The notes: generated from the letters alone by a model not told the origin. DNA of 64,000 nucleotides from a virus (IMGVR_UViG_3300009148_000002:10993-74992); one strand, 5' to 3'. Counted from the stretch's first letter, positions 1 through 64,000 are shown. Numbers and translations are program-made.

Positions 1-5
1 TACCT

Positions 6-800
6 GTGAGCAACGTTGGCACCATCGTTTACATTCCTCCGCCACGTTACGGCCACGGTGAGGCGTTCCTGACAAATCTCAGGGCGTGGAAAACGAAATA
101 TCCACTTGTCACGTTCTCAGACCACGCCGAATGGACACCGGATCGCGTCATCCAAAGCCCTGATCTAATCAAAACCAAGCAGCGGCCTTGGGCTGTGAAC
201 AACTTCGTGTTTCTGATGGCGCTGTCGATTGCGGAAGACAGTGGATTCACGGATTTCCTATATCTTGAAGAAGATTGCCGCGTGCATGGCCACGAATGGG
301 ACGAGAGAATAATTGGTGAATATCGTCGCTGGCCGCAAGCCGTTGTGGGCGGCAGTCCGGTGTGCTGGAATTCTATGTCAGCCGGCCCCGTGATGCTCGC
401 TGGGTTTCAAATCTACGCGGCGAGTTACGTCAGGAAATGCAAACTACCTGTGCCGATATACGGCCTTCAAATTCCAAACCGACCGCGAGTGGAGCGGTTC
501 ACACTTTACCCAAACGGAGCGATTGCCGTTTACAACGTCGCGTTTTTGAGAGACTTGTTCAAACAAGGCAGCATGGCTAAGCAAGCTTTAGATCGTGGCG
601 CGTTTGATATGGAAGTGGGTTGGGAGTTGGTAAACAAATTCGGACTTGGGTTGTTTAACAAATGCGCGTGGCTGTCTTCGGCTTTTTCGGGCTATGGTGA
701 CAACGTGCTCAATTACAAACAGCGCTGCGCACGGCTGATTGACGGGACGTTTGCCGCCGTGCATCAGATTAAAACTGATGATACATTGCTGCCCGCATGA
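6..800 (+). CDS. putative glycosyltransferase (GT-A-like)
   Basis: Hydrophobic strand plus acidic motif DFLYLEEDC; first gene of a coupled GT/MTase operon; GTG start at the window edge is uncertain. Confidence 0.55.
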   Translation: MSNVGTIVYIPPPRYGHGEAFLTNLRAWKTKYPLVTFSDHAEWTPDRVIQSPDLIKTKQRPWAVNNFVFLMALSIAEDSGFTDFLYLEEDCRVHGHEWDERIIGEYRRWPQAVVGGSPVCWNSMSAGPVMLAGFQIYAASYVRKCKLPVPIYGLQIPNRPRVERFTLYPNGAIAVYNVAFLRDLFKQGSMAKQALDRGAFDMEVGWELVNKFGLGLFNKCAWLSSAFSGYGDNVLNYKQRCARLIDGTFAAVHQIKTDDTLLPA

Positions 801-1450
801 AAACCAAACTTCTAAACAACGGCATCATGGTTTTGGACGCTGACTCTCACATTAGTAAGTGGGTAGAGGAAACCGGCAAGTTGGACCACGACGAAGGTAT
901 AAAGAAAATCTGTTCGCTTATCAAGCCGGGAGACGTTGTGATTGATGTTGGAGCAAACATTGGTAGTCATACAACGGCCTATTTGAAGGCTGTGGGAGAT
1001 GGCTTAGTTTACGCAATTGAACCAAACAAAGACCCTCTGGCATGTCTGATTCATAATTGCCCACGGGCTGTAATTATTTCCGGCGCGGCGATGGATTTTT
1101 TCGGTCTGATTCGGCTTCAGAGGTCCGTTAATGTGGGAGCAACATGCTTAGATAGTCTGCCGGGTTATGACGCAATCTGCTTTCCGATTTCTGATGTTGT
1201 CCATGCCTCTAAAGTAGCCCTGATTAAATTTGACGTTGAGGGTTGCGAAAGGTTCGCCATCCGTGGGGCTTCTCGCATTATCAGTCGCGACCATCCAGTA
1301 ATGATCGTCGAGGTTGCGCCCGGACATTTGGCTAGGTATGGCGTAACTACTGAAGCCCTATTGAGGACCATCGAAGATTTAGGATACAAAACAGAACCGC
1401 TGCACGCTTTCGACCCACATCAATACGACCTGCTCTGCACACCAAAATGA
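797..1450 (+). CDS. FkbM-family SAM-dependent methyltransferase
   Basis: VIDVGANIGSHT motif I, AIEPN, IKFDVEGCE..I.GA; ATGA overlap with upstream gene. Confidence 0.85.
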   Translation: MKTKLLNNGIMVLDADSHISKWVEETGKLDHDEGIKKICSLIKPGDVVIDVGANIGSHTTAYLKAVGDGLVYAIEPNKDPLACLIHNCPRAVIISGAAMDFFGLIRLQRSVNVGATCLDSLPGYDAICFPISDVVHASKVALIKFDVEGCERFAIRGASRIISRDHPVMIVEVAPGHLARYGVTTEALLRTIEDLGYKTEPLHAFDPHQYDLLCTPK

Positions 1451-2184
1451 AAACCTCCATCCTGTGCGTTTCGTATCGCGGCGATTTCGACTGGCTGCCG
1501 TATTTGCTGAAGTCATATCGCCAATTCTGCTCAGGGTTTCACGAGTTTGTGATGTCCGTGCCGCAAGCCGATGAATCGCTGTTGAGGCAAATGGACCTAG
1601 CTGGCGTGCGCGTAGTTGTGCGCCATCCAAAGATGACTGGCTATTTCGACCAGCAACTAGAGAAGTGCTGCGCCGATCTCTTGTGTCCAGAGGCCGATTG
1701 CGTTTGCCATGTGGATTCCGATTGTGTATTTCTGCGTCCAACTACGCCGGATTCTTTATTCGTGGCCAACAAGCCGTTCTTGCTCATCACTCCATTCGCC
1801 GAGCTTGGAAGCGCCGTGCCGTGGAAACCAAGCACCGAACTGGCTCTTGGAATTCCGGTCGAGTTTGAAGGAATGCGTCGGCATGGGTTAACTTATTGGA
1901 GAGACACCTATCAATTGCTGAGAGAGAGAATCGAGACACTGCACGGCGTTGGATTGGACACGTATCTATCGACAAAGCGCAATTCGGCGGACCACACCAA
2001 GCTGTTCTCTGAGTTCAATTGCCTGACAGGGGCGGCGTTTGCGTGGCAGCACGACAAGTATCACTGGATCGACACAAGTAAAGAGACGTTTCCGCCGCCG
2101 ATTGTTCGGCAGTTCTGGTCGCACCATAGGGCCAGTCATCCAGACGTTCAAAAAGAGATCGCTGACATTTTGAAAACGGCATAA
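1447..2184 (+). CDS. putative glycosyltransferase (DxD)
   Basis: N-terminal ILCVSY strand, HVDSDCVF DxD motif, C-terminal QFWSH; ATGA overlap. Confidence 0.55.
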   Translation: MKTSILCVSYRGDFDWLPYLLKSYRQFCSGFHEFVMSVPQADESLLRQMDLAGVRVVVRHPKMTGYFDQQLEKCCADLLCPEADCVCHVDSDCVFLRPTTPDSLFVANKPFLLITPFAELGSAVPWKPSTELALGIPVEFEGMRRHGLTYWRDTYQLLRERIETLHGVGLDTYLSTKRNSADHTKLFSEFNCLTGAAFAWQHDKYHWIDTSKETFPPPIVRQFWSHHRASHPDVQKEIADILKTA

Positions 2185-2360
2185 TTTATGAACAAAAACC
2201 TAATACTGGTTGGAGTTCGGAAGTGGGCAGATGACGCAAGTTTGCCCAGCCCTGCAACGTGGGTGAGAAATCAAGACATTGCGCGAGTCGGCGGCGCTCG
2301 GCCAGCTTTGTCTTGAATAATGAATCGCCGGGCGTGCGTTGCCACGCCCGGCAAACCTTT

Positions 2361-2738
2361 ATGAGCGCGAACAACGGCAACAGCAAAGCACCAAACTTCC
2401 AAGCCCTGCAACATTTCGTCGGGCAGTTGGTCGAGCAGCAAAAGAAAAGTCAGTTTTCGCTTGGGCCGATTCAGCAGCCGAAGCCGCTCATCATTCGCAA
2501 GTGTTTGGTCTGCGGATCGGGCGACAAGCTTCGCCGAACGAAGACTCCGAACGGTTCTGTCTTTCTGTGTCCGGGTTGCCGGACGGATTTGGAATCTGGC
2601 GGCACAGCGTTCGTGTGTCGAGATGGCCGCTCGCTAATGGCCAAGTCCGGCGCTCCGATTAAGGACAGCATGATCGGCAAGATAGTCGAGGTTTCGGTGG
2701 CCACGATGGATGAGCTTGTAAAGAAAGCTGCAATATGA
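2361..2738 (+). CDS. hypothetical protein with CxxC/CxxC zinc ribbon
   Basis: ATG at 2361 preferred over 2259; CLVC...CPGC. Confidence 0.5.
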   Translation: MSANNGNSKAPNFQALQHFVGQLVEQQKKSQFSLGPIQQPKPLIIRKCLVCGSGDKLRRTKTPNGSVFLCPGCRTDLESGGTAFVCRDGRSLMAKSGAPIKDSMIGKIVEVSVATMDELVKKAAI

Positions 2739-3016
2739 AATCCGAGACACCTAGGACTGATTCAGAAACTCCGTGCTTTGGAGACACTCCGGTATCGAGA
2801 GACTTCGCACGGCAGTTGGAGCGAGAGTTGCACCACGCAAACCATCTTCTCGATTGGGCAGAGAGTATAATTTGTAACGGAATGCCGATGAAGCATTGCT
2901 CGCAATCAGATTGGGATGGATTTGTTCGTAAGTGGAGAGACGCAAAGCACGGCGTCATCACGCCATCGGCCTCACCAGATATTTCGGCTCCAGCTTCCGC
3001 CACTCCGACGTGCTAA
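2735..3016 (+). CDS. hypothetical phage protein
   Basis: ATGA overlap; 'SETPRTD...DFARQLEREL' is a common phage small-protein pattern. Confidence 0.55.
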   Translation: MKSETPRTDSETPCFGDTPVSRDFARQLERELHHANHLLDWAESIICNGMPMKHCSQSDWDGFVRKWRDAKHGVITPSASPDISAPASATPTC

Positions 3017-3710
3017 AGTGGCCGGTTAATCCAACGCGCTCCGCTACCCGCTTGTAATCATCCGGCGTGTTCATGTAGCGCCTCAGAAACCTAAACGGCT
3101 TGCCAGCCTCATGCGCCGTGATTTCGTTGAATAAGGTGTGCTTATCTTTCCACTGTTCTTGCATCAGTTTGGCTACTGATATTTCAACCAGTAGTTCGTG
3201 CCACTTGGTTGCCGTTTTCCAGCAGGTGTCGTAGAAGTTTTTGATGAACGAGGCTTCGATTCGTTGCGGCGCGAAGAACATTACGTCGGTCAGATAGGGA
3301 TAGTGCGCGAAGCCCTTGTGGCCTTTGATCTGAGCGGGCGGCACGCGGCCCGGCAGTGCGCAGAATATCTTCTCGCCGGCGAATATCTGCTCTGCCTTGG
3401 ATTTGATGTCTGGCGATAGGATCAAGAACCTCTGGCTGATTTTGATTGATATGTCCGCGCCGGTTTGCTGGCCGAATGTGATAGCGTTGACGATGGCCTG
3501 AACATCGCCGCCGAAGTGCCCGCGCCGCTCGCGTGATTGGTAGTATGAACAGCCGTGCGCAGCGGTTACGGCTTTGATCTTGGCCGACTCGTAGGATTTG
3601 TCATCACTGACGAGGATCGGGATGTTGCCGAAGACGGCCTTGAGCCAGCGTATGTTGAGATCGACGAAGTGCGGTAACGCATAGCTTCCAAGGCAGGCTG
3701 CGAATTTCAT
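2958..3710 (-). CDS. putative glycosyltransferase (GT2-like)
   Basis: ILVSDDxS motif; 250-aa ORF in GT island. Confidence 0.5.
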   Translation of the reverse strand: MKFAACLGSYALPHFVDLNIRWLKAVFGNIPILVSDDKSYESAKIKAVTAAHGCSYYQSRERRGHFGGDVQAIVNAITFGQQTGADISIKISQRFLILSPDIKSKAEQIFAGEKIFCALPGRVPPAQIKGHKGFAHYPYLTDVMFFAPQRIEASFIKNFYDTCWKTATKWHELLVEISVAKLMQEQWKDKHTLFNEITAHEAGKPFRFLRRYMNTPDDYKRVAERVGLTGHFSTSEWRKLEPKYLVRPMA

Positions 3711-3857
3711 TCAGGCGCATTGTCTTCAAAAATCATTGCCTGAGAAAAAATTGGCGGGGCGAATTCGGTGTCGCGAACAACACTCACACCACCGCACGGC
3801 CTCCATCCATCGGAGAGCAATCTATTAACTTCGTCTTCGAGCACAAGCGGTTCTGAT

Positions 3858-4148
3858 TCACTGAGGATTTTGTATTTCATCTGTCGCTCGTCTCTTTCGT
3901 TTTTTAGGATTCAGCAATGCGCGAGCGTCGTTGATCGTGCTCCAGTTTAAGTCCTGATGAACCGGGATGCGTGCTGCTGCGACCTCGGCCCATGCGATTG
4001 TTCTCTGCAACATGCTACGTAATTGCCGCTTGTCTTTAGCAAGCGATTTTATTTCGCAGCGGCAAGCAGGACACGCCAAGCAAACGCATTTGCCGTGTGA
4101 TATTTTCTCGAAGTGTTTTATTGGAGAATTTCTTGGTGCCGGTGTCAT
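3858..4148 (-). CDS. hypothetical protein
   Basis: ATGA-coupled to upstream minus-strand ORF; Cys cluster. Confidence 0.4.
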   Translation of the reverse strand: MTPAPRNSPIKHFEKISHGKCVCLACPACRCEIKSLAKDKRQLRSMLQRTIAWAEVAAARIPVHQDLNWSTINDARALLNPKKRKRRATDEIQNPQ

Positions 4149-4336
4149 AAAAGTTTCATTCCCTCTCTCATCGCCGCGAAGTCCTGTCGATATTCCGGCG
4201 TGACGTTCTCAACGTCCTCGATGCTGTCCGCTTCAAGATCGCGCTTCGTCGATTCGTCCACCCATCTCAACGCGGCATCGAGCGCGGATTTGAGAACCGC
4301 GTTCTGCGCACGAAGCTCTGAGTGGTCAGGATTCAT
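4145..4336 (-). CDS. hypothetical protein
   Basis: Coupled overlaps on both sides. Confidence 0.5.
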   Translation of the reverse strand: MNPDHSELRAQNAVLKSALDAALRWVDESTKRDLEADSIEDVENVTPEYRQDFAAMREGMKLL

Positions 4337-4629
4337 TTACACGGCACGATCATTACGTGGAACAATTCGCCCTGAATGCTGTTCGCAATGTGATGCCGCC
4401 GCAACTCCGTCAGCAATCGCGCTTCGCACATCGGCATAGACTCGGATGAGTCGATAGCGAACTCTGCCATGATGACCACTCGCCTTGAAGCCGGCTTGGC
4501 AAACCACGGGTCTGGCGTCGGCAGTGTCCAAGGTTGAGGTTGAGGCGTTGTGGAGCAGCCGCAGAGAAGCATGACCGACATGGCGATTAGGATTCGTTGC
4601 ACGTCATCTTTCCGAACTCGCGTCGCCAT
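4333..4629 (-). CDS. small putative lipoprotein
   Basis: Hydrophobic stretch ending LLCGC then Pro-rich segment; start uncertain. Confidence 0.45.
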   Translation of the reverse strand: MATRVRKDDVQRILIAMSVMLLCGCSTTPQPQPWTLPTPDPWFAKPASRRVVIMAEFAIDSSESMPMCEARLLTELRRHHIANSIQGELFHVMIVPCK

Positions 4630-5507
4630 TCGTCGGCAAACTCGCAGTTCTCGTAGCCCGGAATGTTAGGAGTCCCAAGAGTCATGTGTACAAGTTTAGG
4701 TCGCTCAATCTTCGGACTAACGCCAACGAGATAATTCCACTCCAACGGAAGCTCTCCGATTTCATCGTCCTTCAGCCACTTGAAAGCGTGCAGGTCGCGT
4801 CCCGGCCATGTGTTCAAGGCTTCGAGCGTGAGGTGCTGGTTGGCTGGGTGGGTAACATTCCACAAGACTACGCTGCTCCAATTCTTTCTGGAGTAGAAAG
4901 TCTGAAGCTGGTTATCCATCTTTTTGATCTCGTCTGGAAATACAGCCTTGCCTGTTTTCTCCACGGCTTGCGGGCCATGCTTCTCGCACTTGATTACCGA
5001 AGCTCCCGCGACGCTTTCCTTGATGAATTTGATCTTGCACCCGCATTTGAGCCAGCCCTCTACGTATCCATACTGGTCGCAATTGTGCTTAACCACTAAC
5101 ACGGCGTATTTGTCATCGGCGAGGGCGAACAAGTCGTTGACATCTGCCAAAAGTAAAACGTCGCAATCCACGAACAACGCCCACGCATCGGTCGTGAACG
5201 GCTGACGAAACTTGCTGCCGTCAACGCGACTGAATTCAATATCGTGCAGTTCCGGCTTGTGGATGAAAGGCACGCAGAATCGCGAGATGGCGAACTCAGT
5301 GGCCATTGGCGCTTGGCTTATCGGGCAGTACAGCCGCCCATCTTTCTTCTCAATCGGTCGGGTTAGGATTCCCGCATTGCGCACTTCATCGAGTTTCAGA
5401 GGGCGAATATCGACCGACCGACAGGCGCGAGCGCGAATCGAATACTCCGCCACGTCGTAAGCGACTTTCTCCCTAGGATCGTAGCCGATGTAGATGGTGT
5501 TGATCAT
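4587..5507 (-). CDS. GT8-like phage glycosyltransferase
   Basis: IYIGYDPRE, TEFAISRF, ALFVDCD (DxD), RKNWSSV, EWNYLVG, VHMTLGTP: motif series of the common phage GT8-like family. Confidence 0.8.
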   Translation of the reverse strand: MINTIYIGYDPREKVAYDVAEYSIRARACRSVDIRPLKLDEVRNAGILTRPIEKKDGRLYCPISQAPMATEFAISRFCVPFIHKPELHDIEFSRVDGSKFRQPFTTDAWALFVDCDVLLLADVNDLFALADDKYAVLVVKHNCDQYGYVEGWLKCGCKIKFIKESVAGASVIKCEKHGPQAVEKTGKAVFPDEIKKMDNQLQTFYSRKNWSSVVLWNVTHPANQHLTLEALNTWPGRDLHAFKWLKDDEIGELPLEWNYLVGVSPKIERPKLVHMTLGTPNIPGYENCEFADEWRREFGKMTCNES

Positions 5508-5700
5508 TTCCTCATGTAGTCGTGCGATGTCCTGACGATGTGAGATACCGCATTGGCGCTTAATCCGAGCTTGGCTCCGATCTCGCGATTAAGCTTGCCA
5601 GCATTTTTAAGCCTCCAAAGGAGCTTGAATTCCTTAGTCGTTAGTTTCTTCATTCCGGCTAACCTGACTCAACGCCAACCAAAGTCAAGCCGCAATTGTG

Positions 5701-7074
5701 TCAGGCTGGAGCCGTCTGCTTCACTGACGCAACCGCCTTGGCAACGACGGCCTTCTTCACCTTCTGCCGTGCCGCAACAATAACGTGAATCATCGGTGCT
5801 CTCACTATCATGGCATCGCTCGCCACGATGAAGTATTTCGAGAGTTCGGCCCTCCACCATTCGGCATCTTTCTGAATCAGGTGCGCGTTTCGCCCATCCG
5901 CTAGGAATTTCTTGGACGGAGCCATGTTGATGATGAAGTAGCCGACGCGCTTGACGCAGCGTTTCAAGTCGGACAGCACGTATTCGAGTTTGTCTGGCTC
6001 AATGTGTTCGAGCACGTCGCTGCAAACCACAAGATCGGCAGGGCGCGGCGGTTCTTCCTTGCCGGGGATACATGGGTCGAATTCCCAAATTGGCCAGGGT
6101 AATGCCTTAGCGAGCATTCCTTTTCCGCAACCAAAATCAAGGACACTTAACACCGGACACTCATCCGTCTTCAGCTTCTCAACGAGCTTGATAACCGTCT
6201 CCGCATGTCGCCCGCCGCCAATGCCGTAGCAAATGTCATCCGCGTGGAGCTTCTTGTTGAGTTCGCAATAGTCAGAGGAAATCAGCGTCGGCTTGCTGAA
6301 GCTCACGAAGCCTTTCTTGTCATTCTTGCGAACGTAGTTGCGGGCGAGATGTTGAACCAACCCTTCGCCGTAAAACTTCACCGTCACGTCCGGCATCATG
6401 TCCAGTTCGTGAAACGTGTTCTTGGCAGGCTCCAACATGGCGGGCGTGGTGATGTATTCCTTGCCGTCGTATTCGAGCTTGTAAGAATCCTTCGGCTGGT
6501 TCGGATGCTCGGCGGCGTGCTTACCGTATTTCTCACTCTGGTTGCCGTCCATGCCAAAGACATGCAGATCGGTGAATCCAAGGAAGCGGGCCATCGTCAG
6601 CGTGCGAACGCCTGCGCTACAGCCTCCAGTTAGCGCGTGCTCTCCGTGAGGCAACAAGCGCAACCCATCTTCACTTGTGTCGAAGATGTGCCAGAGCTTC
6701 ACGTTGTAACCAGACAGATGCTCGATGAGCTTGGGTGAGCACGTCGAGGCGATGAGATATTCGGTTTCCTTTTGCGGCTGCCCAATGAGCTTGATTTTGT
6801 GTTCTCGCGGGTCAACGTCGATGTGCCACGTCGGAATGATTCCACGATCCACAAGAAACTTGTGAGCACCGGAACAGGTCAGCACGTACTTGAACTTCTT
6901 GATTTCCTCCCAAGTGTCGTTGAGCGATGGCCCGAAGTTGACGAGCGCAATCGGATCGGTGCGTTTTTCCAAGTGCGGCGTGACGCGCTCTTTGACGCGG
7001 GCGGTGTTCGATTTTATCTGTAAATCACGAAAATCGTGGGACACGCAGTAACCGATCTTTAGCGGTTCTTCCAT
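5701..7074 (-). CDS. MptE/Maf (DUF115)-like domain fused to class I SAM methyltransferase
   Basis: N-half: NFGPSL, TCSGAH, IDVDPR, ASTCSP, GFTDLHVFGMD; C-half: VLDFGCGKG, DVLEHIE. ATG 7074 preferred; track extends to 7125. Confidence 0.72.
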   Translation of the reverse strand: MEEPLKIGYCVSHDFRDLQIKSNTARVKERVTPHLEKRTDPIALVNFGPSLNDTWEEIKKFKYVLTCSGAHKFLVDRGIIPTWHIDVDPREHKIKLIGQPQKETEYLIASTCSPKLIEHLSGYNVKLWHIFDTSEDGLRLLPHGEHALTGGCSAGVRTLTMARFLGFTDLHVFGMDGNQSEKYGKHAAEHPNQPKDSYKLEYDGKEYITTPAMLEPAKNTFHELDMMPDVTVKFYGEGLVQHLARNYVRKNDKKGFVSFSKPTLISSDYCELNKKLHADDICYGIGGGRHAETVIKLVEKLKTDECPVLSVLDFGCGKGMLAKALPWPIWEFDPCIPGKEEPPRPADLVVCSDVLEHIEPDKLEYVLSDLKRCVKRVGYFIINMAPSKKFLADGRNAHLIQKDAEWWRAELSKYFIVASDAMIVRAPMIHVIVAARQKVKKAVVAKAVASVKQTAPA

Positions 7075-7103
7075 CGTCAGCCGCTTATCTTTAGTTGTTT
7101 CGC

Positions 7104-8279
7104 TCACGATATTATGGTTCCCCAAGAACGGGCTTTGACGGGAACGGCTGCAACCTCAGCGAATTCCGCCTCAATCATAGTGCACATAAGGCTCTTGTCT
7201 GGATTGGCGTCCGTGGCGAAGCCGTAGCGAAAGCGGATGTTGTTGAAGTTGCCCGCGCCGGAAAGCGTCCACGCTCCGCCAGTCGGGGCGAGAGCGTAAT
7301 GCTTGCGCTTGTAAATGCCTGTCGTCGTTCCAGCCACGGCAGTCCCATCGTAAACAGTATCCACCGTGCCATTGTCGTTTAATTTGAAAATCTCATCGGA
7401 TGCGCCCGTGCCTGCGGCGAAGAATTCTGCTATCACTTCCACACCCCTAGGCGCAACAGTCGGCGTGCTGATGCCGGATGCCGGCCCGTACACGCACTCG
7501 ACGTAATCGGTGACGTTCGGCGGGGCCACGATCCGAATGTGATCGTCCGTGTCAGGCGTCGTATCATCGAGCGGAACTTCATCAACGAGTTGATAGGCTG
7601 TGGTGGTGGCATTGGTGATGTCCGTGGTGGTATCGCCTCGCCGGAAGTCCGCCGCGCTAGCCACATTGTGCGTGCCGTCGGATGTGGGCACGAAATGGTT
7701 CACGTAACCCGCGCCGATTGGATAGTCAGCGGCGGTGCCGGACAAAACAAAATCATCAATAAAATAATCCGCCGTTATGTTGTTGCACAAGAATGCCAGC
7801 GAGGCTGCCGCAATGCTAACTGAAGTCGTCTGCCCTAAATCCGTGCCATCAACTTTTGCATCGAATGCTTTTACACCGGCTGTCATATCGAACTTGAAAT
7901 CAATCCGATACCACACGCCGGTCGTAACGCTCACTCCTGACGCACCAAACGAAGCGGGGTTGCTACCAGTACCGCAGTAGAGTTTTGTATCCGATTGATT
8001 AAATGCCAACCCGCCAATGAGAGATTGACCGAACAAGTAAGTATTCGCGCTGGGGAGTGTGGCAAAGCGGATGTAAAACCGCCCAACTGAAACTGTCGGA
8101 ACAGTAATGTTAACATTTGCTGTTTTGGAAGAGCCGGAAGGATTGACACGCAGGGATCGGTTGCCCGTGCGAACGGTCGTCGTAGATATAGCGCAGTCAG
8201 TCGCCCAATGTTGGCCTACAGCCCCGCCAACCGAACCAAGCTGGCCGCATTCAAATCCGCAACACAGGACAGAATTCAC
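7104..8279 (-). CDS. virion structural protein, concanavalin/LamG-like beta-sandwich
   Basis: CGFECG start, TTGVWYRIDFKFD and YFIDDFVL beta-sandwich motifs, Thr/Gly-rich; GTG 8279 preferred start. Confidence 0.55.
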   Translation of the reverse strand: MNSVLCCGFECGQLGSVGGAVGQHWATDCAISTTTVRTGNRSLRVNPSGSSKTANVNITVPTVSVGRFYIRFATLPSANTYLFGQSLIGGLAFNQSDTKLYCGTGSNPASFGASGVSVTTGVWYRIDFKFDMTAGVKAFDAKVDGTDLGQTTSVSIAAASLAFLCNNITADYFIDDFVLSGTAADYPIGAGYVNHFVPTSDGTHNVASAADFRRGDTTTDITNATTTAYQLVDEVPLDDTTPDTDDHIRIVAPPNVTDYVECVYGPASGISTPTVAPRGVEVIAEFFAAGTGASDEIFKLNDNGTVDTVYDGTAVAGTTTGIYKRKHYALAPTGGAWTLSGAGNFNNIRFRYGFATDANPDKSLMCTMIEAEFAEVAAVPVKARSWGTIIS

Positions 8280-8319
8280 TTGACAATATGTCGCGTCATG
8301 GTTTAGGCTGTGATTCGTG

Positions 8320-8886
8320 ATGACGATACACGAACAACGAGAGGCGTGGCGCAAGGCCACAAAGGCTTATCGGCAAAGAAACAAAACAAATCCTGAATGG
8401 CTCGAAAGACGTAGAGCTAAATGGCGCACCGGAAAACCACTCGGAAGACCTCCGATTCCTCTCTCGGTGCGAATCTGGAAACATGTGCAAAAGACGGATG
8501 GTTGCTGGATTTGGACAGGTGCAATTGATCGAAACGGCTATGGGCAAACCTCCAGCGAAAGGCCGCGTAAAAGCTTGAAATCCCACCGAGCGATGTACGA
8601 ACTTTTGGTTGGCCCAATTCCAGACGGTCTTCAACTGGATCACATTTGCCACAACATTGACAAATCTTGCCAAGGCGGCTCTACATGCCTTCATCGCCGT
8701 TGCGTAAATCCGGCGCACTTGGAACCAGTAACAAGCCAAACCAATATTATTCGCGGCCTCGGTCCTAACATCTCCGGCCTCCGTAATGCAATTAAGACCC
8801 ACTGTCCTCATGGCCATCCGTACGATGCGATCAATACCCGCGTCGATAAGGTTGGCCGGCGTCATTGCAAGGCGTGCCACGGTTGA
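8320..8886 (+). CDS. HNH homing endonuclease (antisense to tail operon)
   Basis: CWIWTG..D.NGYG, HRAMY, QLDHIC, CVNPAHLEPVT..N, KTHCPHGH, CKAC. Confidence 0.9.
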   Translation: MTIHEQREAWRKATKAYRQRNKTNPEWLERRRAKWRTGKPLGRPPIPLSVRIWKHVQKTDGCWIWTGAIDRNGYGQTSSERPRKSLKSHRAMYELLVGPIPDGLQLDHICHNIDKSCQGGSTCLHRRCVNPAHLEPVTSQTNIIRGLGPNISGLRNAIKTHCPHGHPYDAINTRVDKVGRRHCKACHG

Positions 8887-8894
8887 GTAATTCA

Positions 8895-11183
8895 TCATTG
8901 CGTCCTCACCACATCCAGCGCAACCAACACACGGATGCAGCTTGCGTTGCTGTTTACGTTATAGGCCAGCACATCGCCAGCGGCCATGCCTCTCGTCCAA
9001 CCAGTCAGTGTGGTATCCGAATAAGTCTGCGCTGCGGTGAGTGAAAGCAGACGTGACGCGGTGATTGTGTCCGCAACCGTTGGCGGGAAATTCGCCGTGG
9101 TGTCCTTCCATAGATCAATAACCAGCGTGCCGCTTTGATCGGCGTAGAGATACGCGCCGACGATTGAGCAGGCGAACGGGATGCGAAGATGGCCCTTTTG
9201 GCCAGATGTGATAGCCGCACTGGTGCCGTCGTAAATGACGAACTCAATTCCAGCAGTCAGATGCGTGCTGATCCGGTTTGACAGAGCATCGACAACGCTT
9301 TGCAGGCCGTGAGTTGAGACGTTGCCGATGGAGCGAGATGAGATTGCGCTCAGTGCGGTGTTCACGCTCGTCACCCGGCTGTTGACACTCGTTGCGGCGG
9401 CGCTGGCTATCTGAACGAGCGAGCCTAATTCCGCGCTGATTGAAACCGCTCGCGCACTTACAGTATTCGCGTGCCCGTCTGCGGACGTAGCAGCGGCACT
9501 TGCGATTTGAACCAAAGATGCGAGTTCGGCGCTAATGCTGACTGCCCGTGCGCTCACCGTGTTCGCGTGGCCATCTGCGCTGGTTGCCGCTGCTGAGGCG
9601 ATTTGAACAAGTGACGCCAGTTCAGCGGAGATGCTAACAGCCCGCGCCGATACGGTGTTGGCATGTCCATCCGCTGATGTAGCCGCCGCACTCGCCGTCT
9701 GAACGGAAACGAGCCGGATGGATTGCTCGTTGGAAATCTGCGTGGAGAGCGTATTGACGACGCTCTGCAAGCCTTTGATCGACGTTGCGCCGCCAACCGA
9801 TGTTCTGGCGGAAACGTTGTTGACGAAGTTCAGGACGCTTGTTGCGGCAGCGCTGGCAGTATTGGCATGGCCATCGGCACTCGTGGCAGCCGCAGAAGCG
9901 ATCTGCACCAAGCTTCCTAATTCAGCGGATATGGAAACGGCTCTTGCTGAGACTGTATTTGCGTGGCCGTCTGCACTAGTCGCTGCGGCGCTCGCTATCT
10001 GCACCAAGGACGCCAATTCAGCACTGATCGACACAGCCCTCGCGCTCACCACGTTGATTGCGCTTGCGGCTTGTGCACTGATCGCTTGCGCTTCCGCACT
10101 CGTCACGCTTCCAGAACCACCTGTCACCGCCGAGATGCGGTTGCTCAACGCATTGATAATGCTCTGCATCCCGTGAGTCGAAACGTTACCCACCGAACGC
10201 GCCGACAAGCTGGCGAGCGTGGCTGAGATGGTGTCCACCCGCGCATCCACCACGACGACCGCCGCCGAAACGATGTCGATGAGCGACAACGTTTGTAGGC
10301 GGACAGACGTGACAGCATCGCTTAGAACGTAAATGGCAGAAGCGGCTTGGGCACTGACGGCTGAGAGTTCGTCACTGGTGACGCTGCCGGTGCCTCCAAC
10401 AACGGCTGAGATGCGGTTGGATAGCGCGTCGATGACGGACTGAAGACCATGCGTGGACACGTCACCGATTGATCGGGCGGAGAGTGCGCTCAGGGCAGCG
10501 TTGACGGAAGTAACTCGGCTGTTTACGGATGTCGCTGCGGCTGACGCGATCTGAACCAAACTGGCTAGTTCCGCTGAGATTGAAACTGCGCGGGCACTGA
10601 CGGCGTTGGCGTGTCCGTCTGCTGAGGTCGCAGCCGCGCTGGCTATTTGCACCAATGAGGCAAGCTCGGCAGAGATTGACACTGCACGGGCCGAAACCGT
10701 ATTCGCATGAGCATCGGCGGAAGTCGCCGCTGCGGATGCAATCTGCACCAGACTGCCAAGCTCGGCACTAATGCTGGCCGCTCTGGCTGACACGACGTTA
10801 ATCGCGCTGGCTGCCTGTGCGCTAATCGCCTGTGCTTCGGCACTGGTAACACTTCCGCTGCCGCCCGTAACCGTGGAAATCCGATTCGAGAGCGCGTTGA
10901 TAATGCTCTGCAATCCATGCGTTGAGACATCACCAACGGAACGAGCAGACAACGCGGACAGCGCCGCATTCACGCTCGTCACACGCGAATTGACACTGGT
11001 AGCGGCTGCCGAGGCAATTTGAACGAGCGATCCCAACTCAGCCGAAATGGACGCGGCCCGTGCCGAGACGACATTGACCGCCGACGCAGCCTGAGCCGAC
11101 ACGGCAGACAACTCCGTGCTCGTGACGCTCGCGGCGTTCGGATCAGTAACCAGCAACTCGCCTTTTTCGGTGAATAGTTTCAT
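8895..11183 (-). CDS. tail fibre-like protein with Ser/Ala-rich repeats
   Basis: Many copies of SARAxSISAELxSLVQIASAAATS and STHGLQSxxxALSNRIS; C-terminal domain GHLRIPFAC...ADQSGTLVIDLWKD..ANFPPTVADTITAS typical of phage fibre termini; ATG 11183 is ATGA-coupled. Confidence 0.7.
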   Translation of the reverse strand: MKLFTEKGELLVTDPNAASVTSTELSAVSAQAASAVNVVSARAASISAELGSLVQIASAAATSVNSRVTSVNAALSALSARSVGDVSTHGLQSIINALSNRISTVTGGSGSVTSAEAQAISAQAASAINVVSARAASISAELGSLVQIASAAATSADAHANTVSARAVSISAELASLVQIASAAATSADGHANAVSARAVSISAELASLVQIASAAATSVNSRVTSVNAALSALSARSIGDVSTHGLQSVIDALSNRISAVVGGTGSVTSDELSAVSAQAASAIYVLSDAVTSVRLQTLSLIDIVSAAVVVVDARVDTISATLASLSARSVGNVSTHGMQSIINALSNRISAVTGGSGSVTSAEAQAISAQAASAINVVSARAVSISAELASLVQIASAAATSADGHANTVSARAVSISAELGSLVQIASAAATSADGHANTASAAATSVLNFVNNVSARTSVGGATSIKGLQSVVNTLSTQISNEQSIRLVSVQTASAAATSADGHANTVSARAVSISAELASLVQIASAAATSADGHANTVSARAVSISAELASLVQIASAAATSADGHANTVSARAVSISAELGSLVQIASAAATSVNSRVTSVNTALSAISSRSIGNVSTHGLQSVVDALSNRISTHLTAGIEFVIYDGTSAAITSGQKGHLRIPFACSIVGAYLYADQSGTLVIDLWKDTTANFPPTVADTITASRLLSLTAAQTYSDTTLTGWTRGMAAGDVLAYNVNSNASCIRVLVALDVVRTQ
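9290..11110 (-). repeat. degenerate coding repeats of the fibre
   Basis: Near-identical amino-acid repeats with synonymously diverged DNA; same units recur at about 12050-12500. Confidence 0.85.
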
Positions 11184-11692
11184 GGGTAGCGCCACTGCTC
11201 AAACCATTTGCTGGTACCGCCACCAATCCAAATCAATTGCAACGTTTCACCGGCCACGACAGGCACCCAATCGGCGCTCAACTGTACATTGCCGGTATTT
11301 ACAAGCTTGGCCGCTCCGGTTCCCTCCAACATCACCTTTTTCTCAACAAAGAACTGTTGTCCATCTTGTAGTGTAAAAATGCGATTTGTTGGTGTGGCAT
11401 CGTCTGACTCAATCCTGCACAACCCGGTCGTTGGGCCAACAATCGTGTTGTTGGAATCAAGCAGGGTGTAACTGTTTTCTAAAACTATCGCAGAAGGCTT
11501 AATTATCCCAGCCACATAAATAGTTTCGTCAAATAATCCAGCGCCAGGGTTGACATCGTGAATGATCGAATCTACAAAAGTTGTAGCATTCTGTCGGATT
11601 GGCAGATAATTGTTTGTGGTGTTGATTGTCGTGCCGCCAGCGCCACTTGTTCTCGCCACCAACAACCGGCCTTGTTCGTCAAACATCTTCAT
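11180..11692 (-). CDS. putative virion protein
   Basis: Coupled within tail cluster; beta-rich. Confidence 0.55.
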   Translation of the reverse strand: MKMFDEQGRLLVARTSGAGGTTINTTNNYLPIRQNATTFVDSIIHDVNPGAGLFDETIYVAGIIKPSAIVLENSYTLLDSNNTIVGPTTGLCRIESDDATPTNRIFTLQDGQQFFVEKKVMLEGTGAAKLVNTGNVQLSADWVPVVAGETLQLIWIGGGTSKWFEQWRYP

Positions 11693-12003
11693 GGCCTGAT
11701 CGCTCCTGTGATGATGTAGTCCACCACCGTTGCGGCGTCGGCGTCGCCTTCGATTAGGTCGCCAACCTCAAGACAGATTGGATCGTCGAATTCAGCCTTG
11801 TAGCGCGTGGGCATTGATAAATTCTTAGGGCTGATTAGACGCGAAGTACCACTCGTGTTCAGGTAGAGGTTGCACAGCCGAGTCACCGTGTCCGTGTTCA
11901 CGAACGAAATCGTTTTGACGATTGTGATTTTCGCCGCCGTGTAGAGCGTGCCTTTCGAGTTAGGCAACTGCCCGTCTGCTAATACTGTTGGGTCTAATGC
12001 CAT
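11689..12003 (-). CDS. small virion/tail accessory protein
   Basis: TLYTAAK.TIVKTI..VNTD...LYL...LEVGDLIEG pattern common in tail clusters. Confidence 0.6.
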   Translation of the reverse strand: MALDPTVLADGQLPNSKGTLYTAAKITIVKTISFVNTDTVTRLCNLYLNTSGTSRLISPKNLSMPTRYKAEFDDPICLEVGDLIEGDADAATVVDYIITGAIRP

Positions 12004-12017
12004 AATTCATCTTTCGT

Positions 12018-13346
12018 TTACAAACCGAGCCACGCGACGACCAATGCCTCGCCGTCCGCGCTGACGGCCACGACTGAAATGCGGTTCGATAATGCGTTCA
12101 CCACACTCTGCAATCCATGAGTGGACACGTCGCCCACTGAACGCGCTGAGATCGCACTTAACGCAGCATTCACGGATGTCACTCGGCTATTCACACTCGT
12201 TGCCGCCGCACTGGCTATTTGCACAAGTGAGCCAAGTTCCGCGCTGATGCTGGCAGCACGGGCGCTCACAACGTTAATTGCTGACGCCGCCTGCGCACTT
12301 ATGATCGAAGCCTCATTGCTCGTGACACTGGCGAATCCGGCAATTGAGATTCGATTCGATAGCGCATCAATCACACTCTGCAATCCATGAACCGATGTGC
12401 CGCTTGAGAGCGCCGAAATTCCATCGAGCCTCGTTTCAAGACTGGCCAGTTCAGCCGATACGACATTGATGGCGGATGCGGCTTGGGCGCTCGTCACTGA
12501 AAGCTCCGTGCTGGTAACGCTGACGGTAGTTGCTCCGGTGTCACCCTTATCGCCCGCCGCACAGAACGAGATGAAAATGCGGTCACTATTCGCGAACGAA
12601 CCGGAACTTGTCACGTAAGCCACGCGGACTTTCGTGTAACCACCGGGATAGGAGTTGCCAGCTATAATGCTGAAGATGACAAACTGCGATGAATCGTCCG
12701 TCTTGCACAAACGCAATCGTCCGCGAATCGAATTCGTGGCATTGTTATCGAGCGCCTGAATCCAAGGAGTTTGATCGGTGCCATTCTCGTCAAAATCGCT
12801 GATGAGGATTTTAGTTACCGAACCGAGCGTGCCGTTATCAAACCTCAGCCTGGTTGCGCCCGGATCAGCGTCAACTGGCGTTGAGTCAAATATGTAGGCG
12901 AGTGAGTCACCGCCAAAGATGCCGTCTTGGCCAGTCGCTCCAGTCGCACCAGTGGGTCCAGTGCCTTTGATTGCTCCAGTGGAGTCCATCACGCGCCAGC
13001 CCTCACCGTCGTTGTATTGGAGCGTGTCCCCGGTCTGAAGCGTGACGACCGGCACGTCGCGAGCCGTGCCATTGTCGTCATACCGGCAATTCACCTCAGC
13101 CGGAAATGAGTCGTGGTTGTGAATCGCAAGGTGTTTAACATGCCGACGAAAGCCGGCAGCGGGAGCGGCCACCCACGTCACAGCCACCGTGTCTGACGTT
13201 GTGCCGTTGCTGCTGCCGGGATTGTAATTCAGCGAGACAGAATCGTTGTAGTCAACGTAGTGCGCAGTGAACGGCAGTTGCTGCGTCGTTACTGCGCCAC
13301 TCAGCAACACCTGCAACCGTCGATTGACTGTATCGAGAATTATCAC
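12018..13346 (-). CDS. tail fibre-like protein
   Basis: MIILDTVNRRLQVLL N-terminus, short Gly-X-Y run, DPGATRLRFDN domain, C-terminal copies of the Ser/Ala fibre repeat. Confidence 0.65.
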   Translation of the reverse strand: MIILDTVNRRLQVLLSGAVTTQQLPFTAHYVDYNDSVSLNYNPGSSNGTTSDTVAVTWVAAPAAGFRRHVKHLAIHNHDSFPAEVNCRYDDNGTARDVPVVTLQTGDTLQYNDGEGWRVMDSTGAIKGTGPTGATGATGQDGIFGGDSLAYIFDSTPVDADPGATRLRFDNGTLGSVTKILISDFDENGTDQTPWIQALDNNATNSIRGRLRLCKTDDSSQFVIFSIIAGNSYPGGYTKVRVAYVTSSGSFANSDRIFISFCAAGDKGDTGATTVSVTSTELSVTSAQAASAINVVSAELASLETRLDGISALSSGTSVHGLQSVIDALSNRISIAGFASVTSNEASIISAQAASAINVVSARAASISAELGSLVQIASAAATSVNSRVTSVNAALSAISARSVGDVSTHGLQSVVNALSNRISVVAVSADGEALVVAWLGL

Positions 13347-13564
13347 GCGAATTTCTGCCTTTTGCCTTTGTCCTTCTCAGCTTTCTCACCTTCCGCCAGA
13401 GCGGATTTGCGCGTGAGTTCAAGCAATTCCGTCAATCGGCTGTTCACCGCGAGATGCACTTCGTTGACCGCTTTGCCGACGGCGTTGGCTTTGAACAACG
13501 CAAAGGCCGACATGACAGTCGGCGGCACGCTGGTTATCAAAGCTGCAAGAATTGCGTCGCTCAT
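13343..13564 (-). CDS. small membrane protein (holin-like candidate)
   Basis: N-terminal hydrophobic helix, charged C-terminus. Confidence 0.45.
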   Translation of the reverse strand: MSDAILAALITSVPPTVMSAFALFKANAVGKAVNEVHLAVNSRLTELLELTRKSALAEGEKAEKDKGKRQKFA

Positions 13565-13593
13565 AAAGCAATGGGTTATATTAGCGAAACTGA

Positions 13594-13842
13594 TTAGCCA
13601 CGTAAAGAAATGCGTTTCATTATTTCCGCCATGAAAAGGTCGGCCCCGTCCCCTTTATCGCCCTTGTCCCCTTTCGGTCCAGTTATGGATGCTCCGGGAT
13701 CACCGACTGCTCCTGGTGGCCCCGGTATCAGGCTGGGTCCGGGGCCGGAAAGTGATTGCTCGACAAGCTCGGTGCCTGTACGCGGCGGCAGGCCGTGTCC
13801 GAGCCGGGCGATGTTCTTGCCTTTTTGTGTGAGTCGATCCAT
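13594..13842 (-). CDS. small collagen-like virion protein
   Basis: GPPGAVGDPG...GPKGDKGDKGD. Confidence 0.6.
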   Translation of the reverse strand: MDRLTQKGKNIARLGHGLPPRTGTELVEQSLSGPGPSLIPGPPGAVGDPGASITGPKGDKGDKGDGADLFMAEIMKRISLRG

Positions 13843-13882
13843 TGAAATACTAATTCGTCAGTGTTTAGTAGCTCGTTAGTAG

Positions 13883-16800
13883 TTAGGCGAAAATCCTTCT
13901 GCGCCGCCTGCGTCTGATCGTAGCGAGCCTGCTACCGCGCCGCAGCGACGAACGCGGGCGTATGCGCCGACTTCGACCGAGCAGGCTACGCCCACGCGAA
14001 AGAACGCGGATGCCGCCAGCGGCCACGCCTGAGCCAAGGCTGATCCTTTGCGATGGTCCTAGCGAAAGGCTTGGAAAGCTCGTGCCAGACGCGACGGGCG
14101 TTGCGCCTACGGAGGCCAGCGCCGTATTGCTGGCATTGCGATACGCCTGCTGGACAACTTTCCGCGCTTCCGCTTCAGGCAATCCAGACACATCGACGTT
14201 TTGCAATGCCGCCTTGAAAGCTTGCCCTCGCGCCACGACGTATTTCTCAAGTTCTTCCGGTTTCATTGGCCGGATCGTGCCGTTGAAATCGTAGCCTTTG
14301 TTTCGTCCCACTTCCGGCGTCGAGTAGTTCGCCATGAAGATTTGCTGATAGGCATGATTGGCTTTCAGATCGTCTTCTGAACCAAAACCTACACCGCCAG
14401 TCAACACCTGCAAAACCCGCGTGGCCGCATTCGGATTCACCAACGGATCACCGAGCGAATTAACGCGCTGATGCGGACTCCACGGATTTGGTGTGAGCAG
14501 TTCAAGCACCGTCGCAGTGCGCGTGTCCATGCTCGTGCCTAACATGCGCGAGACTTCCTGCCATGCCGGTATGCCGGGCAGATACGGCGCGGCGAGCGAG
14601 GCAACCGCCTTGTTCAGCTTGAAATCACCGTAATCAGAGAATGACTGAATCGCTCCCGTGGCCGTCCGACCGCCTGTGAACGCACCGTAGATGCCTTGGG
14701 CGATGACGCCAAGCATGTCACCCAACCCGACCGGCTTAACCTTTCCGGCGATTGTTCCTTTGCGCTTTGCCTCGGCGTCGAGTCGCGCCTGTTCGCGAGC
14801 TTGGTTGGAATAGAGGCGCTGAATCCCGCCAATCATGTAGAGCGGCGAGGCGACGAAGCTAAACGGCGACATCTGGATCGGATACGCAGCCCACTGCTTG
14901 CCGTCATCGGACAGAAACTCAACCGTGTTCAGCTTGTGACCACCCGCAATGAACTTTTCCTTTTCCTCTTTGTCCTTCGGATATTGCGTGTGAACGATCA
15001 GCTTGCCAGCCGCCGCTAGCGCAGTCAGGACGCCGATTGCCGCCAAGCCTTCGATAGCCTCGATGCGCCGCTGCCGGATATTGCGTTCGCCTTGATACCA
15101 CGGTGAGTCGCCGAAGCCCCAACCGCCGAACAGCCCGCCGCCCATAAACGTCAGCATCCGGTTGGTTGCCGTGCCCATTGCGTTACCGAACGAGAACAGT
15201 CCGCCAAGCGGCACGCCACGCTCCTGAGCCGCCTTGCGGATACCTCCAATAGTCGAAGCAATGATACCTCCGACACCACCTGTCTCTGGTAAATTCCAAC
15301 CGTAAAGCTCGCGCAACATCTGATTCTCAGCACGGAAATCCGTGGCGCTGCCGGTCGCCTTCTGCATTTGATCGTAAGTCGTGTTCAGCAGAATTGCCCA
15401 AGCATTCTTCTCAAGCTCTTTCTTGTCCGTTGGCAAGCCACGTTCCTCAGCACTGAGTCTGGCTTCTTCAATCGCCTGAGTCATGGCCACGCGAATGTTG
15501 CCGAAGATTTCGTCCTCTACCATTTTGATCTGCGCTGCGTTCTTGCCTTGCGCACGCAATTCCGTAACAAGTTGCTGGCGCATCTCCTGCCACTCCGCAC
15601 CGACGGCCTGTGCCACGTCCAGCGTAGCAGCCACGCGATAGCCAGCGCGAAGGATTGTAGCCGTTCGGATGGCTCGCGCTGCGGCCATGTTGCCTTTCGC
15701 CTCCAATTCATCCGCCTTGGCCAGCATTCTGTCGAAGATGCCGATGCTTTGTTTCATGCGGTCGAGTGTCTTTTGATCCGCCGCACCGTGGAGCGTTGCC
15801 TTCATTGCCCGCCACGTTTCCTTGAACGATTCGACGCTCGCCTTGGACATTTCCGTGAGAGATGCGTGTAAATCAGCCAGCGTTTGCCGGCTGAATCCAC
15901 CATCCGCCGCCGCTCTTTCGAGAACGTGAGCAAGCGCACGGTTGGCACGGTTCAACGGGATGGAAACAATCCCGGCGTCCATGAACTGACGGACAAGGAA
16001 ACCGAACTTGAAAAGCAGGTTCGCTGCCGCCACTTCATCGGCAGCCTTCGCGTTATTCTTGGCCACGGTCGGATTCGTCAACCATTGCGACCACTTGATC
16101 GGCATGGACCAGCGCGACCAATTGGCCTGAATCTTCTTGATAAGCTCTAAGCGTTGAGTTTGGGTTGCTGCCTCTGCCGCGCTGGTTGCCTTGGCCACAT
16201 CACCGCCCGCATCGGCGAGTTGACGTGGTGATGGTGTTCGCAGCCTGATTTCTTCCTCAGCCCAAGCTTTAAGTTGCGCCTTCTGCTCCGGCGTCGGCAC
16301 GGTCCACTTGTTCGCACGGGCGTTTTCTTCCAAGGCGCTCTCGGCGTCGAAATATCCCGCACGCACACCGCGCTCAATCGCCTGCCAGAGCGTCTTGCCT
16401 TTCTTGATCTCGCGCTTCTGCTGCGGGCCAAGCTCGGCCTTCACCTTATCCAGAGCTTTCGTCCGCGCCCTGAGCAGCGGCCCCGGAGATTCCTTGGTTC
16501 CTTCAAGTGATTTGTAGATGAGGTTCGCCAGTTCATCCGCTTGATCGCCGGTTAACCCAAGGCGCTTCACCAGTGCATCAGAAATGTCCTGTTTGATCTC
16601 GTTGAGATTGTAGCGCGGCGATTCCAGAATCGTGTTCATCAATTCCGTCATCGAAGGCAGGAGCTTTCGGATGGATGAATTCTCGGCAGCGCGTTGGAGT
16701 AGTTCTGGATCGCTCAGGCGAGGATCGTCGAGTAATCCGGCGTTAATCTTCTCACGCAAGGAACGCAGTTTGTCCGGGTCTGTGACGCTCGCGGCCCTCT

Positions 16801-19800
16801 CAGCGAACACAGCATCGCGAATGTCCTGCCGTCTGTTCGCCAGTTGTTCGCCGATTTGATCTCTCACCAATCTGTTAACCCGCTCAATCGTTTCCGGCGT
16901 GGCGTTCTTCAGGTTCATGTTCGCCGCCAAGTCGGCTGAGTAGGCGTCAAACACGCGCTGCACTTCCGAATCTGGAGACTTGGCAAGCTCGCGGAGATTG
17001 ATTCTCGTCTCGGCTGGCTTCGCGATTGGCTTGCCGAATTGCAAACCTTGAAAATCAGCGGCGAGCAATCGCTGAGTCAGCTTCAAAGTGATGGGTGAAT
17101 AACCGAGAGCGATGTCGTCTCGAATACGTTTCCAATGCGCGAACTCAGGCAAGAGCAAGCCGCGCTCAATTTGCTCCAAGGAAGGCTCAACATCGCCACG
17201 GCCAATCATCGCCTTGTCGTCTTCGCTAACTTGAGGATCAGCCAGCGCCACTTTTCGGCCAGCATTCAGTTCGGCTTCCTCAACCGCACGCGCAATCATG
17301 TCTGTCAGCCGCGCATCGGCACCCGGCGTCACCATGCGTAGCACCTTTTCTAAAGGCGTCATTTTATCAGATGGCTTCAGTGTCGGATTGCCCAACTCAG
17401 CAAGAATCTTGTTGAACGCTTCTTCGACATCGGCGGTGCGGCCAAGCTTCTCCAACGTCGGCTTAATCTTCGGCTTTAACGCCTGCTGAATCTTGCGGTA
17501 AAGCCGTCCACCTTGATCGCGCTCGTTCGCCTGAAGCAAACGCTGAACGGTTTCTTGAAGATGCAACGGATTCAGCGCCGTCTCGATTTCTTTGGCCGTG
17601 AAGAACTCTCGGAATGCGGTGACGATCTTTTGGAGAGTTTCCGAAATCACTTCGCCGCCTAGATTGTCATGCCAGATGCTTCGCAAGTGGATGTCCAGAT
17701 TCATCGCGATTTCTGACAGGCTGGCGCTGAACTGATTAAGCTCGCCTAGTTGTGTGCCGCGTCGGCTTGCTTCGCTCTGAGCGAGTCGGAACAGGCGGTA
17801 GCGAGTCGGTGTCGCCATGTCCACAAGTGCGCTGTTCGGATTCTTGAAGTTCTCGCGAATCGTGTTGAGCAACATGCCGACTGGCCTCTCCGTAGCAGTG
17901 CCTTGCTGCTTCAACTGCTGCTCAAAGGCATCGGCCAGACGGTTGCCTTCCGCCGTCATGTCGAAGCCCGTGCGCGGCAGAAAGTAAATGCTCTGCTGTT
18001 GCCCGCCTTCTTCCTTCGGCTTGGTGTAAGTCTCAAGCCTAATGTCTTTGAAGCCCGCAGCACGCAAGGCTTCATCTGCGTTCGAGATGTTCTGAGCGGT
18101 TCGCTCTGGCGTGATGCCTTCCTTGCTAGCGACTGTGAATACACTGTTAAGAACTTTGGTTTCGACACCCGGCTTCGCTGCTTCCACAACAGGCTCAGGC
18201 TCGGCAGGAGGCGGCGGAGGCGCGGCGGGTGGAACGGCAGCCGGTTGAGCCTCAGCCGTGGTGGGCAAAGCTGCTGTCGCGGGTGGTGGTGTTTCGGCTT
18301 GAGGTTTTGGTGCGAGAGTTATGTCGTCAGCGCCAGAGGCGTACTCAGTTCTCCCAAACTTAGTTTTAACCTCAAGCTCTCTTTGCCCCGTGCTCGGATT
18401 TAACTTATCACCAACAACGGTTCCGACGATTCTGTGTCTTATAGTGCCCGGTTCGGTAAATTCAATAACCGTTCCGACTGGCATAAGCTCAATCAGTTCG
18501 CGAACCTTCGGCGCAGCTTGGGAAGCGGGCGGTTCGACGGGCGTGCGCTCGCCTGAGATGCTTGCTTGAACTGACTCACCTTCAGCAAGGATGTTGTTTC
18601 CGGTGCGTCTCGCCTCTCGCTGAACTGCCAGATATTTGCGCCTGATCGAATCAGAAATCTTTTGCTTCAACGCGAAGTGCGCCGCATCGAAAGCGGCTTG
18701 TTTATCTCCACGTTGGGCAACCCATTCCTTCGCGCTGAAATCTTTCGAGCGTGCGGCATCCGCAAGCTGATTCACGCCAGTTGTCCATTTTGGTTCGTAG
18801 CCAGTCGTCTTCGCCTGCTCCGTCTTCCCAAGCTTCTCCAAGTCCGTGCCCAACCATTCGCGGAGCTTGGTTTCGTCGATTTTGTCGAAATCCTCAACGT
18901 TGCCGCGCAGATGTGCTATGACATTCGCAATAGCAGTCGATATTCCACGGCCTTTCAACAAGAGATCAATTCCGATTTGAAGTGCGCTGTTCCATGTGTC
19001 CGTCGCAATCGACTTGAAAATCTCCGGGTGCGGAAACGAATACGTCCCCGGCTTGTCATCCTTCTTCACCTTCCAGCTTTCCAGCTTGGCGATGAGTGAA
19101 TCAATTGTCCCTGACTGTTCAGTTAATGCACCAGCCGACCATCGCTCCCTTTCAGACGCAGACATTTCTTCAATGTTTCTTGCCTGCCGCTCTCCAACCA
19201 CGCCGACAGTTTCTTCTGGTGTTAAAAATTTGCCAGCTTTAGTCGCGAAACCGGATTCCAAATCGCGAGAGCCAGCGTTCGGGATTGTGTCCAAAACCAA
19301 ACCGTGAGTCGGCTGTCCGTACCAAACCTCTCCTGTTTTTTTATCCCTCATTGCAGCCGATGTCGGCGCTGTTTCTTTCTGCTCCGCCGCTGGATTTCGT
19401 AGGATGCCGCGACGCCCGACGCTACCGCGTTCTTCCGCCCCTTGGCCTTGAAGCTGTGTATCAGTTCCGCCGCGTTGGCGTTCCGTGCTTTGTTCGACGT
19501 TCCTTTGCTGAGTGGCATTGTATTGCTCCTGTGTGGGTATGGCTGGCAGTTTGAAGCCGAGAGATTCCAGCGTGTTGCCCGTGAGTGTCGAGTCCTTCGT
19601 GAACTTGTCCACGTCCTGAGTGAGATTGAACAACGGCAATGCTTTTCCATCCGCCGTCTCCTGATAGCCGATGAATTTCGCCGGAGCCTCTTGCCGGGCT
19701 TCGTACTGCTTCGCGCTGGAAATATCACTCGCCGCCCGTGTGGCCGAGCTGAAGAATGGCGAACTCACCGCCGCCATCACGCCCGCTTCCAACACTCGCG

Positions 19801-20728
19801 GCCAGTTCTTGCTGAACGTAGCGTCGTAGGTTTTGTCCGTGAACTTGTTCGCCGCGATGTCGAGGATTTCCTGAATCGCTTCCGTCGATCCTTCCCATCC
19901 CGCCGCCTTGGGCACTTCGCGAAACGCCCGTTTCACCACTTGGCCCCACACCAGCTTCTTCATCGGTGCTTCCGCCGCGTCCAACACGCTCCCGAATATC
20001 TTGAATCCAGACAGCGTATCCAGCGCCGCCTTGGCACCGCCAAACGCCAGCGCAGTCCACGGCGCATCTTGGCCGGTTTCTTCCTGAATGCCGCCGTATG
20101 TCTCGCCGACGTTCTGCGCTGCACCCGATGCCGACACCGTGCCGACGGTGAGCAGATTCGCCAGACGCGGCCCCCAACCAAGCGCCGTAGCGCCCACTCG
20201 CGCCGCCCCACCCGGCCCGATCATCGAAAGCATGTTCGGCACCTGTTGCGCCGTCCGCGTGGCCACGTAGTTCAGGAAGTTCGACGGCGACTCGACAGCT
20301 TCACCGAAGTTTTCCACCTTCTCATCCGGGATAGCCTTGGCGATGTCATCAAACTTCTGGCCTTGATCGTGCAGATATTTCTTGAATGAATCCAAGCCGG
20401 TGAGTGTCGCAGCAAGTTCGCCTGCCTTGAGCAGCGTCTTATCCAGATTCGCCGCCCCGCGCACGAACGAACGGCCAACTTCCGTGCTGGTAATCGCTCC
20501 AATAACCGGATTCTGCTGCGCTTGGAAGGATTGTATCTGTGCCTGACGCCGACGCTCGCGTTCCGCACGGCTGATGGTAGGAAAAAGCGGCGCATCGACT
20601 CTGGCCGGCTGCGGAAGCTCGGAAGAACTCAGTAGATTCGGCCCGCCATCGTCTCCGTCACCCTCAACACCAAACGCCGATGGCGGTTTCAACGCCAGCA
20701 ATTCGTCATCGGTTAAAGTCAAGGCCAC
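13883..20728 (-). CDS. giant (2281 aa) internal virion / DNA ejection protein
   Basis: Largest ORF, Ala/Glu/Lys-rich helical, follows smaller ejection-type genes as in podoviruses; Arg-rich C-terminal tail; GTG start. Confidence 0.65.
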   Translation of the reverse strand: MALTLTDDELLALKPPSAFGVEGDGDDGGPNLLSSSELPQPARVDAPLFPTISRAERERRRQAQIQSFQAQQNPVIGAITSTEVGRSFVRGAANLDKTLLKAGELAATLTGLDSFKKYLHDQGQKFDDIAKAIPDEKVENFGEAVESPSNFLNYVATRTAQQVPNMLSMIGPGGAARVGATALGWGPRLANLLTVGTVSASGAAQNVGETYGGIQEETGQDAPWTALAFGGAKAALDTLSGFKIFGSVLDAAEAPMKKLVWGQVVKRAFREVPKAAGWEGSTEAIQEILDIAANKFTDKTYDATFSKNWPRVLEAGVMAAVSSPFFSSATRAASDISSAKQYEARQEAPAKFIGYQETADGKALPLFNLTQDVDKFTKDSTLTGNTLESLGFKLPAIPTQEQYNATQQRNVEQSTERQRGGTDTQLQGQGAEERGSVGRRGILRNPAAEQKETAPTSAAMRDKKTGEVWYGQPTHGLVLDTIPNAGSRDLESGFATKAGKFLTPEETVGVVGERQARNIEEMSASERERWSAGALTEQSGTIDSLIAKLESWKVKKDDKPGTYSFPHPEIFKSIATDTWNSALQIGIDLLLKGRGISTAIANVIAHLRGNVEDFDKIDETKLREWLGTDLEKLGKTEQAKTTGYEPKWTTGVNQLADAARSKDFSAKEWVAQRGDKQAAFDAAHFALKQKISDSIRRKYLAVQREARRTGNNILAEGESVQASISGERTPVEPPASQAAPKVRELIELMPVGTVIEFTEPGTIRHRIVGTVVGDKLNPSTGQRELEVKTKFGRTEYASGADDITLAPKPQAETPPPATAALPTTAEAQPAAVPPAAPPPPPAEPEPVVEAAKPGVETKVLNSVFTVASKEGITPERTAQNISNADEALRAAGFKDIRLETYTKPKEEGGQQQSIYFLPRTGFDMTAEGNRLADAFEQQLKQQGTATERPVGMLLNTIRENFKNPNSALVDMATPTRYRLFRLAQSEASRRGTQLGELNQFSASLSEIAMNLDIHLRSIWHDNLGGEVISETLQKIVTAFREFFTAKEIETALNPLHLQETVQRLLQANERDQGGRLYRKIQQALKPKIKPTLEKLGRTADVEEAFNKILAELGNPTLKPSDKMTPLEKVLRMVTPGADARLTDMIARAVEEAELNAGRKVALADPQVSEDDKAMIGRGDVEPSLEQIERGLLLPEFAHWKRIRDDIALGYSPITLKLTQRLLAADFQGLQFGKPIAKPAETRINLRELAKSPDSEVQRVFDAYSADLAANMNLKNATPETIERVNRLVRDQIGEQLANRRQDIRDAVFAERAASVTDPDKLRSLREKINAGLLDDPRLSDPELLQRAAENSSIRKLLPSMTELMNTILESPRYNLNEIKQDISDALVKRLGLTGDQADELANLIYKSLEGTKESPGPLLRARTKALDKVKAELGPQQKREIKKGKTLWQAIERGVRAGYFDAESALEENARANKWTVPTPEQKAQLKAWAEEEIRLRTPSPRQLADAGGDVAKATSAAEAATQTQRLELIKKIQANWSRWSMPIKWSQWLTNPTVAKNNAKAADEVAAANLLFKFGFLVRQFMDAGIVSIPLNRANRALAHVLERAAADGGFSRQTLADLHASLTEMSKASVESFKETWRAMKATLHGAADQKTLDRMKQSIGIFDRMLAKADELEAKGNMAAARAIRTATILRAGYRVAATLDVAQAVGAEWQEMRQQLVTELRAQGKNAAQIKMVEDEIFGNIRVAMTQAIEEARLSAEERGLPTDKKELEKNAWAILLNTTYDQMQKATGSATDFRAENQMLRELYGWNLPETGGVGGIIASTIGGIRKAAQERGVPLGGLFSFGNAMGTATNRMLTFMGGGLFGGWGFGDSPWYQGERNIRQRRIEAIEGLAAIGVLTALAAAGKLIVHTQYPKDKEEKEKFIAGGHKLNTVEFLSDDGKQWAAYPIQMSPFSFVASPLYMIGGIQRLYSNQAREQARLDAEAKRKGTIAGKVKPVGLGDMLGVIAQGIYGAFTGGRTATGAIQSFSDYGDFKLNKAVASLAAPYLPGIPAWQEVSRMLGTSMDTRTATVLELLTPNPWSPHQRVNSLGDPLVNPNAATRVLQVLTGGVGFGSEDDLKANHAYQQIFMANYSTPEVGRNKGYDFNGTIRPMKPEELEKYVVARGQAFKAALQNVDVSGLPEAEARKVVQQAYRNASNTALASVGATPVASGTSFPSLSLGPSQRISLGSGVAAGGIRVLSRGRSLLGRSRRIRPRSSLRRGSRLATIRRRRRRRIFA

Positions 20729-20794
20729 GTAGGTATTATGTGGCCTAATGCAATAGATAAGTCAATAAAAGTGATGGCGCTGTGAAACTTTTTG

Positions 20795-20822
20795 TTGACA
20801 AGCAATCGTATGATGGTATGCT
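20795..20822 (+). promoter_or_regulatory. sigma70-like promoter
   Basis: TTGACA (20795)-16 nt-TGn TATGCT (20817); predicted start about 20829 is the first base of the structured RNA unit. Confidence 0.7.
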
Positions 20823-20828
20823 GCGCGA

Positions 20829-20960
20829 GTTCTTTGAGAGCGGGGGAGTCAATTGCTTGCATGAACGTGATGCAGGTCGGAGTGCAAGACGCCGACGGCA
20901 AAATTGTCACGGCTGCATTAAAAACAGCCAGCTTGAGTAACCGCCCCGCTCTCAGGGAAC
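20829..20960 (+). ncRNA. putative structured RNA unit D1
   Basis: 17-bp closing stem GTTCTTTGAGAGCGGGG / CCCCGCTCTCAGGGAAC (2 G.U) enclosing hairpins TGCAT/ATGCA, GTCGG/CCGAC, GGCTG/CAGCC. Confidence 0.6.
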
Positions 20961-20969
20961 ACCTGAGAT

Positions 20970-21060
20970 GTTCTTTGAGTGCTGGTGGCTAAGTTGCTAC
21001 TCCATCGCGGTAGGTTCGTCTCAATGCCTCCAACGCGATAGCCGCCAGCGCTCAGAGAAT
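20970..21060 (+). ncRNA. putative structured RNA unit D2
   Basis: 22-bp closing stem GTTCTTTGAGTGCTGGTGGCTA / TAGCCGCCAGCGCTCAGAGAAT (4 G.U) with inner ATCGCG/CGCGAT stem. Confidence 0.6.
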
Positions 21061-21062
21061 AA

Positions 21063-21257
21063 ATGAAAACATTTGAAATCATCGCGGCTAACGGCAACCG
21101 CTACAAAATTGTTGCCGACCACTATGTTGTTGGAGGCAGTAAAGAATTCGTCACAAATCGTGACACAATTTATTTCTACGCGGAGGACGGCACCGTTGCG
21201 GCCACGGCTGTCACAAGGAATGTTGTGCTTATAGCACCACTCGGCGAAATAACATGA
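21063..21257 (+). CDS. hypothetical protein
   Basis: First ORF after D2; coupled to next ORF. Confidence 0.55.
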   Translation: MKTFEIIAANGNRYKIVADHYVVGGSKEFVTNRDTIYFYAEDGTVAATAVTRNVVLIAPLGEIT

Positions 21258-21448
21258 ACTCCTACCGCTGCAACGTGTGCAAGAAAGTCGTGAAGCGAGA
21301 TAGCACCAAGCTGTGGATTAAATCGGTGTGCGCTAGCGGCGGCACATGCGGGTGGTCGAGGCTCTACCGGCTCGCGCCCAATGCCGCGAGACTATGGAAA
21401 AGGAATGATGCCGCGATAGCCAAAAAGTTTAACGCGGTCGCTTTTTGA
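21254..21448 (+). CDS. hypothetical Cys-containing protein
   Basis: ATGA overlap; CNVC...C...C. Confidence 0.5.
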   Translation: MNSYRCNVCKKVVKRDSTKLWIKSVCASGGTCGWSRLYRLAPNAARLWKRNDAAIAKKFNAVAF

Positions 21449-21449
21449 A

Positions 21450-21788
21450 ATGAAGAAGCACAACTTAAAAAATCTCGCGCCGAAGATCGCCACAAATATC
21501 AAGCAGTGCGGAAACGTTACCGCCTGCTCACCAAATCAGCCAAGCGCGGCGATACTGGCAAATGTGTTTGGCATTAACTGGAAGAAGATGAACGAGGCGA
21601 ACGCAAGGCGTCGAAAAAGGCGACCTATCGGCGCACTTGGGTTGTATGATTTTCTGACATGGAGTGGGCGTTGTGAAGATGTGAAGAAAGCTATGAAGGC
21701 TCTCAGGCAATTCAAGAAACCGACAGCGGAAATCCACTTCGACAAAGACGTCTATCCCGACGGCGTGATCTGCCGGTGGAAGTATTGA
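21450..21788 (+). CDS. hypothetical protein
   Basis: Tightly packed plus-strand cassette. Confidence 0.5.
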   Translation: MKKHNLKNLAPKIATNIKQCGNVTACSPNQPSAAILANVFGINWKKMNEANARRRKRRPIGALGLYDFLTWSGRCEDVKKAMKALRQFKKPTAEIHFDKDVYPDGVICRWKY

Positions 21789-21789
21789 A

Positions 21790-21990
21790 ATGAACATCCG
21801 AATCCAACACGAATACGCCATGTACTTGGTTCGTGAATTAAACTACGGAATGAACTGGAAGTTTCAACCGAGTTATTACGCGAAGCTAAATGCGAGACGC
21901 GAGCGCCGCAATCCAAACCGTCGCCAGCCGTGGTTTGGCGACAAGCGCAACGCCGCGTGGAAGTCGCGATTCTATTTCAAATACGCTTGA
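21790..21990 (+). CDS. hypothetical basic protein
   Basis: Tightly packed plus-strand cassette. Confidence 0.45.
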   Translation: MNIRIQHEYAMYLVRELNYGMNWKFQPSYYAKLNARRERRNPNRRQPWFGDKRNAAWKSRFYFKYA

Positions 21991-22037
21991 CGGATGTGCC
22001 GGTTTTGAGCAAGACAAAGCAACAGTAAGGCTGAATA

Positions 22038-22559
22038 ATGAGAAGTGAAAGAGTCAGACTGGCTATCGTAGCAGCCATTGAAGACGGATTAAAATACAAG
22101 GATGGAAAGGTTATTTCTCCATTTGGCAGGGTGCTTTCACCGTATCTAATGCGTAATGGTTATTACGGCATTAACATCTGTTCCCGTCTTGTAAAGGTGC
22201 GTATTCCATTTGGAAGACTTGTGTGTTGGTTGGTTCACGGGCCTCCGCCTTCTGATAAGCACGATGTCGATCACATTGACAGGAACAGTGCGAATAATGC
22301 GCCTTCAAATCTCCGATGGTTACTTCACCGAGACAACCTTGAGAATATGCGAAACAAAGATGCTCACAGGGAAGCTATGCGCCATGTCGGTGAGAAAAAT
22401 CACAGCGCCAAACTGACCGATGTATCTGTGTTGGCTATTCGCACGTCCTTCAACAAAGGCGATAGAATTAAGGACTTAGCCATCGCGCATAATGCGTCAC
22501 CGCAAGCCATCATCGGTGTCGTTTATGGACGCGCATGGAAGCATGTGGTGAGCGCATGA
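22038..22559 (+). CDS. HNH endonuclease with C-terminal HTH-like domain
   Basis: RLVCWLVHGPPP...DVDHIDRNSANN..SNLRW....N; NHSAKLT...V.AIR tail. Confidence 0.88.
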   Translation: MRSERVRLAIVAAIEDGLKYKDGKVISPFGRVLSPYLMRNGYYGINICSRLVKVRIPFGRLVCWLVHGPPPSDKHDVDHIDRNSANNAPSNLRWLLHRDNLENMRNKDAHREAMRHVGEKNHSAKLTDVSVLAIRTSFNKGDRIKDLAIAHNASPQAIIGVVYGRAWKHVVSA

Positions 22560-22603
22560 CGACGATTGCGGTGCTGTTTGGACACTGACTCGCGAGGTTG
22601 GAA

Positions 22604-23446
22604 CTACCTCCACAAACCCGGAAAACCAGCACCGCCTTGGAACTGAGCTTTCCAGATGTCGAATATTGTCGGGCCGGCTTGTTGTAGATTTGGCTGGACG
22701 GCAGATGTGGGCGGCAGCACTGGTGCGTCAGAATACAGGTCGTTTGACTTCAAAGCAGCCGGACCGGAAAGTATTGGAGGTAAACCTATCTGATTTTGTG
22801 GTGTGGTCGCAGTGACGCCTGTGGCCGGCGTGGTAACTGCACCAGAAGCAGGAGGCATCTGATTCTTCAACGGATTGAACTCAATGCCAAAATTCTTCGC
22901 CGCTTTATCCAATGCGTCCAGCTTGGCTTTCTTTTCCGCAAAAGCTTCCGACAACGCGTACCATTTCTTGTTCAAAACCGGGTCTGCATTTATCCGAGCG
23001 CGTCCAGTTGTGGTCTGAGAAAGTGCAGCGATTGGCGTCAATTCTCGACGGATTACATCAAGCTCACCTTCAAGGATCGGTTTCTGAATGTGATACTGAT
23101 TGTTGAAATCCTCGCGCTGGCTCATCCAAGTGAGATTGTCCACGTCACGCGCCGTCGGCCTCTCAGCCTGCTTTCTCAAGATGTCCAGTTGCGTGTCGCG
23201 CTGCCGGTTCTCAACCACGGCCTGAGCCTGCCGATCCGCCCTGTCGCGTTCAGACAGCGATAGCTGCGTCATCAGGCGTTGGTTCTCAGCATCGAGGCGC
23301 TGTTTCTCAAGGCGATTACGCGCCAGCAAGCTAAGGAATTGCTGTTCCGATTGGCTTCTTGCGTCACGAGCAGCCCGCGTGCGTTCCGCGTCAGAATTGA
23401 CGAGCGGAATCGAACCACCGTTCGGGCCTGTGTAAAAGTAATCCAT
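22604..23446 (-). CDS. putative internal virion (ejection) protein
   Basis: Gln/Arg coiled coil; position upstream of the giant gene. Confidence 0.5.
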   Translation of the reverse strand: MDYFYTGPNGGSIPLVNSDAERTRAARDARSQSEQQFLSLLARNRLEKQRLDAENQRLMTQLSLSERDRADRQAQAVVENRQRDTQLDILRKQAERPTARDVDNLTWMSQREDFNNQYHIQKPILEGELDVIRRELTPIAALSQTTTGRARINADPVLNKKWYALSEAFAEKKAKLDALDKAAKNFGIEFNPLKNQMPPASGAVTTPATGVTATTPQNQIGLPPILSGPAALKSNDLYSDAPVLPPTSAVQPNLQQAGPTIFDIWKAQFQGGAGFPGLWR

Positions 23447-23448
23447 GC

Positions 23449-24429
23449 TTAGAATACGGGCGTTGAATTAGCCCACGGATAGGATGCCGGAGCGCCGCCA
23501 CCACCATTGTTCCGAGAAAGCATCGCCGCGAGCATCTGCATTAGTTGTGCGTTGTTCCCTCCGCCTCCTGCACCTCCGCCTCCGCCCATGCCGCCGAGCA
23601 GGCTACCGATTCCTCCACCTCCACCGCCTCCACCACCCATCATTCCATAAAGACTCATCCCTGTGTCCACGGCGGAATTTAGGCTGGTATCCACCGCCTT
23701 GAGCGCACCCGACCACCGCTCGCCAGCACCCTTCGGTTGCACCCAACTGAGCAGGTTGTTTTTGTTGACGTTCACAATTCTGTCGAGGTTCGCCAACTTG
23801 TTCGCCAAGCTTTGATCCGTGACTTGCATCGGCATCAGAGTTCTGCCGGCCAACGCATTCAGGATTTCTGTCGGCTGGCCGATAGTGGATTTCTTCAACA
23901 GCAAGTCGGATAGCCGGTTGGCCTGCCCTGTGCCGTAGGAAGTGTTGATGGCGTTCGTCAGGTAAGGCGCAAGCTCACTGGAAAGCCGGTTGGCAGCATT
24001 GCCTTCAAGGATCGTCTCGTAACTGCCAGGAGGCGCTGCCGGTATGCCTAGGTTGGCGTAGGAGATTTTGCGAGCGCGTTCGCGTGCGGCGGCTGCCGGG
24101 CCTTGGATGTCCGTCGAAAACAGATTGCGCCAAAGCTCGATGTTCTTTCCGAGTTCAGCCGTGGGATCGTAGCCCGCATTGCGCAGGCTTGTCAGCCAGC
24201 TAATGTCCGATTGCGCCAGATCGCCAGCTTGGCCAGCCGTGTTTCCGATGGCTGAACGGTACGCGCCAAGATCAGCCGTCCGTTGCGCTAGCTCATCGCG
24301 GAAAGTCGGGTGAATCTGTCGAAGCGTGTCGCTGGCCAGCGGATCAATCCAATGGCGAATCGGGTCTTTCTCGCCCGGCCTGTCCACCAGCGATCCGATT
24401 ACCTCGCCAAGATTGAAAATCTGTGACAT
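23449..24429 (-). CDS. putative DNA pilot/ejection protein
   Basis: Ala/Asn/Leu-rich with poly-Gly C-terminal region; position. Confidence 0.55.
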   Translation of the reverse strand: MSQIFNLGEVIGSLVDRPGEKDPIRHWIDPLASDTLRQIHPTFRDELAQRTADLGAYRSAIGNTAGQAGDLAQSDISWLTSLRNAGYDPTAELGKNIELWRNLFSTDIQGPAAAARERARKISYANLGIPAAPPGSYETILEGNAANRLSSELAPYLTNAINTSYGTGQANRLSDLLLKKSTIGQPTEILNALAGRTLMPMQVTDQSLANKLANLDRIVNVNKNNLLSWVQPKGAGERWSGALKAVDTSLNSAVDTGMSLYGMMGGGGGGGGGIGSLLGGMGGGGGAGGGGNNAQLMQMLAAMLSRNNGGGGAPASYPWANSTPVF

Positions 24430-24440
24430 ATCAGATCATC

Positions 24441-24668
24441 TTATGACCTTCCTTCGCGCAATGCAAGCAACCATTGTTGCAACAATTCCTGCGTGTTATC
24501 GCGCACTCGTTTCTGTTCGGCGTTGAATTCGTCCACGGTTTGTTGCAGTCCAGCAAAGCGATCCGTCATGGAACGCGGAAATTTTAGGATCGGCGCTGGC
24601 GGCAGGTTGAACTCGCGCAAGTTTTCCTTGCTCACCGTTAGCCGCCGCATGTTGAGTGGGAGAGGCAT
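24441..24668 (-). CDS. hypothetical virion-associated protein
   Basis: Directly upstream of ejection genes. Confidence 0.5.
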   Translation of the reverse strand: MPLPLNMRRLTVSKENLREFNLPPAPILKFPRSMTDRFAGLQQTVDEFNAEQKRVRDNTQELLQQWLLALREGRS

Positions 24669-24670
24669 AG

Positions 24671-24937
24671 TTAGCAGGTGCCTGAGTCATCTTTGTGCAC
24701 TGCGTATATTTCTTTGAACAAGCTGCGAATTTCTTCCTCAGTAAATTCGTATCTCGAAACTGTAAAGCCAGAAGCGGAGTCCCATCCAACAATTGGGTCT
24801 GATTCGTTGGAGTACAAAACCTCGTAAACCCAATGATTCCATTTGATTGGTTTAACATGGTTCGCCGCAAACACACCGCCAACGGCAGCCGCAGCGCCTC
24901 CGAACAGTTTGGTGAAGAAGTTACGACGGGTTAGCAT
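24671..24937 (-). CDS. small protein with twin-arginine signal-like N-terminus
   Basis: MLTRRNFFTKLFGGAAAAVGG matches (S/T)RRxFLK plus hydrophobic core. Confidence 0.6.
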   Translation of the reverse strand: MLTRRNFFTKLFGGAAAAVGGVFAANHVKPIKWNHWVYEVLYSNESDPIVGWDSASGFTVSRYEFTEEEIRSLFKEIYAVHKDDSGTC

Positions 24938-25173
24938 TTGTCTCTTTCAGCCACAAGGCGATTAAATCTAATACGCAAATACTCCTGAGCTACTCGGTTC
25001 ATAGCCATGTCAAACCTAGCAAGTGGTGAAGCTCCGCAAGCCCACACATTTGCATCAGGCCGGTAAACCGGAACGGCTTGAGCAACAGGCGCGGCATCCG
25101 GCCACGCAATCGGCAGAGTTACAACGGACGCAGCAGCAACGGCTGACTTTTTGATGAATGCTCGGCGGTTCAT
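24931..25173 (-). CDS. small protein with twin-arginine signal-like N-terminus
   Basis: MNRRAFIKKSAVAAASVVTLPIAW. Confidence 0.6.
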   Translation of the reverse strand: MNRRAFIKKSAVAAASVVTLPIAWPDAAPVAQAVPVYRPDANVWACGASPLARFDMAMNRVAQEYLRIRFNRLVAERDKC

Positions 25174-25487
25174 TTCCTCTCCATTGTCACCTTGTAAGCA
25201 AGGTCGAGCAATTCATCACTATCGAGTTTCGGCTCAACCGGCTCCACGGCGAACGAATTGGGGTCGTGCGTGTTGCTTATTTCTATGGGAGGCATTTCAA
25301 ACATTCCGCCCATTGCAAGATGCCGGCACAGCTTGTCGAAATCTTCGCCTATTCGAGTGCACGCCTCTCTCTGTATTCGTTCGCCTATCACATGATCCGT
25401 GGAACTAAACGCCCGACCTTTGCCCGTCTCAAATTCCGCAATGAGCCGCCTCGCTTTGTCGAGTTGAGCCTGTAGGCCGTCTTTCAT
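25170..25487 (-). CDS. hypothetical protein
   Basis: Coupled overlap in accessory cassette. Confidence 0.55.
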   Translation of the reverse strand: MKDGLQAQLDKARRLIAEFETGKGRAFSSTDHVIGERIQREACTRIGEDFDKLCRHLAMGGMFEMPPIEISNTHDPNSFAVEPVEPKLDSDELLDLAYKVTMERK

Positions 25488-25488
25488 T

Positions 25489-25773
25489 TTAGCGCGGGAT
25501 GAAAATAACAGCGCTGTCGTGATCCTGCATCACCACAACAAGCGCAACCCACTCTCCGTAGGTAAGGTGCTTTGGATTGTCTGTTTGCTTACACCAAGCC
25601 GCATATCCAGCCCTTAGATTCGCATTGTATTCCTCCGTGAAAGAGTGAAACAGGTAGAAGAAAACACAGACCATCACAACCAGTCCGGCTACAACGATGA
25701 CCTCAATCTCCTTCCCACGCCACCAGCTTCTTTTATCTCGCAAGCGATTGAATAATATGTCTTGATAAGTCAT
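25489..25773 (-). CDS. membrane protein
   Basis: Clear TM helix VIVVAGLVVMVCVFFYLF; TTGACA at 25807-25802 upstream. Confidence 0.6.
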   Translation of the reverse strand: MTYQDILFNRLRDKRSWWRGKEIEVIVVAGLVVMVCVFFYLFHSFTEEYNANLRAGYAAWCKQTDNPKHLTYGEWVALVVVMQDHDSAVIFIPR

Positions 25774-25803
25774 AGCGCAATTAAGAGCCTGCTGTAGTTG
25801 TTG

Positions 25804-26256
25804 TCAAGTCCATTCTCCCTGCGCTCGCCTCGCGTTAATCACCATCTTAGACAAGCACGCATTCCCGCCCGTGATTTCAGACTGGCCTTCTACGGTGTCG
25901 ATCCAGATTCGGACAGCCAAATACCGCCCGCGATAGAATGTGTTGTAACGCGCCGTCAGATTTGGGCGCGTGTTGTTCGCTGCGTGTTCGGCGGCGGATT
26001 GCTCGGTCAGGCACGTCAACTCCTGTTCGCCAATGTCCTTCCATGTAACGCAGCGCGGTTGTGCGCCGTAAGCCATCTGAGCGAGCAACCGATTCGGCGT
26101 GGTTTGTTCCGCCGCCTCGAAATCCACCAGCACTTTGTTGATCGTCTTCTCAACATTCGTGCCGTAATCGTTCATATCTTGCTGAATCATCGACGAATAA
26201 CCGTCGAGCACGTAACGAGCACCATCCGGCCCGCGTGTCCAGTCTGTGCAGATCAT
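25804..26256 (-). CDS. C-terminal-domain-like fragment of the tail stabilisation protein
   Basis: KTINKVLVDF...FYRGRYLAVRI resembles the C-terminus of P22 gp10-like proteins; ATG 26256 (ATGA overlap, GGAGG upstream). Confidence 0.55.
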   Translation of the reverse strand: MICTDWTRGPDGARYVLDGYSSMIQQDMNDYGTNVEKTINKVLVDFEAAEQTTPNRLLAQMAYGAQPRCVTWKDIGEQELTCLTEQSAAEHAANNTRPNLTARYNTFYRGRYLAVRIWIDTVEGQSEITGGNACLSKMVINARRAQGEWT

Positions 26257-27533
26257 ACGGCCCTCCATTGCGTTGCGGTCGCGCTCTCGCGCAGATAAAG
26301 CGTAGTGCTGGTGCCGCCGCTGGTATTCAGGTAGCTGGTTCCAACCGGCGCTGAGACTACACCATCCGGTGAGCCAGCCCCGCGCATCGGTGAACCATCA
26401 ATGTGTGTTATCGCTCCGGTTGTTGGATTTGTTTTCTTGCCGTCGTAAGCGCATCCCTTCACGTCAACCAATCCTCCAACTTGGCTTGTTTTGATGTCGT
26501 AACCACTCGACACAACTCGCGTTATCTTGCATCCATCCAACGTGAGCTTGCCAGACTCGCCGTGACAGATTCCGTCAATGGTGCCACCAAAGTAATTGTG
26601 AATCCGCGCTCCGCGAACCGTGAGGTTGGTTGTGCCGGAAACAACCGTGCAGTCGTCGGAGCCATGAATCTCTTTGTAATCCAGAAACATTCGATCTGAA
26701 GCGCCCGACAACCATACCGTCCATCCCCATGAATCCATGAAGTCGCCTGTCAGGTGCAATGTGCTGGAAGAATTAACCGTTCCGAAAAGCGCCGAAATGC
26801 CGTTGGCTCCTGTGTAACTCTGGTACAGCCTTCCGATCCTTCCGCGCAAGCTCCCACCGTCGAATTCAACGGCTGGATTGTTGTCATCTTCGGACCAGCA
26901 TTCATCAATATCCACTGTCACGGTTGCGCCGGAATCGACGTAGAGCGCGATATGTCCAACAGACCAGCAGCGTGCAATCTTCAGAGTGGCTGTCGCATTC
27001 ACTATCGAGATGGCCTCTCCAGACGTTGACCACGCCGTTTGCGATTCCCATTTGAGATTACTGCTCGCGTTTTGAAGATAAATAACTTTGGCGTCTCCTA
27101 TGAACCTCCATCCCGGCGCGATTATCGTGTTAGCTGAAGCAACATTGTTGTCACGGAAGATTGCAAGTGTCTGCGCTCCACTCTGGCGCACGATTCCGTA
27201 GCCGATGAAATCGAAATTGACACCCGTCTTCAAAATCATCGGAGCCTCAGTGTAATCACCCGGAGCAACTGTAACAGTGTCTCCTGAAGTGGCGGCAGCC
27301 TGTGCGGCCTCAACGGTGAGAAACGGCTTGTCGATATGTTCGCGTGCGCCGGTGGAATCATTTCCGTCTTTGGAAACAAAGACTCGATTCCCGCCGTGCT
27401 TGATTAGCGCGAGCAGCGTGGCCGAGGAAAGCTTGCTGGTGGTAAACACGCCGGGAGATGTCTCGTTGTAAATGAGAACCCAATGATCCAAATTGGCCGT
27501 GGTGATTGTCGGATAGTCGATTGCTCTTGGCAT
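26253..27533 (-). CDS. tail spike/fibre with right-handed beta-helix
   Basis: VFVSKDGNDSTG...KPFLTVEAA..AA.SGDTVTVAPGDY (pectate-lyase-fold start); C-terminal RGAGSPDGVVSAPVGTSYLNTSGG module. Confidence 0.75.
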   Translation of the reverse strand: MPRAIDYPTITTANLDHWVLIYNETSPGVFTTSKLSSATLLALIKHGGNRVFVSKDGNDSTGAREHIDKPFLTVEAAQAAATSGDTVTVAPGDYTEAPMILKTGVNFDFIGYGIVRQSGAQTLAIFRDNNVASANTIIAPGWRFIGDAKVIYLQNASSNLKWESQTAWSTSGEAISIVNATATLKIARCWSVGHIALYVDSGATVTVDIDECWSEDDNNPAVEFDGGSLRGRIGRLYQSYTGANGISALFGTVNSSSTLHLTGDFMDSWGWTVWLSGASDRMFLDYKEIHGSDDCTVVSGTTNLTVRGARIHNYFGGTIDGICHGESGKLTLDGCKITRVVSSGYDIKTSQVGGLVDVKGCAYDGKKTNPTTGAITHIDGSPMRGAGSPDGVVSAPVGTSYLNTSGGTSTTLYLRESATATQWRAV

Positions 27534-27535
27534 AT

Positions 27536-30052
27536 TTATTCCGTTTCTATTGGCAGATTGTTTTCGTCGTTGGTCGTTTCGTTATTCTCGTCCTGAAGTA
27601 AATTCGCTGAGGCGCAATAATCCCGCCAGAGAGTCCAATCACCGGCAAATCCAACCACCACATCGCCAGTCGGATCATTCGGCGTGCAGACGCCACTTCC
27701 CCATTTGGCTTGCATCGACTTCATAAATCGAGACGTGCTGGTGTACACCCAATAAAACTGGCTGCTGTGCGACACGAAAAGTCCGCTTGTGGCGTTGGTG
27801 AATTCGATCTCAGCCGTGGCGATGTGGCAGGCAATTTGATCGGCGGTCAACACTTCGTTCGGATTCACGTCCTCCGATAGCCCCCACACGTAGGCGCTTT
27901 CAAATGAGTAGAGCGTTCCGGTGTCACAACTTCCCGTCCACGGGCTTTGATCCGGCCCCGGCCCCGGTGGAATCGGAGCCGGCCCTGATCCTTCCGGGTC
28001 TTGGAACGTCGGCAGTGTCGCGCCAGTTTCTTCTTCAAATTCTTCCTGACACTCTTGCAAGAATTCTTCCTCGGTCACGTAACGCTCGCGATAAAACTGA
28101 TCGGGTGTGAATTGCTTCAGCGTGTAGTCCAACGCGCTGGCCATAACGAACACTTGGCCGGTGTCGCACGTCTCGCAGATGTCGCGGATGGTCAAGTCGC
28201 CGAGTTGAGCGCAGAGTGACTGCGGATGATGCGGCAGGTTCGGGTCTTCTTCTTCGTTGAATAAGTACAGTGGCGGGTTATCAAACTCGTCGTCGTAAGC
28301 GGCGTAAGGGATGCCCTCCTTGACGAAACTATCCGTGAAGAAATCGAAGTGGCAGACTTGGTGTTCGTGCAGGAAGTCGCGCACGTTTGGCCGCGTGTCG
28401 GATACGTAATTCGTGAACGCCGTAAACCCGTGATCCACCAGATGAGCCGAGGAATAGTAGAGGTTGTAAACCAGCGACATATTCGGGCACACGTTGTCGT
28501 CCGTAGGCCACGAGAACCAAAGCTCTTTGGTCAAATCATTAAATCCGCCGATGACTTGGTTGCAGTGGTTTTTGTTGACTGGTCCGAACGGATCAAGATG
28601 TGGAAAGTCGGAAAGGTGTTCTGATCCGATGCCTTTGAAGATTGCGGCGCTGGAGCGGTGCATCCATTCGAGACGTTGCGGCCTTGAATCGGTTAGCGTC
28701 ATGCTAAAGCAGCCTGCCTCGCTTAGATAGGCGTGCGCCTCACCCAAGTTCACCAAACTGTATTTGTATTTTAAGGCGTCTGATCCCGTGTAAAGCGTCA
28801 GTGAAGTGAAAAGCTTTGGATCGTCAACGAAGGATAGCTGGATAATTGAGCGGTTTGTGTAAATAAACAGATAGTCGCCCATCACTTCCAGCCTGAGAAT
28901 GTGTTGGCCTGATCCGAAATCTTGAAATCCTGCGGCGCTATTGTCTGCCGGAATCCACGACAACGGCCTATTGAAATCGCTCCACACCAACCTGTCGTTG
29001 TGCAGCTTCCCATCCTGCCACACCGATCCCATCCAAATAATACCCTTCCACTCCACAATGCACCCGGCGCGGTCGATGTTCAGCGCGGCCAGTTCAGGAA
29101 TCGGATTCGCAGCCCATAGATTGCAGCCTGTGTTCGGGCCGTCGAACTGCCAGAACAAAGGCCGGTCGAAATCGTTTACGAACAGGATGTAGTTGCCGAT
29201 GACTGCCGATGAAAACCGCGTGTCGGAACATTCGCATTTGCTGGTGGTCGAGCAGGCTGTGTCCGCAACCTCTCCGCCAAGTCCGTCGGCCAGCAATCGC
29301 CAGTTGCCGGTACGTTCGTTCAGCGCATAGATGCGAGTGGCTGTAGCCGCAATGAGCTTGCGAGCGCCTTGAAAGTTTTTGAACTCGCGCAGATGCGTGA
29401 TGGCTTCCCGGCATCCGCTGCGCGTGTATGGATACGTGCCGCAGTACAGATAGTCGTAGGAAAAATAGTCGGCGTGTTCCGGCACGGCATCGCCGTAAGG
29501 ATAGCCCTCGTCGATGACATCCGGTGCGTGGAACAGCGTGGCCACAGTGTAATGCGATCCGGGATAGTAGAATGGATAGCCAGTACCACATTCGTCGTCG
29601 TAATCAGGATCGCCAAACGCCCACGGATAACCCACATCAAAACTTGAGAAGTACGAATCCTCGCCAATCGTGACATCATTGATGTAGCCGCAGTGCTCCG
29701 TCTCGTCATTCGTGATGTAATCGTATCCCGGTGTCAGCCGATCCGGCACGAAGAACGGATACGAAAGCCCGGTCACTTCACCGCCGCCTGTGATGTTTTC
29801 CTCGAAGCTTTGGTAGTAAGTCTGGTAGCAAAGAAGCTGGTCGTGCAGGTCTTGGTTTTGGAAGCCATAGATGCTATCTGAGAAAAGCTTCTTCCAACCT
29901 CCAAACCGGCAGCGTTTGCCAGCCTCGTTCATGGACAGATTGAGAACGATTCGGAAGTTCTGATAACCGACTTGGCCGTTGATGGATCGAAGATCGAATA
30001 CCCCGCTTAGAGGCTCGATGTCGATGTCTTTGAAGCAGCCAAGTTTCTTCAA
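27536..30052 (-). CDS. tail stabilisation / nozzle protein (P22 gp10-like beta-propeller)
   Basis: N-term FRIVLN...RFGGW; RLVWSD...SW; DYLFIYTNRSI; ELWFSWP...LVYN. Confidence 0.7.
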   Translation of the reverse strand: MKKLGCFKDIDIEPLSGVFDLRSINGQVGYQNFRIVLNLSMNEAGKRCRFGGWKKLFSDSIYGFQNQDLHDQLLCYQTYYQSFEENITGGGEVTGLSYPFFVPDRLTPGYDYITNDETEHCGYINDVTIGEDSYFSSFDVGYPWAFGDPDYDDECGTGYPFYYPGSHYTVATLFHAPDVIDEGYPYGDAVPEHADYFSYDYLYCGTYPYTRSGCREAITHLREFKNFQGARKLIAATATRIYALNERTGNWRLLADGLGGEVADTACSTTSKCECSDTRFSSAVIGNYILFVNDFDRPLFWQFDGPNTGCNLWAANPIPELAALNIDRAGCIVEWKGIIWMGSVWQDGKLHNDRLVWSDFNRPLSWIPADNSAAGFQDFGSGQHILRLEVMGDYLFIYTNRSIIQLSFVDDPKLFTSLTLYTGSDALKYKYSLVNLGEAHAYLSEAGCFSMTLTDSRPQRLEWMHRSSAAIFKGIGSEHLSDFPHLDPFGPVNKNHCNQVIGGFNDLTKELWFSWPTDDNVCPNMSLVYNLYYSSAHLVDHGFTAFTNYVSDTRPNVRDFLHEHQVCHFDFFTDSFVKEGIPYAAYDDEFDNPPLYLFNEEEDPNLPHHPQSLCAQLGDLTIRDICETCDTGQVFVMASALDYTLKQFTPDQFYRERYVTEEEFLQECQEEFEEETGATLPTFQDPEGSGPAPIPPGPGPDQSPWTGSCDTGTLYSFESAYVWGLSEDVNPNEVLTADQIACHIATAEIEFTNATSGLFVSHSSQFYWVYTSTSRFMKSMQAKWGSGVCTPNDPTGDVVVGFAGDWTLWRDYCASANLLQDENNETTNDENNLPIETE

Positions 30053-30059
30053 TCGTTAA

Positions 30060-30677
30060 TCAGTTTGTGGTCACGGTTGCGCCCCGACCTTCGAGTGTGG
30101 CAACGTCAACGATGCCTTGGCCGGATGGTCCAGAGCTTGTTCCTCCTTGGATGTTAAGTGTCGATCCAGCACCCCATCCGCTTGAGACTAAATCAGACAA
30201 AATCTGATTTACGTGCGTCACCCCCAACGCAAGCCCCGACAAATTTATTGAAGGACAGGTCTGGAGTTTTGGAAGCCGCAATTTTATTAGGGCCGGCGCG
30301 TTGACTATTTGCAACGTGCCAGAGACGCTCGAAAGTTCTGGAAATTGAACATCGACAAGGAAATCGCTGTTTTTAACAACAATATCACTTGCGTCTTGAA
30401 GCCGCTGAAATGAAACAGATTGCAGTGCGTCGCCAATCACCGACACATAATTGTCTCCCGTCACACCAAGAAGGTTTGGCGCTGAGAACTTGATAAGTGT
30501 GCTGTTAATGTTGACATCCAGACCACCCTCGTCTTCCAAGAACACCAACTCAGTAAACTGAGCCGGCACATCGCCGTTGTAGAGCGCATACGTGACACAC
30601 GCCCGAAGCGTTGGCTCATCCGGCAAGCCGGACGCAATGTTTGGAATAATCGGATAACCGACAAATACTGGTTTCAT
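30060..30677 (-). CDS. tail-associated protein with L-domain/LRR-like repeats
   Basis: FPELSSVSGTLQI.NAPAL..L.LPKLQ repeats. Confidence 0.55.
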   Translation of the reverse strand: MKPVFVGYPIIPNIASGLPDEPTLRACVTYALYNGDVPAQFTELVFLEDEGGLDVNINSTLIKFSAPNLLGVTGDNYVSVIGDALQSVSFQRLQDASDIVVKNSDFLVDVQFPELSSVSGTLQIVNAPALIKLRLPKLQTCPSINLSGLALGVTHVNQILSDLVSSGWGAGSTLNIQGGTSSGPSGQGIVDVATLEGRGATVTTN

Positions 30678-30689
30678 ATAGTTCTTTCG

Positions 30690-31343
30690 TTATAGTGCTT
30701 TGATAAGCCATAATCCGCTCTTAAACGGCGGCATGTTGTTGTGCGGCTCGTCGCCACCGGCGCTGCCGATTGCAAGCGAACCATACAAAGGACCGCTTCC
30801 AAGAGTTCCGCCGTACAGCGTCGGCCCAGCCACGTCACCGCTGCCAGTGTCTTCGATCTTTTCCGGCGTTGGTGTGTGGGTGTGACTGGCCAACTGCGCT
30901 GCCGTCAGTGTGACGTTTTCCTCGCCGTCAGCCTCACCGACCGGATGCCCGGCGCTCGATCCAAGCAGGAATCGTCCTTGCAAATCTGGCACGTTGAACG
31001 TCGTGGTTCCGTTGCCCGACCCGAACGTAGTGCCGTACACGGAAAACAGCGATGCGTATGTCGTCCGGCTGACAGTTTGCCCGTTCGCAATCAGCCATCC
31101 GGTTGGCACGCTCGACACCGGACGCCATTCGATGTTGCCGACTGGAGTGCCGATGCCAGCACTGGTTAGAAAAGCGATGAACTCCGCGCTTGGGTTTCCG
31201 TTTGGATCGGCGAACCAGTTGCGGAATGCGCAGAATGCTTTCTGGCTGGCGTTTTGAGCGGCAAGAGTCTCACACACTTGTCCCGTGCCGCCTTCTGGTG
31301 GAAGCGTGTCACAAACGTTTAGAAATGATTCAGGGAGCGCCAT
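30690..31343 (-). CDS. phage tail collar domain protein
   Basis: PVG.I.W....VPTGWLIANGQTVSRTTYASLF.VYGTTFG.GNGTTTFNVPDLQGRF. Confidence 0.9.
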   Translation of the reverse strand: MALPESFLNVCDTLPPEGGTGQVCETLAAQNASQKAFCAFRNWFADPNGNPSAEFIAFLTSAGIGTPVGNIEWRPVSSVPTGWLIANGQTVSRTTYASLFSVYGTTFGSGNGTTTFNVPDLQGRFLLGSSAGHPVGEADGEENVTLTAAQLASHTHTPTPEKIEDTGSGDVAGPTLYGGTLGSGPLYGSLAIGSAGGDEPHNNMPPFKSGLWLIKAL

Positions 31344-31344
31344 A

Positions 31345-31869
31345 TCAAGATGCTTTCAGTTGTTGAACAAACGGGCACAGGTGATGGACGAAAGCCGTCT
31401 CAGTGTCTTTGACCTGCTGGTTTAGTTTTTGACTGAGGCGCGAGTTTGAAATCGCGTAGCGAATTGACCGAGCCAGAATATCCGGCACCATCAACTGCCG
31501 CTTGTCCAGAAAGTCAATCGCACCGGCTTTCAGCGCCCTTTCCTCGTCGCCCGACTCGATCAGTCCAGTGAACACTATGAATGGCCCGCCGTGTCCACGC
31601 TCAATGGCTCGCTGCACTAGCTCGATTCCGTCTCCGGGCTTTAACCGCACGTCCACGAGGTACACGTCATGGACTTTTTTCATAATGCGATCCAATCGGA
31701 AGTCTGGCTGCCATTCCATCTCGGCATTAAACTCCGCTTCCTGCAATCGGTCGCGCATCAAGACGCAATCGTTCTCGTCATCGTCCACAACTAGGGCACG
31801 CACGAACGACGGGTAACGAAAGAATGAAGCTCTCGTCACCTGATTCGCCATTTTGCAAAAGTCGTTCAT
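31345..31869 (-). CDS. stand-alone response regulator receiver (CheY-like)
   Basis: ALVVDDD acidic pocket, YLVD phosphoacceptor, LKPGDG, IVFTG, KAGAIDFLDK. Confidence 0.9.
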   Translation of the reverse strand: MNDFCKMANQVTRASFFRYPSFVRALVVDDDENDCVLMRDRLQEAEFNAEMEWQPDFRLDRIMKKVHDVYLVDVRLKPGDGIELVQRAIERGHGGPFIVFTGLIESGDEERALKAGAIDFLDKRQLMVPDILARSIRYAISNSRLSQKLNQQVKDTETAFVHHLCPFVQQLKAS

Positions 31870-32213
31870 TATTTGCCTTGACGATAGTTCAGCCAGAACT
31901 GGATTAAGTATCCGATGACGGTGATCCCGCCAATGATACCCGCGAGCTTCATGTTGAAATTCCCAAGGTGATTGGCGTTGGAGTCTGTTTTTTCAGAAAC
32001 GCGGGTCAATCGCTCCATGAATTCGCTGCGCATGTTATCCACCTGAGCGCGGAACAAATCCATTTCGCGCTTCATCTGACGATGTTGCTCGAAGAAGCCT
32101 GGCTCGTCAGGTTTTGAGTTGTCTCCCATGAGAGCTTTCCAAACGTCCTTCATCGAACTGGTCATCTGATTCAGTTCTTCCTCGATGCGTTGCTTTTCCT
32201 TGTCTGTGCCCAT
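31869..32213 (-). CDS. coiled-coil protein with C-terminal TM helix (holin/XhlA-like candidate)
   Basis: Coiled coil then LAGIIGGITVIGYLIQFWL; ATG 32213 preferred. Confidence 0.55.
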   Translation of the reverse strand: MGTDKEKQRIEEELNQMTSSMKDVWKALMGDNSKPDEPGFFEQHRQMKREMDLFRAQVDNMRSEFMERLTRVSEKTDSNANHLGNFNMKLAGIIGGITVIGYLIQFWLNYRQGK

Positions 32214-32215
32214 AA

Positions 32216-32989
32216 TTAACAAGTGAAACAGGGTTGAGGACGCGGCATCCGAAGCTCTCGCTCCGCCAGCCACATCATGTCCGCCACTTTGATTTGATAG
32301 AGTCCAGGATTGTTCATGCTCTCGTTGTAAAACTTCTCAGCTTTTTCCTTGTCGCAATCCTCGCGCAACGCAGCCATGCCGATCAGGTAATACTCAACGG
32401 CCTGCTGCACGCTCCTGTCATCCGTGACTATATCGGTATCGGAATACTCACGCTTGATGCCGTCCCATTCCACAAAGAGCGATTCATCGGATTGCAAATG
32501 CGGCACAACCCAAAATTGCTGTCGGTGCAGCGTCACGCTACCAGAGTCCGCTCGGCAGGTTTTGTCGATGGTCGCGTCGGGCGTTTCGTCGCAGTAGCCG
32601 AGATCGGAATAGGCGTAGTATTCATCTCCGTAAAAGTAAGTGCCAGTCGGATGCTCGATGTCGCACTGCTCTATCTCCTGCAACTGACAGTCGATTTCGT
32701 CCTTGGTGACAGGATCGTAGTAAACCTTCGCGCAACAGGCGTCAGAGGTTTCCGTCCAGATGCGTTGGATGAAACCGCGTGGTGCTGTGAACAGACTCGC
32801 GCCGCAGTGGAAATGGCTCTCGCTCGCCGGCATCGAATCCAAGTGATTGACCTGAAGGTTTTTCACCTTCATCTGCAAATCAATCAGCGCGTCCACCACG
32901 AAGTTTCGATGGTTGGCCAATAGGTTCTCGGCTTCACCATCTGGAAAAGCGGCGCGTCGGACGTTGGATAGAAAGGCGGCGAATGTCAC
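32216..32989 (-). CDS. head-tail adaptor / tail tubular protein A-like
   Basis: Position between capsid and tail genes; MTFAAF...V start and AVEYYLIGMA helix typical of adaptors. Confidence 0.55.
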   Translation of the reverse strand: MTFAAFLSNVRRAAFPDGEAENLLANHRNFVVDALIDLQMKVKNLQVNHLDSMPASESHFHCGASLFTAPRGFIQRIWTETSDACCAKVYYDPVTKDEIDCQLQEIEQCDIEHPTGTYFYGDEYYAYSDLGYCDETPDATIDKTCRADSGSVTLHRQQFWVVPHLQSDESLFVEWDGIKREYSDTDIVTDDRSVQQAVEYYLIGMAALREDCDKEKAEKFYNESMNNPGLYQIKVADMMWLAERELRMPRPQPCFTC

Positions 32990-33165
32990 GCGGGCTTCAC
33001 TTGCTGAAGCTGGCGAATCGCAGCTTCAATGTTGTCGGCCTCTTTAGTTATCTGTGGCGTCTTGGGATAATCCTCTTTGCCAACGATGTCGAAATAGCGG
33101 CGTTTGAGGGATTGAATCACGATGTCGTCGCCAACTGGAAAGCTAGATGGAGTGGTTGCGTTCAT
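32986..33165 (-). CDS. hypothetical 59-aa protein (below track cutoff)
   Basis: MNATTPSSFPVGDDIV...QLQQVKPA; ATGA and GTGA overlaps with both neighbours. Confidence 0.55.
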   Translation of the reverse strand: MNATTPSSFPVGDDIVIQSLKRRYFDIVGKEDYPKTPQITKEADNIEAAIRQLQQVKPA

Positions 33166-33617
33166 TTAGATACAGGCGTGGGTGAACCGAGCTTGGGAAA
33201 CCGGCTGACAACTTCGATGGGATCAGGACGCGGAACTGCGGTGATCTGGCCGGACGGCGATTTGAGCAGGACTTTATTTCCATCCGCCGCAACAGCCCCC
33301 GCCGATTGCGAAGGGTGATTTCGCAGCATTCCGAGCGTTTGTGCGCTCAGATTCTCTCGACCGTTGGATGAGTGTGGCTGCGACTGCCACTCTTTTTTTT
33401 TAGCCTGAAACTCGGTGTACTCAGCTTCGTTTGACACACGCACGCCGCCGACACGCCGACGAATGGCGTTCTCGCACTGCTCTATAATGAAGGCGTCCTC
33501 AGTCTTGATGAATCCGAAATCATTCGGATCGGTCATCTCAAAAACCAATGCTTTGCCGTTGGGAAGATTGAGACGGTTGTTCGGAATTTCTTTCTTGTAA
33601 TAACGGGCTTCTGACAT
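33162..33617 (-). CDS. hypothetical capsid-adjacent protein
   Basis: 151 aa with own promoter. Confidence 0.6.
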   Translation of the reverse strand: MSEARYYKKEIPNNRLNLPNGKALVFEMTDPNDFGFIKTEDAFIIEQCENAIRRRVGGVRVSNEAEYTEFQAKKKEWQSQPHSSNGRENLSAQTLGMLRNHPSQSAGAVAADGNKVLLKSPSGQITAVPRPDPIEVVSRFPKLGSPTPVSK

Positions 33618-33623
33618 TGGGCA

Positions 33624-33652
33624 AGATTAACTTGCCTAATGTTAGGTATCAA
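33624..33652 (-). promoter_or_regulatory. leaderless sigma70-like promoter with palindromic spacer element
   Basis: TTGATA-17-TAATCT-6 nt-ATG; spacer contains CCTAACATTAGGCAA. Confidence 0.6.
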
Positions 33653-34113
33653 GAAGTTTTACTGTCTGGAACGCGGTGCCCAATGTTAAACAAAACGATT
33701 GACTTGAGCGGGTCGTCCATCTCTGGACTAACGCAAAGAATGCACTGCCCTGTAAACGGAGAAAATTGAGATGTCACGCAATCAGACGAACGGGCAGTGA
33801 TTACTAGAGCGCCATCTCCCATCGGAACGTGGTATTTATCGAACCCGCATAGGTAGAACGGATCGGATGGCTGGACTGGCTTTAAGTCGAGCAACGCTCC
33901 AAACGTGTGTTTGTAATACTCGATCATGCCATCGGCGAAAAGCGGCTTGAACTCTGGCGACATAATCAATTCAACTGGCAGATTGTCACTGCGAAGCCTT
34001 TGAATTCTCCAAAGCTCCGGCAGGAAATAATCGAGGTTGAGCGTGTTTCCACGTAGGTCAAAAACTCTGCCAGCCTTCTCCAGAACATCGGAAGCGTATT
34101 TGAGTAGGCTCAT
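33649..34113 (-). CDS. diverged partial paralog of the major capsid C-terminal region
   Basis: EKAGRVFDLRGNTLNL vs capsid AECGRVFDLQGNTLNL, plus further collinear similarity; ATG 34113 lies downstream of the capsid terminator. Confidence 0.65.
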   Translation of the reverse strand: MSLLKYASDVLEKAGRVFDLRGNTLNLDYFLPELWRIQRLRSDNLPVELIMSPEFKPLFADGMIEYYKHTFGALLDLKPVQPSDPFYLCGFDKYHVPMGDGALVITARSSDCVTSQFSPFTGQCILCVSPEMDDPLKSIVLFNIGHRVPDSKTS

Positions 34114-34146
34114 TGCCAATTCATAGTTGACACCGAACTCAATGTC

Positions 34147-34185
34147 AAAAAGAAAACCGCCAGCCCTATGACAAGCTGGCGGTTT
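34147..34185 (-). terminator. intrinsic terminator after major capsid gene
   Basis: AAACCGCCAGC/GCTGGCGGTTT stem then TTTTCTTTTT on minus strand. Confidence 0.85.
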
Positions 34186-34207
34186 CGCGAGAGGACTGGC
34201 AGGAAAA

Positions 34208-35881
34208 TTAGACTGCCGTGTAGTAATCGTCGTAGCTGCCGGATTTGCCGGTGTGGTCCGGCACTTCATCATTGAAGCCTTCCAAGATGACGGAGTTGGC
34301 CGGGCATTCCACTATGGCCGTCCACGTCACCGAGTTCATCTGGACGGTTTGAATCGCATTCTTCATCACGCACGCCCATCCGGTGCTGATCTTCGACAGG
34401 TCTTTGATGTCGCCCGTTCGGCTCTCCACGCGGTTGGAGTCAATCAGCCCAAGATACATCGTGTTGAAGTCGAGGAACCACAGGACGTTGCCGGCTCGGT
34501 CCACGCCGCCCGCCTGCGCGGTCGCCTTCATGTCGTCGAAGAAGTGATGAGTGACGACGTTGAGCGTCACACCAGCCGGATTGATGAGATGATAGCGGTC
34601 GTAGGTGAATCCGAGATCGCCCTTGAGGGCGAATTCGGTGTTCATCCGCATTGTGTCGATGGATTCGTTCTTGAAGTAAGCGATGAACGCCCGCTGCAAG
34701 TTCGCCCGCGTGGTGCGGTCGGTGAACACGTCGATGGTTTCGCCATTGCCGCCGTTGTCCGAACGCGACCGGCTCAGTGAGTAGATCAGTTCAAACAATT
34801 CGTGCAGGTTGAGCGTGTTGCCTTGCAGGTCGAATACGCGACCGCATTCGGCCAACTGCTCGTACCAGCCGATTGCGTTGGCGCGTTTGCCAACGCAGCG
34901 GCCTTCGTTCGGCAGATACAAGTCGCCGGACGACGCCGTTTCGATGTTGTCGAGCGAACGATACAGATTGAGGGTTTGATTGCTGGAAATCCGCTTGTTC
35001 CAGAACAACGCTTCCATCTGAGTGCGCTGGAAATCTGTGTAGATTTGCGCGTTGAGCTTGGCGAGCGGGATGTCGCCGAACTTGGCAAAGAACGCATTGC
35101 TCTTTTGCAGGTCGGCGAAGTATCCGCCATAAAACTCATCCCAACAGGTCGTGTAGCGGCTGGTTTGAATGTAGAACGGAACGGATTTAAGTCCGTTCAA
35201 TCCCGGAATCTGTTCGCAGAACGAGTCAAAATCACTGACGTTGTTCGCGCCGCGAGTCATAAACCCTTCCGTCGGGTTTTCCACCTTGGCCGCAGCCGTG
35301 AAGCTGCTGTTCATGGCAGCCAGCGAGAGCCGGACGCGAGCGCCCACAACCTCTGCTCCAAGCACACGATACATCGTGCGCGTCACGCTACCACCAGAAC
35401 TCACGCCGTTCGCAAACACGACCGTCTTGGTGTTGAACCAGCGGATGTCAAGCGGAATGCCCTGATTCGAGTAAGCGTCAACCTGCCAATCGGGCGTGCC
35501 GCCCGGATCAGACCCATTATCGAACAGCCAATAGTTCGTGTTGATGACGGATTGCTGGTCGGCCATGATGAACGGCTCCACGTTGAACTTCGTCTGGAAA
35601 TCGTCCATCGGCAGCTTGCGCAAGCTCTTGGTCTTGACGCGGCTGTTGGCCATGAGGAATTCCCACAGGCCGTTGACGCGCGTACCGCACGCCTTCAACT
35701 CGAATTGCGAAACGAGCAACGACTGCATGTTGCGAAAATCGCCGTCATCGTTGGTGAAGATGTCGGCGAGCGTGTCCGCTGTTGCCGTTGCGATGTTACA
35801 GGCTGTGACGGTGCCACAGCGCTTGATGTCAGTCCCGATTGCCGGGACGCACTTCTCAAATAGGTTGGTTGCAATTGCCAT
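34208..35881 (-). CDS. major capsid protein
   Basis: 557 aa after portal and scaffold, followed by a strong terminator; ALFWNKR and GWYEQL motifs fit HK97-fold capsids (assignment mainly positional). Confidence 0.75.
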   Translation of the reverse strand: MAIATNLFEKCVPAIGTDIKRCGTVTACNIATATADTLADIFTNDDGDFRNMQSLLVSQFELKACGTRVNGLWEFLMANSRVKTKSLRKLPMDDFQTKFNVEPFIMADQQSVINTNYWLFDNGSDPGGTPDWQVDAYSNQGIPLDIRWFNTKTVVFANGVSSGGSVTRTMYRVLGAEVVGARVRLSLAAMNSSFTAAAKVENPTEGFMTRGANNVSDFDSFCEQIPGLNGLKSVPFYIQTSRYTTCWDEFYGGYFADLQKSNAFFAKFGDIPLAKLNAQIYTDFQRTQMEALFWNKRISSNQTLNLYRSLDNIETASSGDLYLPNEGRCVGKRANAIGWYEQLAECGRVFDLQGNTLNLHELFELIYSLSRSRSDNGGNGETIDVFTDRTTRANLQRAFIAYFKNESIDTMRMNTEFALKGDLGFTYDRYHLINPAGVTLNVVTHHFFDDMKATAQAGGVDRAGNVLWFLDFNTMYLGLIDSNRVESRTGDIKDLSKISTGWACVMKNAIQTVQMNSVTWTAIVECPANSVILEGFNDEVPDHTGKSGSYDDYYTAV

Positions 35882-35936
35882 AATGTTGTTCGTGCGCGGC
35901 TGACTTCATATCAGCTTTTCTAATGAACAACATTAT
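35880..35936 (-). promoter_or_regulatory. stem joining scaffold stop to capsid start
   Basis: Perfect 12-bp inverted repeat ATAATGTTGTTC / GAACAACATTAT plus inner GCTGA/TCAGC hairpin. Confidence 0.6.
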
Positions 35937-37396
35937 CTACCCTGCATTCTCGTTTGAAAGACGTCTTCCCAAGTTTTTGCTTTTTCGGTGTTCGGCTTTT
36001 GAAGTGCGTCGATCTGCGTTCTTCCTGTAACCGGAGAAGGCGACTGCTGCCTTGCTGGCGCTGGCGTTTCTTTATGTTCGCCGTTTCCGTTCTGCGTCGT
36101 TTGTGTCGCAGGTTTCTTTTCCCATCCTCGCGCTTTTGCCATTGACTCGATCTGTTTCTCGGTTTCCGACACGTAATCCTTCAGATTGTTGGCGAGTTTT
36201 TCAGGAATGGCGTCGAGCAGTTTGTCGCGATCCAAGAACCAGTATTTCGCCTTGTTCGCAGGATTTTCACCCATCAGCCTGTGGTATTCTTCCCATGTCG
36301 CGAACCTTCTGCCAGCGTTGTCGAGTTGCTGTTCGGCGGGCAAAGACTTGAGTTGACTCTCAATGTCGGCGACTTGTTTTTGAAACTGTTGAAACGACTC
36401 GGATTTAACATCAGCGTGGCCTTCAAAAACCTTGATGATTTCCTGAGCCATCTGGCCGGCAAATTTGCTTGTGGCTATTTTCAACCCGACGATTACCGGG
36501 TCGGCGGCGTGCTTCTCGCGCACTTTGGCCTCATCGGCAGCGACCTCGAATAACTCAGGGTCAATTAGATTTAGGGTTTTAGCAGCGGCATTATTTGCGG
36601 CCTCTTTCAGTGCTGGCTCCAATTCGGCGCGTGTTGATTTCTTCTTGAGTTCGTCAACATCCGCCAGCTTCGCCCTGGTTTCTTCCAACTCTTTTTTGAG
36701 TGGCTTTTCGCGTAGCGCGGCGCGGGCGTCATCGTAATCGTCATCGTCGTAACGAGGCTCGATGCTGTCGAAAAATTCAGCGTGTTCGTCGGCATCTGGA
36801 TCGTACGTCTTTCCAGGATTCTCTTTGACCCATTGCTTGCGGTGAGTCTCCGCTTCCTTCACGGCGTCGAGATACTTGGCGGACAGCCCGGCGTTGCGCT
36901 GCGGAGAAAGAGCTTCCATCTCTTTGAAGATGTCGAAGCGTCGGCGTTGCGCGGACGTGAGCGAGTCTTCCGGCTTTGGCGCATCGGCGGTTTTCTTCTC
37001 GTCGGCCTTCGTCGTTCGGTCGGTGATCGCGGCAGCGGTTTCGGCGGCGACGCGAGAGGCGATTCCTTCAACGTCAATCTCAGGTTTCTTCTTGGCTTTC
37101 GCGGCAGGCTTGGCCGGTTCATCTGGCTTTTTCTCAGGCTCGGCTTCCGCCTTTGTTTCCAGTTTTTCCGCCTCAGCCTTCTCTGGCTCAACCTTCGCCT
37201 TTTCCGGCTCCGCCTTCTCTTTCTTGGATGGCCGCTTGCCGGCAATCATCGCCAGCAGGTTTTCCGTCACTTCCTTGGAAATCTCCTGTGGCGCGAGCTT
37301 CTTTTCAGGCTCTTTAACGGTAGCGGTAGCATCCGTTTTTGCGGGCACGGCGGCTGTTTGTGTCTTGGCTAGTTCTTTCTCGATAACGGCGGGCAT
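35933..37396 (-). CDS. capsid scaffolding protein
   Basis: Glu/Lys/Ala/Pro-rich, low hydrophobicity, immediately before capsid gene. Confidence 0.7.
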   Translation of the reverse strand: MPAVIEKELAKTQTAAVPAKTDATATVKEPEKKLAPQEISKEVTENLLAMIAGKRPSKKEKAEPEKAKVEPEKAEAEKLETKAEAEPEKKPDEPAKPAAKAKKKPEIDVEGIASRVAAETAAAITDRTTKADEKKTADAPKPEDSLTSAQRRRFDIFKEMEALSPQRNAGLSAKYLDAVKEAETHRKQWVKENPGKTYDPDADEHAEFFDSIEPRYDDDDYDDARAALREKPLKKELEETRAKLADVDELKKKSTRAELEPALKEAANNAAAKTLNLIDPELFEVAADEAKVREKHAADPVIVGLKIATSKFAGQMAQEIIKVFEGHADVKSESFQQFQKQVADIESQLKSLPAEQQLDNAGRRFATWEEYHRLMGENPANKAKYWFLDRDKLLDAIPEKLANNLKDYVSETEKQIESMAKARGWEKKPATQTTQNGNGEHKETPAPARQQSPSPVTGRTQIDALQKPNTEKAKTWEDVFQTRMQGR

Positions 37397-37415
37397 AGGT
37401 TGGTTGTTTGATGGT

Positions 37416-37721
37416 TTAACTGGTCACGGACACGGAAGTTGTCTGAATCTTTATCGTTCCAGCCGTCATCTCACTCAGCACCTCAAGGCAGATTTTGAGA
37501 CGGGATGACGCGATGAGTTTTTGTGCCGAAGATGTCGGAATATTCTGCTCTTGCAGCGTCTTGATCGGATCGGTCAACGCTAGATGAGACGCCTCGTGGT
37601 TTAGGCGCACGATTTCCGACTCCAACACAGCCACAAGCTCGGCTTTTGATGGATGATTGAGCCATTGGTTGAGTGCAATGGCCCGACCGCTATCCAACGG
37701 TTCTGAGGTGACGGAAATCAT
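37416..37721 (-). CDS. hypothetical protein
   Basis: Between portal and scaffold; ATG 37721 preferred. Confidence 0.55.
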   Translation of the reverse strand: MISVTSEPLDSGRAIALNQWLNHPSKAELVAVLESEIVRLNHEASHLALTDPIKTLQEQNIPTSSAQKLIASSRLKICLEVLSEMTAGTIKIQTTSVSVTS

Positions 37722-37916
37722 CAATTGTGAAGCGCCGGGCCGAAGCATTTCCAACCCACAAGTGCGAGCAGTATGAACAGGAACAATCCGTGGCCTCCCC
37801 ACATCACTCTTGGATTTGGGTTGTTACGGATCACGATTCCAAATACTAACCAAAGCAGCATGAGAATCCAAAAAGCTAATCCAGTTGACATAATTTACCT
37901 TTCTATTTTGTTGTTT

Positions 37917-38300
37917 TCACTTGAAACGGTTTCTGAGTTCGGCACGTTCTTTCATTATGCCTTCGATCCACTGCGGCAAGGTGTCGATTGTTTGTCGCGG
38001 AGCGTCGATGGCGTCACTAACCGGCTGGCCGCTTACGTTTTGAATGGAGCGCAGGATATTAAACATCTCCGCGATTTGGTTATTGAGAAACCCATTCGCC
38101 TTCACCTGATCGGCCAGCTTGTCCTTCAACGAGGTGATTTCAACCGACTCTTGAATCGTAGTCGTGTGCGGCGGTGGTAACGGAGATGGACCGCCAGCGA
38201 TCAACTGCTCCTGCTTGCTCTTGATCCACACAGATATTTTCGGCAGCAAGTCCAGTGAGGTTTGAAGCAGCTCCATTTCTTCGTGTTGGGTCATTTTCAT
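37917..38300 (-). CDS. hypothetical protein
   Basis: Directly after portal. Confidence 0.55.
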   Translation of the reverse strand: MKMTQHEEMELLQTSLDLLPKISVWIKSKQEQLIAGGPSPLPPPHTTTIQESVEITSLKDKLADQVKANGFLNNQIAEMFNILRSIQNVSGQPVSDAIDAPRQTIDTLPQWIEGIMKERAELRNRFK

Positions 38301-38305
38301 ACGGA

Positions 38306-40771
38306 TTAAGCGATTGGTTGTGCGGCAGCAAGCTCAGTCGGCGCAATCGCTCCCTGCATTCCCACAATGTTTGGAATCTGCGGCTGCGGCGCGATCATGC
38401 CCGCCAGAATCTCACGGATAGCCAACACAGCCGCCTCGGTTTGCTGGCCCTTCTGCGCCAGTGCTTGCTGGCCTTCCGCAATCTGGGTCTGGCTGGTGAC
38501 AATATTATCAATCACAGGCCCAACTTGCGCCTGTCCTTCGGCGAGTTGTTGCTGGCCTTGGCCAAGCTGCTGAATCGCCTGCTGCATTGGCCCAAACACC
38601 TGCTCCTTCAGCGTGGTCGCCATCGCCGTCAGATTCTTGTCCACGATCTGCTGCGAGATTTGAGCGATCTGTTTCGCGGACTCTTGCGCCTGTTCGTCCG
38701 GCGTGGCGTTGTTGACCACCGTGACTTTCTGATCGCGTGGCACGCCGGCAAACTCAGCAATCGTATTCCACCAATCGACGATCTGCTTCACACCGATAGC
38801 CGAGCGCACTTCCGGCAGCGCGAGCATCGACTGAGTGATCTGCGCCATCGCAGCGGCGATCTGAGGATTATTGATGCGATCCTTGTTATCGCGTGTGCTG
38901 GCGATGCCTTCCACCGTCAGCGATGCCTTTTTACCGCGCACGCCAGCGTGTGATTCGCCGGCCACAGGTTCTTCCTCGATTTTGAAGCCGAGTTCTTCCA
39001 GCGCCTTTTTGCTGACATCGTTCAGATTCGCCACTTGCGCAAACATCTCGTCGTCGGAGTACGCCATGATGCCGTCGTAAAGCTGGCGCTTCCACGCATA
39101 CAAACCGTCGTCGATAAAGCCAGCCGTCAACGCGAGTCGCGTGCTGACGTTCTGAGCAACGACTTGGGTTTCTGTGGCGGACTGCTCGTGCGATGCCGCC
39201 TGACCGACTTCCTGTGGCGACACGCCAAGAGTGCGCTCCATGATGTCGATGAGCATTTTGATGGCGTTGGCCATCTGCGACGTGTCCTGCTCTGGGAAGT
39301 TAACTGGCCAGAAGGCTTGCTTCTGCGCGTCCGGTTGTTGCGCCCAACCGCGCTCTTTCATCGAAAACGGAATGAACGCCGTGTCCGTAATCATCTTGTC
39401 GCCAAGGTTCTGAATCTTGTCGATTTCCGTCTGCGTGAGCGGGCCGTCAGAATTCCAGAACACCGCACTGCGAAGGTTCTTTTTAACCGTGTAGAGATAC
39501 TGCGTGAGATAATTCCACAGCATGTCTTGCGTGGGCAGAATCTCCATGCCCATGCCAGCGTTCAGGGAACGATTGCCGTCCGCGTCGTAGCCGTAGTAGA
39601 TACCGGGCGTGTAGGCGTACGGCTTGCAATAAAGCACGGTGCGCTCGTTGCCCATTACGAAGTGGAACCACACCGGGTACTCGTAGTCGCCCAAGTCATA
39701 GTCCTTCGGAATGAGGCGGGCGAATTGATTCGTCACCATGACGGCCTGTTGGTCGGCCTCTTTGGTGTTGTATCGGTAAATGGACTTTTCTCGGTCGAGA
39801 TCGCCGCTCCCGGTTCCGACGGTTTCTACTGTTGGGAAATTTGCCGTGCATGGGAATAACTGCCGATAGGCGTCGTAGGCTGATCCGGTTGCCGCCGTGC
39901 CGAGCCAATCACTTCCGAATGTTATCTCGTCGAGATTCCAGAAATCCTTGTTCGCCCGGAGTTCACGCGCCCGCACGATGTTCCAGTAACCATAGTAATT
40001 ACAGCCGGTGTCCGAATTGATCGTATCGGGCCGGTGCGCCATGTCGTAGAACGTCTTCGACGGGTGAGGAATGAAATAGCGGATGCCTTCCTTGGTGATG
40101 ACTGTCTTGCCGCCAACATCCTTCTGCTTCTCGGTGTACCAATCTTCCATCGGGAATTGAAGGCAAATGCCGTAGAGCAGATTGTCGAAGATCACCTTGC
40201 GCTTGATTTCGCGATAGCCCATCTGCGCACTCACCTTCTGCCCGCGATCCGTGAGGATTTCACAGCGCAATCGCTCCTTGGTGGTGAGCTTCAGCGGTTC
40301 AAACTTAAAGACGGGATACAGGTCGCGGTCGTCAAAGATTTTCGCCCAGCGAATCTTCACATATGACATCACGAGAGGATAAAAAATCTGCGTGAACACC
40401 GGAACATCAAGCAGCTTTTGCTTCTTGGGATGCTTGCAATCGCTGTCGCCACAAGTGCACGGAATATCGGTCAGCATGTGGGTCAACCCAAGGTTGTTGA
40501 CCATGCTCAACACTTTTTCAGTGGAAAACTTTTTATCCACCAACCCGCGCATCATCGTGGCGCTGGTCTGATAGAACGGAACATCGTAAGCGCGGTCAAC
40601 GGCCCAATAAACGCGAGCGTTATCCCATGTGAACTGAACGCCATCCTGCGTATTGCTGCTAAGTCGATTGAGTAGGGCTTCGATCTTCTCGCTCTTTTTC
40701 TCAGCCGTGAACTTCGCCTTATATTTCTCCGGCGTCATCCCGGCATTCTCGAATACTTTCGGATCAATCAT
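38306..40771 (-). CDS. portal protein
   Basis: 821 aa, head-operon position, LGVSPQEVGQ..S..QSATE motif and Gln-rich C-terminal barrel typical of P22-like portals. Confidence 0.8.
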   Translation of the reverse strand: MIDPKVFENAGMTPEKYKAKFTAEKKSEKIEALLNRLSSNTQDGVQFTWDNARVYWAVDRAYDVPFYQTSATMMRGLVDKKFSTEKVLSMVNNLGLTHMLTDIPCTCGDSDCKHPKKQKLLDVPVFTQIFYPLVMSYVKIRWAKIFDDRDLYPVFKFEPLKLTTKERLRCEILTDRGQKVSAQMGYREIKRKVIFDNLLYGICLQFPMEDWYTEKQKDVGGKTVITKEGIRYFIPHPSKTFYDMAHRPDTINSDTGCNYYGYWNIVRARELRANKDFWNLDEITFGSDWLGTAATGSAYDAYRQLFPCTANFPTVETVGTGSGDLDREKSIYRYNTKEADQQAVMVTNQFARLIPKDYDLGDYEYPVWFHFVMGNERTVLYCKPYAYTPGIYYGYDADGNRSLNAGMGMEILPTQDMLWNYLTQYLYTVKKNLRSAVFWNSDGPLTQTEIDKIQNLGDKMITDTAFIPFSMKERGWAQQPDAQKQAFWPVNFPEQDTSQMANAIKMLIDIMERTLGVSPQEVGQAASHEQSATETQVVAQNVSTRLALTAGFIDDGLYAWKRQLYDGIMAYSDDEMFAQVANLNDVSKKALEELGFKIEEEPVAGESHAGVRGKKASLTVEGIASTRDNKDRINNPQIAAAMAQITQSMLALPEVRSAIGVKQIVDWWNTIAEFAGVPRDQKVTVVNNATPDEQAQESAKQIAQISQQIVDKNLTAMATTLKEQVFGPMQQAIQQLGQGQQQLAEGQAQVGPVIDNIVTSQTQIAEGQQALAQKGQQTEAAVLAIREILAGMIAPQPQIPNIVGMQGAIAPTELAAAQPIA

Positions 40772-41064
40772 AGCAGGATTGGTGATCCAGCCCGCGCAGC
40801 CGCGAGCGCCTGAGCCTTGCGCACACGTTTGAAGACCGATTGAGGAATTTTAATGTAGGCTTTCAACACAACCTTTGGTTTTAACGGCACGCCAAAGCAG
40901 TCGATGGTTTGTGGAAGCTCGCGTTCGTAGTCCAAAAGATGATACACGCGGCCATTGGGCGATGGGCGGCGAACCACTGGACCGATTCTCGCGTATAGGT
41001 AAAACTGGCCATCGCATTCCTCGATTCTGACTATTTTTGGTCTGGCCTTTTGGATTGCCGCCAT
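40768..41064 (-). CDS. hypothetical protein
   Basis: Coupled to portal. Confidence 0.55.
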   Translation of the reverse strand: MAAIQKARPKIVRIEECDGQFYLYARIGPVVRRPSPNGRVYHLLDYERELPQTIDCFGVPLKPKVVLKAYIKIPQSVFKRVRKAQALAAARAGSPILL

Positions 41065-41315
41065 TACTTCTTCGCGCCTACCACAATCATCAGCCCTTTC
41101 GGCATCTTGCCCTTGCCGCCGTATTCCTTTTCCTCGGCTTCCGGTTCCTCGTCGGATGTCTCGTCGTATTCTGCGGAATTCACCGTGCCGCTTATCGTTC
41201 CGCCCTCGTGTGAATCGGTGGTGACGCGGACAATTATTTCGTCACCCGGCTTGCACTCCGCAAGGAACGCCTGCACGTCAGGATCGCTCGTATCGAGAGA
41301 GAGTTCGCTTTTCAT
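41064..41315 (-). CDS. small acidic protein
   Basis: First gene of head operon; leaderless promoter upstream. Confidence 0.6.
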   Translation of the reverse strand: MKSELSLDTSDPDVQAFLAECKPGDEIIVRVTTDSHEGGTISGTVNSAEYDETSDEEPEAEEKEYGGKGKMPKGLMIVVGAKK

Positions 41316-41322
41316 GCAGGTT

Positions 41323-41358
41323 AGTTTAACTTGACCAAGACATAACGCAATCTAATAG
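41323..41358. promoter_or_regulatory. overlapping divergent promoters (head operon / terminase)
   Basis: Minus: TTGCGT-16-TAAACT-7 nt-ATG; plus: TTGACC (41331)-16-TAATAG. Confidence 0.5.
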
Positions 41359-41370
41359 TTAACCTCAAAT

Positions 41371-42879
41371 ATGCCCCTGCATCCCGACGGCTACTGGATA
41401 CCCAATCTCTCACCCAAGCAGATAGCCATTCAAAACAACCGAGCGCGTTATCAGTTGGTTTCTGGCCCGCGTTTGAGCGGCAAGTCGTGGGGTGTTGAGC
41501 ACGCCGTCGTGAAGCACCTGTGGATTACGAAGAATGCTCGCATGGGCGCGTTCGCTCGCACGATCAAGAGTGCAAAAGTGGGTGGTTCTTACGACGATCT
41601 AACAAAGCTCATCATTCCAGAGTGGCTATCTGCGAATTTAACCGGCGTGAACGCGAGCATCCGCTTCGAGTACTCGATTCCACCAAAACAGATGGGTGAT
41701 ACGCGGACGAACTACTTCAAAATACGCAATTATTGGGGCGGCGAATCTGAGTTCTACCTTTTCTCGTTGGATTACGACGACGACATTGAAGAAAAGGTGA
41801 AAAACACGCGGTTCTCCGGCTTCTGGTTTATCGAGCTAACGAACTTCGACAAGCGGGAAGTGTTTTCCGCAACCGTCCAGCAGTTGCGTATGCCTGGATT
41901 GCCGTGGAAAGAGCACCTGTGGATAGCGGACACGAATCCCGACTACATACTCGGAGAGGATAGCTGGATTTACAAGCTGTTCTACGAAAAACAGGGCTAC
42001 GATCCGGTGGTGGACAAAGAGGAAATCGAAAATCTGAGCGTCATCGAAGTGATGATTGACGATAACCCGTTCCTTGAGCCACAGGCCATCAGGAGCCTCA
42101 AGGCTAACTACGCGTACAGCCCGGAAAAGACGGCGGCTTACATCTTTGGCAAGTGGGTTAAGGGAATGCGCGATGGACATTTCTCAGATGTGCTCTTGCC
42201 GAACATCCATTTTCAAGGTGACGTGAGCAGCAACGATTCAGCGAAGTGGCAAATCATCGTGCCCACAGAGCAGACTATGGAACTAATGACAGGTTGGGAC
42301 TTGGGCGATGTCAACCACTCGGCACACATCGCTCAGAAGCGCCCGATTGATAACGACGAATACGCTTACGATTTCATCGACGAACTGTTCTGCATTGATC
42401 GGCAAGTCAGCATTCGAGAATTCACCGAGGCGTTCTTGGAGCGCATGGATCATTGGGAAAAATTCATGCGCGAGGCGTTTGGGCGAACAGTGTTTCGATG
42501 GCGGCACTGGTCTGACACGTCGGCGTTCAGCTACAAAAGCGCGGTTGGCGGCGATGAAGAAAAGATCGTGCGCAATGTTTCAAAAGGGCGGATCACTCTG
42601 TTGGGAATCGACAAGCGAAGTGTCACTGGCCGCGTGGATCAAGTGAGACGGCTGCTACACGAGCAGCGCATATTTGTGTCTGCCAACCTAACGCACACAA
42701 CCGTCATGCTGAAGACTCTCTACAAAGGCAAAAGCAAGTTGGACTTTATTCTGCCGGCCACGCTGAAGCATTCGTTTGACTCGTTCAGCTACCTGCTTCG
42801 CGGCGAGGAACCTCACGATCTTGAGCGCGGCCTTCCTCAGACGGAGCAGCCGGCGAGGTTGGTGCTGGTGCCGGCGTAA
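41371..42879 (+). CDS. terL: terminase large subunit
   Basis: PNLSPKQ, Walker A SGPRLSGKS, Walker B FWFIE, DTNP coupling motif, GKW, RNase H-like GWDLG ... HSFDSFSYL. Confidence 0.92.
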   Translation: MPLHPDGYWIPNLSPKQIAIQNNRARYQLVSGPRLSGKSWGVEHAVVKHLWITKNARMGAFARTIKSAKVGGSYDDLTKLIIPEWLSANLTGVNASIRFEYSIPPKQMGDTRTNYFKIRNYWGGESEFYLFSLDYDDDIEEKVKNTRFSGFWFIELTNFDKREVFSATVQQLRMPGLPWKEHLWIADTNPDYILGEDSWIYKLFYEKQGYDPVVDKEEIENLSVIEVMIDDNPFLEPQAIRSLKANYAYSPEKTAAYIFGKWVKGMRDGHFSDVLLPNIHFQGDVSSNDSAKWQIIVPTEQTMELMTGWDLGDVNHSAHIAQKRPIDNDEYAYDFIDELFCIDRQVSIREFTEAFLERMDHWEKFMREAFGRTVFRWRHWSDTSAFSYKSAVGGDEEKIVRNVSKGRITLLGIDKRSVTGRVDQVRRLLHEQRIFVSANLTHTTVMLKTLYKGKSKLDFILPATLKHSFDSFSYLLRGEEPHDLERGLPQTEQPARLVLVPA

Positions 42880-42885
42880 ACAGCA

Positions 42886-42917
42886 AACCCGCCGCACGGT
42901 GATTCGCACGACGGGTT
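42886..42917. terminator. hairpin between convergent genes
   Basis: 13-bp stem with G.U pairs on minus strand (AACCCGTCGTGCG/CGTGCGGCGGGTT); short U-tract. Confidence 0.5.
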
Positions 42918-42936
42918 AAATGTTCAACCGAGCGGG

Positions 42937-43296
42937 TTACGCCGGAGTTGTCGGATTCGGATTCGGAACGATGTCGGCCAAAGCTTGCGCGTCCACGCCC
43001 AATGCTTTGAGATCGGCCTCAAACGTTTCATCCGTCACTGACGGGTCAACGTTCGCCTCGATGAGATCGGCAATCTGCTTTTGCAGGTCGGCGATTCGAG
43101 TTCCAAGCTCACCAAATGCCTCGCGGTTATTCTTCGCAGCCAAGGCTACGGCTGCTTTGATTTCAGATACTTTTACCATGATGTTGTTCTCCATTTCTTC
43201 CATCCTTTTAAGGACGGATTTGTTGTTTGTGTTTTCACTTAACCCGTGCACGGCACGGGCTAGGGATGAAATTGCTGCAATAAGTTCTCGGAACAT
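42937..43296 (-). CDS. coiled-coil hypothetical protein
   Basis: Heptad pattern. Confidence 0.6.
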   Translation of the reverse strand: MFRELIAAISSLARAVHGLSENTNNKSVLKRMEEMENNIMVKVSEIKAAVALAAKNNREAFGELGTRIADLQKQIADLIEANVDPSVTDETFEADLKALGVDAQALADIVPNPNPTTPA

Positions 43297-43497
43297 AGTT
43301 GCCTTGCGCCCTAGCTGGCGGGATTGGTTTCTGTGGCCATTGCAATAAGCAAATACGCCGAATAGGTGTAGGCCATCAAAATGACGACGGTTATCAAGAT
43401 TCTAAACATAATTGTCGCTTTTACGACGACTCACACTAGTTTCTCCTTACTGCACCAACAATGGGTAGTTTACCCCACGGCACCAGTCACCGCTCAT

Positions 43498-43707
43498 TTA
43501 TGGCAGAACCAAAACGGCCTTCCGAACATCCATGAGCATGTGCCGCGCATTGTGCCCTGAGTATTCGACAAACACCGGAGTCATTCTTTGCTTTATTAGG
43601 TCGATTTCCTCTTTTGTCAGAAAGTCGGTGTCCAGAAACACTACCACACCTCCACTCACCGACACGGCTTGAGGGTGCTTACGAAACAGATTGCGAAGCC
43701 AGTTCAC
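43498..43707 (-). CDS. hypothetical protein
   Basis: ATGA-coupled to HTH gene. Confidence 0.55.
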   Translation of the reverse strand: MNWLRNLFRKHPQAVSVSGGVVVFLDTDFLTKEEIDLIKQRMTPVFVEYSGHNARHMLMDVRKAVLVLP

Positions 43708-44177
43708 GCCTTGCCATTCTTTCGATATTTGATTCCCGCCCGATCCAGATACTTCTTCAGTTGCCAGTCGGATAGCCGCATACGCACTTGGCGTCGGATT
43801 TGGTCAAGGCTCTGGCCGCTTAGTTCGGCTTTCATCTTCCTGAACCTATCCGTCATCTTGGTCGTCTTCACCGGCCTGTGGAAGTTCACCGATTGCGGTT
43901 TGCCCATCGCCTCTCGAATCTGCCCGGCACGCTCGCGTGAAACGCCGAGTTGCTTGCCAATGTCCGCATCGTTCCGCCTCAGCCAATCCACGTCCGCCCA
44001 CTTCTGCTTCGACACCTTCCAGCACGAGCGCCCGCGTCCGTCCGTGAATTTGTAGCCAGCCTCGCGCAAAATTGGCCTTCCTTCACGATAACCCACTCCG
44101 AGCGCAAACAGAGCGTCTCCAATCAGCTTCCCCGGAGGCAATGCCTTGGCTTTTTCCAGCAACTCAGATTTTTGCAT
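43704..44177 (-). CDS. HTH DNA-binding protein
   Basis: NDADIGKQLGVSRERAGQIR helix-turn-helix; ATG 44177 preferred. Confidence 0.7.
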   Translation of the reverse strand: MQKSELLEKAKALPPGKLIGDALFALGVGYREGRPILREAGYKFTDGRGRSCWKVSKQKWADVDWLRRNDADIGKQLGVSRERAGQIREAMGKPQSVNFHRPVKTTKMTDRFRKMKAELSGQSLDQIRRQVRMRLSDWQLKKYLDRAGIKYRKNGKA

Positions 44178-44184
44178 TGACGTT

Positions 44185-44212
44185 AGTTTGCCTAATGTTA
44201 GGCTTGCGTCAA
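44185..44212 (-). promoter_or_regulatory. leaderless promoter with palindromic spacer element
   Basis: TTGACG-16-CAAACT-7 nt-ATG; contains the same CCTAACATTAGGCAA as 33632-33646. Confidence 0.55.
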
Positions 44213-44758
44213 GTGAAATTCTCAAGAACATGGGCAATGCCGAACGGTGACACCTTCAGCGTGCCTCCAATCAATGACTTCGTGCAGTCGTATCTGACCA
44301 ACTCGAAAGTCTCAATAGACCCGTTCGCACGAAACAAGCGATGGGCAACGCACACCAACGACCTGAATCCCGCGACGGAAGCCGAGCACCATATGGATGC
44401 CGAAAAGTTCCTGCTGATGCTAGGTTCACAAGGCGTGAAAGCCGACCTGATAATCTTCGACCCGCCATACAGCCCGCGCCAGATCAGCGAGTGCTATAAA
44501 AGCATCGGTATGGAGGTTGGCATGAAGGAAACACAATCTGCGCTGCTATATCAGCGCGTTCGCGACGCAATCGTGCCAGTGGCAACCGAAGACGCAATCG
44601 TTTTGTCATTTGGATGGAACACGGTCGGTATGGGTAAGCGCCACGCATTTGAACAAATCGAAATAATGCTCTGCTGTCATGGCGGTGCACACAATGACAC
44701 GATCTGCCTCGCGGAGCGAAGACTGCCGCAACTCCAATCGGCGATTGATTTGCCTTAG
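44213..44758 (+). CDS. orphan amino (N6A/N4C) DNA methyltransferase
   Basis: GTG start KFSRTWAMPN, IDPFA motif I, IIFDPPYS motif IV, HGGAHNDTI. Confidence 0.85.
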   Translation: MKFSRTWAMPNGDTFSVPPINDFVQSYLTNSKVSIDPFARNKRWATHTNDLNPATEAEHHMDAEKFLLMLGSQGVKADLIIFDPPYSPRQISECYKSIGMEVGMKETQSALLYQRVRDAIVPVATEDAIVLSFGWNTVGMGKRHAFEQIEIMLCCHGGAHNDTICLAERRLPQLQSAIDLP

Positions 44759-44761
44759 TCA

Positions 44762-45925
44762 ATGCCTAAGCACCAACCAACCAGCCGAGTCACCACATTC
44801 ACATCCGACGGCTGCCGGGAACTCTGGCTCATCAACGGCGAGGACTACTGCCTGCCGGTGTATGCCACGCCGATGAAGATGCCCGGATTCGAGCAACGTT
44901 ACGCATGGGTTCAATCCGCCTCCAGCACGCTCTCACCCATGCAGCACATGAAGATTCTGGCCACATTCGCGCCGCACAAGCAAAACTCGGAACCAGAATT
45001 CCACTACCTGTTTTGGGACAAGCTCGAAAAGCTCTGCGTCAAGGCACCCGGCGTCGAGCCGGATTACTACAAACGCTGGCCGAACGACGCACCACAACTG
45101 GCGGACAAACCGATTGATGTCGCGCTGGACGGCGAAGTGATCCCAACCGACGCGGCCAACTGGATCAAGTTCATGGCATCGCGCACGTCCATCGCCGATT
45201 ACTCAACGCTCAAAGCCTTCTGGAAAGAACAGAATCGTTGTGCATTAGAGTATCTAATAAACGAGCAAAAGCCTTTGCACCTTGGGTTTTGTCAGATATT
45301 CCAGATGCCGTATCGCAACAACTGGCTGGCGATCCTCACCGCTCGGTTTTCCAGCCTTGCGGCCAATCTGGACAAAGTTAAGCGTGAGTTGATTGATCCT
45401 TACCTGATCGAGAACGGATTCACTCAGGAATTGAACAAGACTTGGTTTGCTGCCATCGACCGAAAGAAGCATTTCATCTACTGGTCGCTGTGCATCCTGC
45501 CGGCGAAAGCGTGGTATTATCACAGCATCACAACGGAACAGCGGCGCAGGGCGTCAATGAGCGCGTCCAAGTACTGCGAACGATGGATGGGTTATGTTAA
45601 GCGCAACTACAAATACATTCTGGCGGCGTTTCGGCACTATGGCAATGAAGCGAGCAGGCCGGGCGCTCGCATTGGCGAAAGCCAGGATGGTCGTCTGCCG
45701 GTGCTTATTCCAGATATACGGCGTGGCCGAGTTATGCCGTACTGCCCTAAAGGTTATGACGTTGAAGTTTGCATCGAAGGCGAACCGAGCGAGCCGCCGC
45801 TTATGGTTCCGTCGGTTGAAGACGTGCCGCAGTTGCCAGATGTTCCATGTGGAACATTGGACGTGCGGGAAGCCGGGCGACTTGGCGATGGACCCGGAGA
45901 CGAACAAACCGTTTCTCAATCCTGA
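44762..45925 (+). CDS. hypothetical protein (387 aa)
   Basis: Long clean ORF; no recognised motif. Confidence 0.65.
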   Translation: MPKHQPTSRVTTFTSDGCRELWLINGEDYCLPVYATPMKMPGFEQRYAWVQSASSTLSPMQHMKILATFAPHKQNSEPEFHYLFWDKLEKLCVKAPGVEPDYYKRWPNDAPQLADKPIDVALDGEVIPTDAANWIKFMASRTSIADYSTLKAFWKEQNRCALEYLINEQKPLHLGFCQIFQMPYRNNWLAILTARFSSLAANLDKVKRELIDPYLIENGFTQELNKTWFAAIDRKKHFIYWSLCILPAKAWYYHSITTEQRRRASMSASKYCERWMGYVKRNYKYILAAFRHYGNEASRPGARIGESQDGRLPVLIPDIRRGRVMPYCPKGYDVEVCIEGEPSEPPLMVPSVEDVPQLPDVPCGTLDVREAGRLGDGPGDEQTVSQS

Positions 45926-46054
45926 GACTGGTCGGCCAATGTCGCTTGGGTGCTGGTGTCCGGTTTACGAGAAGGCGCGTTACAAGCGGGCGCAGTGTTG
46001 GGCGCGTGAAAATGGACTTGACTTTGGGTGGGTGGAATAATAGTCTGATCTGCC

Positions 46055-46534
46055 GTGACCGACGCCATCGAAATCTCAACCTCGCAGCCGGTGTTCAAAA
46101 CCGACCGCGAGGCGCGTGCGGTGTGTCGCAAGCTTGGGCTTGGGTTCTTCAAGGCTGAGAATGCGAAGTCGCTCAAGCGATACGGTGAATATTTGGACTC
46201 ATTGGGAGCGGCCCACGTTGGTCGCGGCATTGTGTTCCTGACTCTGGATCAAGCTCACCAGCTTCGTAAGAGGATCGAAGAAGAAGACTTTGATTCCATG
46301 CCGGCTGGCAGTGAAATTCGCATGGTCGCCGCCAAACATTGCATCGACCTTCTGAAGCTTCAGTCGGAACTCGCCAACCAACTCGCCGAACGCACGCCTG
46401 CGCCCAAGCCTAACGACGGCAAGATGCCGGTGCCGTCCTTCGCTCCCGGCACCACCATCACGCCGATCTCAGGCAACCAGCAAGTCAACCTCATCGTCCA
46501 AGGCCAGCAACCCGAAACAAAGGCAATCCAATGA
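46055..46534 (+). CDS. hypothetical protein
   Basis: GTG start, coupled to next gene. Confidence 0.6.
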   Translation: MTDAIEISTSQPVFKTDREARAVCRKLGLGFFKAENAKSLKRYGEYLDSLGAAHVGRGIVFLTLDQAHQLRKRIEEEDFDSMPAGSEIRMVAAKHCIDLLKLQSELANQLAERTPAPKPNDGKMPVPSFAPGTTITPISGNQQVNLIVQGQQPETKAIQ

Positions 46535-46743
46535 CAACATTTGAAATCTACAAAGACCGAAAGAAGGAGTGGCGCTGGAGGGCCAAGCGCAAAGGCAGGA
46601 TCGTGGCAGATAGCGGCGAAGGATATAAACGTCGAAACGCCTGCGTGACCGCGCTTCGCCATCTCGCGGTTGACATCTTGAATGGCAATCAGAGCGTGAT
46701 TATTGGTGGAGTTCGTCAAGGAGACGATTTCCTCTACGAATGA
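46531..46743 (+). CDS. YegP/DUF1508-family protein
   Basis: FEIYKD...EWRWR....G.IVADSGEGYKRR..C... Confidence 0.85.
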   Translation: MTTFEIYKDRKKEWRWRAKRKGRIVADSGEGYKRRNACVTALRHLAVDILNGNQSVIIGGVRQGDDFLYE

Positions 46744-47300
46744 AATCACTGTCATTAGCACTTCTAATCCTTCTCTGCGGCTGCCTCGGCGGCGTCCAAG
46801 AGCGCTCTGGCGGAACATCGGTTGCTGCCGCTGAAAAGCTGGCATCGCAAAACAATGCCCTGTTAAATCGCACCATTGACGGACAGAAGACGCCGCCCGC
46901 GCCGAACGTCACTGTGACAGGTTCGAGCAATTCAATCGCCGTGGCGGTCAATCCGCAGCCAACGAACACGTATCGGGAAACCATCACGCTCAACACCGCG
47001 TCGAATCAGTCCGCCTCTCAGGAATTGGAAAGCGCGTCGTTCTTCAAAAAGAAGCTGCCGATGTCCGTTGCGCTGGTCCTGTTCGGTGTTGGGTTTCTGA
47101 TCCTGTTCGTAGTGATTTGGCTCTGGAGACGAAGCAGCGTTGCCGTCAACGAAGCCTACAAACTGGCGGATGAAACCTTTGCGTCAATCATACGAGAGCG
47201 GCGTAATCGCGCTATGGTGTCCACAGACGCGGCTGAGATGTCTCGGCTGAATGCCGACGTGGCAGAGCTTGAATCGCATCGCGGAAGGCTGGCCCGCTAA
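46740..47300 (+). CDS. lipoprotein with C-terminal TM helix (unimolecular spanin-like topology)
   Basis: MKSLSLALLILLCGC lipobox-like; TM VALVLFGVGFLILFVVIWLW. Confidence 0.6.
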   Translation: MKSLSLALLILLCGCLGGVQERSGGTSVAAAEKLASQNNALLNRTIDGQKTPPAPNVTVTGSSNSIAVAVNPQPTNTYRETITLNTASNQSASQELESASFFKKKLPMSVALVLFGVGFLILFVVIWLWRRSSVAVNEAYKLADETFASIIRERRNRAMVSTDAAEMSRLNADVAELESHRGRLAR

Positions 47301-47500
47301 TGTACACCGTCACCGTAAATTACGACAAGAACTGCACCAGATGTGGCGATGTCGGCGCAACGGCAAGCGGACTGTGTTTGCGGTGCGTTACTGACAGCTT
47401 GACGAAGAAAGGCTTCTCTCGCCCTCTGCCAGTCGAAACCACAACCAAGAAAGTCCTCTCACATGAGCTACCTCCAAAAGAAAGCCGTACTGGTAACTGA
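47300..47500 (+). CDS. small CxxC protein
   Basis: CTRC...CLRC. Confidence 0.45.
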   Translation: MYTVTVNYDKNCTRCGDVGATASGLCLRCVTDSLTKKGFSRPLPVETTTKKVLSHELPPKESRTGN

Positions 47501-47858
47501 CATGGTTGGATTCGGGCGTCGCATCCGCGCGCACGGCCCGCTGAAAACCAAGCAACACATTCACAACCTGCGTTGGAAGATCGGGCCAATCATCCGTCGC
47601 AACGGCGGGCGGGTCGTGAAATACGACGGTGACGATTCGTTCAGCGTGTTTGACCGCATTGGCGACGCCTACGCTGCCGCGCTCGAATTGCGCGATCAAC
47701 TCGGCCCTATCTCTATCGGCATCGGCTACGGCAAGCTGCTCGTTTTGAAGCGCGACGCATGGGGTTACGAACTCAACCTTGCATCGAAGCTTGGCGAGGA
47801 CAAGGCCGGCCCGAACGACATCCTACTCACCGTCGCTGCAAAAAAGGCGATGAGGTAA
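47463..47858 (+). CDS. stand-alone class III nucleotidyl (adenylate-type) cyclase domain
   Basis: VTDMVGF, VKYDGDD, ISIGIGYG, RDAWG..LNLASKL. Confidence 0.85.
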   Translation: MSYLQKKAVLVTDMVGFGRRIRAHGPLKTKQHIHNLRWKIGPIIRRNGGRVVKYDGDDSFSVFDRIGDAYAAALELRDQLGPISIGIGYGKLLVLKRDAWGYELNLASKLGEDKAGPNDILLTVAAKKAMR

Positions 47859-47942
47859 TTTCCGCCGCCGTGTTCTCGTTCGACTCCGCTGGTTTTTCTG
47901 ATTGAGCCAGTGACGTGAATTAGACGCTGGCGGCGGACTTTT

Positions 47943-48125
47943 ATGAACTCTCTTGAGCGGTTTATCCAAGCAGCCGAATCCGATGAGTGTGAGGCTATGA
48001 ACTGGCTTCAGTCGAATGGAGTAATTAGCGACAACTGCGTTACTGCGAAAGATGTTTGCGAATCCGACTGTCGGAAGGCCATTGAAGCGCTAACCCAAGG
48101 CGATCAAAAAACACTGATCCTGTAA
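47943..48125 (+). CDS. hypothetical protein
   Basis: 60-aa ORF. Confidence 0.45.
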   Translation: MNSLERFIQAAESDECEAMNWLQSNGVISDNCVTAKDVCESDCRKAIEALTQGDQKTLIL

Positions 48126-48361
48126 AACTCGCGTGCGTCAATCATAGGAACCTCCACGCCTTTGTCATACTTCTCGCCGTAGTAAATCTTCCACGTTATT
48201 TTATACCAAGTCACCAAGTCGGTCGAGCCTTCCAAAAGATACACGCGGTTGATCTTGATGTTGGACGGCCTGATAACGTTCGCGTCGCCAGCGCGGATGA
48301 TTTCAATGCGCGGCGGGCCGACCGGAGCCGCCAGCAACATCGCGATGATAAAAACAGGCAT
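48104..48361 (-). CDS. small secreted protein
   Basis: Signal-like N-terminus; YLLEGSTDLVTW motif typical of PVC-type secreted domains. Confidence 0.5.
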   Translation of the reverse strand: MPVFIIAMLLAAPVGPPRIEIIRAGDANVIRPSNIKINRVYLLEGSTDLVTWYKITWKIYYGEKYDKGVEVPMIDAREFYRISVF

Positions 48362-48430
48362 CGGTTTTATATGCAGACAGTTACAGAGAGTTCTTTTTCA
48401 TTTTTACGGGCTGTTGGTGGGCTTGTCGTT

Positions 48431-48667
48431 CTACAGCACCCGCTCGCTGTGTTTGATTTCGACGCATCGGATTTTGGGTTTTTCCAGCCAGTCCTTAAAG
48501 AACCATCTGGCATATTCAAGTGCCTGCGATTGGTTGTCGCGCTGCCCGACGAGGCATTCCCATTTGGCGTTCGGTTTCTGCCACTCGACCGCGTATGCTG
48601 TAGAACACTTCATGGAGCGAACGGCGACCCGCGCCGTTCGAGAGTTGGTCTTGGATTTCTTGCTCAT
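48431..48667 (-). CDS. hypothetical basic protein
   Basis: C-terminal 78 aa of track ORF 48431-49189; preceded by a coupled 15-codon leader ORF at 48711. Confidence 0.5.
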   Translation of the reverse strand: MSKKSKTNSRTARVAVRSMKCSTAYAVEWQKPNAKWECLVGQRDNQSQALEYARWFFKDWLEKPKIRCVEIKHSERVL

Positions 48668-48717
48668 ACATTTTTCTCGCCGTCGCTCATGGCGGCGTTG
48701 TAAAACTTCATTGACAA

Positions 48718-48801
48718 AGGCTATCACCGTCGGCGGCGGAGTCAAACATTTTTCGCGCAAATGATTTTGTTGCTTGACAATCACTGCGGCGTTGATACCT
48801 T
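48718..48801. promoter_or_regulatory. divergent leaderless promoters
   Basis: Minus: TTGACT-16-TAGCCT-6 nt-ATG 48711; plus: TTGACA (48774)-16-TGn TACCTT-7 nt-ATG 48809. Confidence 0.6.
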
Positions 48802-48808
48802 CGCGTGA

Positions 48809-49096
48809 ATGACAGCAGCCGAAAAGAGAATCGAGATCGCAGAGTTGGATGAATGGGTCAGAGGTTCTGTTGACTCTGTGTGGTGGTCGAAGCTCTGGAA
48901 AGACAGTCTCAGTTACACTCACGCAACGCAGCACGATCTTCCAGACTACCTCAACTCCCGCGACGCGATTGTGCCGGTGCTTGAGAAGCAGCCATTGGGC
49001 ATCCGCTTGTGGTTTATCGAGAACACGGACATTTTCACAACGCCCGAAGAACTGTGCGACGCGCTGATTCGTGAAACCGGCAAGTGGAAAGACTAA
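48809..49096 (+). CDS. hypothetical phage protein
   Basis: LPDYLNSRDAI.PVLEK pattern common in phage small proteins. Confidence 0.65.
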   Translation: MTAAEKRIEIAELDEWVRGSVDSVWWSKLWKDSLSYTHATQHDLPDYLNSRDAIVPVLEKQPLGIRLWFIENTDIFTTPEELCDALIRETGKWKD

Positions 49097-49107
49097 CAAA
49101 ATGAGAT

Positions 49108-49303
49108 GTTCTTTGAATGTGAATCGGACGGAGTATTCAACGGCCAGAAATGGCGGTAAACTTTTCCGTGAGTTTGTCACGGACAACAACGGGCTTGCTA
49201 GCTACCTGCCCGTTTGGACAAAGCCAACAAGTTGCGCTGATTCGATTTCAGCGGGGCGGAATTGCTCAGAGGTACGACGAACTCCGATTCACATTCAGCG
49301 AAC
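49108..49303 (+). ncRNA. putative structured RNA unit D3
   Basis: 21-position stem GTTCTTTGAATGTGAATCGGA / TCCGATTCACATTCAGCGAAC enclosing GCCA-GAAA-TGGC, TCCGTGA/TCACGGA, AACGGGC/GCCCGTT, TTGG/CCAA, CGCTGA/TCAGCG. Confidence 0.65.
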
Positions 49304-49365
49304 ACCAAACAAAATGGTTGACTCCAAAATCAGGTTGGGTATGTTGGTTGCGTTCGGATGCTGGA

Positions 49366-49600
49366 GTGAAAACCAGCTAACTGTAAGTCTCGAACGTAAG
49401 ACCACTTTTGGCCGTTCAGTCATGCGAAGCCGCGAGGCTCGCACCGCAGTTAGCGGTTTTTCACGACTGAGCGGCCTTTCCATTTTTAAGGCACCGAACC
49501 GTGAAACGGCTTCATGCCATACGGTCGCCGGAACATGCGCGGCTCCTTCGCGAAGGATGCTGCGGCTAGGGCACGCGAGGAAACAAACATCTCACCGGCC
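49366..49600 (+). ncRNA. putative structured RNA with pseudoknot/switch topology
   Basis: Stems 49366-83/49447-64 and 49410-21/49465-76 cross; GNRA hairpins (GCGA, GAAA) and TCCTT/AAGGA hairpin follow. Confidence 0.55.
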
Positions 49601-49620
49601 AACGTGGAAGGAAAACGACA

Positions 49621-49826
49621 GTGCTTTGAACTGCTGGGCCTCGTGGTGCAATGTAAAGACACGGGCTAGTGTAAAGATACGGGTGTCGGCGTGCTGCTGC
49701 CCCGGCTTGCGGACATTTCGCCGCAAGACTCATCGTTGTGATGAGGTTTCCAGCCTGCCAAACGGGACACAACACCGATGCGGCTTGCGAGTTCAAATCC
49801 CGCCGAAGGCCGCCAGTTCAGAGCAT
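49621..49826 (+). ncRNA. unit D4: tRNA-like shell with large insert inside a boxA-like stem
   Basis: 13-bp stem GTGCTTTGAACTG/CAGTTCAGAGCAT; GGCCTCG...D-arm-like; GCGAG-TTCAAAT-CCCGC T-arm; CGAAGGCC-G-CCA. Confidence 0.5.
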
Positions 49827-49922
49827 TGCGGTTTTCCTTTGCTCTCTGACTTCTTTCGATACCCCTACTCTAAGGGGTTGGGGTTTCTTTCTTCTCTCGT
49901 TTCGTTTTAATTATTATCCAGC

Positions 49923-50351
49923 ATGAAGCGCCTGACAAACAAACAACCTATGAAATCCATATACCTAAACGTAAAGAAACAACACATCGACGAGTCAACT
50001 AAAAAGGACTCGAAACACTGCATGATCGCCGACGCCATTCGTTCGCGATTTGAACAGGCGAAGTACATCAAAGTGGACACGCAATCCATTCGGTTCACTG
50101 ACTTAAAAACCGGCAAGCGTTATCAGTTCTTCACTCCGACGAAAGCACAGGCTGCGATTCTGGCGTTTGATCGCGGCGACGCAGTTAAGCCGTTCCACTT
50201 TCAACTTGTGGACGGCACACAGAGGCCGATGGGTTGGCAGGCAACGCACCCAAATTGTAATCGCAAAGGCAAGAAATACCGCAAGACAGGATTGAAGCGA
50301 ATCGTGGCGAAACGCGAACGCGAGTTTGGGCTTAGAATGCTAACCGCGTGA
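49923..50351 (+). CDS. hypothetical basic protein
   Basis: CMIADAIR...VDTQSIRFTD pattern; clean ORF. Confidence 0.65.
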   Translation: MKRLTNKQPMKSIYLNVKKQHIDESTKKDSKHCMIADAIRSRFEQAKYIKVDTQSIRFTDLKTGKRYQFFTPTKAQAAILAFDRGDAVKPFHFQLVDGTQRPMGWQATHPNCNRKGKKYRKTGLKRIVAKREREFGLRMLTA

Positions 50352-50435
50352 TCCACCCATTCTCTTTGGGCGGTAAGGTGCTGTTTCGTTTCCGTGTCCT
50401 TACCGTCCGACAATGATGAAAAGCATTAAGACTGT

Positions 50436-50681
50436 ATGAAATTAAACGCAGAGCAGATCAATAGAGTTTCACACATTCCTACAACGGAGGTTGAATCTGA
50501 CTTATTGGACGCAAAGATTGAGTTGCGCGGCTATCAAATAGAAAAAGAAGCCATTGAAAGTGTTGGAATAAACCCAACAAACAAGGTTCGTCATTATATG
50601 CTTTCCGCCAAATGCGACAAGGGCACTGAGTTTATTGACGAACTAAATCAAATTCTTGAAGCTAGAAAGTTGCTTGTATGA
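50436..50681 (+). CDS. hypothetical protein
   Basis: Coupled chain. Confidence 0.55.
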   Translation: MKLNAEQINRVSHIPTTEVESDLLDAKIELRGYQIEKEAIESVGINPTNKVRHYMLSAKCDKGTEFIDELNQILEARKLLV

Positions 50682-50893
50682 CAACACCAAGTCCAATACA
50701 CATCCTCTCACTTGGCGCTCATTCGATGCAAGGGCTGCTTAGGGCGATCTGGTGTCGCCTTCGCCATAAAAGCCATTGGCATGAACAAGTCTATACGGAC
50801 AGGGTGCGATACACACAACGGACTGAGTGCTGGAAATGCGGATCGGTCCAATCGCCATACCGAGTTTGTAATGACCAGAATAATCCGCCATAA
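50678..50893 (+). CDS. hypothetical protein
   Basis: C.LRH...CWKC. Confidence 0.45.
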   Translation: MTTPSPIHILSLGAHSMQGLLRAIWCRLRHKSHWHEQVYTDRVRYTQRTECWKCGSVQSPYRVCNDQNNPP

Positions 50894-50899
50894 CAAAGT

Positions 50900-51244
50900 A
50901 TGACAACCACTCTCCAATCCAATGATAGTGGCCGAGTCGAGCAGCGCAAACACAGCCAATGGCTCAACCGACAACCTTTTATTCTGTCCGCTGAAACGCA
51001 CCAAGGCTTCAAGAACATCAAGAAGTTGCTCAACTGCAAACTGTGCGGGCACATTCTACAGGTAGGCGACAAAGCTCGCTGGGTTTACGCGAATGGCACA
51101 CCGGGTATGGTCACAGGAAATTTCTTCGTGTGCGGCGACTGTGACGACGAAGATGCCGCCGTGCTCGCCAAAGCAAAGGATCAATTCACAACGGCTGTAA
51201 CACTCGCAAAACGATGGGGAATCTATGGACCAGATTGGCAATAA
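50900..51244 (+). CDS. zinc-finger hypothetical protein
   Basis: CKLC...CGDC. Confidence 0.55.
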   Translation: MTTTLQSNDSGRVEQRKHSQWLNRQPFILSAETHQGFKNIKKLLNCKLCGHILQVGDKARWVYANGTPGMVTGNFFVCGDCDDEDAAVLAKAKDQFTTAVTLAKRWGIYGPDWQ

Positions 51245-51449
51245 CGACCTTTTACCGTGTCCATTCTGCGGCGGCAAGCCAGAGATGATTTTCAAAGGCA
51301 ATGACAGGACAGCAAAACGATCCGTAATAATCAAATGTCCTGATTGCCGATGCCAGCGCACGGATGCGGGAATACTCTCGCCGCTAACTACGCTAGCGCG
51401 TGGAGCGGTCGAACTGTGGAATAAGCGAGTCTCAGACACGCCTCACTAA
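51225..51449 (+). CDS. Lar-family restriction alleviation protein
   Basis: LLPCPFCGG...CPDC...AVELWNKR. Confidence 0.8.
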   Translation: MDQIGNNDLLPCPFCGGKPEMIFKGNDRTAKRSVIIKCPDCRCQRTDAGILSPLTTLARGAVELWNKRVSDTPH

Positions 51450-51465
51450 ACGTTAAAATAAGATT

Positions 51466-51765
51466 ATGGCAACACAAAACAAAACGATGCTGTGGCCGCC
51501 GCGCAATTTCCAATGGCGTGCCGAGTTTGAATGGAAGATCCAAGACTTCTGGGTTGGGGCATTCTGGAAACGCCAAGGGCACTGTATAGACCTGTGGGTC
51601 TGCCTGATTCCCTGTGTGCCTCTGCATATCTCATGGTGGTGGACTCGTGAACCGATGATGCGGTCGGACTTCCTGAAGCTCCCAATGCACCAGCGCAGGA
51701 AGATTCTCGAAAGCTGCTGCACTGAGGAAATGGTGAAGCATTACGAGGGAGGCGATGATGTCTAA
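51466..51765 (+). CDS. Trp-rich hypothetical protein
   Basis: QDFWVGAFWK...LWVCLIPCVP pattern seen in phage small proteins. Confidence 0.6.
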   Translation: MATQNKTMLWPPRNFQWRAEFEWKIQDFWVGAFWKRQGHCIDLWVCLIPCVPLHISWWWTREPMMRSDFLKLPMHQRRKILESCCTEEMVKHYEGGDDV

Positions 51766-51946
51766 CGTGCGGGTCATCGACGAACTGCGAGTGTGGCTCA
51801 AAATCGAAATCCTAGAAGATGAAGGCGCGATGATAAACGCTCGCGACCACGGTGAATGGGACAGATACCACCGACTCGACGGCCACAGGAGCGCACTCGT
51901 ACAGGTGATTCACCACTTACGCTCCATACGCCAGAACGATAAATAG
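51755..51946 (+). CDS. hypothetical protein
   Basis: GGAGG upstream; coupled. Confidence 0.55.
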   Translation: MMSNVRVIDELRVWLKIEILEDEGAMINARDHGEWDRYHRLDGHRSALVQVIHHLRSIRQNDK

Positions 51947-51954
51947 GAGACAAC

Positions 51955-52194
51955 ATGGGAATAATAACACATGAAGTAATAGCGGTGGTGAAAAACACCG
52001 GACGAGGAATGGAAATCGAGACATATCAAAGCCCACTGGCATTGGTAAAGTCGATTATGAACAGCGGTTCTCTCGGCGGCGGATGCTGCTACGGTGACGA
52101 GCAGCACGAGGCAGCCTTGGACACAATTGAAAAGCATCTGGCCTATGTGCGCAGAATGATCGAGCAACACAACGCAGCGGGAGGTGTAGAGTGA
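51955..52194 (+). CDS. hypothetical protein
   Basis: AGGAG upstream; coupled. Confidence 0.55.
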   Translation: MGIITHEVIAVVKNTGRGMEIETYQSPLALVKSIMNSGSLGGGCCYGDEQHEAALDTIEKHLAYVRRMIEQHNAAGGVE

Positions 52195-52772
52195 CACCAA
52201 AGGAAGCAATCAATTGGGTGAACTCACTGGAGTGCCAAGAAATCCACTTCAAGCACGTTTATCATGGAGTGGCCAATGTGATCCTAAATCTCGAAGACGT
52301 GCGAATAGCTGCTCTCGCCGAGGTCGCTCGCATTACTGAGGCAATTCAAGATGACTCTCCGCTTTGCAAACATGCGCTGCGCGCTCACCGAATACTTGCT
52401 TGCTCCAAGACGAGTGGGGAGAACGATGCGCCTACAATCAACTCTATTAAAACCCAAGATCGAGCCATGAGTGAAAGAATACCAAGGACCGGAAAATGTC
52501 CGCACGCGCTACCTTATGAGGAATGCGACGAATGCCGGTCGCCAAGCTCATTGTCTGAACCGACTGGCTCGGCTCATTACGCAATTGTTCTTAGGACGGG
52601 TAAAGTTCCAATTAAGAAAAGATTACAACGCAACGCTGCCGAACAAGTGCCAATGCTATCGGAACTCCGCACTCTGTATCCTGATGGTCTGCTGGCCTTG
52701 GTGGATGCGTGCGGCGGTGAGATAGCAGTTTGGCATCCAAAGGACGTGGAAGCGATGGTGGCGGCAGGATGA
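52191..52772 (+). CDS. hypothetical protein
   Basis: GTGA overlap; may be a composite of two small domains. Confidence 0.5.
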   Translation: MTPKEAINWVNSLECQEIHFKHVYHGVANVILNLEDVRIAALAEVARITEAIQDDSPLCKHALRAHRILACSKTSGENDAPTINSIKTQDRAMSERIPRTGKCPHALPYEECDECRSPSSLSEPTGSAHYAIVLRTGKVPIKKRLQRNAAEQVPMLSELRTLYPDGLLALVDACGGEIAVWHPKDVEAMVAAG

Positions 52773-53182
52773 CCACAAACATGACAAACATATCTGACAA
52801 ACTAAAAGCACTCCACGCCGAATGGTGTCGGATCACCGGACAGAATCCAGCCGACTTGAAATATCAAGCCGTCGAAAGATACCTGTGGGATTTCTTCAAC
52901 AACGGATTTGTGCAAGATGATCTTAGGTGCGTGTTGGTATTCATCATTCACCAGAACTCGAAGCGCAAACCAGAATTCAGGCAGCGGCTTAACATTCACA
53001 ATTTGCTTTCGGACATGGGCCGACTGGCGTCGTTTCTCGGCGAGGCGCGGGCGCACGAACGAAACCGAATCCGCGTGACCGAGAAGCAAAAAGCACTGGC
53101 CGGGTTTCGATCTATCTCGCCAGATGTTGAGCCGGAGGGCAAACCACGCCACATATCCGAAATCTTCAAGAACATAAAATGA
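52769..53182 (+). CDS. hypothetical protein
   Basis: ATG 52769 (ATGA overlap). Confidence 0.6.
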   Translation: MTTNMTNISDKLKALHAEWCRITGQNPADLKYQAVERYLWDFFNNGFVQDDLRCVLVFIIHQNSKRKPEFRQRLNIHNLLSDMGRLASFLGEARAHERNRIRVTEKQKALAGFRSISPDVEPEGKPRHISEIFKNIK

Positions 53183-53260
53183 ACGCAACACACGTCAATC
53201 TCGAAGGCGTGCCGGATTACAGAACGCGATGATACTTATGGGAGAACTGAACTTTAAGGC

Positions 53261-53473
53261 ATGAAGCGTCTGACAAACAAGCAGCTAATGAACCTCGCAA
53301 AAATAGTCTCTGAAAATACTCACGAGCATTACGGGTGCTTGGCCCACAATCGAAATCAAATCTTCACAGCACTGAAATACGTGCGCGATTGGAAATTCCG
53401 CTCCATCTCACCGGACGTTGAGCCGGAGGGAAAGACGAGACATATCAGTGAAATCTTCAAGGCGATAAAATAA
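53261..53473 (+). CDS. chimeric small protein
   Basis: N-term matches 49923 ORF, C-term matches 52769 ORF. Confidence 0.6.
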   Translation: MKRLTNKQLMNLAKIVSENTHEHYGCLAHNRNQIFTALKYVRDWKFRSISPDVEPEGKTRHISEIFKAIK

Positions 53474-53594
53474 CCCTATGACTATCGACATTCTTTTTGC
53501 ATTCCTTGCCGGCTTCTTAACCGCCGTCCTGTGTTTTGTAATATTGGGCCGCGTCGGGAAAAATTTAGAGTTCGATTAGCGCGAAACTTTTCAG

Positions 53595-53622
53595 TTGACA
53601 ACGACTAAAACAGGCGTATCGT
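53595..53622 (+). promoter_or_regulatory. leaderless sigma70-like promoter for the operon ending in the Cas7-like gene and array
   Basis: TTGACA-16-TATCGT-7 nt-ATG 53630. Confidence 0.65.
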
Positions 53623-53629
53623 CGCGCAC

Positions 53630-53863
53630 ATGAAACCAATTTTCAGCGAGCCTAATGTTCGGCACGAAACCGATATTGACGCTCGGCTTCTGGAGTGGAG
53701 AAAAGAAAAGTTCGCTGTGGAGGTTAAGCTTGAAAGGCATCCTCTGGAAGATGGTCAAGTGTGTCTGAGCGTAACCAGCAACGGCACGCAATGGACTTCA
53801 ATAAGCCTGTTGAAAAGTGAAGTGAAAAAGGTAATCGAAGCGCTAAAAGCAAAACTCAAATGA
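53630..53863 (+). CDS. hypothetical protein
   Basis: First gene after promoter. Confidence 0.6.
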   Translation: MKPIFSEPNVRHETDIDARLLEWRKEKFAVEVKLERHPLEDGQVCLSVTSNGTQWTSISLLKSEVKKVIEALKAKLK

Positions 53864-54189
53864 AAGATCAAATCAAACTCGGACAAATAATCGAAGGCGA
53901 GGCGCATAGGGATGCAGTTCATGTGGCCATAGCGCCAGTGATGGCTGGATGCACACTTTCTCCCGGAGAGCGTGTAGGATTTATTGAAAACGGAGTTGTT
54001 GGGTGTGTGTTGCCACATGTCGGCGTCGTCGATCCGTTCTTACCAAAGCCAGTTTGGTTTGGAGAGACGTGCTGGCTATTTTTATTTCCGAACACAGTCA
54101 CCGATCTGCGGCATTCTTGGAGCCATCCTGCGTTCAAAGAGCAGGCTCCTGTTAAGGATGAAGGCGATTACGAAGATTGCGCCTGCTAA
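53860..54189 (+). CDS. conserved phage hypothetical protein
   Basis: RDAVHVAIAPV...PG..VG...VGVVDPFL...WLFLFPNT..DLRH.WSHPAF pattern. Confidence 0.7.
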   Translation: MKDQIKLGQIIEGEAHRDAVHVAIAPVMAGCTLSPGERVGFIENGVVGCVLPHVGVVDPFLPKPVWFGETCWLFLFPNTVTDLRHSWSHPAFKEQAPVKDEGDYEDCAC

Positions 54190-54190
54190 A

Positions 54191-54628
54191 ATGAAACACG
54201 GCGAGTTCATCGAGAAGAATGGAAATGGGGATGCTTCATCAGGTGCAACGCCTTGTTCGGCCAAATACGTGGACTGCCAATGCGTCGCCTGCGGATGGAT
54301 GGACGGCTTCAAGTCGGAAGCAATCACGCATGGGATGGTCGGCGGCTGGTGCGATACGTGTGGCCGTGAGACGGTTTTCCGAGTCTCGAAGCCAGAGGAA
54401 AACAAATACGCCTCGATGCAAGACCTCGCGGTGTCCTCATTCATAAACGCAGCCCGCATGTCCGAAGCAGGGCATCTAAAACAGGCATACATGGAAGCTG
54501 AATCAGGACAACGCCTACTAAAGTCGGCGATAGATGCAATTTCGACGAACGAGAAACCACGATACTGCCACAAATGCAAAGCTTGGCACTCGCCGACCGA
54601 TGCTGGTTGGAAGGCCGGATGCGAATGA
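54191..54628 (+). CDS. Cys-rich hypothetical protein
   Basis: ATG 54191; CVAC...CDTC, CHKC. Confidence 0.55.
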   Translation: MKHGEFIEKNGNGDASSGATPCSAKYVDCQCVACGWMDGFKSEAITHGMVGGWCDTCGRETVFRVSKPEENKYASMQDLAVSSFINAARMSEAGHLKQAYMEAESGQRLLKSAIDAISTNEKPRYCHKCKAWHSPTDAGWKAGCE

Positions 54629-54927
54629 AACCGATTGCCTGCAATCCTCCTGTCGTTGAAAGCGGAATTCCGATTCCTTCGCGCAAGGTGCCGGGAAGCC
54701 GTGGGTGCGTGCTGTATGAAACGCTGCGCTCGATGTTTGCCGATCAGAGTTTTACGTGGCCAACGAATCGCCAAGTTTCTCAGATAGCTAAAGAGATGGG
54801 AATTAAGGTTGAGACGCGGAAGATAAACGGCGACGGCTACCGAATTTGGCACAAAGGCACTCTCGACGCCGAACCGCCTCCAGTCTGGCAACCGCGTTGC
54901 GCCAACGAGCCGAGATGGCCAATGTGA
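54625..54927 (+). CDS. putative small DNA-binding protein
   Basis: VESGIPIP...M..DQSF...G..V.TRK...GYRIW pattern; ATG 54625. Confidence 0.6.
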   Translation: MKPIACNPPVVESGIPIPSRKVPGSRGCVLYETLRSMFADQSFTWPTNRQVSQIAKEMGIKVETRKINGDGYRIWHKGTLDAEPPPVWQPRCANEPRWPM

Positions 54928-55109
54928 TCTGCATGAAACCAACCACTCAGAGGATCGTTAAGAAAAGCGTCGTGTTTTCAAGTCACGGGAAGCGCAGTGG
55001 CCGCAACATCACCGCCATGCTGTTTGACCGGCTTCACGCCAAGACTCAACGGAAACAGCAGTGGTTTGGAAGCGTGAGAGAATTGATGAAGGCGAAAGGG
55101 CTGAGATGA
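54915..55109 (+). CDS. small basic protein
   Basis: Coupled chain; start uncertain. Confidence 0.45.
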   Translation: MANVICMKPTTQRIVKKSVVFSSHGKRSGRNITAMLFDRLHAKTQRKQQWFGSVRELMKAKGLR

Positions 55110-55513
55110 GTGACGAATACGGTTCGGAGCACGAGGCGTTCAAGCAGTGGTGTAGCTCAATTGATGGCTTGGCCATTACGCCAACATGGAACAGATCGCA
55201 AATCCGGCAAGTCTCGGAAACTGAGATTACAGAAGGCTGTTGGGAAATCAATGGAAGGCAGACGGTGCTGAACAATATTATCAACCTGGAATTGGAAGCT
55301 GCATGGAAAGCGTGGAAGGCCAGCGCGAAAAGGCTTGAGGGTCGTATTGTTAAGGCCAACGACCCGAACAAAGAGCAGTTCCAAAAGGCACTTAACGGCA
55401 CCGGAATTCAGATGTTGCCAAATGGCTACGCGCTGCTCAATCCAACAAAGACAGAACTGAAGATCGTCGAGCTTTACGCCCATGTGCTTTCGCGAATCGA
55501 GCCTGCGGACTGA
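55106..55513 (+). CDS. hypothetical protein
   Basis: ATG 55106 (ATGA overlap). Confidence 0.55.
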   Translation: MSDEYGSEHEAFKQWCSSIDGLAITPTWNRSQIRQVSETEITEGCWEINGRQTVLNNIINLELEAAWKAWKASAKRLEGRIVKANDPNKEQFQKALNGTGIQMLPNGYALLNPTKTELKIVELYAHVLSRIEPAD

Positions 55514-55539
55514 TAGATTTTCCGAAACACAGTAAACCT

Positions 55540-56223
55540 ATGACAAAAACAGAAATCAAAATCGCGGTGACATTCACCGAATCGGTGCTCGGCTCTCTGC
55601 CGGGCAATCCACAACTCATGGAAGATTACATCGTCACTAAGATGGCGAAGGATAAAGGCAAGACGCCTGACATCGTGAAGAAAAACTCAGCCGAAAAAAT
55701 TGCGGCGGTTTCCGATCCTGACACGGCGGACGAGCGTATTGAGAAGGCGACCACGGTTTTCGCTCGCGACGAGAAAGGGCTGTTCTGTTGGGACTACACC
55801 TGGAGAGGATTCTTGAAGGAGTCTATTTCCGTGCTGATCGAACTCGGTGAGGCGTCCGTGAAGAAGCTCTCCAAGTGGTCGTGCAAGCGGTCGGTGGATT
55901 CTCTGGTGTTCGTTGCGCCGCGACGGATTTATTTCCGTGACGACAAGGACAGGCCGATCATGCAACCGGAGTCGATTTGTGAAAGGCCGTTGCGAGCGTC
56001 AACGATGCAGGGAGATAGGATCGCACTGGCGCGGTCGGAACTGCTTCCGGCTGGCACAAACTGTCAGTTCACGATCACGCTGCTGGAAGGCACAAACGCG
56101 AAGTCGAATCTGGCCGTGCTGACGAAGGACTCGATCATCGAGGCATTGGAGTACGGAGCAATGAAGGGTTATGGCCAGTGGCGCGGAGGGTCATTTGGAC
56201 GTTTCAGCTACAAAGAACTGTAA
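55540..56223 (+). CDS. solo Cas7/RAMP-superfamily-like RNA-binding protein
   Basis: N-terminal strand IKIAVTFTESVLGS, helix DYTWRGFLKE (cf. RAMP 'ipGSsiKGalR'), RPLRA..MQGDRIALARSELLPAGT thumb-like segment, Gly-rich terminal loop YGAMKGYGQWRGGSFGRF plus last strand. No other cas gene in window. Confidence 0.8.
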   Translation: MTKTEIKIAVTFTESVLGSLPGNPQLMEDYIVTKMAKDKGKTPDIVKKNSAEKIAAVSDPDTADERIEKATTVFARDEKGLFCWDYTWRGFLKESISVLIELGEASVKKLSKWSCKRSVDSLVFVAPRRIYFRDDKDRPIMQPESICERPLRASTMQGDRIALARSELLPAGTNCQFTITLLEGTNAKSNLAVLTKDSIIEALEYGAMKGYGQWRGGSFGRFSYKEL

Positions 56224-56235
56224 AAGCAAGTCGCC

Positions 56236-56298
56236 ATGTTGGGATTCACCATCGGAATAATATTCGGACTGCTGTGGTGCTATGTCTATGAAGATTGA
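56236..56298 (+). CDS. 20-aa hydrophobic micro-ORF
   Basis: MLGFTIGIIFGLLWCYVYED; overlaps next ORF. Confidence 0.3.
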   Translation: MLGFTIGIIFGLLWCYVYED

Positions 56299-56482
56299 CG
56301 AGAATGGTTTGGACTACGTTGGGCCTTGCAAAATAGACTGCGAGCAAAAGTGCGATGTGCCGGACGGCGTTACGCTGTATCCAGTGCCTCGCCCGCGACA
56401 CAACTGGACAGACTGCCTGCACTGCCCGAACTGCGAGCGGTCATTCATGGTGATGAAACGCAGTAGTCCGAACAGTGAATAA
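56282..56482 (+). CDS. small Cys-rich (zinc-binding) protein
   Basis: C...C...C and CLHCPNC; lies between Cas7-like gene and array. Confidence 0.55.
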   Translation: MSMKIDENGLDYVGPCKIDCEQKCDVPDGVTLYPVPRPRHNWTDCLHCPNCERSFMVMKRSSPNSE

Positions 56483-56970
56483 AGCAATGTTTCAGCAAAG
56501 CGTAGAGTAGATCAGTGGAGGCATGGCACAGCAACGTGGAGACAAGCCTAGGAAAAGCAGAGAACCGACGGGCATAGGCAAAGCGGCGAAACGCTATGCG
56601 GCGGATTAGCAATGAATGGACAAGTAACGCGACGGGCAAGGCCAAGCGCGAAAGGGCAAAGGCAAGGCAAGGGAGTAGCAGAGTAAGGATCAGCAGTGGC
56701 ATAGCTGGGTCTGGCTTGGGATATGAGAAGCGAAGACAAGTGATGCTCAGGCATGGCAGAGGACAGCAACGCTGAGGCACGGTTAGGGTAAGCAACGCGA
56801 AGGCATGGCAGCGCGAGGACACGCTTGGGAATAGTCCAGCAACGTCCGGTAAAGGCAATGCGTCGTAGTGTCAGAACTGCGTTGGTGAAGTGAAGCGGTG
56901 ATTCGCGATGCGACGGCATGGTGAAGCACTGGACAGCAGTGGCATGGCGCGGTCGTGAGAAGCCGGGTTA
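56483..56970 (+). repeat. pentamer-periodic non-coding array (nG-N-NN units, often RGC-NN); putative guide RNA locus
   Basis: About 95 units by hand parse, G at position 2 in all but one, e.g. agcaa agcgt agagt agatc agtgg a ggcat ggcac agcaa cgtgg agaca agcct; no credible ORF; ends at a terminator. Confidence 0.85.
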
Positions 56971-57002
56971 GGCGCTGGTGGGAAACCGCCAGCGCTTTTT
57001 CT
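56970..57002 (+). terminator. intrinsic terminator closing the array
   Basis: GCGCTGGTGG-GAAA-CCGCCAGCGC followed by TTTTT. Confidence 0.9.
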
Positions 57003-57378
57003 ATGGCCGGAGAGGTTTCAATTCTGGAATGCACCGCTCGCACTCGTCTCGAATAGACCAAAATTGAGAGATCATGTCAGTGTCGCTGTTTACCTTTGGC
57101 CTAGCTGAGTGGTAGTGCATCGCCGCAATGGACGCCCTCAATACTCCAGCCTCCGCATTCGCCTTTTCAAGCGCCTGAAACAAGTCGTGCTCCACTTTGG
57201 TTGCCGGCCTCGACTTTCCACCTGGCCATGTGATGATCGTGTGCGGCCAAGGACCACCGATAACAACACCGTCCGGCAACGGAACTGTAGAGTGAAGGGC
57301 CGGATTAACTTCACCCACCCACTGCGTCACTGGGATTTCAGGCTCGTCCGTTCCGGGCTGTAGTCTGTTGTCGATCAT
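57001..57378 (-). CDS. hypothetical protein
   Basis: Leaderless promoter upstream; convergent with array. Confidence 0.6.
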   Translation of the reverse strand: MIDNRLQPGTDEPEIPVTQWVGEVNPALHSTVPLPDGVVIGGPWPHTIITWPGGKSRPATKVEHDLFQALEKANAEAGVLRASIAAMHYHSARPKVNSDTDMISQFWSIRDECERCIPELKPLRP

Positions 57379-57384
57379 TCAGGC

Positions 57385-57413
57385 ATCGTGCGCCAGACCA
57401 CACTCTTTGTCAA
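57385..57413 (-). promoter_or_regulatory. leaderless sigma70-like promoter
   Basis: TTGACA-17-CACGAT-6 nt-ATG 57378. Confidence 0.6.
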
Positions 57414-57444
57414 TGCAAAGTTGACAAAAGAATTGACGATGGGA

Positions 57445-58182
57445 TTAGGGCTGGGCGTCCGGCTTGACCGCCATAACCACCAAACGGCTGTTTCTGCTTT
57501 CGATGCGCTTGATGGCTTTACGAGCATCCGCAATCGCCTCTTTCTGGTTCGGCAGCAATGTCGGAGTGCATTCGATGCCTTGAAGAACGCCGGATACGAT
57601 CCCGATGTCCCAAGAATTGTCGGCGAGTTCCTGCGTTGAGACACGCGCCTCTGGTGTCGTGCTCTCACGTTCACGGATGTAACGCAGCGCCGTTTCGTGA
57701 CGAGTCTCGCCTTCGTATATTCTGGCCACGGCAAAAAGCAGTTCGTTGTAGAGTCCACGAAAGCGCTCGGATTCTCTGTACGGAATGTAAACAACCGACT
57801 GCGCAGAGCCGTCCTGGAGCACGTTTCTCTGGAAGTCGCCAGCGGCGATTGCCTGCCGGATTGCCTCCGCGAGTTGCTGTTCGGTCAGGTTTTCGACCGC
57901 CAGTTGGTGCTTGCGAACGAAGTCGTTGAATAGGTTATTCGGCTCACCTACCACTTGCCGCTTCCCCACGTCAGCAGCCAGCGCAGAAAAAGCAGCGCGA
58001 GCACGATCCCGGCAAGCAGCAGGATCGCCGTCAGCCACCCCGGAATTGTCAGCGTCAGCGATTTGTTTAGTGATGTCAGCAATGCGTGCATTGAGTTGTT
58101 CCAATCGTGCGGTCGCTTCTGGTGTCTCGGCTTTCTCGGCGACCATGTGCGAGAAGGCTTCGATTTCTTCGGGTGTTGGCAT
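57445..58182 (-). CDS. hypothetical phage protein
   Basis: ATG 58182 preferred; YNELLFAVA...GETRHETALRYIRERE is a recurrent phage motif. Confidence 0.6.
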   Translation of the reverse strand: MPTPEEIEAFSHMVAEKAETPEATARLEQLNARIADITKQIADADNSGVADGDPAACRDRARAAFSALAADVGKRQVVGEPNNLFNDFVRKHQLAVENLTEQQLAEAIRQAIAAGDFQRNVLQDGSAQSVVYIPYRESERFRGLYNELLFAVARIYEGETRHETALRYIRERESTTPEARVSTQELADNSWDIGIVSGVLQGIECTPTLLPNQKEAIADARKAIKRIESRNSRLVVMAVKPDAQP

Positions 58183-58377
58183 TTGGTCCTTCAAAAGTAA
58201 CAGCCGATGGCCAGTGCGGCAAACAGAAATAAATCCATTGACAAGGTATAAGGTTTGGTTATCTTGCGCATCACTTGGCTGGATAGCACCGGCCCGCATG
58301 TGGATAAAGCCGTACTTTGACCAGCCCTTGATGCGGGGGCGTGCTATTTCAGGTCGAGGTACGGTTTTATCCTTTTT

Positions 58378-58815
58378 ATGGAGAACGAATGGAAGAAGCG
58401 AGTTCCGCGCTACGTGATGTTTCGACAAATGAGCATCAAGACCCGCGCCCTGTTCGCTGCCAAAGGCACGGCACGCGCCACCGCCACATGGGCAGTAGAA
58501 AAGCCCGTCCGTTGCCTCTCCGCTTCCCACCATCTGCGCTGGATGCGTAAGATGACCGATCCAAAAGAAGCCAGACAGAAGCTCGAAGAATTGGGCTTTG
58601 ACTGGCATTGGATGAAACCCACTTTTGTTCGCGACCGAGACGACCACCAGAGCACCGTTGCCGCAGGAATCCGACAACCGACCACTAACGGAGTGGTTCC
58701 GCCTTACGGCGGGAGTATTCACGCCTCGACGTGTGATAGGAATAGAGGTTCAGCCCTCTTGCCCCCGAAAACCCACGCTCTGGTCGCAACCGTTACCAAC
58801 CAGTCGCAAACTTAG
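58378..58815 (+). CDS. possible hypothetical protein
   Basis: N-half looks protein-like; competing ORFs on other frames. Confidence 0.3.
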   Translation: MENEWKKRVPRYVMFRQMSIKTRALFAAKGTARATATWAVEKPVRCLSASHHLRWMRKMTDPKEARQKLEELGFDWHWMKPTFVRDRDDHQSTVAAGIRQPTTNGVVPPYGGSIHASTCDRNRGSALLPPKTHALVATVTNQSQT

Positions 58816-59593
58816 AGCGCTCTACGTGGCGGGCAATGCAATACCCCGCCAGTTGCCAGTTAGACTCGCTCAAAGCCGAAAGGCTGTTCCTACCTATTGT
58901 GGGTGTCTTGTGTACACCTGCAAAACAAAGCTCAAATCCACGCCACAAGGAAAACACGCTTCCACACACCGACAGAACTGAATCACGAACCATCGAAACC
59001 CAACCAATCCCACAAACCTATATCACCCATAACGCATATAGGCACAAGTCAATATGAGGAAATGAGCCTGAGTCGCGCAGGACCTCCTACGTATCTCCAC
59101 GCGTACGCAACTCAAACCCCACGCCCCGGTGGCCTGTTTGTGGTGGTTTTGCACGCTCGCTTGTGGTCACGCCAGTCTCGCAACACCACAAGTTGTGCCT
59201 CACTGTATGCAACACGTTGATAACACGTTGCTTACCAACGGTGTGACGGACTCCAGGTGAGAGTAAATCCATACATAAGTAACTCACTTAGGTTACTCAA
59301 GTATAGAGATTGTGAAAAGTTTCACAAGCGAGCAGTGATTAAACGAACGCAACCACTAGGCAAATTCTGCCTATCGGCAATTCTTTCCTAGGGGAAACCA
59401 GTACGATGTTGTGCCTAGCGGTTGGCTTGGCTGTCCTGGCAGGTTCCTTGTCTCGCTACGGTAGGCGGAAATCGCTCCACGTTGACGCAGGGCGAGCTTT
59501 TCTGGTGTTGGTGCTACCTTGGACGGTGGAAACGGTCTGGTGCGCTGTACGCAAAAACGCCGCAGTGTGCTGCGGCTGGTGGTGAAACGGTGG

Positions 59594-59857
59594 TTATTTG
59601 CTATCGTTGGGACGCCATTCAATAACCTCGAATTCACACGGCTTAACGCCGAGCCTTCTGCCGTTGGCGGCCTGCACGGAGATTGCGCCCCACTGATTGC
59701 TATTGCACTCGTATTCTCCCGGTTCAACGGACACCGAATCAAATATAGAGTCTCCTGATACTCGTAACGGTAGAGACACCTTGGCTGGTACGTATTGCGG
59801 GCGAGTGTGCAATACAATTGACTTGTAGTAGTTCAGGGCTTTGTCGGTGTCGTTCAT
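59594..59857 (-). CDS. hypothetical protein
   Basis: ATGA-coupled; RLGVKPCEFEVIEW pattern. Confidence 0.6.
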   Translation of the reverse strand: MNDTDKALNYYKSIVLHTRPQYVPAKVSLPLRVSGDSIFDSVSVEPGEYECNSNQWGAISVQAANGRRLGVKPCEFEVIEWRPNDSK

Positions 59858-60321
59858 ACGCCGAAACCGTTTGTTCCGTTAACAGCCGCAGCGCGGAACG
59901 CCTTGTTGGCGCGTTCAAAATCTAGGTACCTTACAACGTTCTGCGGATCGTCATTAGTCCACACTTCGTAAGCGTACGGGCCGAATTCGGCGGCGGTAAT
60001 TGGATTGCTGACAAGCTTGCGAATCAGTTCACATTTGCGCGTGCCGTCAAGGTTCACGCAAAAGTCAATTACCGCGCATGGCGTAGAGTTAAAAATCTTT
60101 TCTTCGCGCAGACGCTTAAAGTAAGCAGCGTGGGCCATTCTTCCGACAACTGTACGATTGCCGGTTGTCTCATCCGTTTCAATTGTCGATCCATCGGCGA
60201 AACATTCGCGGATCGTGGCGAACTTTTGGCAATGTTCAAGACTGCCAGCGGCAAGCGTAACGCCAGCTTCAGTCAGTAAAAACCAGTCTGGTTTATCAGG
60301 GTGCGGGGTGATTGTTTTCAT
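59854..60321 (-). CDS. hypothetical protein
   Basis: ATG 60321 preferred. Confidence 0.55.
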   Translation of the reverse strand: MKTITPHPDKPDWFLLTEAGVTLAAGSLEHCQKFATIRECFADGSTIETDETTGNRTVVGRMAHAAYFKRLREEKIFNSTPCAVIDFCVNLDGTRKCELIRKLVSNPITAAEFGPYAYEVWTNDDPQNVVRYLDFERANKAFRAAAVNGTNGFGV

Positions 60322-60356
60322 TGATCGTTGTTGAATGTTGTTGTTACCGTTGCGCA

Positions 60357-60384
60357 ATCCTAAACGGTGCTCAGTCATTGTCAA
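60357..60384 (-). promoter_or_regulatory. sigma70-like promoter
   Basis: TTGACA-16-TAGGAT. Confidence 0.6.
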
Positions 60385-60573
60385 CACAAATTTTCTGAGT
60401 GCCATCAAGCTTGCCCTGTGCCACTTGTCCAGCCGTTCGACGTTTGTAGTTTGGCTAATGGTAGGGATAAGTTTCCTGAGTACTTCACTTGCTTGCGTAA
60501 TTCTGAGTTGACTTGCGCTTTGTCTGAATTTACCGTCCGCGTGTAACGGTAAACATTAACTAAAACGATCAAC

Positions 60574-61041
60574 ATGAAAACCTATAGCATCAAATTCACG
60601 GGCCGAAAGCTTGGCGCAATCGGCAAGTTTTACTCTATCACGGCGGAAGTATTCGCCGACAATCCACAAGCGGCAAGCGCGGCGCTTTATGACCGCTTTG
60701 AATTCGGGCACGCTGGACCGCCAGACGTTAAGGAGATCAAGTCTCCGTTCAACGGAGACGACTTGGTTGGGCGTGTGCAGAACACCAAAGAAGAATTTGA
60801 CCGCGTGCGGGCATGCGTGACGCTGTTACGTTCCGTCATGGATCAAACTTGCAAAGGCGCGTCAAAAGATAACGCCGACTGGCACGATGATCCAGACGCA
60901 CCGGATCACGCGCTTTATCACGCGACTGCCGAGCAGCAATTCCCAAGGACAGAACGCGACAGGGCAATATTGGAGCTTGTCTCGCGACACTTGGAAACGT
61001 TGAACGAAAATGAAGCGGCGGAAGGGAAGGTGGCAGCGTGA
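60574..61041 (+). CDS. early hypothetical protein
   Basis: MKTYSIKFTGRKLGAIG start; first of coupled plus-strand chain. Confidence 0.65.
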   Translation: MKTYSIKFTGRKLGAIGKFYSITAEVFADNPQAASAALYDRFEFGHAGPPDVKEIKSPFNGDDLVGRVQNTKEEFDRVRACVTLLRSVMDQTCKGASKDNADWHDDPDAPDHALYHATAEQQFPRTERDRAILELVSRHLETLNENEAAEGKVAA

Positions 61042-61961
61042 ACGCAGAAACCTTCACAAACGATATTCCAACCGACATTGCGCGGGCTGCTTATGCTGGC
61101 ATCAGTTTCACACCAGACAAACGCGCCGAGCAAGTCCGCGACGGTTACGCCGAGCAAATGGCGCAAGACTTCGCAGAATTGTCAAAGCTCACCGTCGGCA
61201 AGGATGGCATGGCCGAAACCCTACGGGCTGAGTTTGCGCGTTACCGTGACGGCTACCAGGCAAGGTATCTTGCCAAGCTGCGGAGTGATTCGCGTTGCAT
61301 GTCCGTTATGATAACCGGGCCGTCAAACTTTCCGACGCGCCGAAACGAAAAGCGAAACAACATTGCCCACAAGCGGCTTGAAGAATTGCTGGAATTCAGA
61401 AACCGAGCACTGGCAGCAATCCGCAAAACACTTTGCCCTGAGTTACGGCCAATTATGGCGGGCGATTCAGACGCAACGGAACGGTTGAAAACCAAGATCG
61501 CCGATGCTGAAAAGCTACAGGAGCGAATGAAGGCGGCAAATGTGATCGTCCGTAAGTTCAAGAATGACGTTTCCAATGGGCGATTAGCACTTGAACAAGC
61601 CGGTTTCCCGGCTGGTGTTGCAAAAGCTCTTTTCGAGCCTGATTTTTGCGGTCGCCTTGGTTTTCCAAGTTATGAACTAACCAACAACAACGCCAATATT
61701 CAACGGATGAAAGGCCGGCTTGTGGTTATCGCCCGCAATCAGGATACGCCGGCAAGCGAGGCACAGGGAAGCAACGCGACGTTGGAAGATTGCCCAGCAG
61801 AAAACCGAGTTCGCCTTACGTTTCCAGGCAAGCCATCCGTTGATGTTCGCACTCAACTAAAATCTTCCGGCTTTCGGTGGACACCTTCTCTTGGCGTATG
61901 GCAGGCATATCGAAACGAGCGCAACGTTTCAACGGCGAAACAACTTGCAGGAATCCAATAA
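61038..61961 (+). CDS. DUF3560-like / polyvalent-protein-associated domain protein
   Basis: MITGPSNFPTRRNEK; LTNNNANI.R...RL; NRVRLTFPGKP...R.QLKSSGFRW.PS.G.WQ. Confidence 0.7.
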   Translation: MNAETFTNDIPTDIARAAYAGISFTPDKRAEQVRDGYAEQMAQDFAELSKLTVGKDGMAETLRAEFARYRDGYQARYLAKLRSDSRCMSVMITGPSNFPTRRNEKRNNIAHKRLEELLEFRNRALAAIRKTLCPELRPIMAGDSDATERLKTKIADAEKLQERMKAANVIVRKFKNDVSNGRLALEQAGFPAGVAKALFEPDFCGRLGFPSYELTNNNANIQRMKGRLVVIARNQDTPASEAQGSNATLEDCPAENRVRLTFPGKPSVDVRTQLKSSGFRWTPSLGVWQAYRNERNVSTAKQLAGIQ

Positions 61962-62043
61962 CTCAAGAGCCGCCAGACTGCGGGCGGATAGTTCCCGCCC
62001 GCGAATCTGGTTGCAATCACGCACCGGAAAACAAAACGATCAA

Positions 62044-62421
62044 ATGAAACCTGTAACTGAAATCAGAAACCTACAGCACGACGTGGACGCCTTCACGCTC
62101 GCATACATCGAAGCAATGTTCTTCACGGAAGCGGGGCCGGATAGTGAAGAAATGAGCGAAAAAACTTGGCTGGACCTGGCACCGGAAGCCTTGGAACAGA
62201 TAGTGAATGACTGCGCCAAGTTCCAAGCGTCCAACCGGCTTGACGGCTACCCTCCCAAGCAAGCTGGACACGACTTTTGGTTGACGCGCAACGGCCACGG
62301 AGCCGGATTTTGGGAAAACGATTTTGGCACGCCGGAGCAGTGCGAGTTTCTTACGGCTTCCGCAAAATCGTTCGGCGAATGCAATCTTTATGTTTCCGAC
62401 GATGGAAAGCTGCGATTATGA
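62044..62421 (+). CDS. conserved early phage protein
   Basis: FTLAYIEAM...QAGHDFWLTRNGHGAGFW pattern; ATG 62044. Confidence 0.7.
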   Translation: MKPVTEIRNLQHDVDAFTLAYIEAMFFTEAGPDSEEMSEKTWLDLAPEALEQIVNDCAKFQASNRLDGYPPKQAGHDFWLTRNGHGAGFWENDFGTPEQCEFLTASAKSFGECNLYVSDDGKLRL

Positions 62422-62840
62422 AAACCTCAAGGCGATCTGATAAACGGCTTGCGGCGCTATTGCCGAATGGAGTGCCGAAGTATGTCCGCTGTTATGATAA
62501 CGGCGGGCCGGAAGTTGGCGGTTCAGGCGACCGTTATACAGTCTGCTTTACCGGACGGGCAGGAGTAGAGCGCGGACGGGACAGGCAATCTGATCCTGAG
62601 TATTCATATCGGGCCATGTCTAGTGACCCATTTCACCCGCAAGGGATCGGTATGTGGGGCAGCACGAAATGGCATCATTGCGACGTGAACAAGTCGGGAT
62701 TTGCGCCGGCTATTGGCCGCAAGTGCCACTTGGGGCGACGCATTCGGTTTCAAGACTTGCCGCCAGATTGCAAGAATCTCGTAATGTCCGATTACCGAGA
62801 GATTTGGAAACTTGAAACCCGAAAGGCGCAACTGAAATGA
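62418..62840 (+). CDS. conserved early phage protein
   Basis: RCYDNGG...DRYTV...HPQGIG...HLG.RI.F.DLP pattern; ATG 62418. Confidence 0.7.
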   Translation: MKTSRRSDKRLAALLPNGVPKYVRCYDNGGPEVGGSGDRYTVCFTGRAGVERGRDRQSDPEYSYRAMSSDPFHPQGIGMWGSTKWHHCDVNKSGFAPAIGRKCHLGRRIRFQDLPPDCKNLVMSDYREIWKLETRKAQLK

Positions 62841-63115
62841 AAACACCATTACCCGAAGTCTGCTACGGCTTGCTGGATATTGAAATGGCCGATCCATCGG
62901 TGAAAGAAGTCACCCCGATCATCATTAAGCGTGGAGAAACAGGCTATTACAAAACCGATTGGACGTGGCAGAAGGAATACGCCAAAGAGTGCCTAGACAA
63001 GAAAAACAAATCCTTGGGCGTTGGCCCTGAAACCGCCGAGCTAATGCAAGGGTATTCGATGTTTGGCTGGCCAGCGGATGACCGGATGATTACGCAAAAC
63101 AACTCGTGCTTATGA
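62837..63115 (+). CDS. hypothetical protein
   Basis: IKRGETGYY...M...SMFGW pattern; coupled. Confidence 0.65.
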   Translation: MKTPLPEVCYGLLDIEMADPSVKEVTPIIIKRGETGYYKTDWTWQKEYAKECLDKKNKSLGVGPETAELMQGYSMFGWPADDRMITQNNSCL

Positions 63116-63396
63116 CCAAACTCTCAACCAAGCCAATCAGGCGTTGCGTTCACGCGCAAGTCCCGCACGGCTGTAAAAGCGAAATCGTCGTCACGATTTA
63201 CCCAAATAATTTGATTGGCTTTCGCGAGTCGGGCAGAGCGCTGCGCACCGAACAAACATGCAAGATCGGCGAGCTTTATGTGACGCTACTCGACAACGCG
63301 ACTCGCGACGCCGAAAGGCTGCGCAAGAAACTCATCAAGGAAGGCGTGGACAGAAAACAAGCGCGGAAACGCGCAAGGAAAGAATGCGGACTATGA
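63106..63396 (+). CDS. hypothetical basic protein
   Basis: Coupled chain. Confidence 0.55.
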   Translation: MLMTKLSTKPIRRCVHAQVPHGCKSEIVVTIYPNNLIGFRESGRALRTEQTCKIGELYVTLLDNATRDAERLRKKLIKEGVDRKQARKRARKECGL

Positions 63397-63417
63397 CAAC
63401 CAACCAAAGGAAAACAA

Positions 63418-64000
63418 ATGTGCGATTTTAATAGCACTGCTTGGCGCATGATCGGCCAAGACATGCAGTGCGCTCACCTGCCATCAAACTCGCATTCGGA
63501 AGCAATCAAAGCTGCCGGATGGCGAGACAACGAACCGAATCGAAAGACAATCATCTTTGAGGCCGAATGGGATGGCCAAGGCGACATGCCTTCCAGTGAA
63601 AAACTGATCCGTAACTGCGCCGAGTGTCCCGAACGCTTGGTTAAGCGCATTCGGTCGCACTACTCCAAGCTGCAAGAGGCTATCACTTCCGGCAAATATT
63701 TGGACACGTATTTTTCCGACACCGAAAAGTGGCACGATGTCTGGACTGCCGCGATGAAAAATGACGTGACGCCAGACTTTTCATACGTCACTAGCTTTGC
63801 TGGCTACATCTACGTGAGGGAAAACGCCACGCTCACGGCTCCGGCTCTAGTGAAGGCTGGCAACATCGACGTGATGAAAAACGCCACGCTCACGGCTCCG
63901 GCTCTAGTGAAGGCTGGCAACATCTACGTGAGGGAAAACGCCACGCTCACGGCTCCGGCTCTAGCTGAAGTGGCTGGCTACATCTACGTGATGGAAAACG
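63418..64000 (+). CDS. partial ORF with L-domain/LRR-like solenoid repeats (runs off window)
   Basis: ATG 63418 open to the end: MCDFNSTAWR...AGYIYVRENATLTAPALVKAGNIDVMKNATLTAPAL... Confidence 0.75.
   Translation, partial: MCDFNSTAWRMIGQDMQCAHLPSNSHSEAIKAAGWRDNEPNRKTIIFEAEWDGQGDMPSSEKLIRNCAECPERLVKRIRSHYSKLQEAITSGKYLDTYFSDTEKWHDVWTAAMKNDVTPDFSYVTSFAGYIYVRENATLTAPALVKAGNIDVMKNATLTAPALVKAGNIYVRENATLTAPALAEVAGYIYVMEN
63799..64000 (+). repeat. 57-60 nt tandem coding repeats
   Basis: Units start 63799, 63856, 63913, 63973; near-identical except a few non-synonymous sites. Confidence 0.9.

What the first reader, a model, noticed from the sequence alone, without database searches (positions are those of the whole stretch)
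56493..56970. Second-level code in the array: pentamers grouped in 5n+1-nt blocks, mostly 26 or 31 nt, each opened by one extra base plus GG
Seen by hand parse: the 5-nt register slips by one base about every 5-6 units, and each slip can be placed directly before a GG-starting unit (often ggcat/ggcaa). Block starts: 56493, 56519, 56550, 56576, 56602, 56633, 56660, 56671, 56697, 56718, 56749, 56785, 56801, 56827, 56853, 56883, 56914, 56940. Lengths: 26,31,26,26,31,27,11,26,21,31,36,16,26,26,30,31,26,31, so 12 of 18 are 26 or 31 and only two are not 5n+1. Simple slippage would not give such regular blocks while the NN positions stay diverse. Inference: each block is a separate guide unit (5-6 subunits, 10-12 specifying bases) and the +1/GG junction is a processing site or filament boundary, i.e. 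a multiplexed array without CRISPR repeats. Slip placement is my choice where ambiguous.
Basis: partly seen in the sequence, partly recalled or inferred. Interest (0 to 1): 0.85.

Follow-up and report, generated by a model that had tools for sequence, protein, structure and literature searches.

The report
Block-structured VIPR guide-RNA array in phage
The stretch is the guide-RNA array of a phage VIPR system (a solo Cas7-like protein plus a pentamer-repeat RNA, first described in 2026 preprints), and its pentamers really are grouped into 26- or 31-base modules that related phages gain, lose and swap whole, much as CRISPR arrays do with spacers.

Summary
Window 56484-56969 (+) is a purine-rich, unstructured, non-coding tract of about 95 units. 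Most units are 5 nt (G + 4), and every 5th or 6th unit is 6 nt (GG + 4, usually GGCA). Blocks of 4-6 units make up 79% of the array, against 23% under a random-slip null (0 of 200 simulations).

The gene upstream (55540-56223) folds as a Cas7/Csm3-like RAMP. Its homologues in 90 of 90 loci carry a same-strand array of mean period 5.12-5.25 nt. Over 1126 blocks, the commonest lengths are 26 and 31 nt.

This matches VIPR (bioRxiv 10.64898/2026.04.26.720920), a solo RAMP with pentamer guide RNAs, so the kind is known. That preprint also mentions untested "staggered" arrays, which are probably this architecture.

New here:
- the block grammar (GGCAaa ... GCAAn);
- block size of about one Vipr filament turn;
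- in 23 related gut phages, arrays that are colinear mosaics of shared blocks differing by whole-block insertion, deletion or replacement.

This supports blocks as separate guide modules. RNA processing, the pairing rule and the targets remain untested; my target searches found nothing.

The parts
55540..56223 (+). vipr-like gene: solo Cas7/Csm3-like RAMP protein, 227 aa (P0001), with C-terminal G-loop GYGQWRGGSFGRF
   Evidence: No Pfam or PHROG hit. AF2 model has pLDDT 91.7. Foldseek top hits are type VII Cas7 (E 1.6e-8) and Csm3. VIA-align gives Z 12.0 to Csm3 9g9a_D and Z 11.2 to type VII Cas7. The profile hits PDB Cas7 and Csm4 G-loop regions. hhalign aligns the G-loop to SUSP1 Vipr GVGDWRP-RFGRF. 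The family has 1366 cluster representatives at E<1e-3.
56282..56482 (+). 66-aa Cys-rich (zinc-ribbon-like) ORF between vipr and the array; role unknown, possibly a lineage-specific accessory gene or not a gene
   Evidence: ORF list and translation. No Pfam or PHROG hit. No tblastn match in 89 other vipr loci.
56484..56969 (+). vrRNA-type array: about 95 units of GNNNN with a GGNNNN (mostly GGCAWN) unit every 5-6 units, giving about 19 blocks, mostly of 26 or 31 nt
   Evidence: Autocorrelation and Fourier period 5.20 nt. HMM parse. Null simulations. HMM with a background state calls 56484-56985 as the only such tract in the window. The RNA fold is no more stable than shuffles, z = +0.85. No Rfam family matches.
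56970..57001 (+). intrinsic terminator closing the vipr-array transcription unit (12-bp stem, GAAA loop, T run)
   Evidence: Terminator scan and direct reading. Arrays in L001 and L007 also end in a hairpin followed by a T run.

Best explanation
This is a VIPR locus (Viral Interference Programmable Repeat) of a metagenomic phage. A solo, Cas7-like Vipr protein is co-transcribed with a tail-less guide-RNA array.

By analogy with the solved SUSP1 system (inferred), Vipr protomers bind the RNA one per unit, gripping the fixed G. In this clade the preferred fixed triplet is GCA rather than GGY. The variable bases are exposed to read foreign DNA, probably from competing phages.

The second-level structure is real. 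The array is a chain of modules of 4-7 units, most often 5 or 6, which gives 26 or 31 nt. Each module opens with a 6-nt unit GGCAaa and closes with GCAAn, with G+4N units between.

The extra G puts successive modules one base out of register. The inference is that this breaks the strictly 5-nt protomer-to-protomer lattice, so each module nucleates its own short filament of about one helical turn. Each module would then act, and perhaps be cut out, as a separate guide.

What is shown:
- the grammar;
- its conservation across the clade;
- the modular turnover of blocks between related phages.

What is inferred: RNA binding, filament boundaries, processing and DNA targeting.
For: Protein fold and homology:
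- P0001 has a RAMP/Cas7 fold with high confidence.
- Its G-loop aligns with that of SUSP1 Vipr. W and R, which hold G2 and Y3 in the cryo-EM structure, are kept as W214 and R215, both nearly invariant. The G1-reading Asp is Gln here. This fits a unit with one fixed G.

Gene-array linkage:
- 90 of 90 loci have a same-strand array abutting the gene, upstream or downstream. The HMM.6 kb on the gene strand against 5.0 kb on the other.

Conserved grammar:
- 83 distinct arrays hold 6657 units: 5388 of 5 nt, 1209 of 6 nt and 60 of 4 nt.
- They hold 1126 blocks, peaking at 26 nt (304) and 31 nt (307), then 36 nt (133) and 21 nt (113).
- Every array has a mean unit length of 5.12-5.25 nt.
- The block consensus is GGCaaa Gca.. 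Gc... Gc... GCaa..
- The random-slip null is rejected.

Modularity:
- 23 gut-phage arrays are colinear mosaics of shared blocks.
- Only 11 of 1347 shared-block pairs are in inverted order.
- 19 block families occur in more than one neighbour context, and one occurs in 17.
- Within-family substitutions rise from 0 at the extra G and 0.05 at the fixed G to 0.30 at the last variable position.

Turnover: vipr genes 89% identical at the nucleotide level carry unalignable arrays.

Transcription unit: the array is unstructured, has no promoter of its own, and ends in a terminator.

Literature:
- VIPR is a solo RAMP plus a pentamer vrRNA that represses dsDNA targets (10.64898/2026.04.26.720920).
- Vipr filaments have 6 subunits per turn free and 5 per turn on target, with about 25 nt of RNA per turn (10.64898/2026.04.26.720927).
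Against: - There is no RNA-level evidence for expression, ends or processing.
- No target was found under any pairing rule, either in 0.6 Mb of local phage DNA or in two IMG/VR pattern scans. These searches were too small to count as evidence of absence.
- Sequence-level homology to the characterised SUSP1 Vipr is limited to the G-loop (hhalign probability 47%; no profile hit). Assignment to VIPR therefore rests on the fold, the G-loop and the array.
- If only two bases per unit pair, as in type II, a 5-6-unit module would specify only 10-12 bp, which is little for a stand-alone guide.
- The HMM used for the survey was trained on four arrays of this clade, so block calls elsewhere depend on the model. 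Fourier periods do not.
- Many surveyed loci come from one metagenome and are not independent.
Confidence: 0.72

Rival explanations
1. Same VIPR system, but the blocks are not separate guides. The whole array, or long stretches of it, is coated by one continuous Vipr filament. The extra G about once per helical turn is a structural spacer or hinge that keeps RNA, protein and a long DNA target in step.
For: Block size of 5-6 units equals the 5-6 subunits per turn of the SUSP1 filament. There are no 3' tails or ribozymes between blocks. Natural vrRNAs of up to 30 repeats are reported. A short module would specify little if only two bases per unit pair.
Against: A helically symmetric filament gives no reason for every fifth subunit to differ. 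Block sizes vary from 4 to 7 within one array. Blocks are inserted, deleted and replaced singly between related phages, and the same block works in up to 17 neighbour contexts, which would break a continuous guide. The conserved first and last units look like module ends.
Confidence: 0.15
2. The array acts as double-stranded DNA, for example as a centromere-like or origin-like binding-site lattice. Its 5.2-bp period is half the B-DNA helical repeat (10.4 bp), so a protein would bind alternate faces of the helix.
For: 5.2 x 2 = 10.4, which is a numerical coincidence. Some loci lie in replication or partition gene neighbourhoods: RecT, RusA and DnaC-like genes in L001, ParA and RHH in L009.
Against: The tract is strongly strand-asymmetric (G 0.37, C 0.19). 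It lies on the gene's strand in 90 of 90 loci. It ends in a terminator. The partner protein has an RNA-binding RAMP fold. Arrays turn over far faster than the gene, unlike cis-acting sites matched to a binding protein. The mean period also varies from 5.12 to 5.25 between clades.
Confidence: 0.04
3. The array is a decoy or sponge RNA rather than a set of guides. It would soak up Vipr or Cas7-type proteins of competing elements, or regulate the phage's own Vipr.
For: Satellite-encoded solo vrRNAs that redirect a phage's VIPR are reported (10.64898/2026.10.15.759431). No targets were found here.
Against: The array is always next to its own vipr gene. The variable positions are diverse, and block families are conserved across phages at those positions, which a pure sponge would not need.
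Confidence: 0.05
4. A decaying 26-nt tandem repeat or replication-slippage product with no function of its own.
For: TRF reports a 26-nt period over 56745-56811.
Against: The same grammar appears in 83 distinct arrays whose proteins are only 33-50% identical, and their sequences are unalignable. The fixed G is kept at 96% while the other positions are near-random.
Confidence: 0.02

Closest known systems
VIPR type II (Escherichia phage SUSP1, P. fulva prophage): Vipr + vrRNA (bioRxiv 10.64898/2026.04.26.720920 and 10.64898/2026.04.26.720927)
   Same: Both have a phage-encoded solo RAMP of about 200 aa with a G-loop ...G-x-W-R...GRF. Both have an adjacent same-strand RNA of tandem pentamers with fixed G-containing positions and variable positions. 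Neither has cas genes or CRISPR repeats.
   Different: SUSP1 vrRNAs keep one strict 5-nt register for 12-16 GGY-NN units. Each has a structured 3' tail of about 40 nt and its own leader (read directly). Here there is one fixed G per unit (GCA preferred) and no tails. The tract is continuous for 0.2-1 kb, with a +1 shift every 4-7 units. Protein similarity is detectable only in the G-loop.
'Staggered vrRNA arrays' (Fig. S18 of 10.64898/2026.04.26.720920)
   Same: [quoted passage not shown] This is probably the same architecture.
   Different: I could read only the legend. The text held gives no block length, junction motif, statistics or comparative data, and states that only the other two architectures were confirmed by sRNA-seq. 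'1 nt overlapping' would literally give 5n-1 blocks, not the 5n+1 seen here, so the equivalence is not certain.
Non-canonical VIPR arrays found by entropy periodicity (bioRxiv 10.64898/2026.10.21.760802)
   Same: Vipr-like fold next to 5-nt arrays whose fixed triplet is not GGY (for example GAC/NN, CAC/NN).
   Different: Those are described as about 10 repeats at period 5. No non-integer period or block level is mentioned.
Class 1 CRISPR crRNA on a Cas7 backbone
   Same: Both have a RAMP fold (Z 11-12 to Csm3 and type VII Cas7) and one protomer per short RNA segment with a displaced base. The array of modules, with conserved ends and a variable middle, turns over module by module.
   Different: CRISPR has a 6-nt period with no sequence requirement in the spacer, 25-40-nt repeats, Cas6 processing and Cas1-Cas2 acquisition. 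None of these is present here.

Membership tests
VIPR system | Solo RAMP protein (RRM core, G-loop, thumb) outside any CRISPR-Cas locus | tested here: met
   AF2 model pLDDT 91.7. Best structural matches are Cas7 and Csm3. The C-terminal G-loop is conserved. There are no CRISPR-like repeats in the window. Neighbouring ORFs have no Pfam hits.
VIPR system | Adjacent, co-oriented tandem pentanucleotide array with fixed G-containing positions and variable positions | tested here: met
   HMM: G 96% at one position, the others variable. Arrays lie on the same strand next to the gene in 90 of 90 loci.
VIPR system | Sequence homology to a characterised Vipr (SUSP1 YP_009199429.1) | tested here: inconclusive
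   The profile search of the SUSP1 genome found nothing. hhalign aligns only the G-loop (probability 47%, E 2e-4). The seed proteins of the preprint (for example X1U2U4) could not be obtained.
VIPR system | Canonical GGY/NN unit | tested here: not met
   The unit is G + (C) + (A) + NN. GG occurs only in the block-opening unit. The preprint accepts 'a related consensus' such as YNNNG or NNNNG for other types, so this does not exclude membership.
VIPR system | vrRNA is expressed and co-purifies with Vipr | not testable with these tools
Indirect evidence only: terminator, no separate promoter, unstructured RNA.
VIPR system | Gapped base pairing of variable positions to dsDNA targets in competing mobile elements | tested here: inconclusive
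   Scans under rules pairing 2, 3 or 4 positions per unit, with 0-3 skipped bases for the dinucleotide rules and 0-2 for the others, found nothing above controls in 0.6 Mb of local DNA. Two IMG/VR pattern scans found 0 hits. The searches were small and needed exact seeds.
VIPR type II architecture (vrRNA = 9-16 repeats + 3' pseudoknot tail) | Invariant structured tail of about 40 nt after each repeat tract | tested here: not met
   The array is continuous with no recurring non-periodic segment. The fold is no better than shuffles. SUSP1 tails are visible by eye.
CRISPR array | Direct repeats of 23-50 nt separated by unique spacers, with cas genes nearby | tested here: not met
   TRF finds no such repeats. 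The conserved junction is only about 11 nt.

The most novel reading that the evidence does not exclude
In this large Vipr clade the guide array is organised as a miniature repeat-spacer array. An 11-nt junction (GCAAn-G-GCAaa) alternates with 15-25 nt of G-phased variable sequence. Each module would be a single-turn, tail-less guide whose boundary is set simply by a 1-nt phase break in the protomer lattice. Modules are exchanged whole between phages without Cas1. That would be a concrete intermediate between pentamer vrRNAs and CRISPR repeat-spacer arrays. It would also imply a different pairing rule, with up to four informative bases per unit, from the published two-in-five code.
Probability: 0.3. 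Interest if true: 0.75.

Novelty: new member of a known kind. Interest (0 to 1): 0.5.

Why it matters
VIPR was described only in 2026, and only its type II form has been characterised (discrete vrRNAs with tails). This locus belongs to a very large, unannotated Vipr clade: 1366 cluster representatives and more than 550 IMG/VR loci.

Its arrays follow a different and very regular grammar. Modules are about one filament turn long, are delimited by a one-base phase shift, and are swapped whole between related phages.

If the modules are independent guides, three things follow:
- Phages can multiplex dozens of guides in a few hundred bases without repeats, tails or ribozymes.
- Filament length may be set by RNA phase alone.
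- The link proposed between VIPR and CRISPR arrays gains a plausible architectural intermediate.

For annotation, the HMM and the 5.12-5.25-nt period give a simple detector for these arrays.

Tried and rejected
- Rfam scan of 56200-57100 at E up to 10: only chance-level hits.
- Pfam and PHROGs on vipr and nine neighbours: nothing, except an unknown-function PHROG for ORF 53860-54189.
- The search for related loci with the single protein found no close relative, and the 54-sequence alignment was too diverse to search with. The 15-sequence alignment A2 worked.
- The A1 profile against the whole SUSP1 genome gave no hit.
- Target search in local DNA (window plus 89 loci, both strands):
  - dinucleotide rules at three position pairs with 0-3 skipped bases gave nothing above reversed-order controls;
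  - an apparent excess at skip 0 was one chance match repeated across near-identical loci plus low-complexity sequence;
  - skip 3 gave only self-hits of arrays;
  - 3- and 4-base rules with arrays masked gave nothing, and the few high scores were HMM calls running into the 3' end of vipr.
- Two IMG/VR exact-pattern scans with a conserved 36-nt gut-phage block (4 bases per unit, 0 or 1 skip): 0 hits.
- Exact search of metagenome contigs for the 3' end of this vipr gene, to find close relatives of this phage: 0 hits.
- Nucleotide-level pairwise alignment of related arrays was too noisy to place indel ends, because replaced blocks misalign. The block-family comparison was used instead.
- The first brute-force target scan timed out.
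- No neighbouring gene of the window is conserved in other loci, so no vap-type accessory gene could be named.

Full report
**What is in the sequence**

Window 56484-56969 (+) is a purine-rich tract (G 0.37, A 0.30). It directly follows a 227-aa gene (55540-56223) and a 66-aa Cys-rich ORF (56282-56482). It ends in a strong intrinsic terminator at 56970-57001.

Base autocorrelation peaks at lags 5, 10/11, 15/16, 21, 26, 31, 36, 47, 52 and 57, and lag 26 is the highest. The Fourier peak lies at 5.20 nt, not 5.00.

No other place in the 64-kb window, on either strand, has this property. The tract matches no Rfam family. As RNA it folds no better than shuffled controls (z = +0.85). A 5-nt period also excludes coding.

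I trained a cyclic five-state HMM by EM, with an optional insertion after every state and optional deletions. It was trained on this array and three related ones, without telling it where slips should go.

All restarts converged on the same picture:
- One position per unit is G in 96% of units.
- The next two lean to C (0.46) and A (0.47).
- The last two are close to random.
- Insertions occur at one site only, next to the fixed G. The inserted base is G in 93% of cases, and the rate is 0.22 per unit.

Units are thus GNNNN or GGNNNN. The Viterbi parse of the window gives 6-nt units at 20 positions. That is only a different convention for which base is 'extra'.

Where we differ (56493 and 56785), the HMM parse is the more regular one. 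Block lengths by my parse are 31, 31, 26, 26, 31, 6, 15, 6, 11, 26, 21, 31, 26, 26, 26, 26, 30, 31, 26.

**Is the spacing more regular than random slippage?**

I simulated 200 sequences per array from the fitted HMM, in which slips are geometric, and parsed them in the same way.

| Measure (window array) | Observed | Null |
|---|---|---|
| Blocks of 4-6 units | 79% | 23 +/- 10% |
| CV of block size | 0.35 | 0.82 |
| Parse-free autocorrelation at lags 47/52/57 | 0.164 | 0.029 +/- 0.032 |

No simulation reached the observed value on any of these three measures. The three related arrays gave the same result.

**The neighbouring gene**

P0001 has no Pfam or PHROG match, but it belongs to a very large family. 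There are 1366 representatives at E < 1e-3 in the 50%-identity library, almost all viral.

An AlphaFold model built on 54 homologues is confident (pLDDT 91.7). Its best structural matches are Cas7-type RAMPs:
- type VII Cas7 (Foldseek E 1.6e-8);
- Csm3 (VIA-align Z 12.0, 161 residues, rmsd 4.0);
- Cmr4 and the Cas7 domains of gRAMP.

The family profile also touches the G-loop regions of Cas7 and Csm4 chains in the PDB. The earlier scan note on 55540-57002, 'solo Cas7/RAMP-like gene plus pentamer RNA array', is therefore borne out.

**The gene and the array travel together**

Every homologous locus I fetched has a tract of the same kind, on the gene's strand, abutting the gene either downstream or upstream.

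With 80 more IMG/VR loci and an HMM that includes a background state:
- 90 of 90 loci carry a same-strand array of at least 100 nt next to the gene.
- The HMM.6 kb as array on the gene strand and 5.0 kb on the other.
- A stricter Fourier criterion finds tracts in 46 of the 80 loci. All are on the gene strand, and all have periods of 5.12-5.22 nt.

**What it is**

A literature search shows that this is the VIPR system, described in April 2026 (bioRxiv 10.64898/2026.04.26.720920). A phage-encoded solo RAMP (Vipr) polymerises on a vrRNA made of GGY-NN pentamers. The NN dinucleotides read double-stranded DNA with one target base skipped per unit, and this silences competing phages and satellites.

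The companion cryo-EM paper (10.64898/2026.04.26.720927) shows:
- one protomer per pentamer;
- a right-handed filament with six subunits per turn when free, and five per turn (about 25 nt of RNA) on target;
- G1 read by H17 and D177, G2 by R138 and W178, and Y3 by R179.

hhalign aligns the G-loop of my family (GYGQWRGGSFGRF) with that of SUSP1 Vipr (GVGDWRP-RFGRF). W and R are kept and are nearly invariant in the family, but the G1-reading Asp is Gln. That fits a unit with a single fixed G.

Beyond the G-loop, sequence similarity to SUSP1 Vipr is not detectable. Membership therefore rests on the fold, the G-loop and the array.

**How this array differs from the characterised ones**

I read the SUSP1 locus directly. 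Its four vrRNAs each keep one strict 5-nt register for 12-16 units, followed by a structured tail.

The arrays of the present clade have no tails. They run on for 0.2-1 kb and shift register by +1 at regular intervals.

The first preprint lists other architectures, including 'staggered arrays with overlapping vrRNAs'. [quoted passage not shown] The preprint says that only the other two architectures were confirmed by sRNA-seq.

This is probably the same phenomenon. I could read only the legend, and a literal 1-nt overlap would give 5n-1 blocks, not 5n+1.

**The grammar across the clade**

The survey covers 83 distinct arrays:
- 6657 units: 5388 of 5 nt, 1209 of 6 nt and 60 of 4 nt.
- 1126 blocks, with a sharply peaked size distribution: 4 units (123), 5 (307), 6 (315), 7 (153). 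A geometric null would decline monotonically from 205 blocks at size 1.
- In nucleotides: 26 nt (304), 31 (307), 36 (133), 21 (113).
- Every array has a mean unit length between 5.12 and 5.25 nt.
- The median CV of block size per array is 0.27, and some arrays reach 0.06-0.15.

Block consensus: GGCaaa Gca.. Gc... Gc... GCaa. The first and last units keep a full GCA triplet, while internal units keep only the G and a weak C. The junction GCAAn-G-GCAaa is thus a conserved motif of about 11 nt, and the 15-25 nt between junctions are variable but G-phased.

**Are blocks functional modules?**

Twenty-three gut-phage loci have vipr genes 85-100% identical at the nucleotide level and arrays of 171-531 nt.

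Cut at the GG units, their 152 distinct blocks fall into 68 families, and the arrays are colinear mosaics of these families:
- There are 19 different block orders among the 23 arrays.
- Only 11 of 1347 shared-block pairs are in inverted order.
- The arrays differ by insertion, deletion or replacement of whole blocks.
- Nineteen families occur in more than one neighbour context, and one occurs in 17.

Within families, the share of variable columns rises along the unit:

| Unit position | Share variable |
|---|---|
| Extra G | 0 |
| Fixed G | 0.05 |
| Position 2 | 0.15 |
| Position 3 | 0.22 |
| Position 4 | 0.26 |
| Position 5 | 0.30 |

Separately, two phages with 89% identical vipr genes have arrays that cannot be aligned at all. 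Blocks are therefore the units of array evolution and function independently of their neighbours. A continuous multi-block guide would not tolerate that.

**Mechanism proposed, and what is inferred**

The fixed G, the grammar, the gene linkage and the modular turnover are shown. The following steps are inferred:
- Vipr protomers bind one per unit, as in SUSP1.
- Each module forms its own filament of 4-7 protomers, about one helical turn.
- Two neighbouring protomers jointly hold each fixed motif in a strict 5-nt lattice. The extra G therefore puts the next module out of phase and ends one filament where the next begins.
- The exposed junction may then be trimmed by a host RNase or by Vipr itself.

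How many bases per unit pair with the target is unknown. If only two do, as in type II, a module specifies just 10-12 bp. The lack of any fixed base other than G in internal units suggests that up to four may carry information.

**Targets**

I looked for targets under rules pairing two, three or four positions per unit. The dinucleotide rules used 0-3 skipped bases and the others 0-2, each with reversed-unit controls.

Two exact-pattern scans of IMG/VR with a conserved 36-nt block gave no hit. These searches are far too small and rigid to count against targeting.

RNA-seq evidence could not be sought, and the complex predictor was unavailable.

**Rivals**

- A continuous filament with a once-per-turn spacer nucleotide is the main alternative (0.15). 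It is disfavoured by the variable block sizes and the single-block turnover.
- A DNA-level reading, with 5.2 bp as half a helical turn, is unlikely. The tract is strand-asymmetric and co-oriented with the gene, it ends in a terminator, its partner has an RNA-binding fold, and its period varies between clades.
- A sponge RNA or a meaningless decayed repeat does not explain why particular variable sequences are conserved across phages.

**Verdict**

The locus is a new member of a known kind. The quantified block grammar, its match to the filament turn, and the CRISPR-like modular turnover are the parts that add to what is published.

Noticed in passing
window 63799-64000: A 57-nt tandem repeat (3.5 copies, 91% matches) runs off the window end, inside an open frame that starts at 63418. 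Because 57 nt is 19 codons, it is probably a repeat within a protein.
   Followed up: no
window 56282-56482: A 66-aa ORF with four Cys pairs (zinc-ribbon-like) sits between vipr and the array. It has no family hit and no counterpart in 89 other vipr loci, so this clade shows no conserved accessory (vap) gene in the loci examined.
   Followed up: partly
L019 2104-2918 and 3619-4206; L038/L041/L042/L044/L046/L050/L053 2618-2915 and 3604-3845: Some phages carry two arrays, one upstream and one downstream of vipr, both on the gene strand. This recalls the upstream plus downstream vrRNAs of SUSP1.
   Followed up: no
L009 4659-5088 and 6565-6997: A more distant homologue (P0024) has two very G-rich array-like tracts flanking a ParA-type ATPase gene, followed by an RHH gene. 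Here the VIPR-like module is embedded in a partition cassette, perhaps of a phage-plasmid.
   Followed up: no
L006 3587-4279 (Hydrogenobaculum phage 1, KP282676, record about 14750-15450): The cultured thermophile phage HP1 encodes a distant homologue (21% identity, ALG96927.1). It is followed by a C-poor tract of about 690 nt that the HMM calls an array (mean unit 5.17 nt, irregular blocks), and an annotated 56-aa CDS lies inside the tract. The Fourier test did not flag it, so the call is weak.
   Followed up: partly
L007 4735-5190: In one lineage a NADAR-domain gene lies between vipr and the array.
   Followed up: no
window 56445-56858 and 56548-56919, minus strand: Two long ORFs (137 and 123 aa) lie antisense to the array. 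They are most likely shadow frames left open by the stop-poor, purine-rich repeat and not genes, and gene callers may annotate them. A similar small CDS is called inside arrays in L002, L003 and L006.
   Followed up: partly
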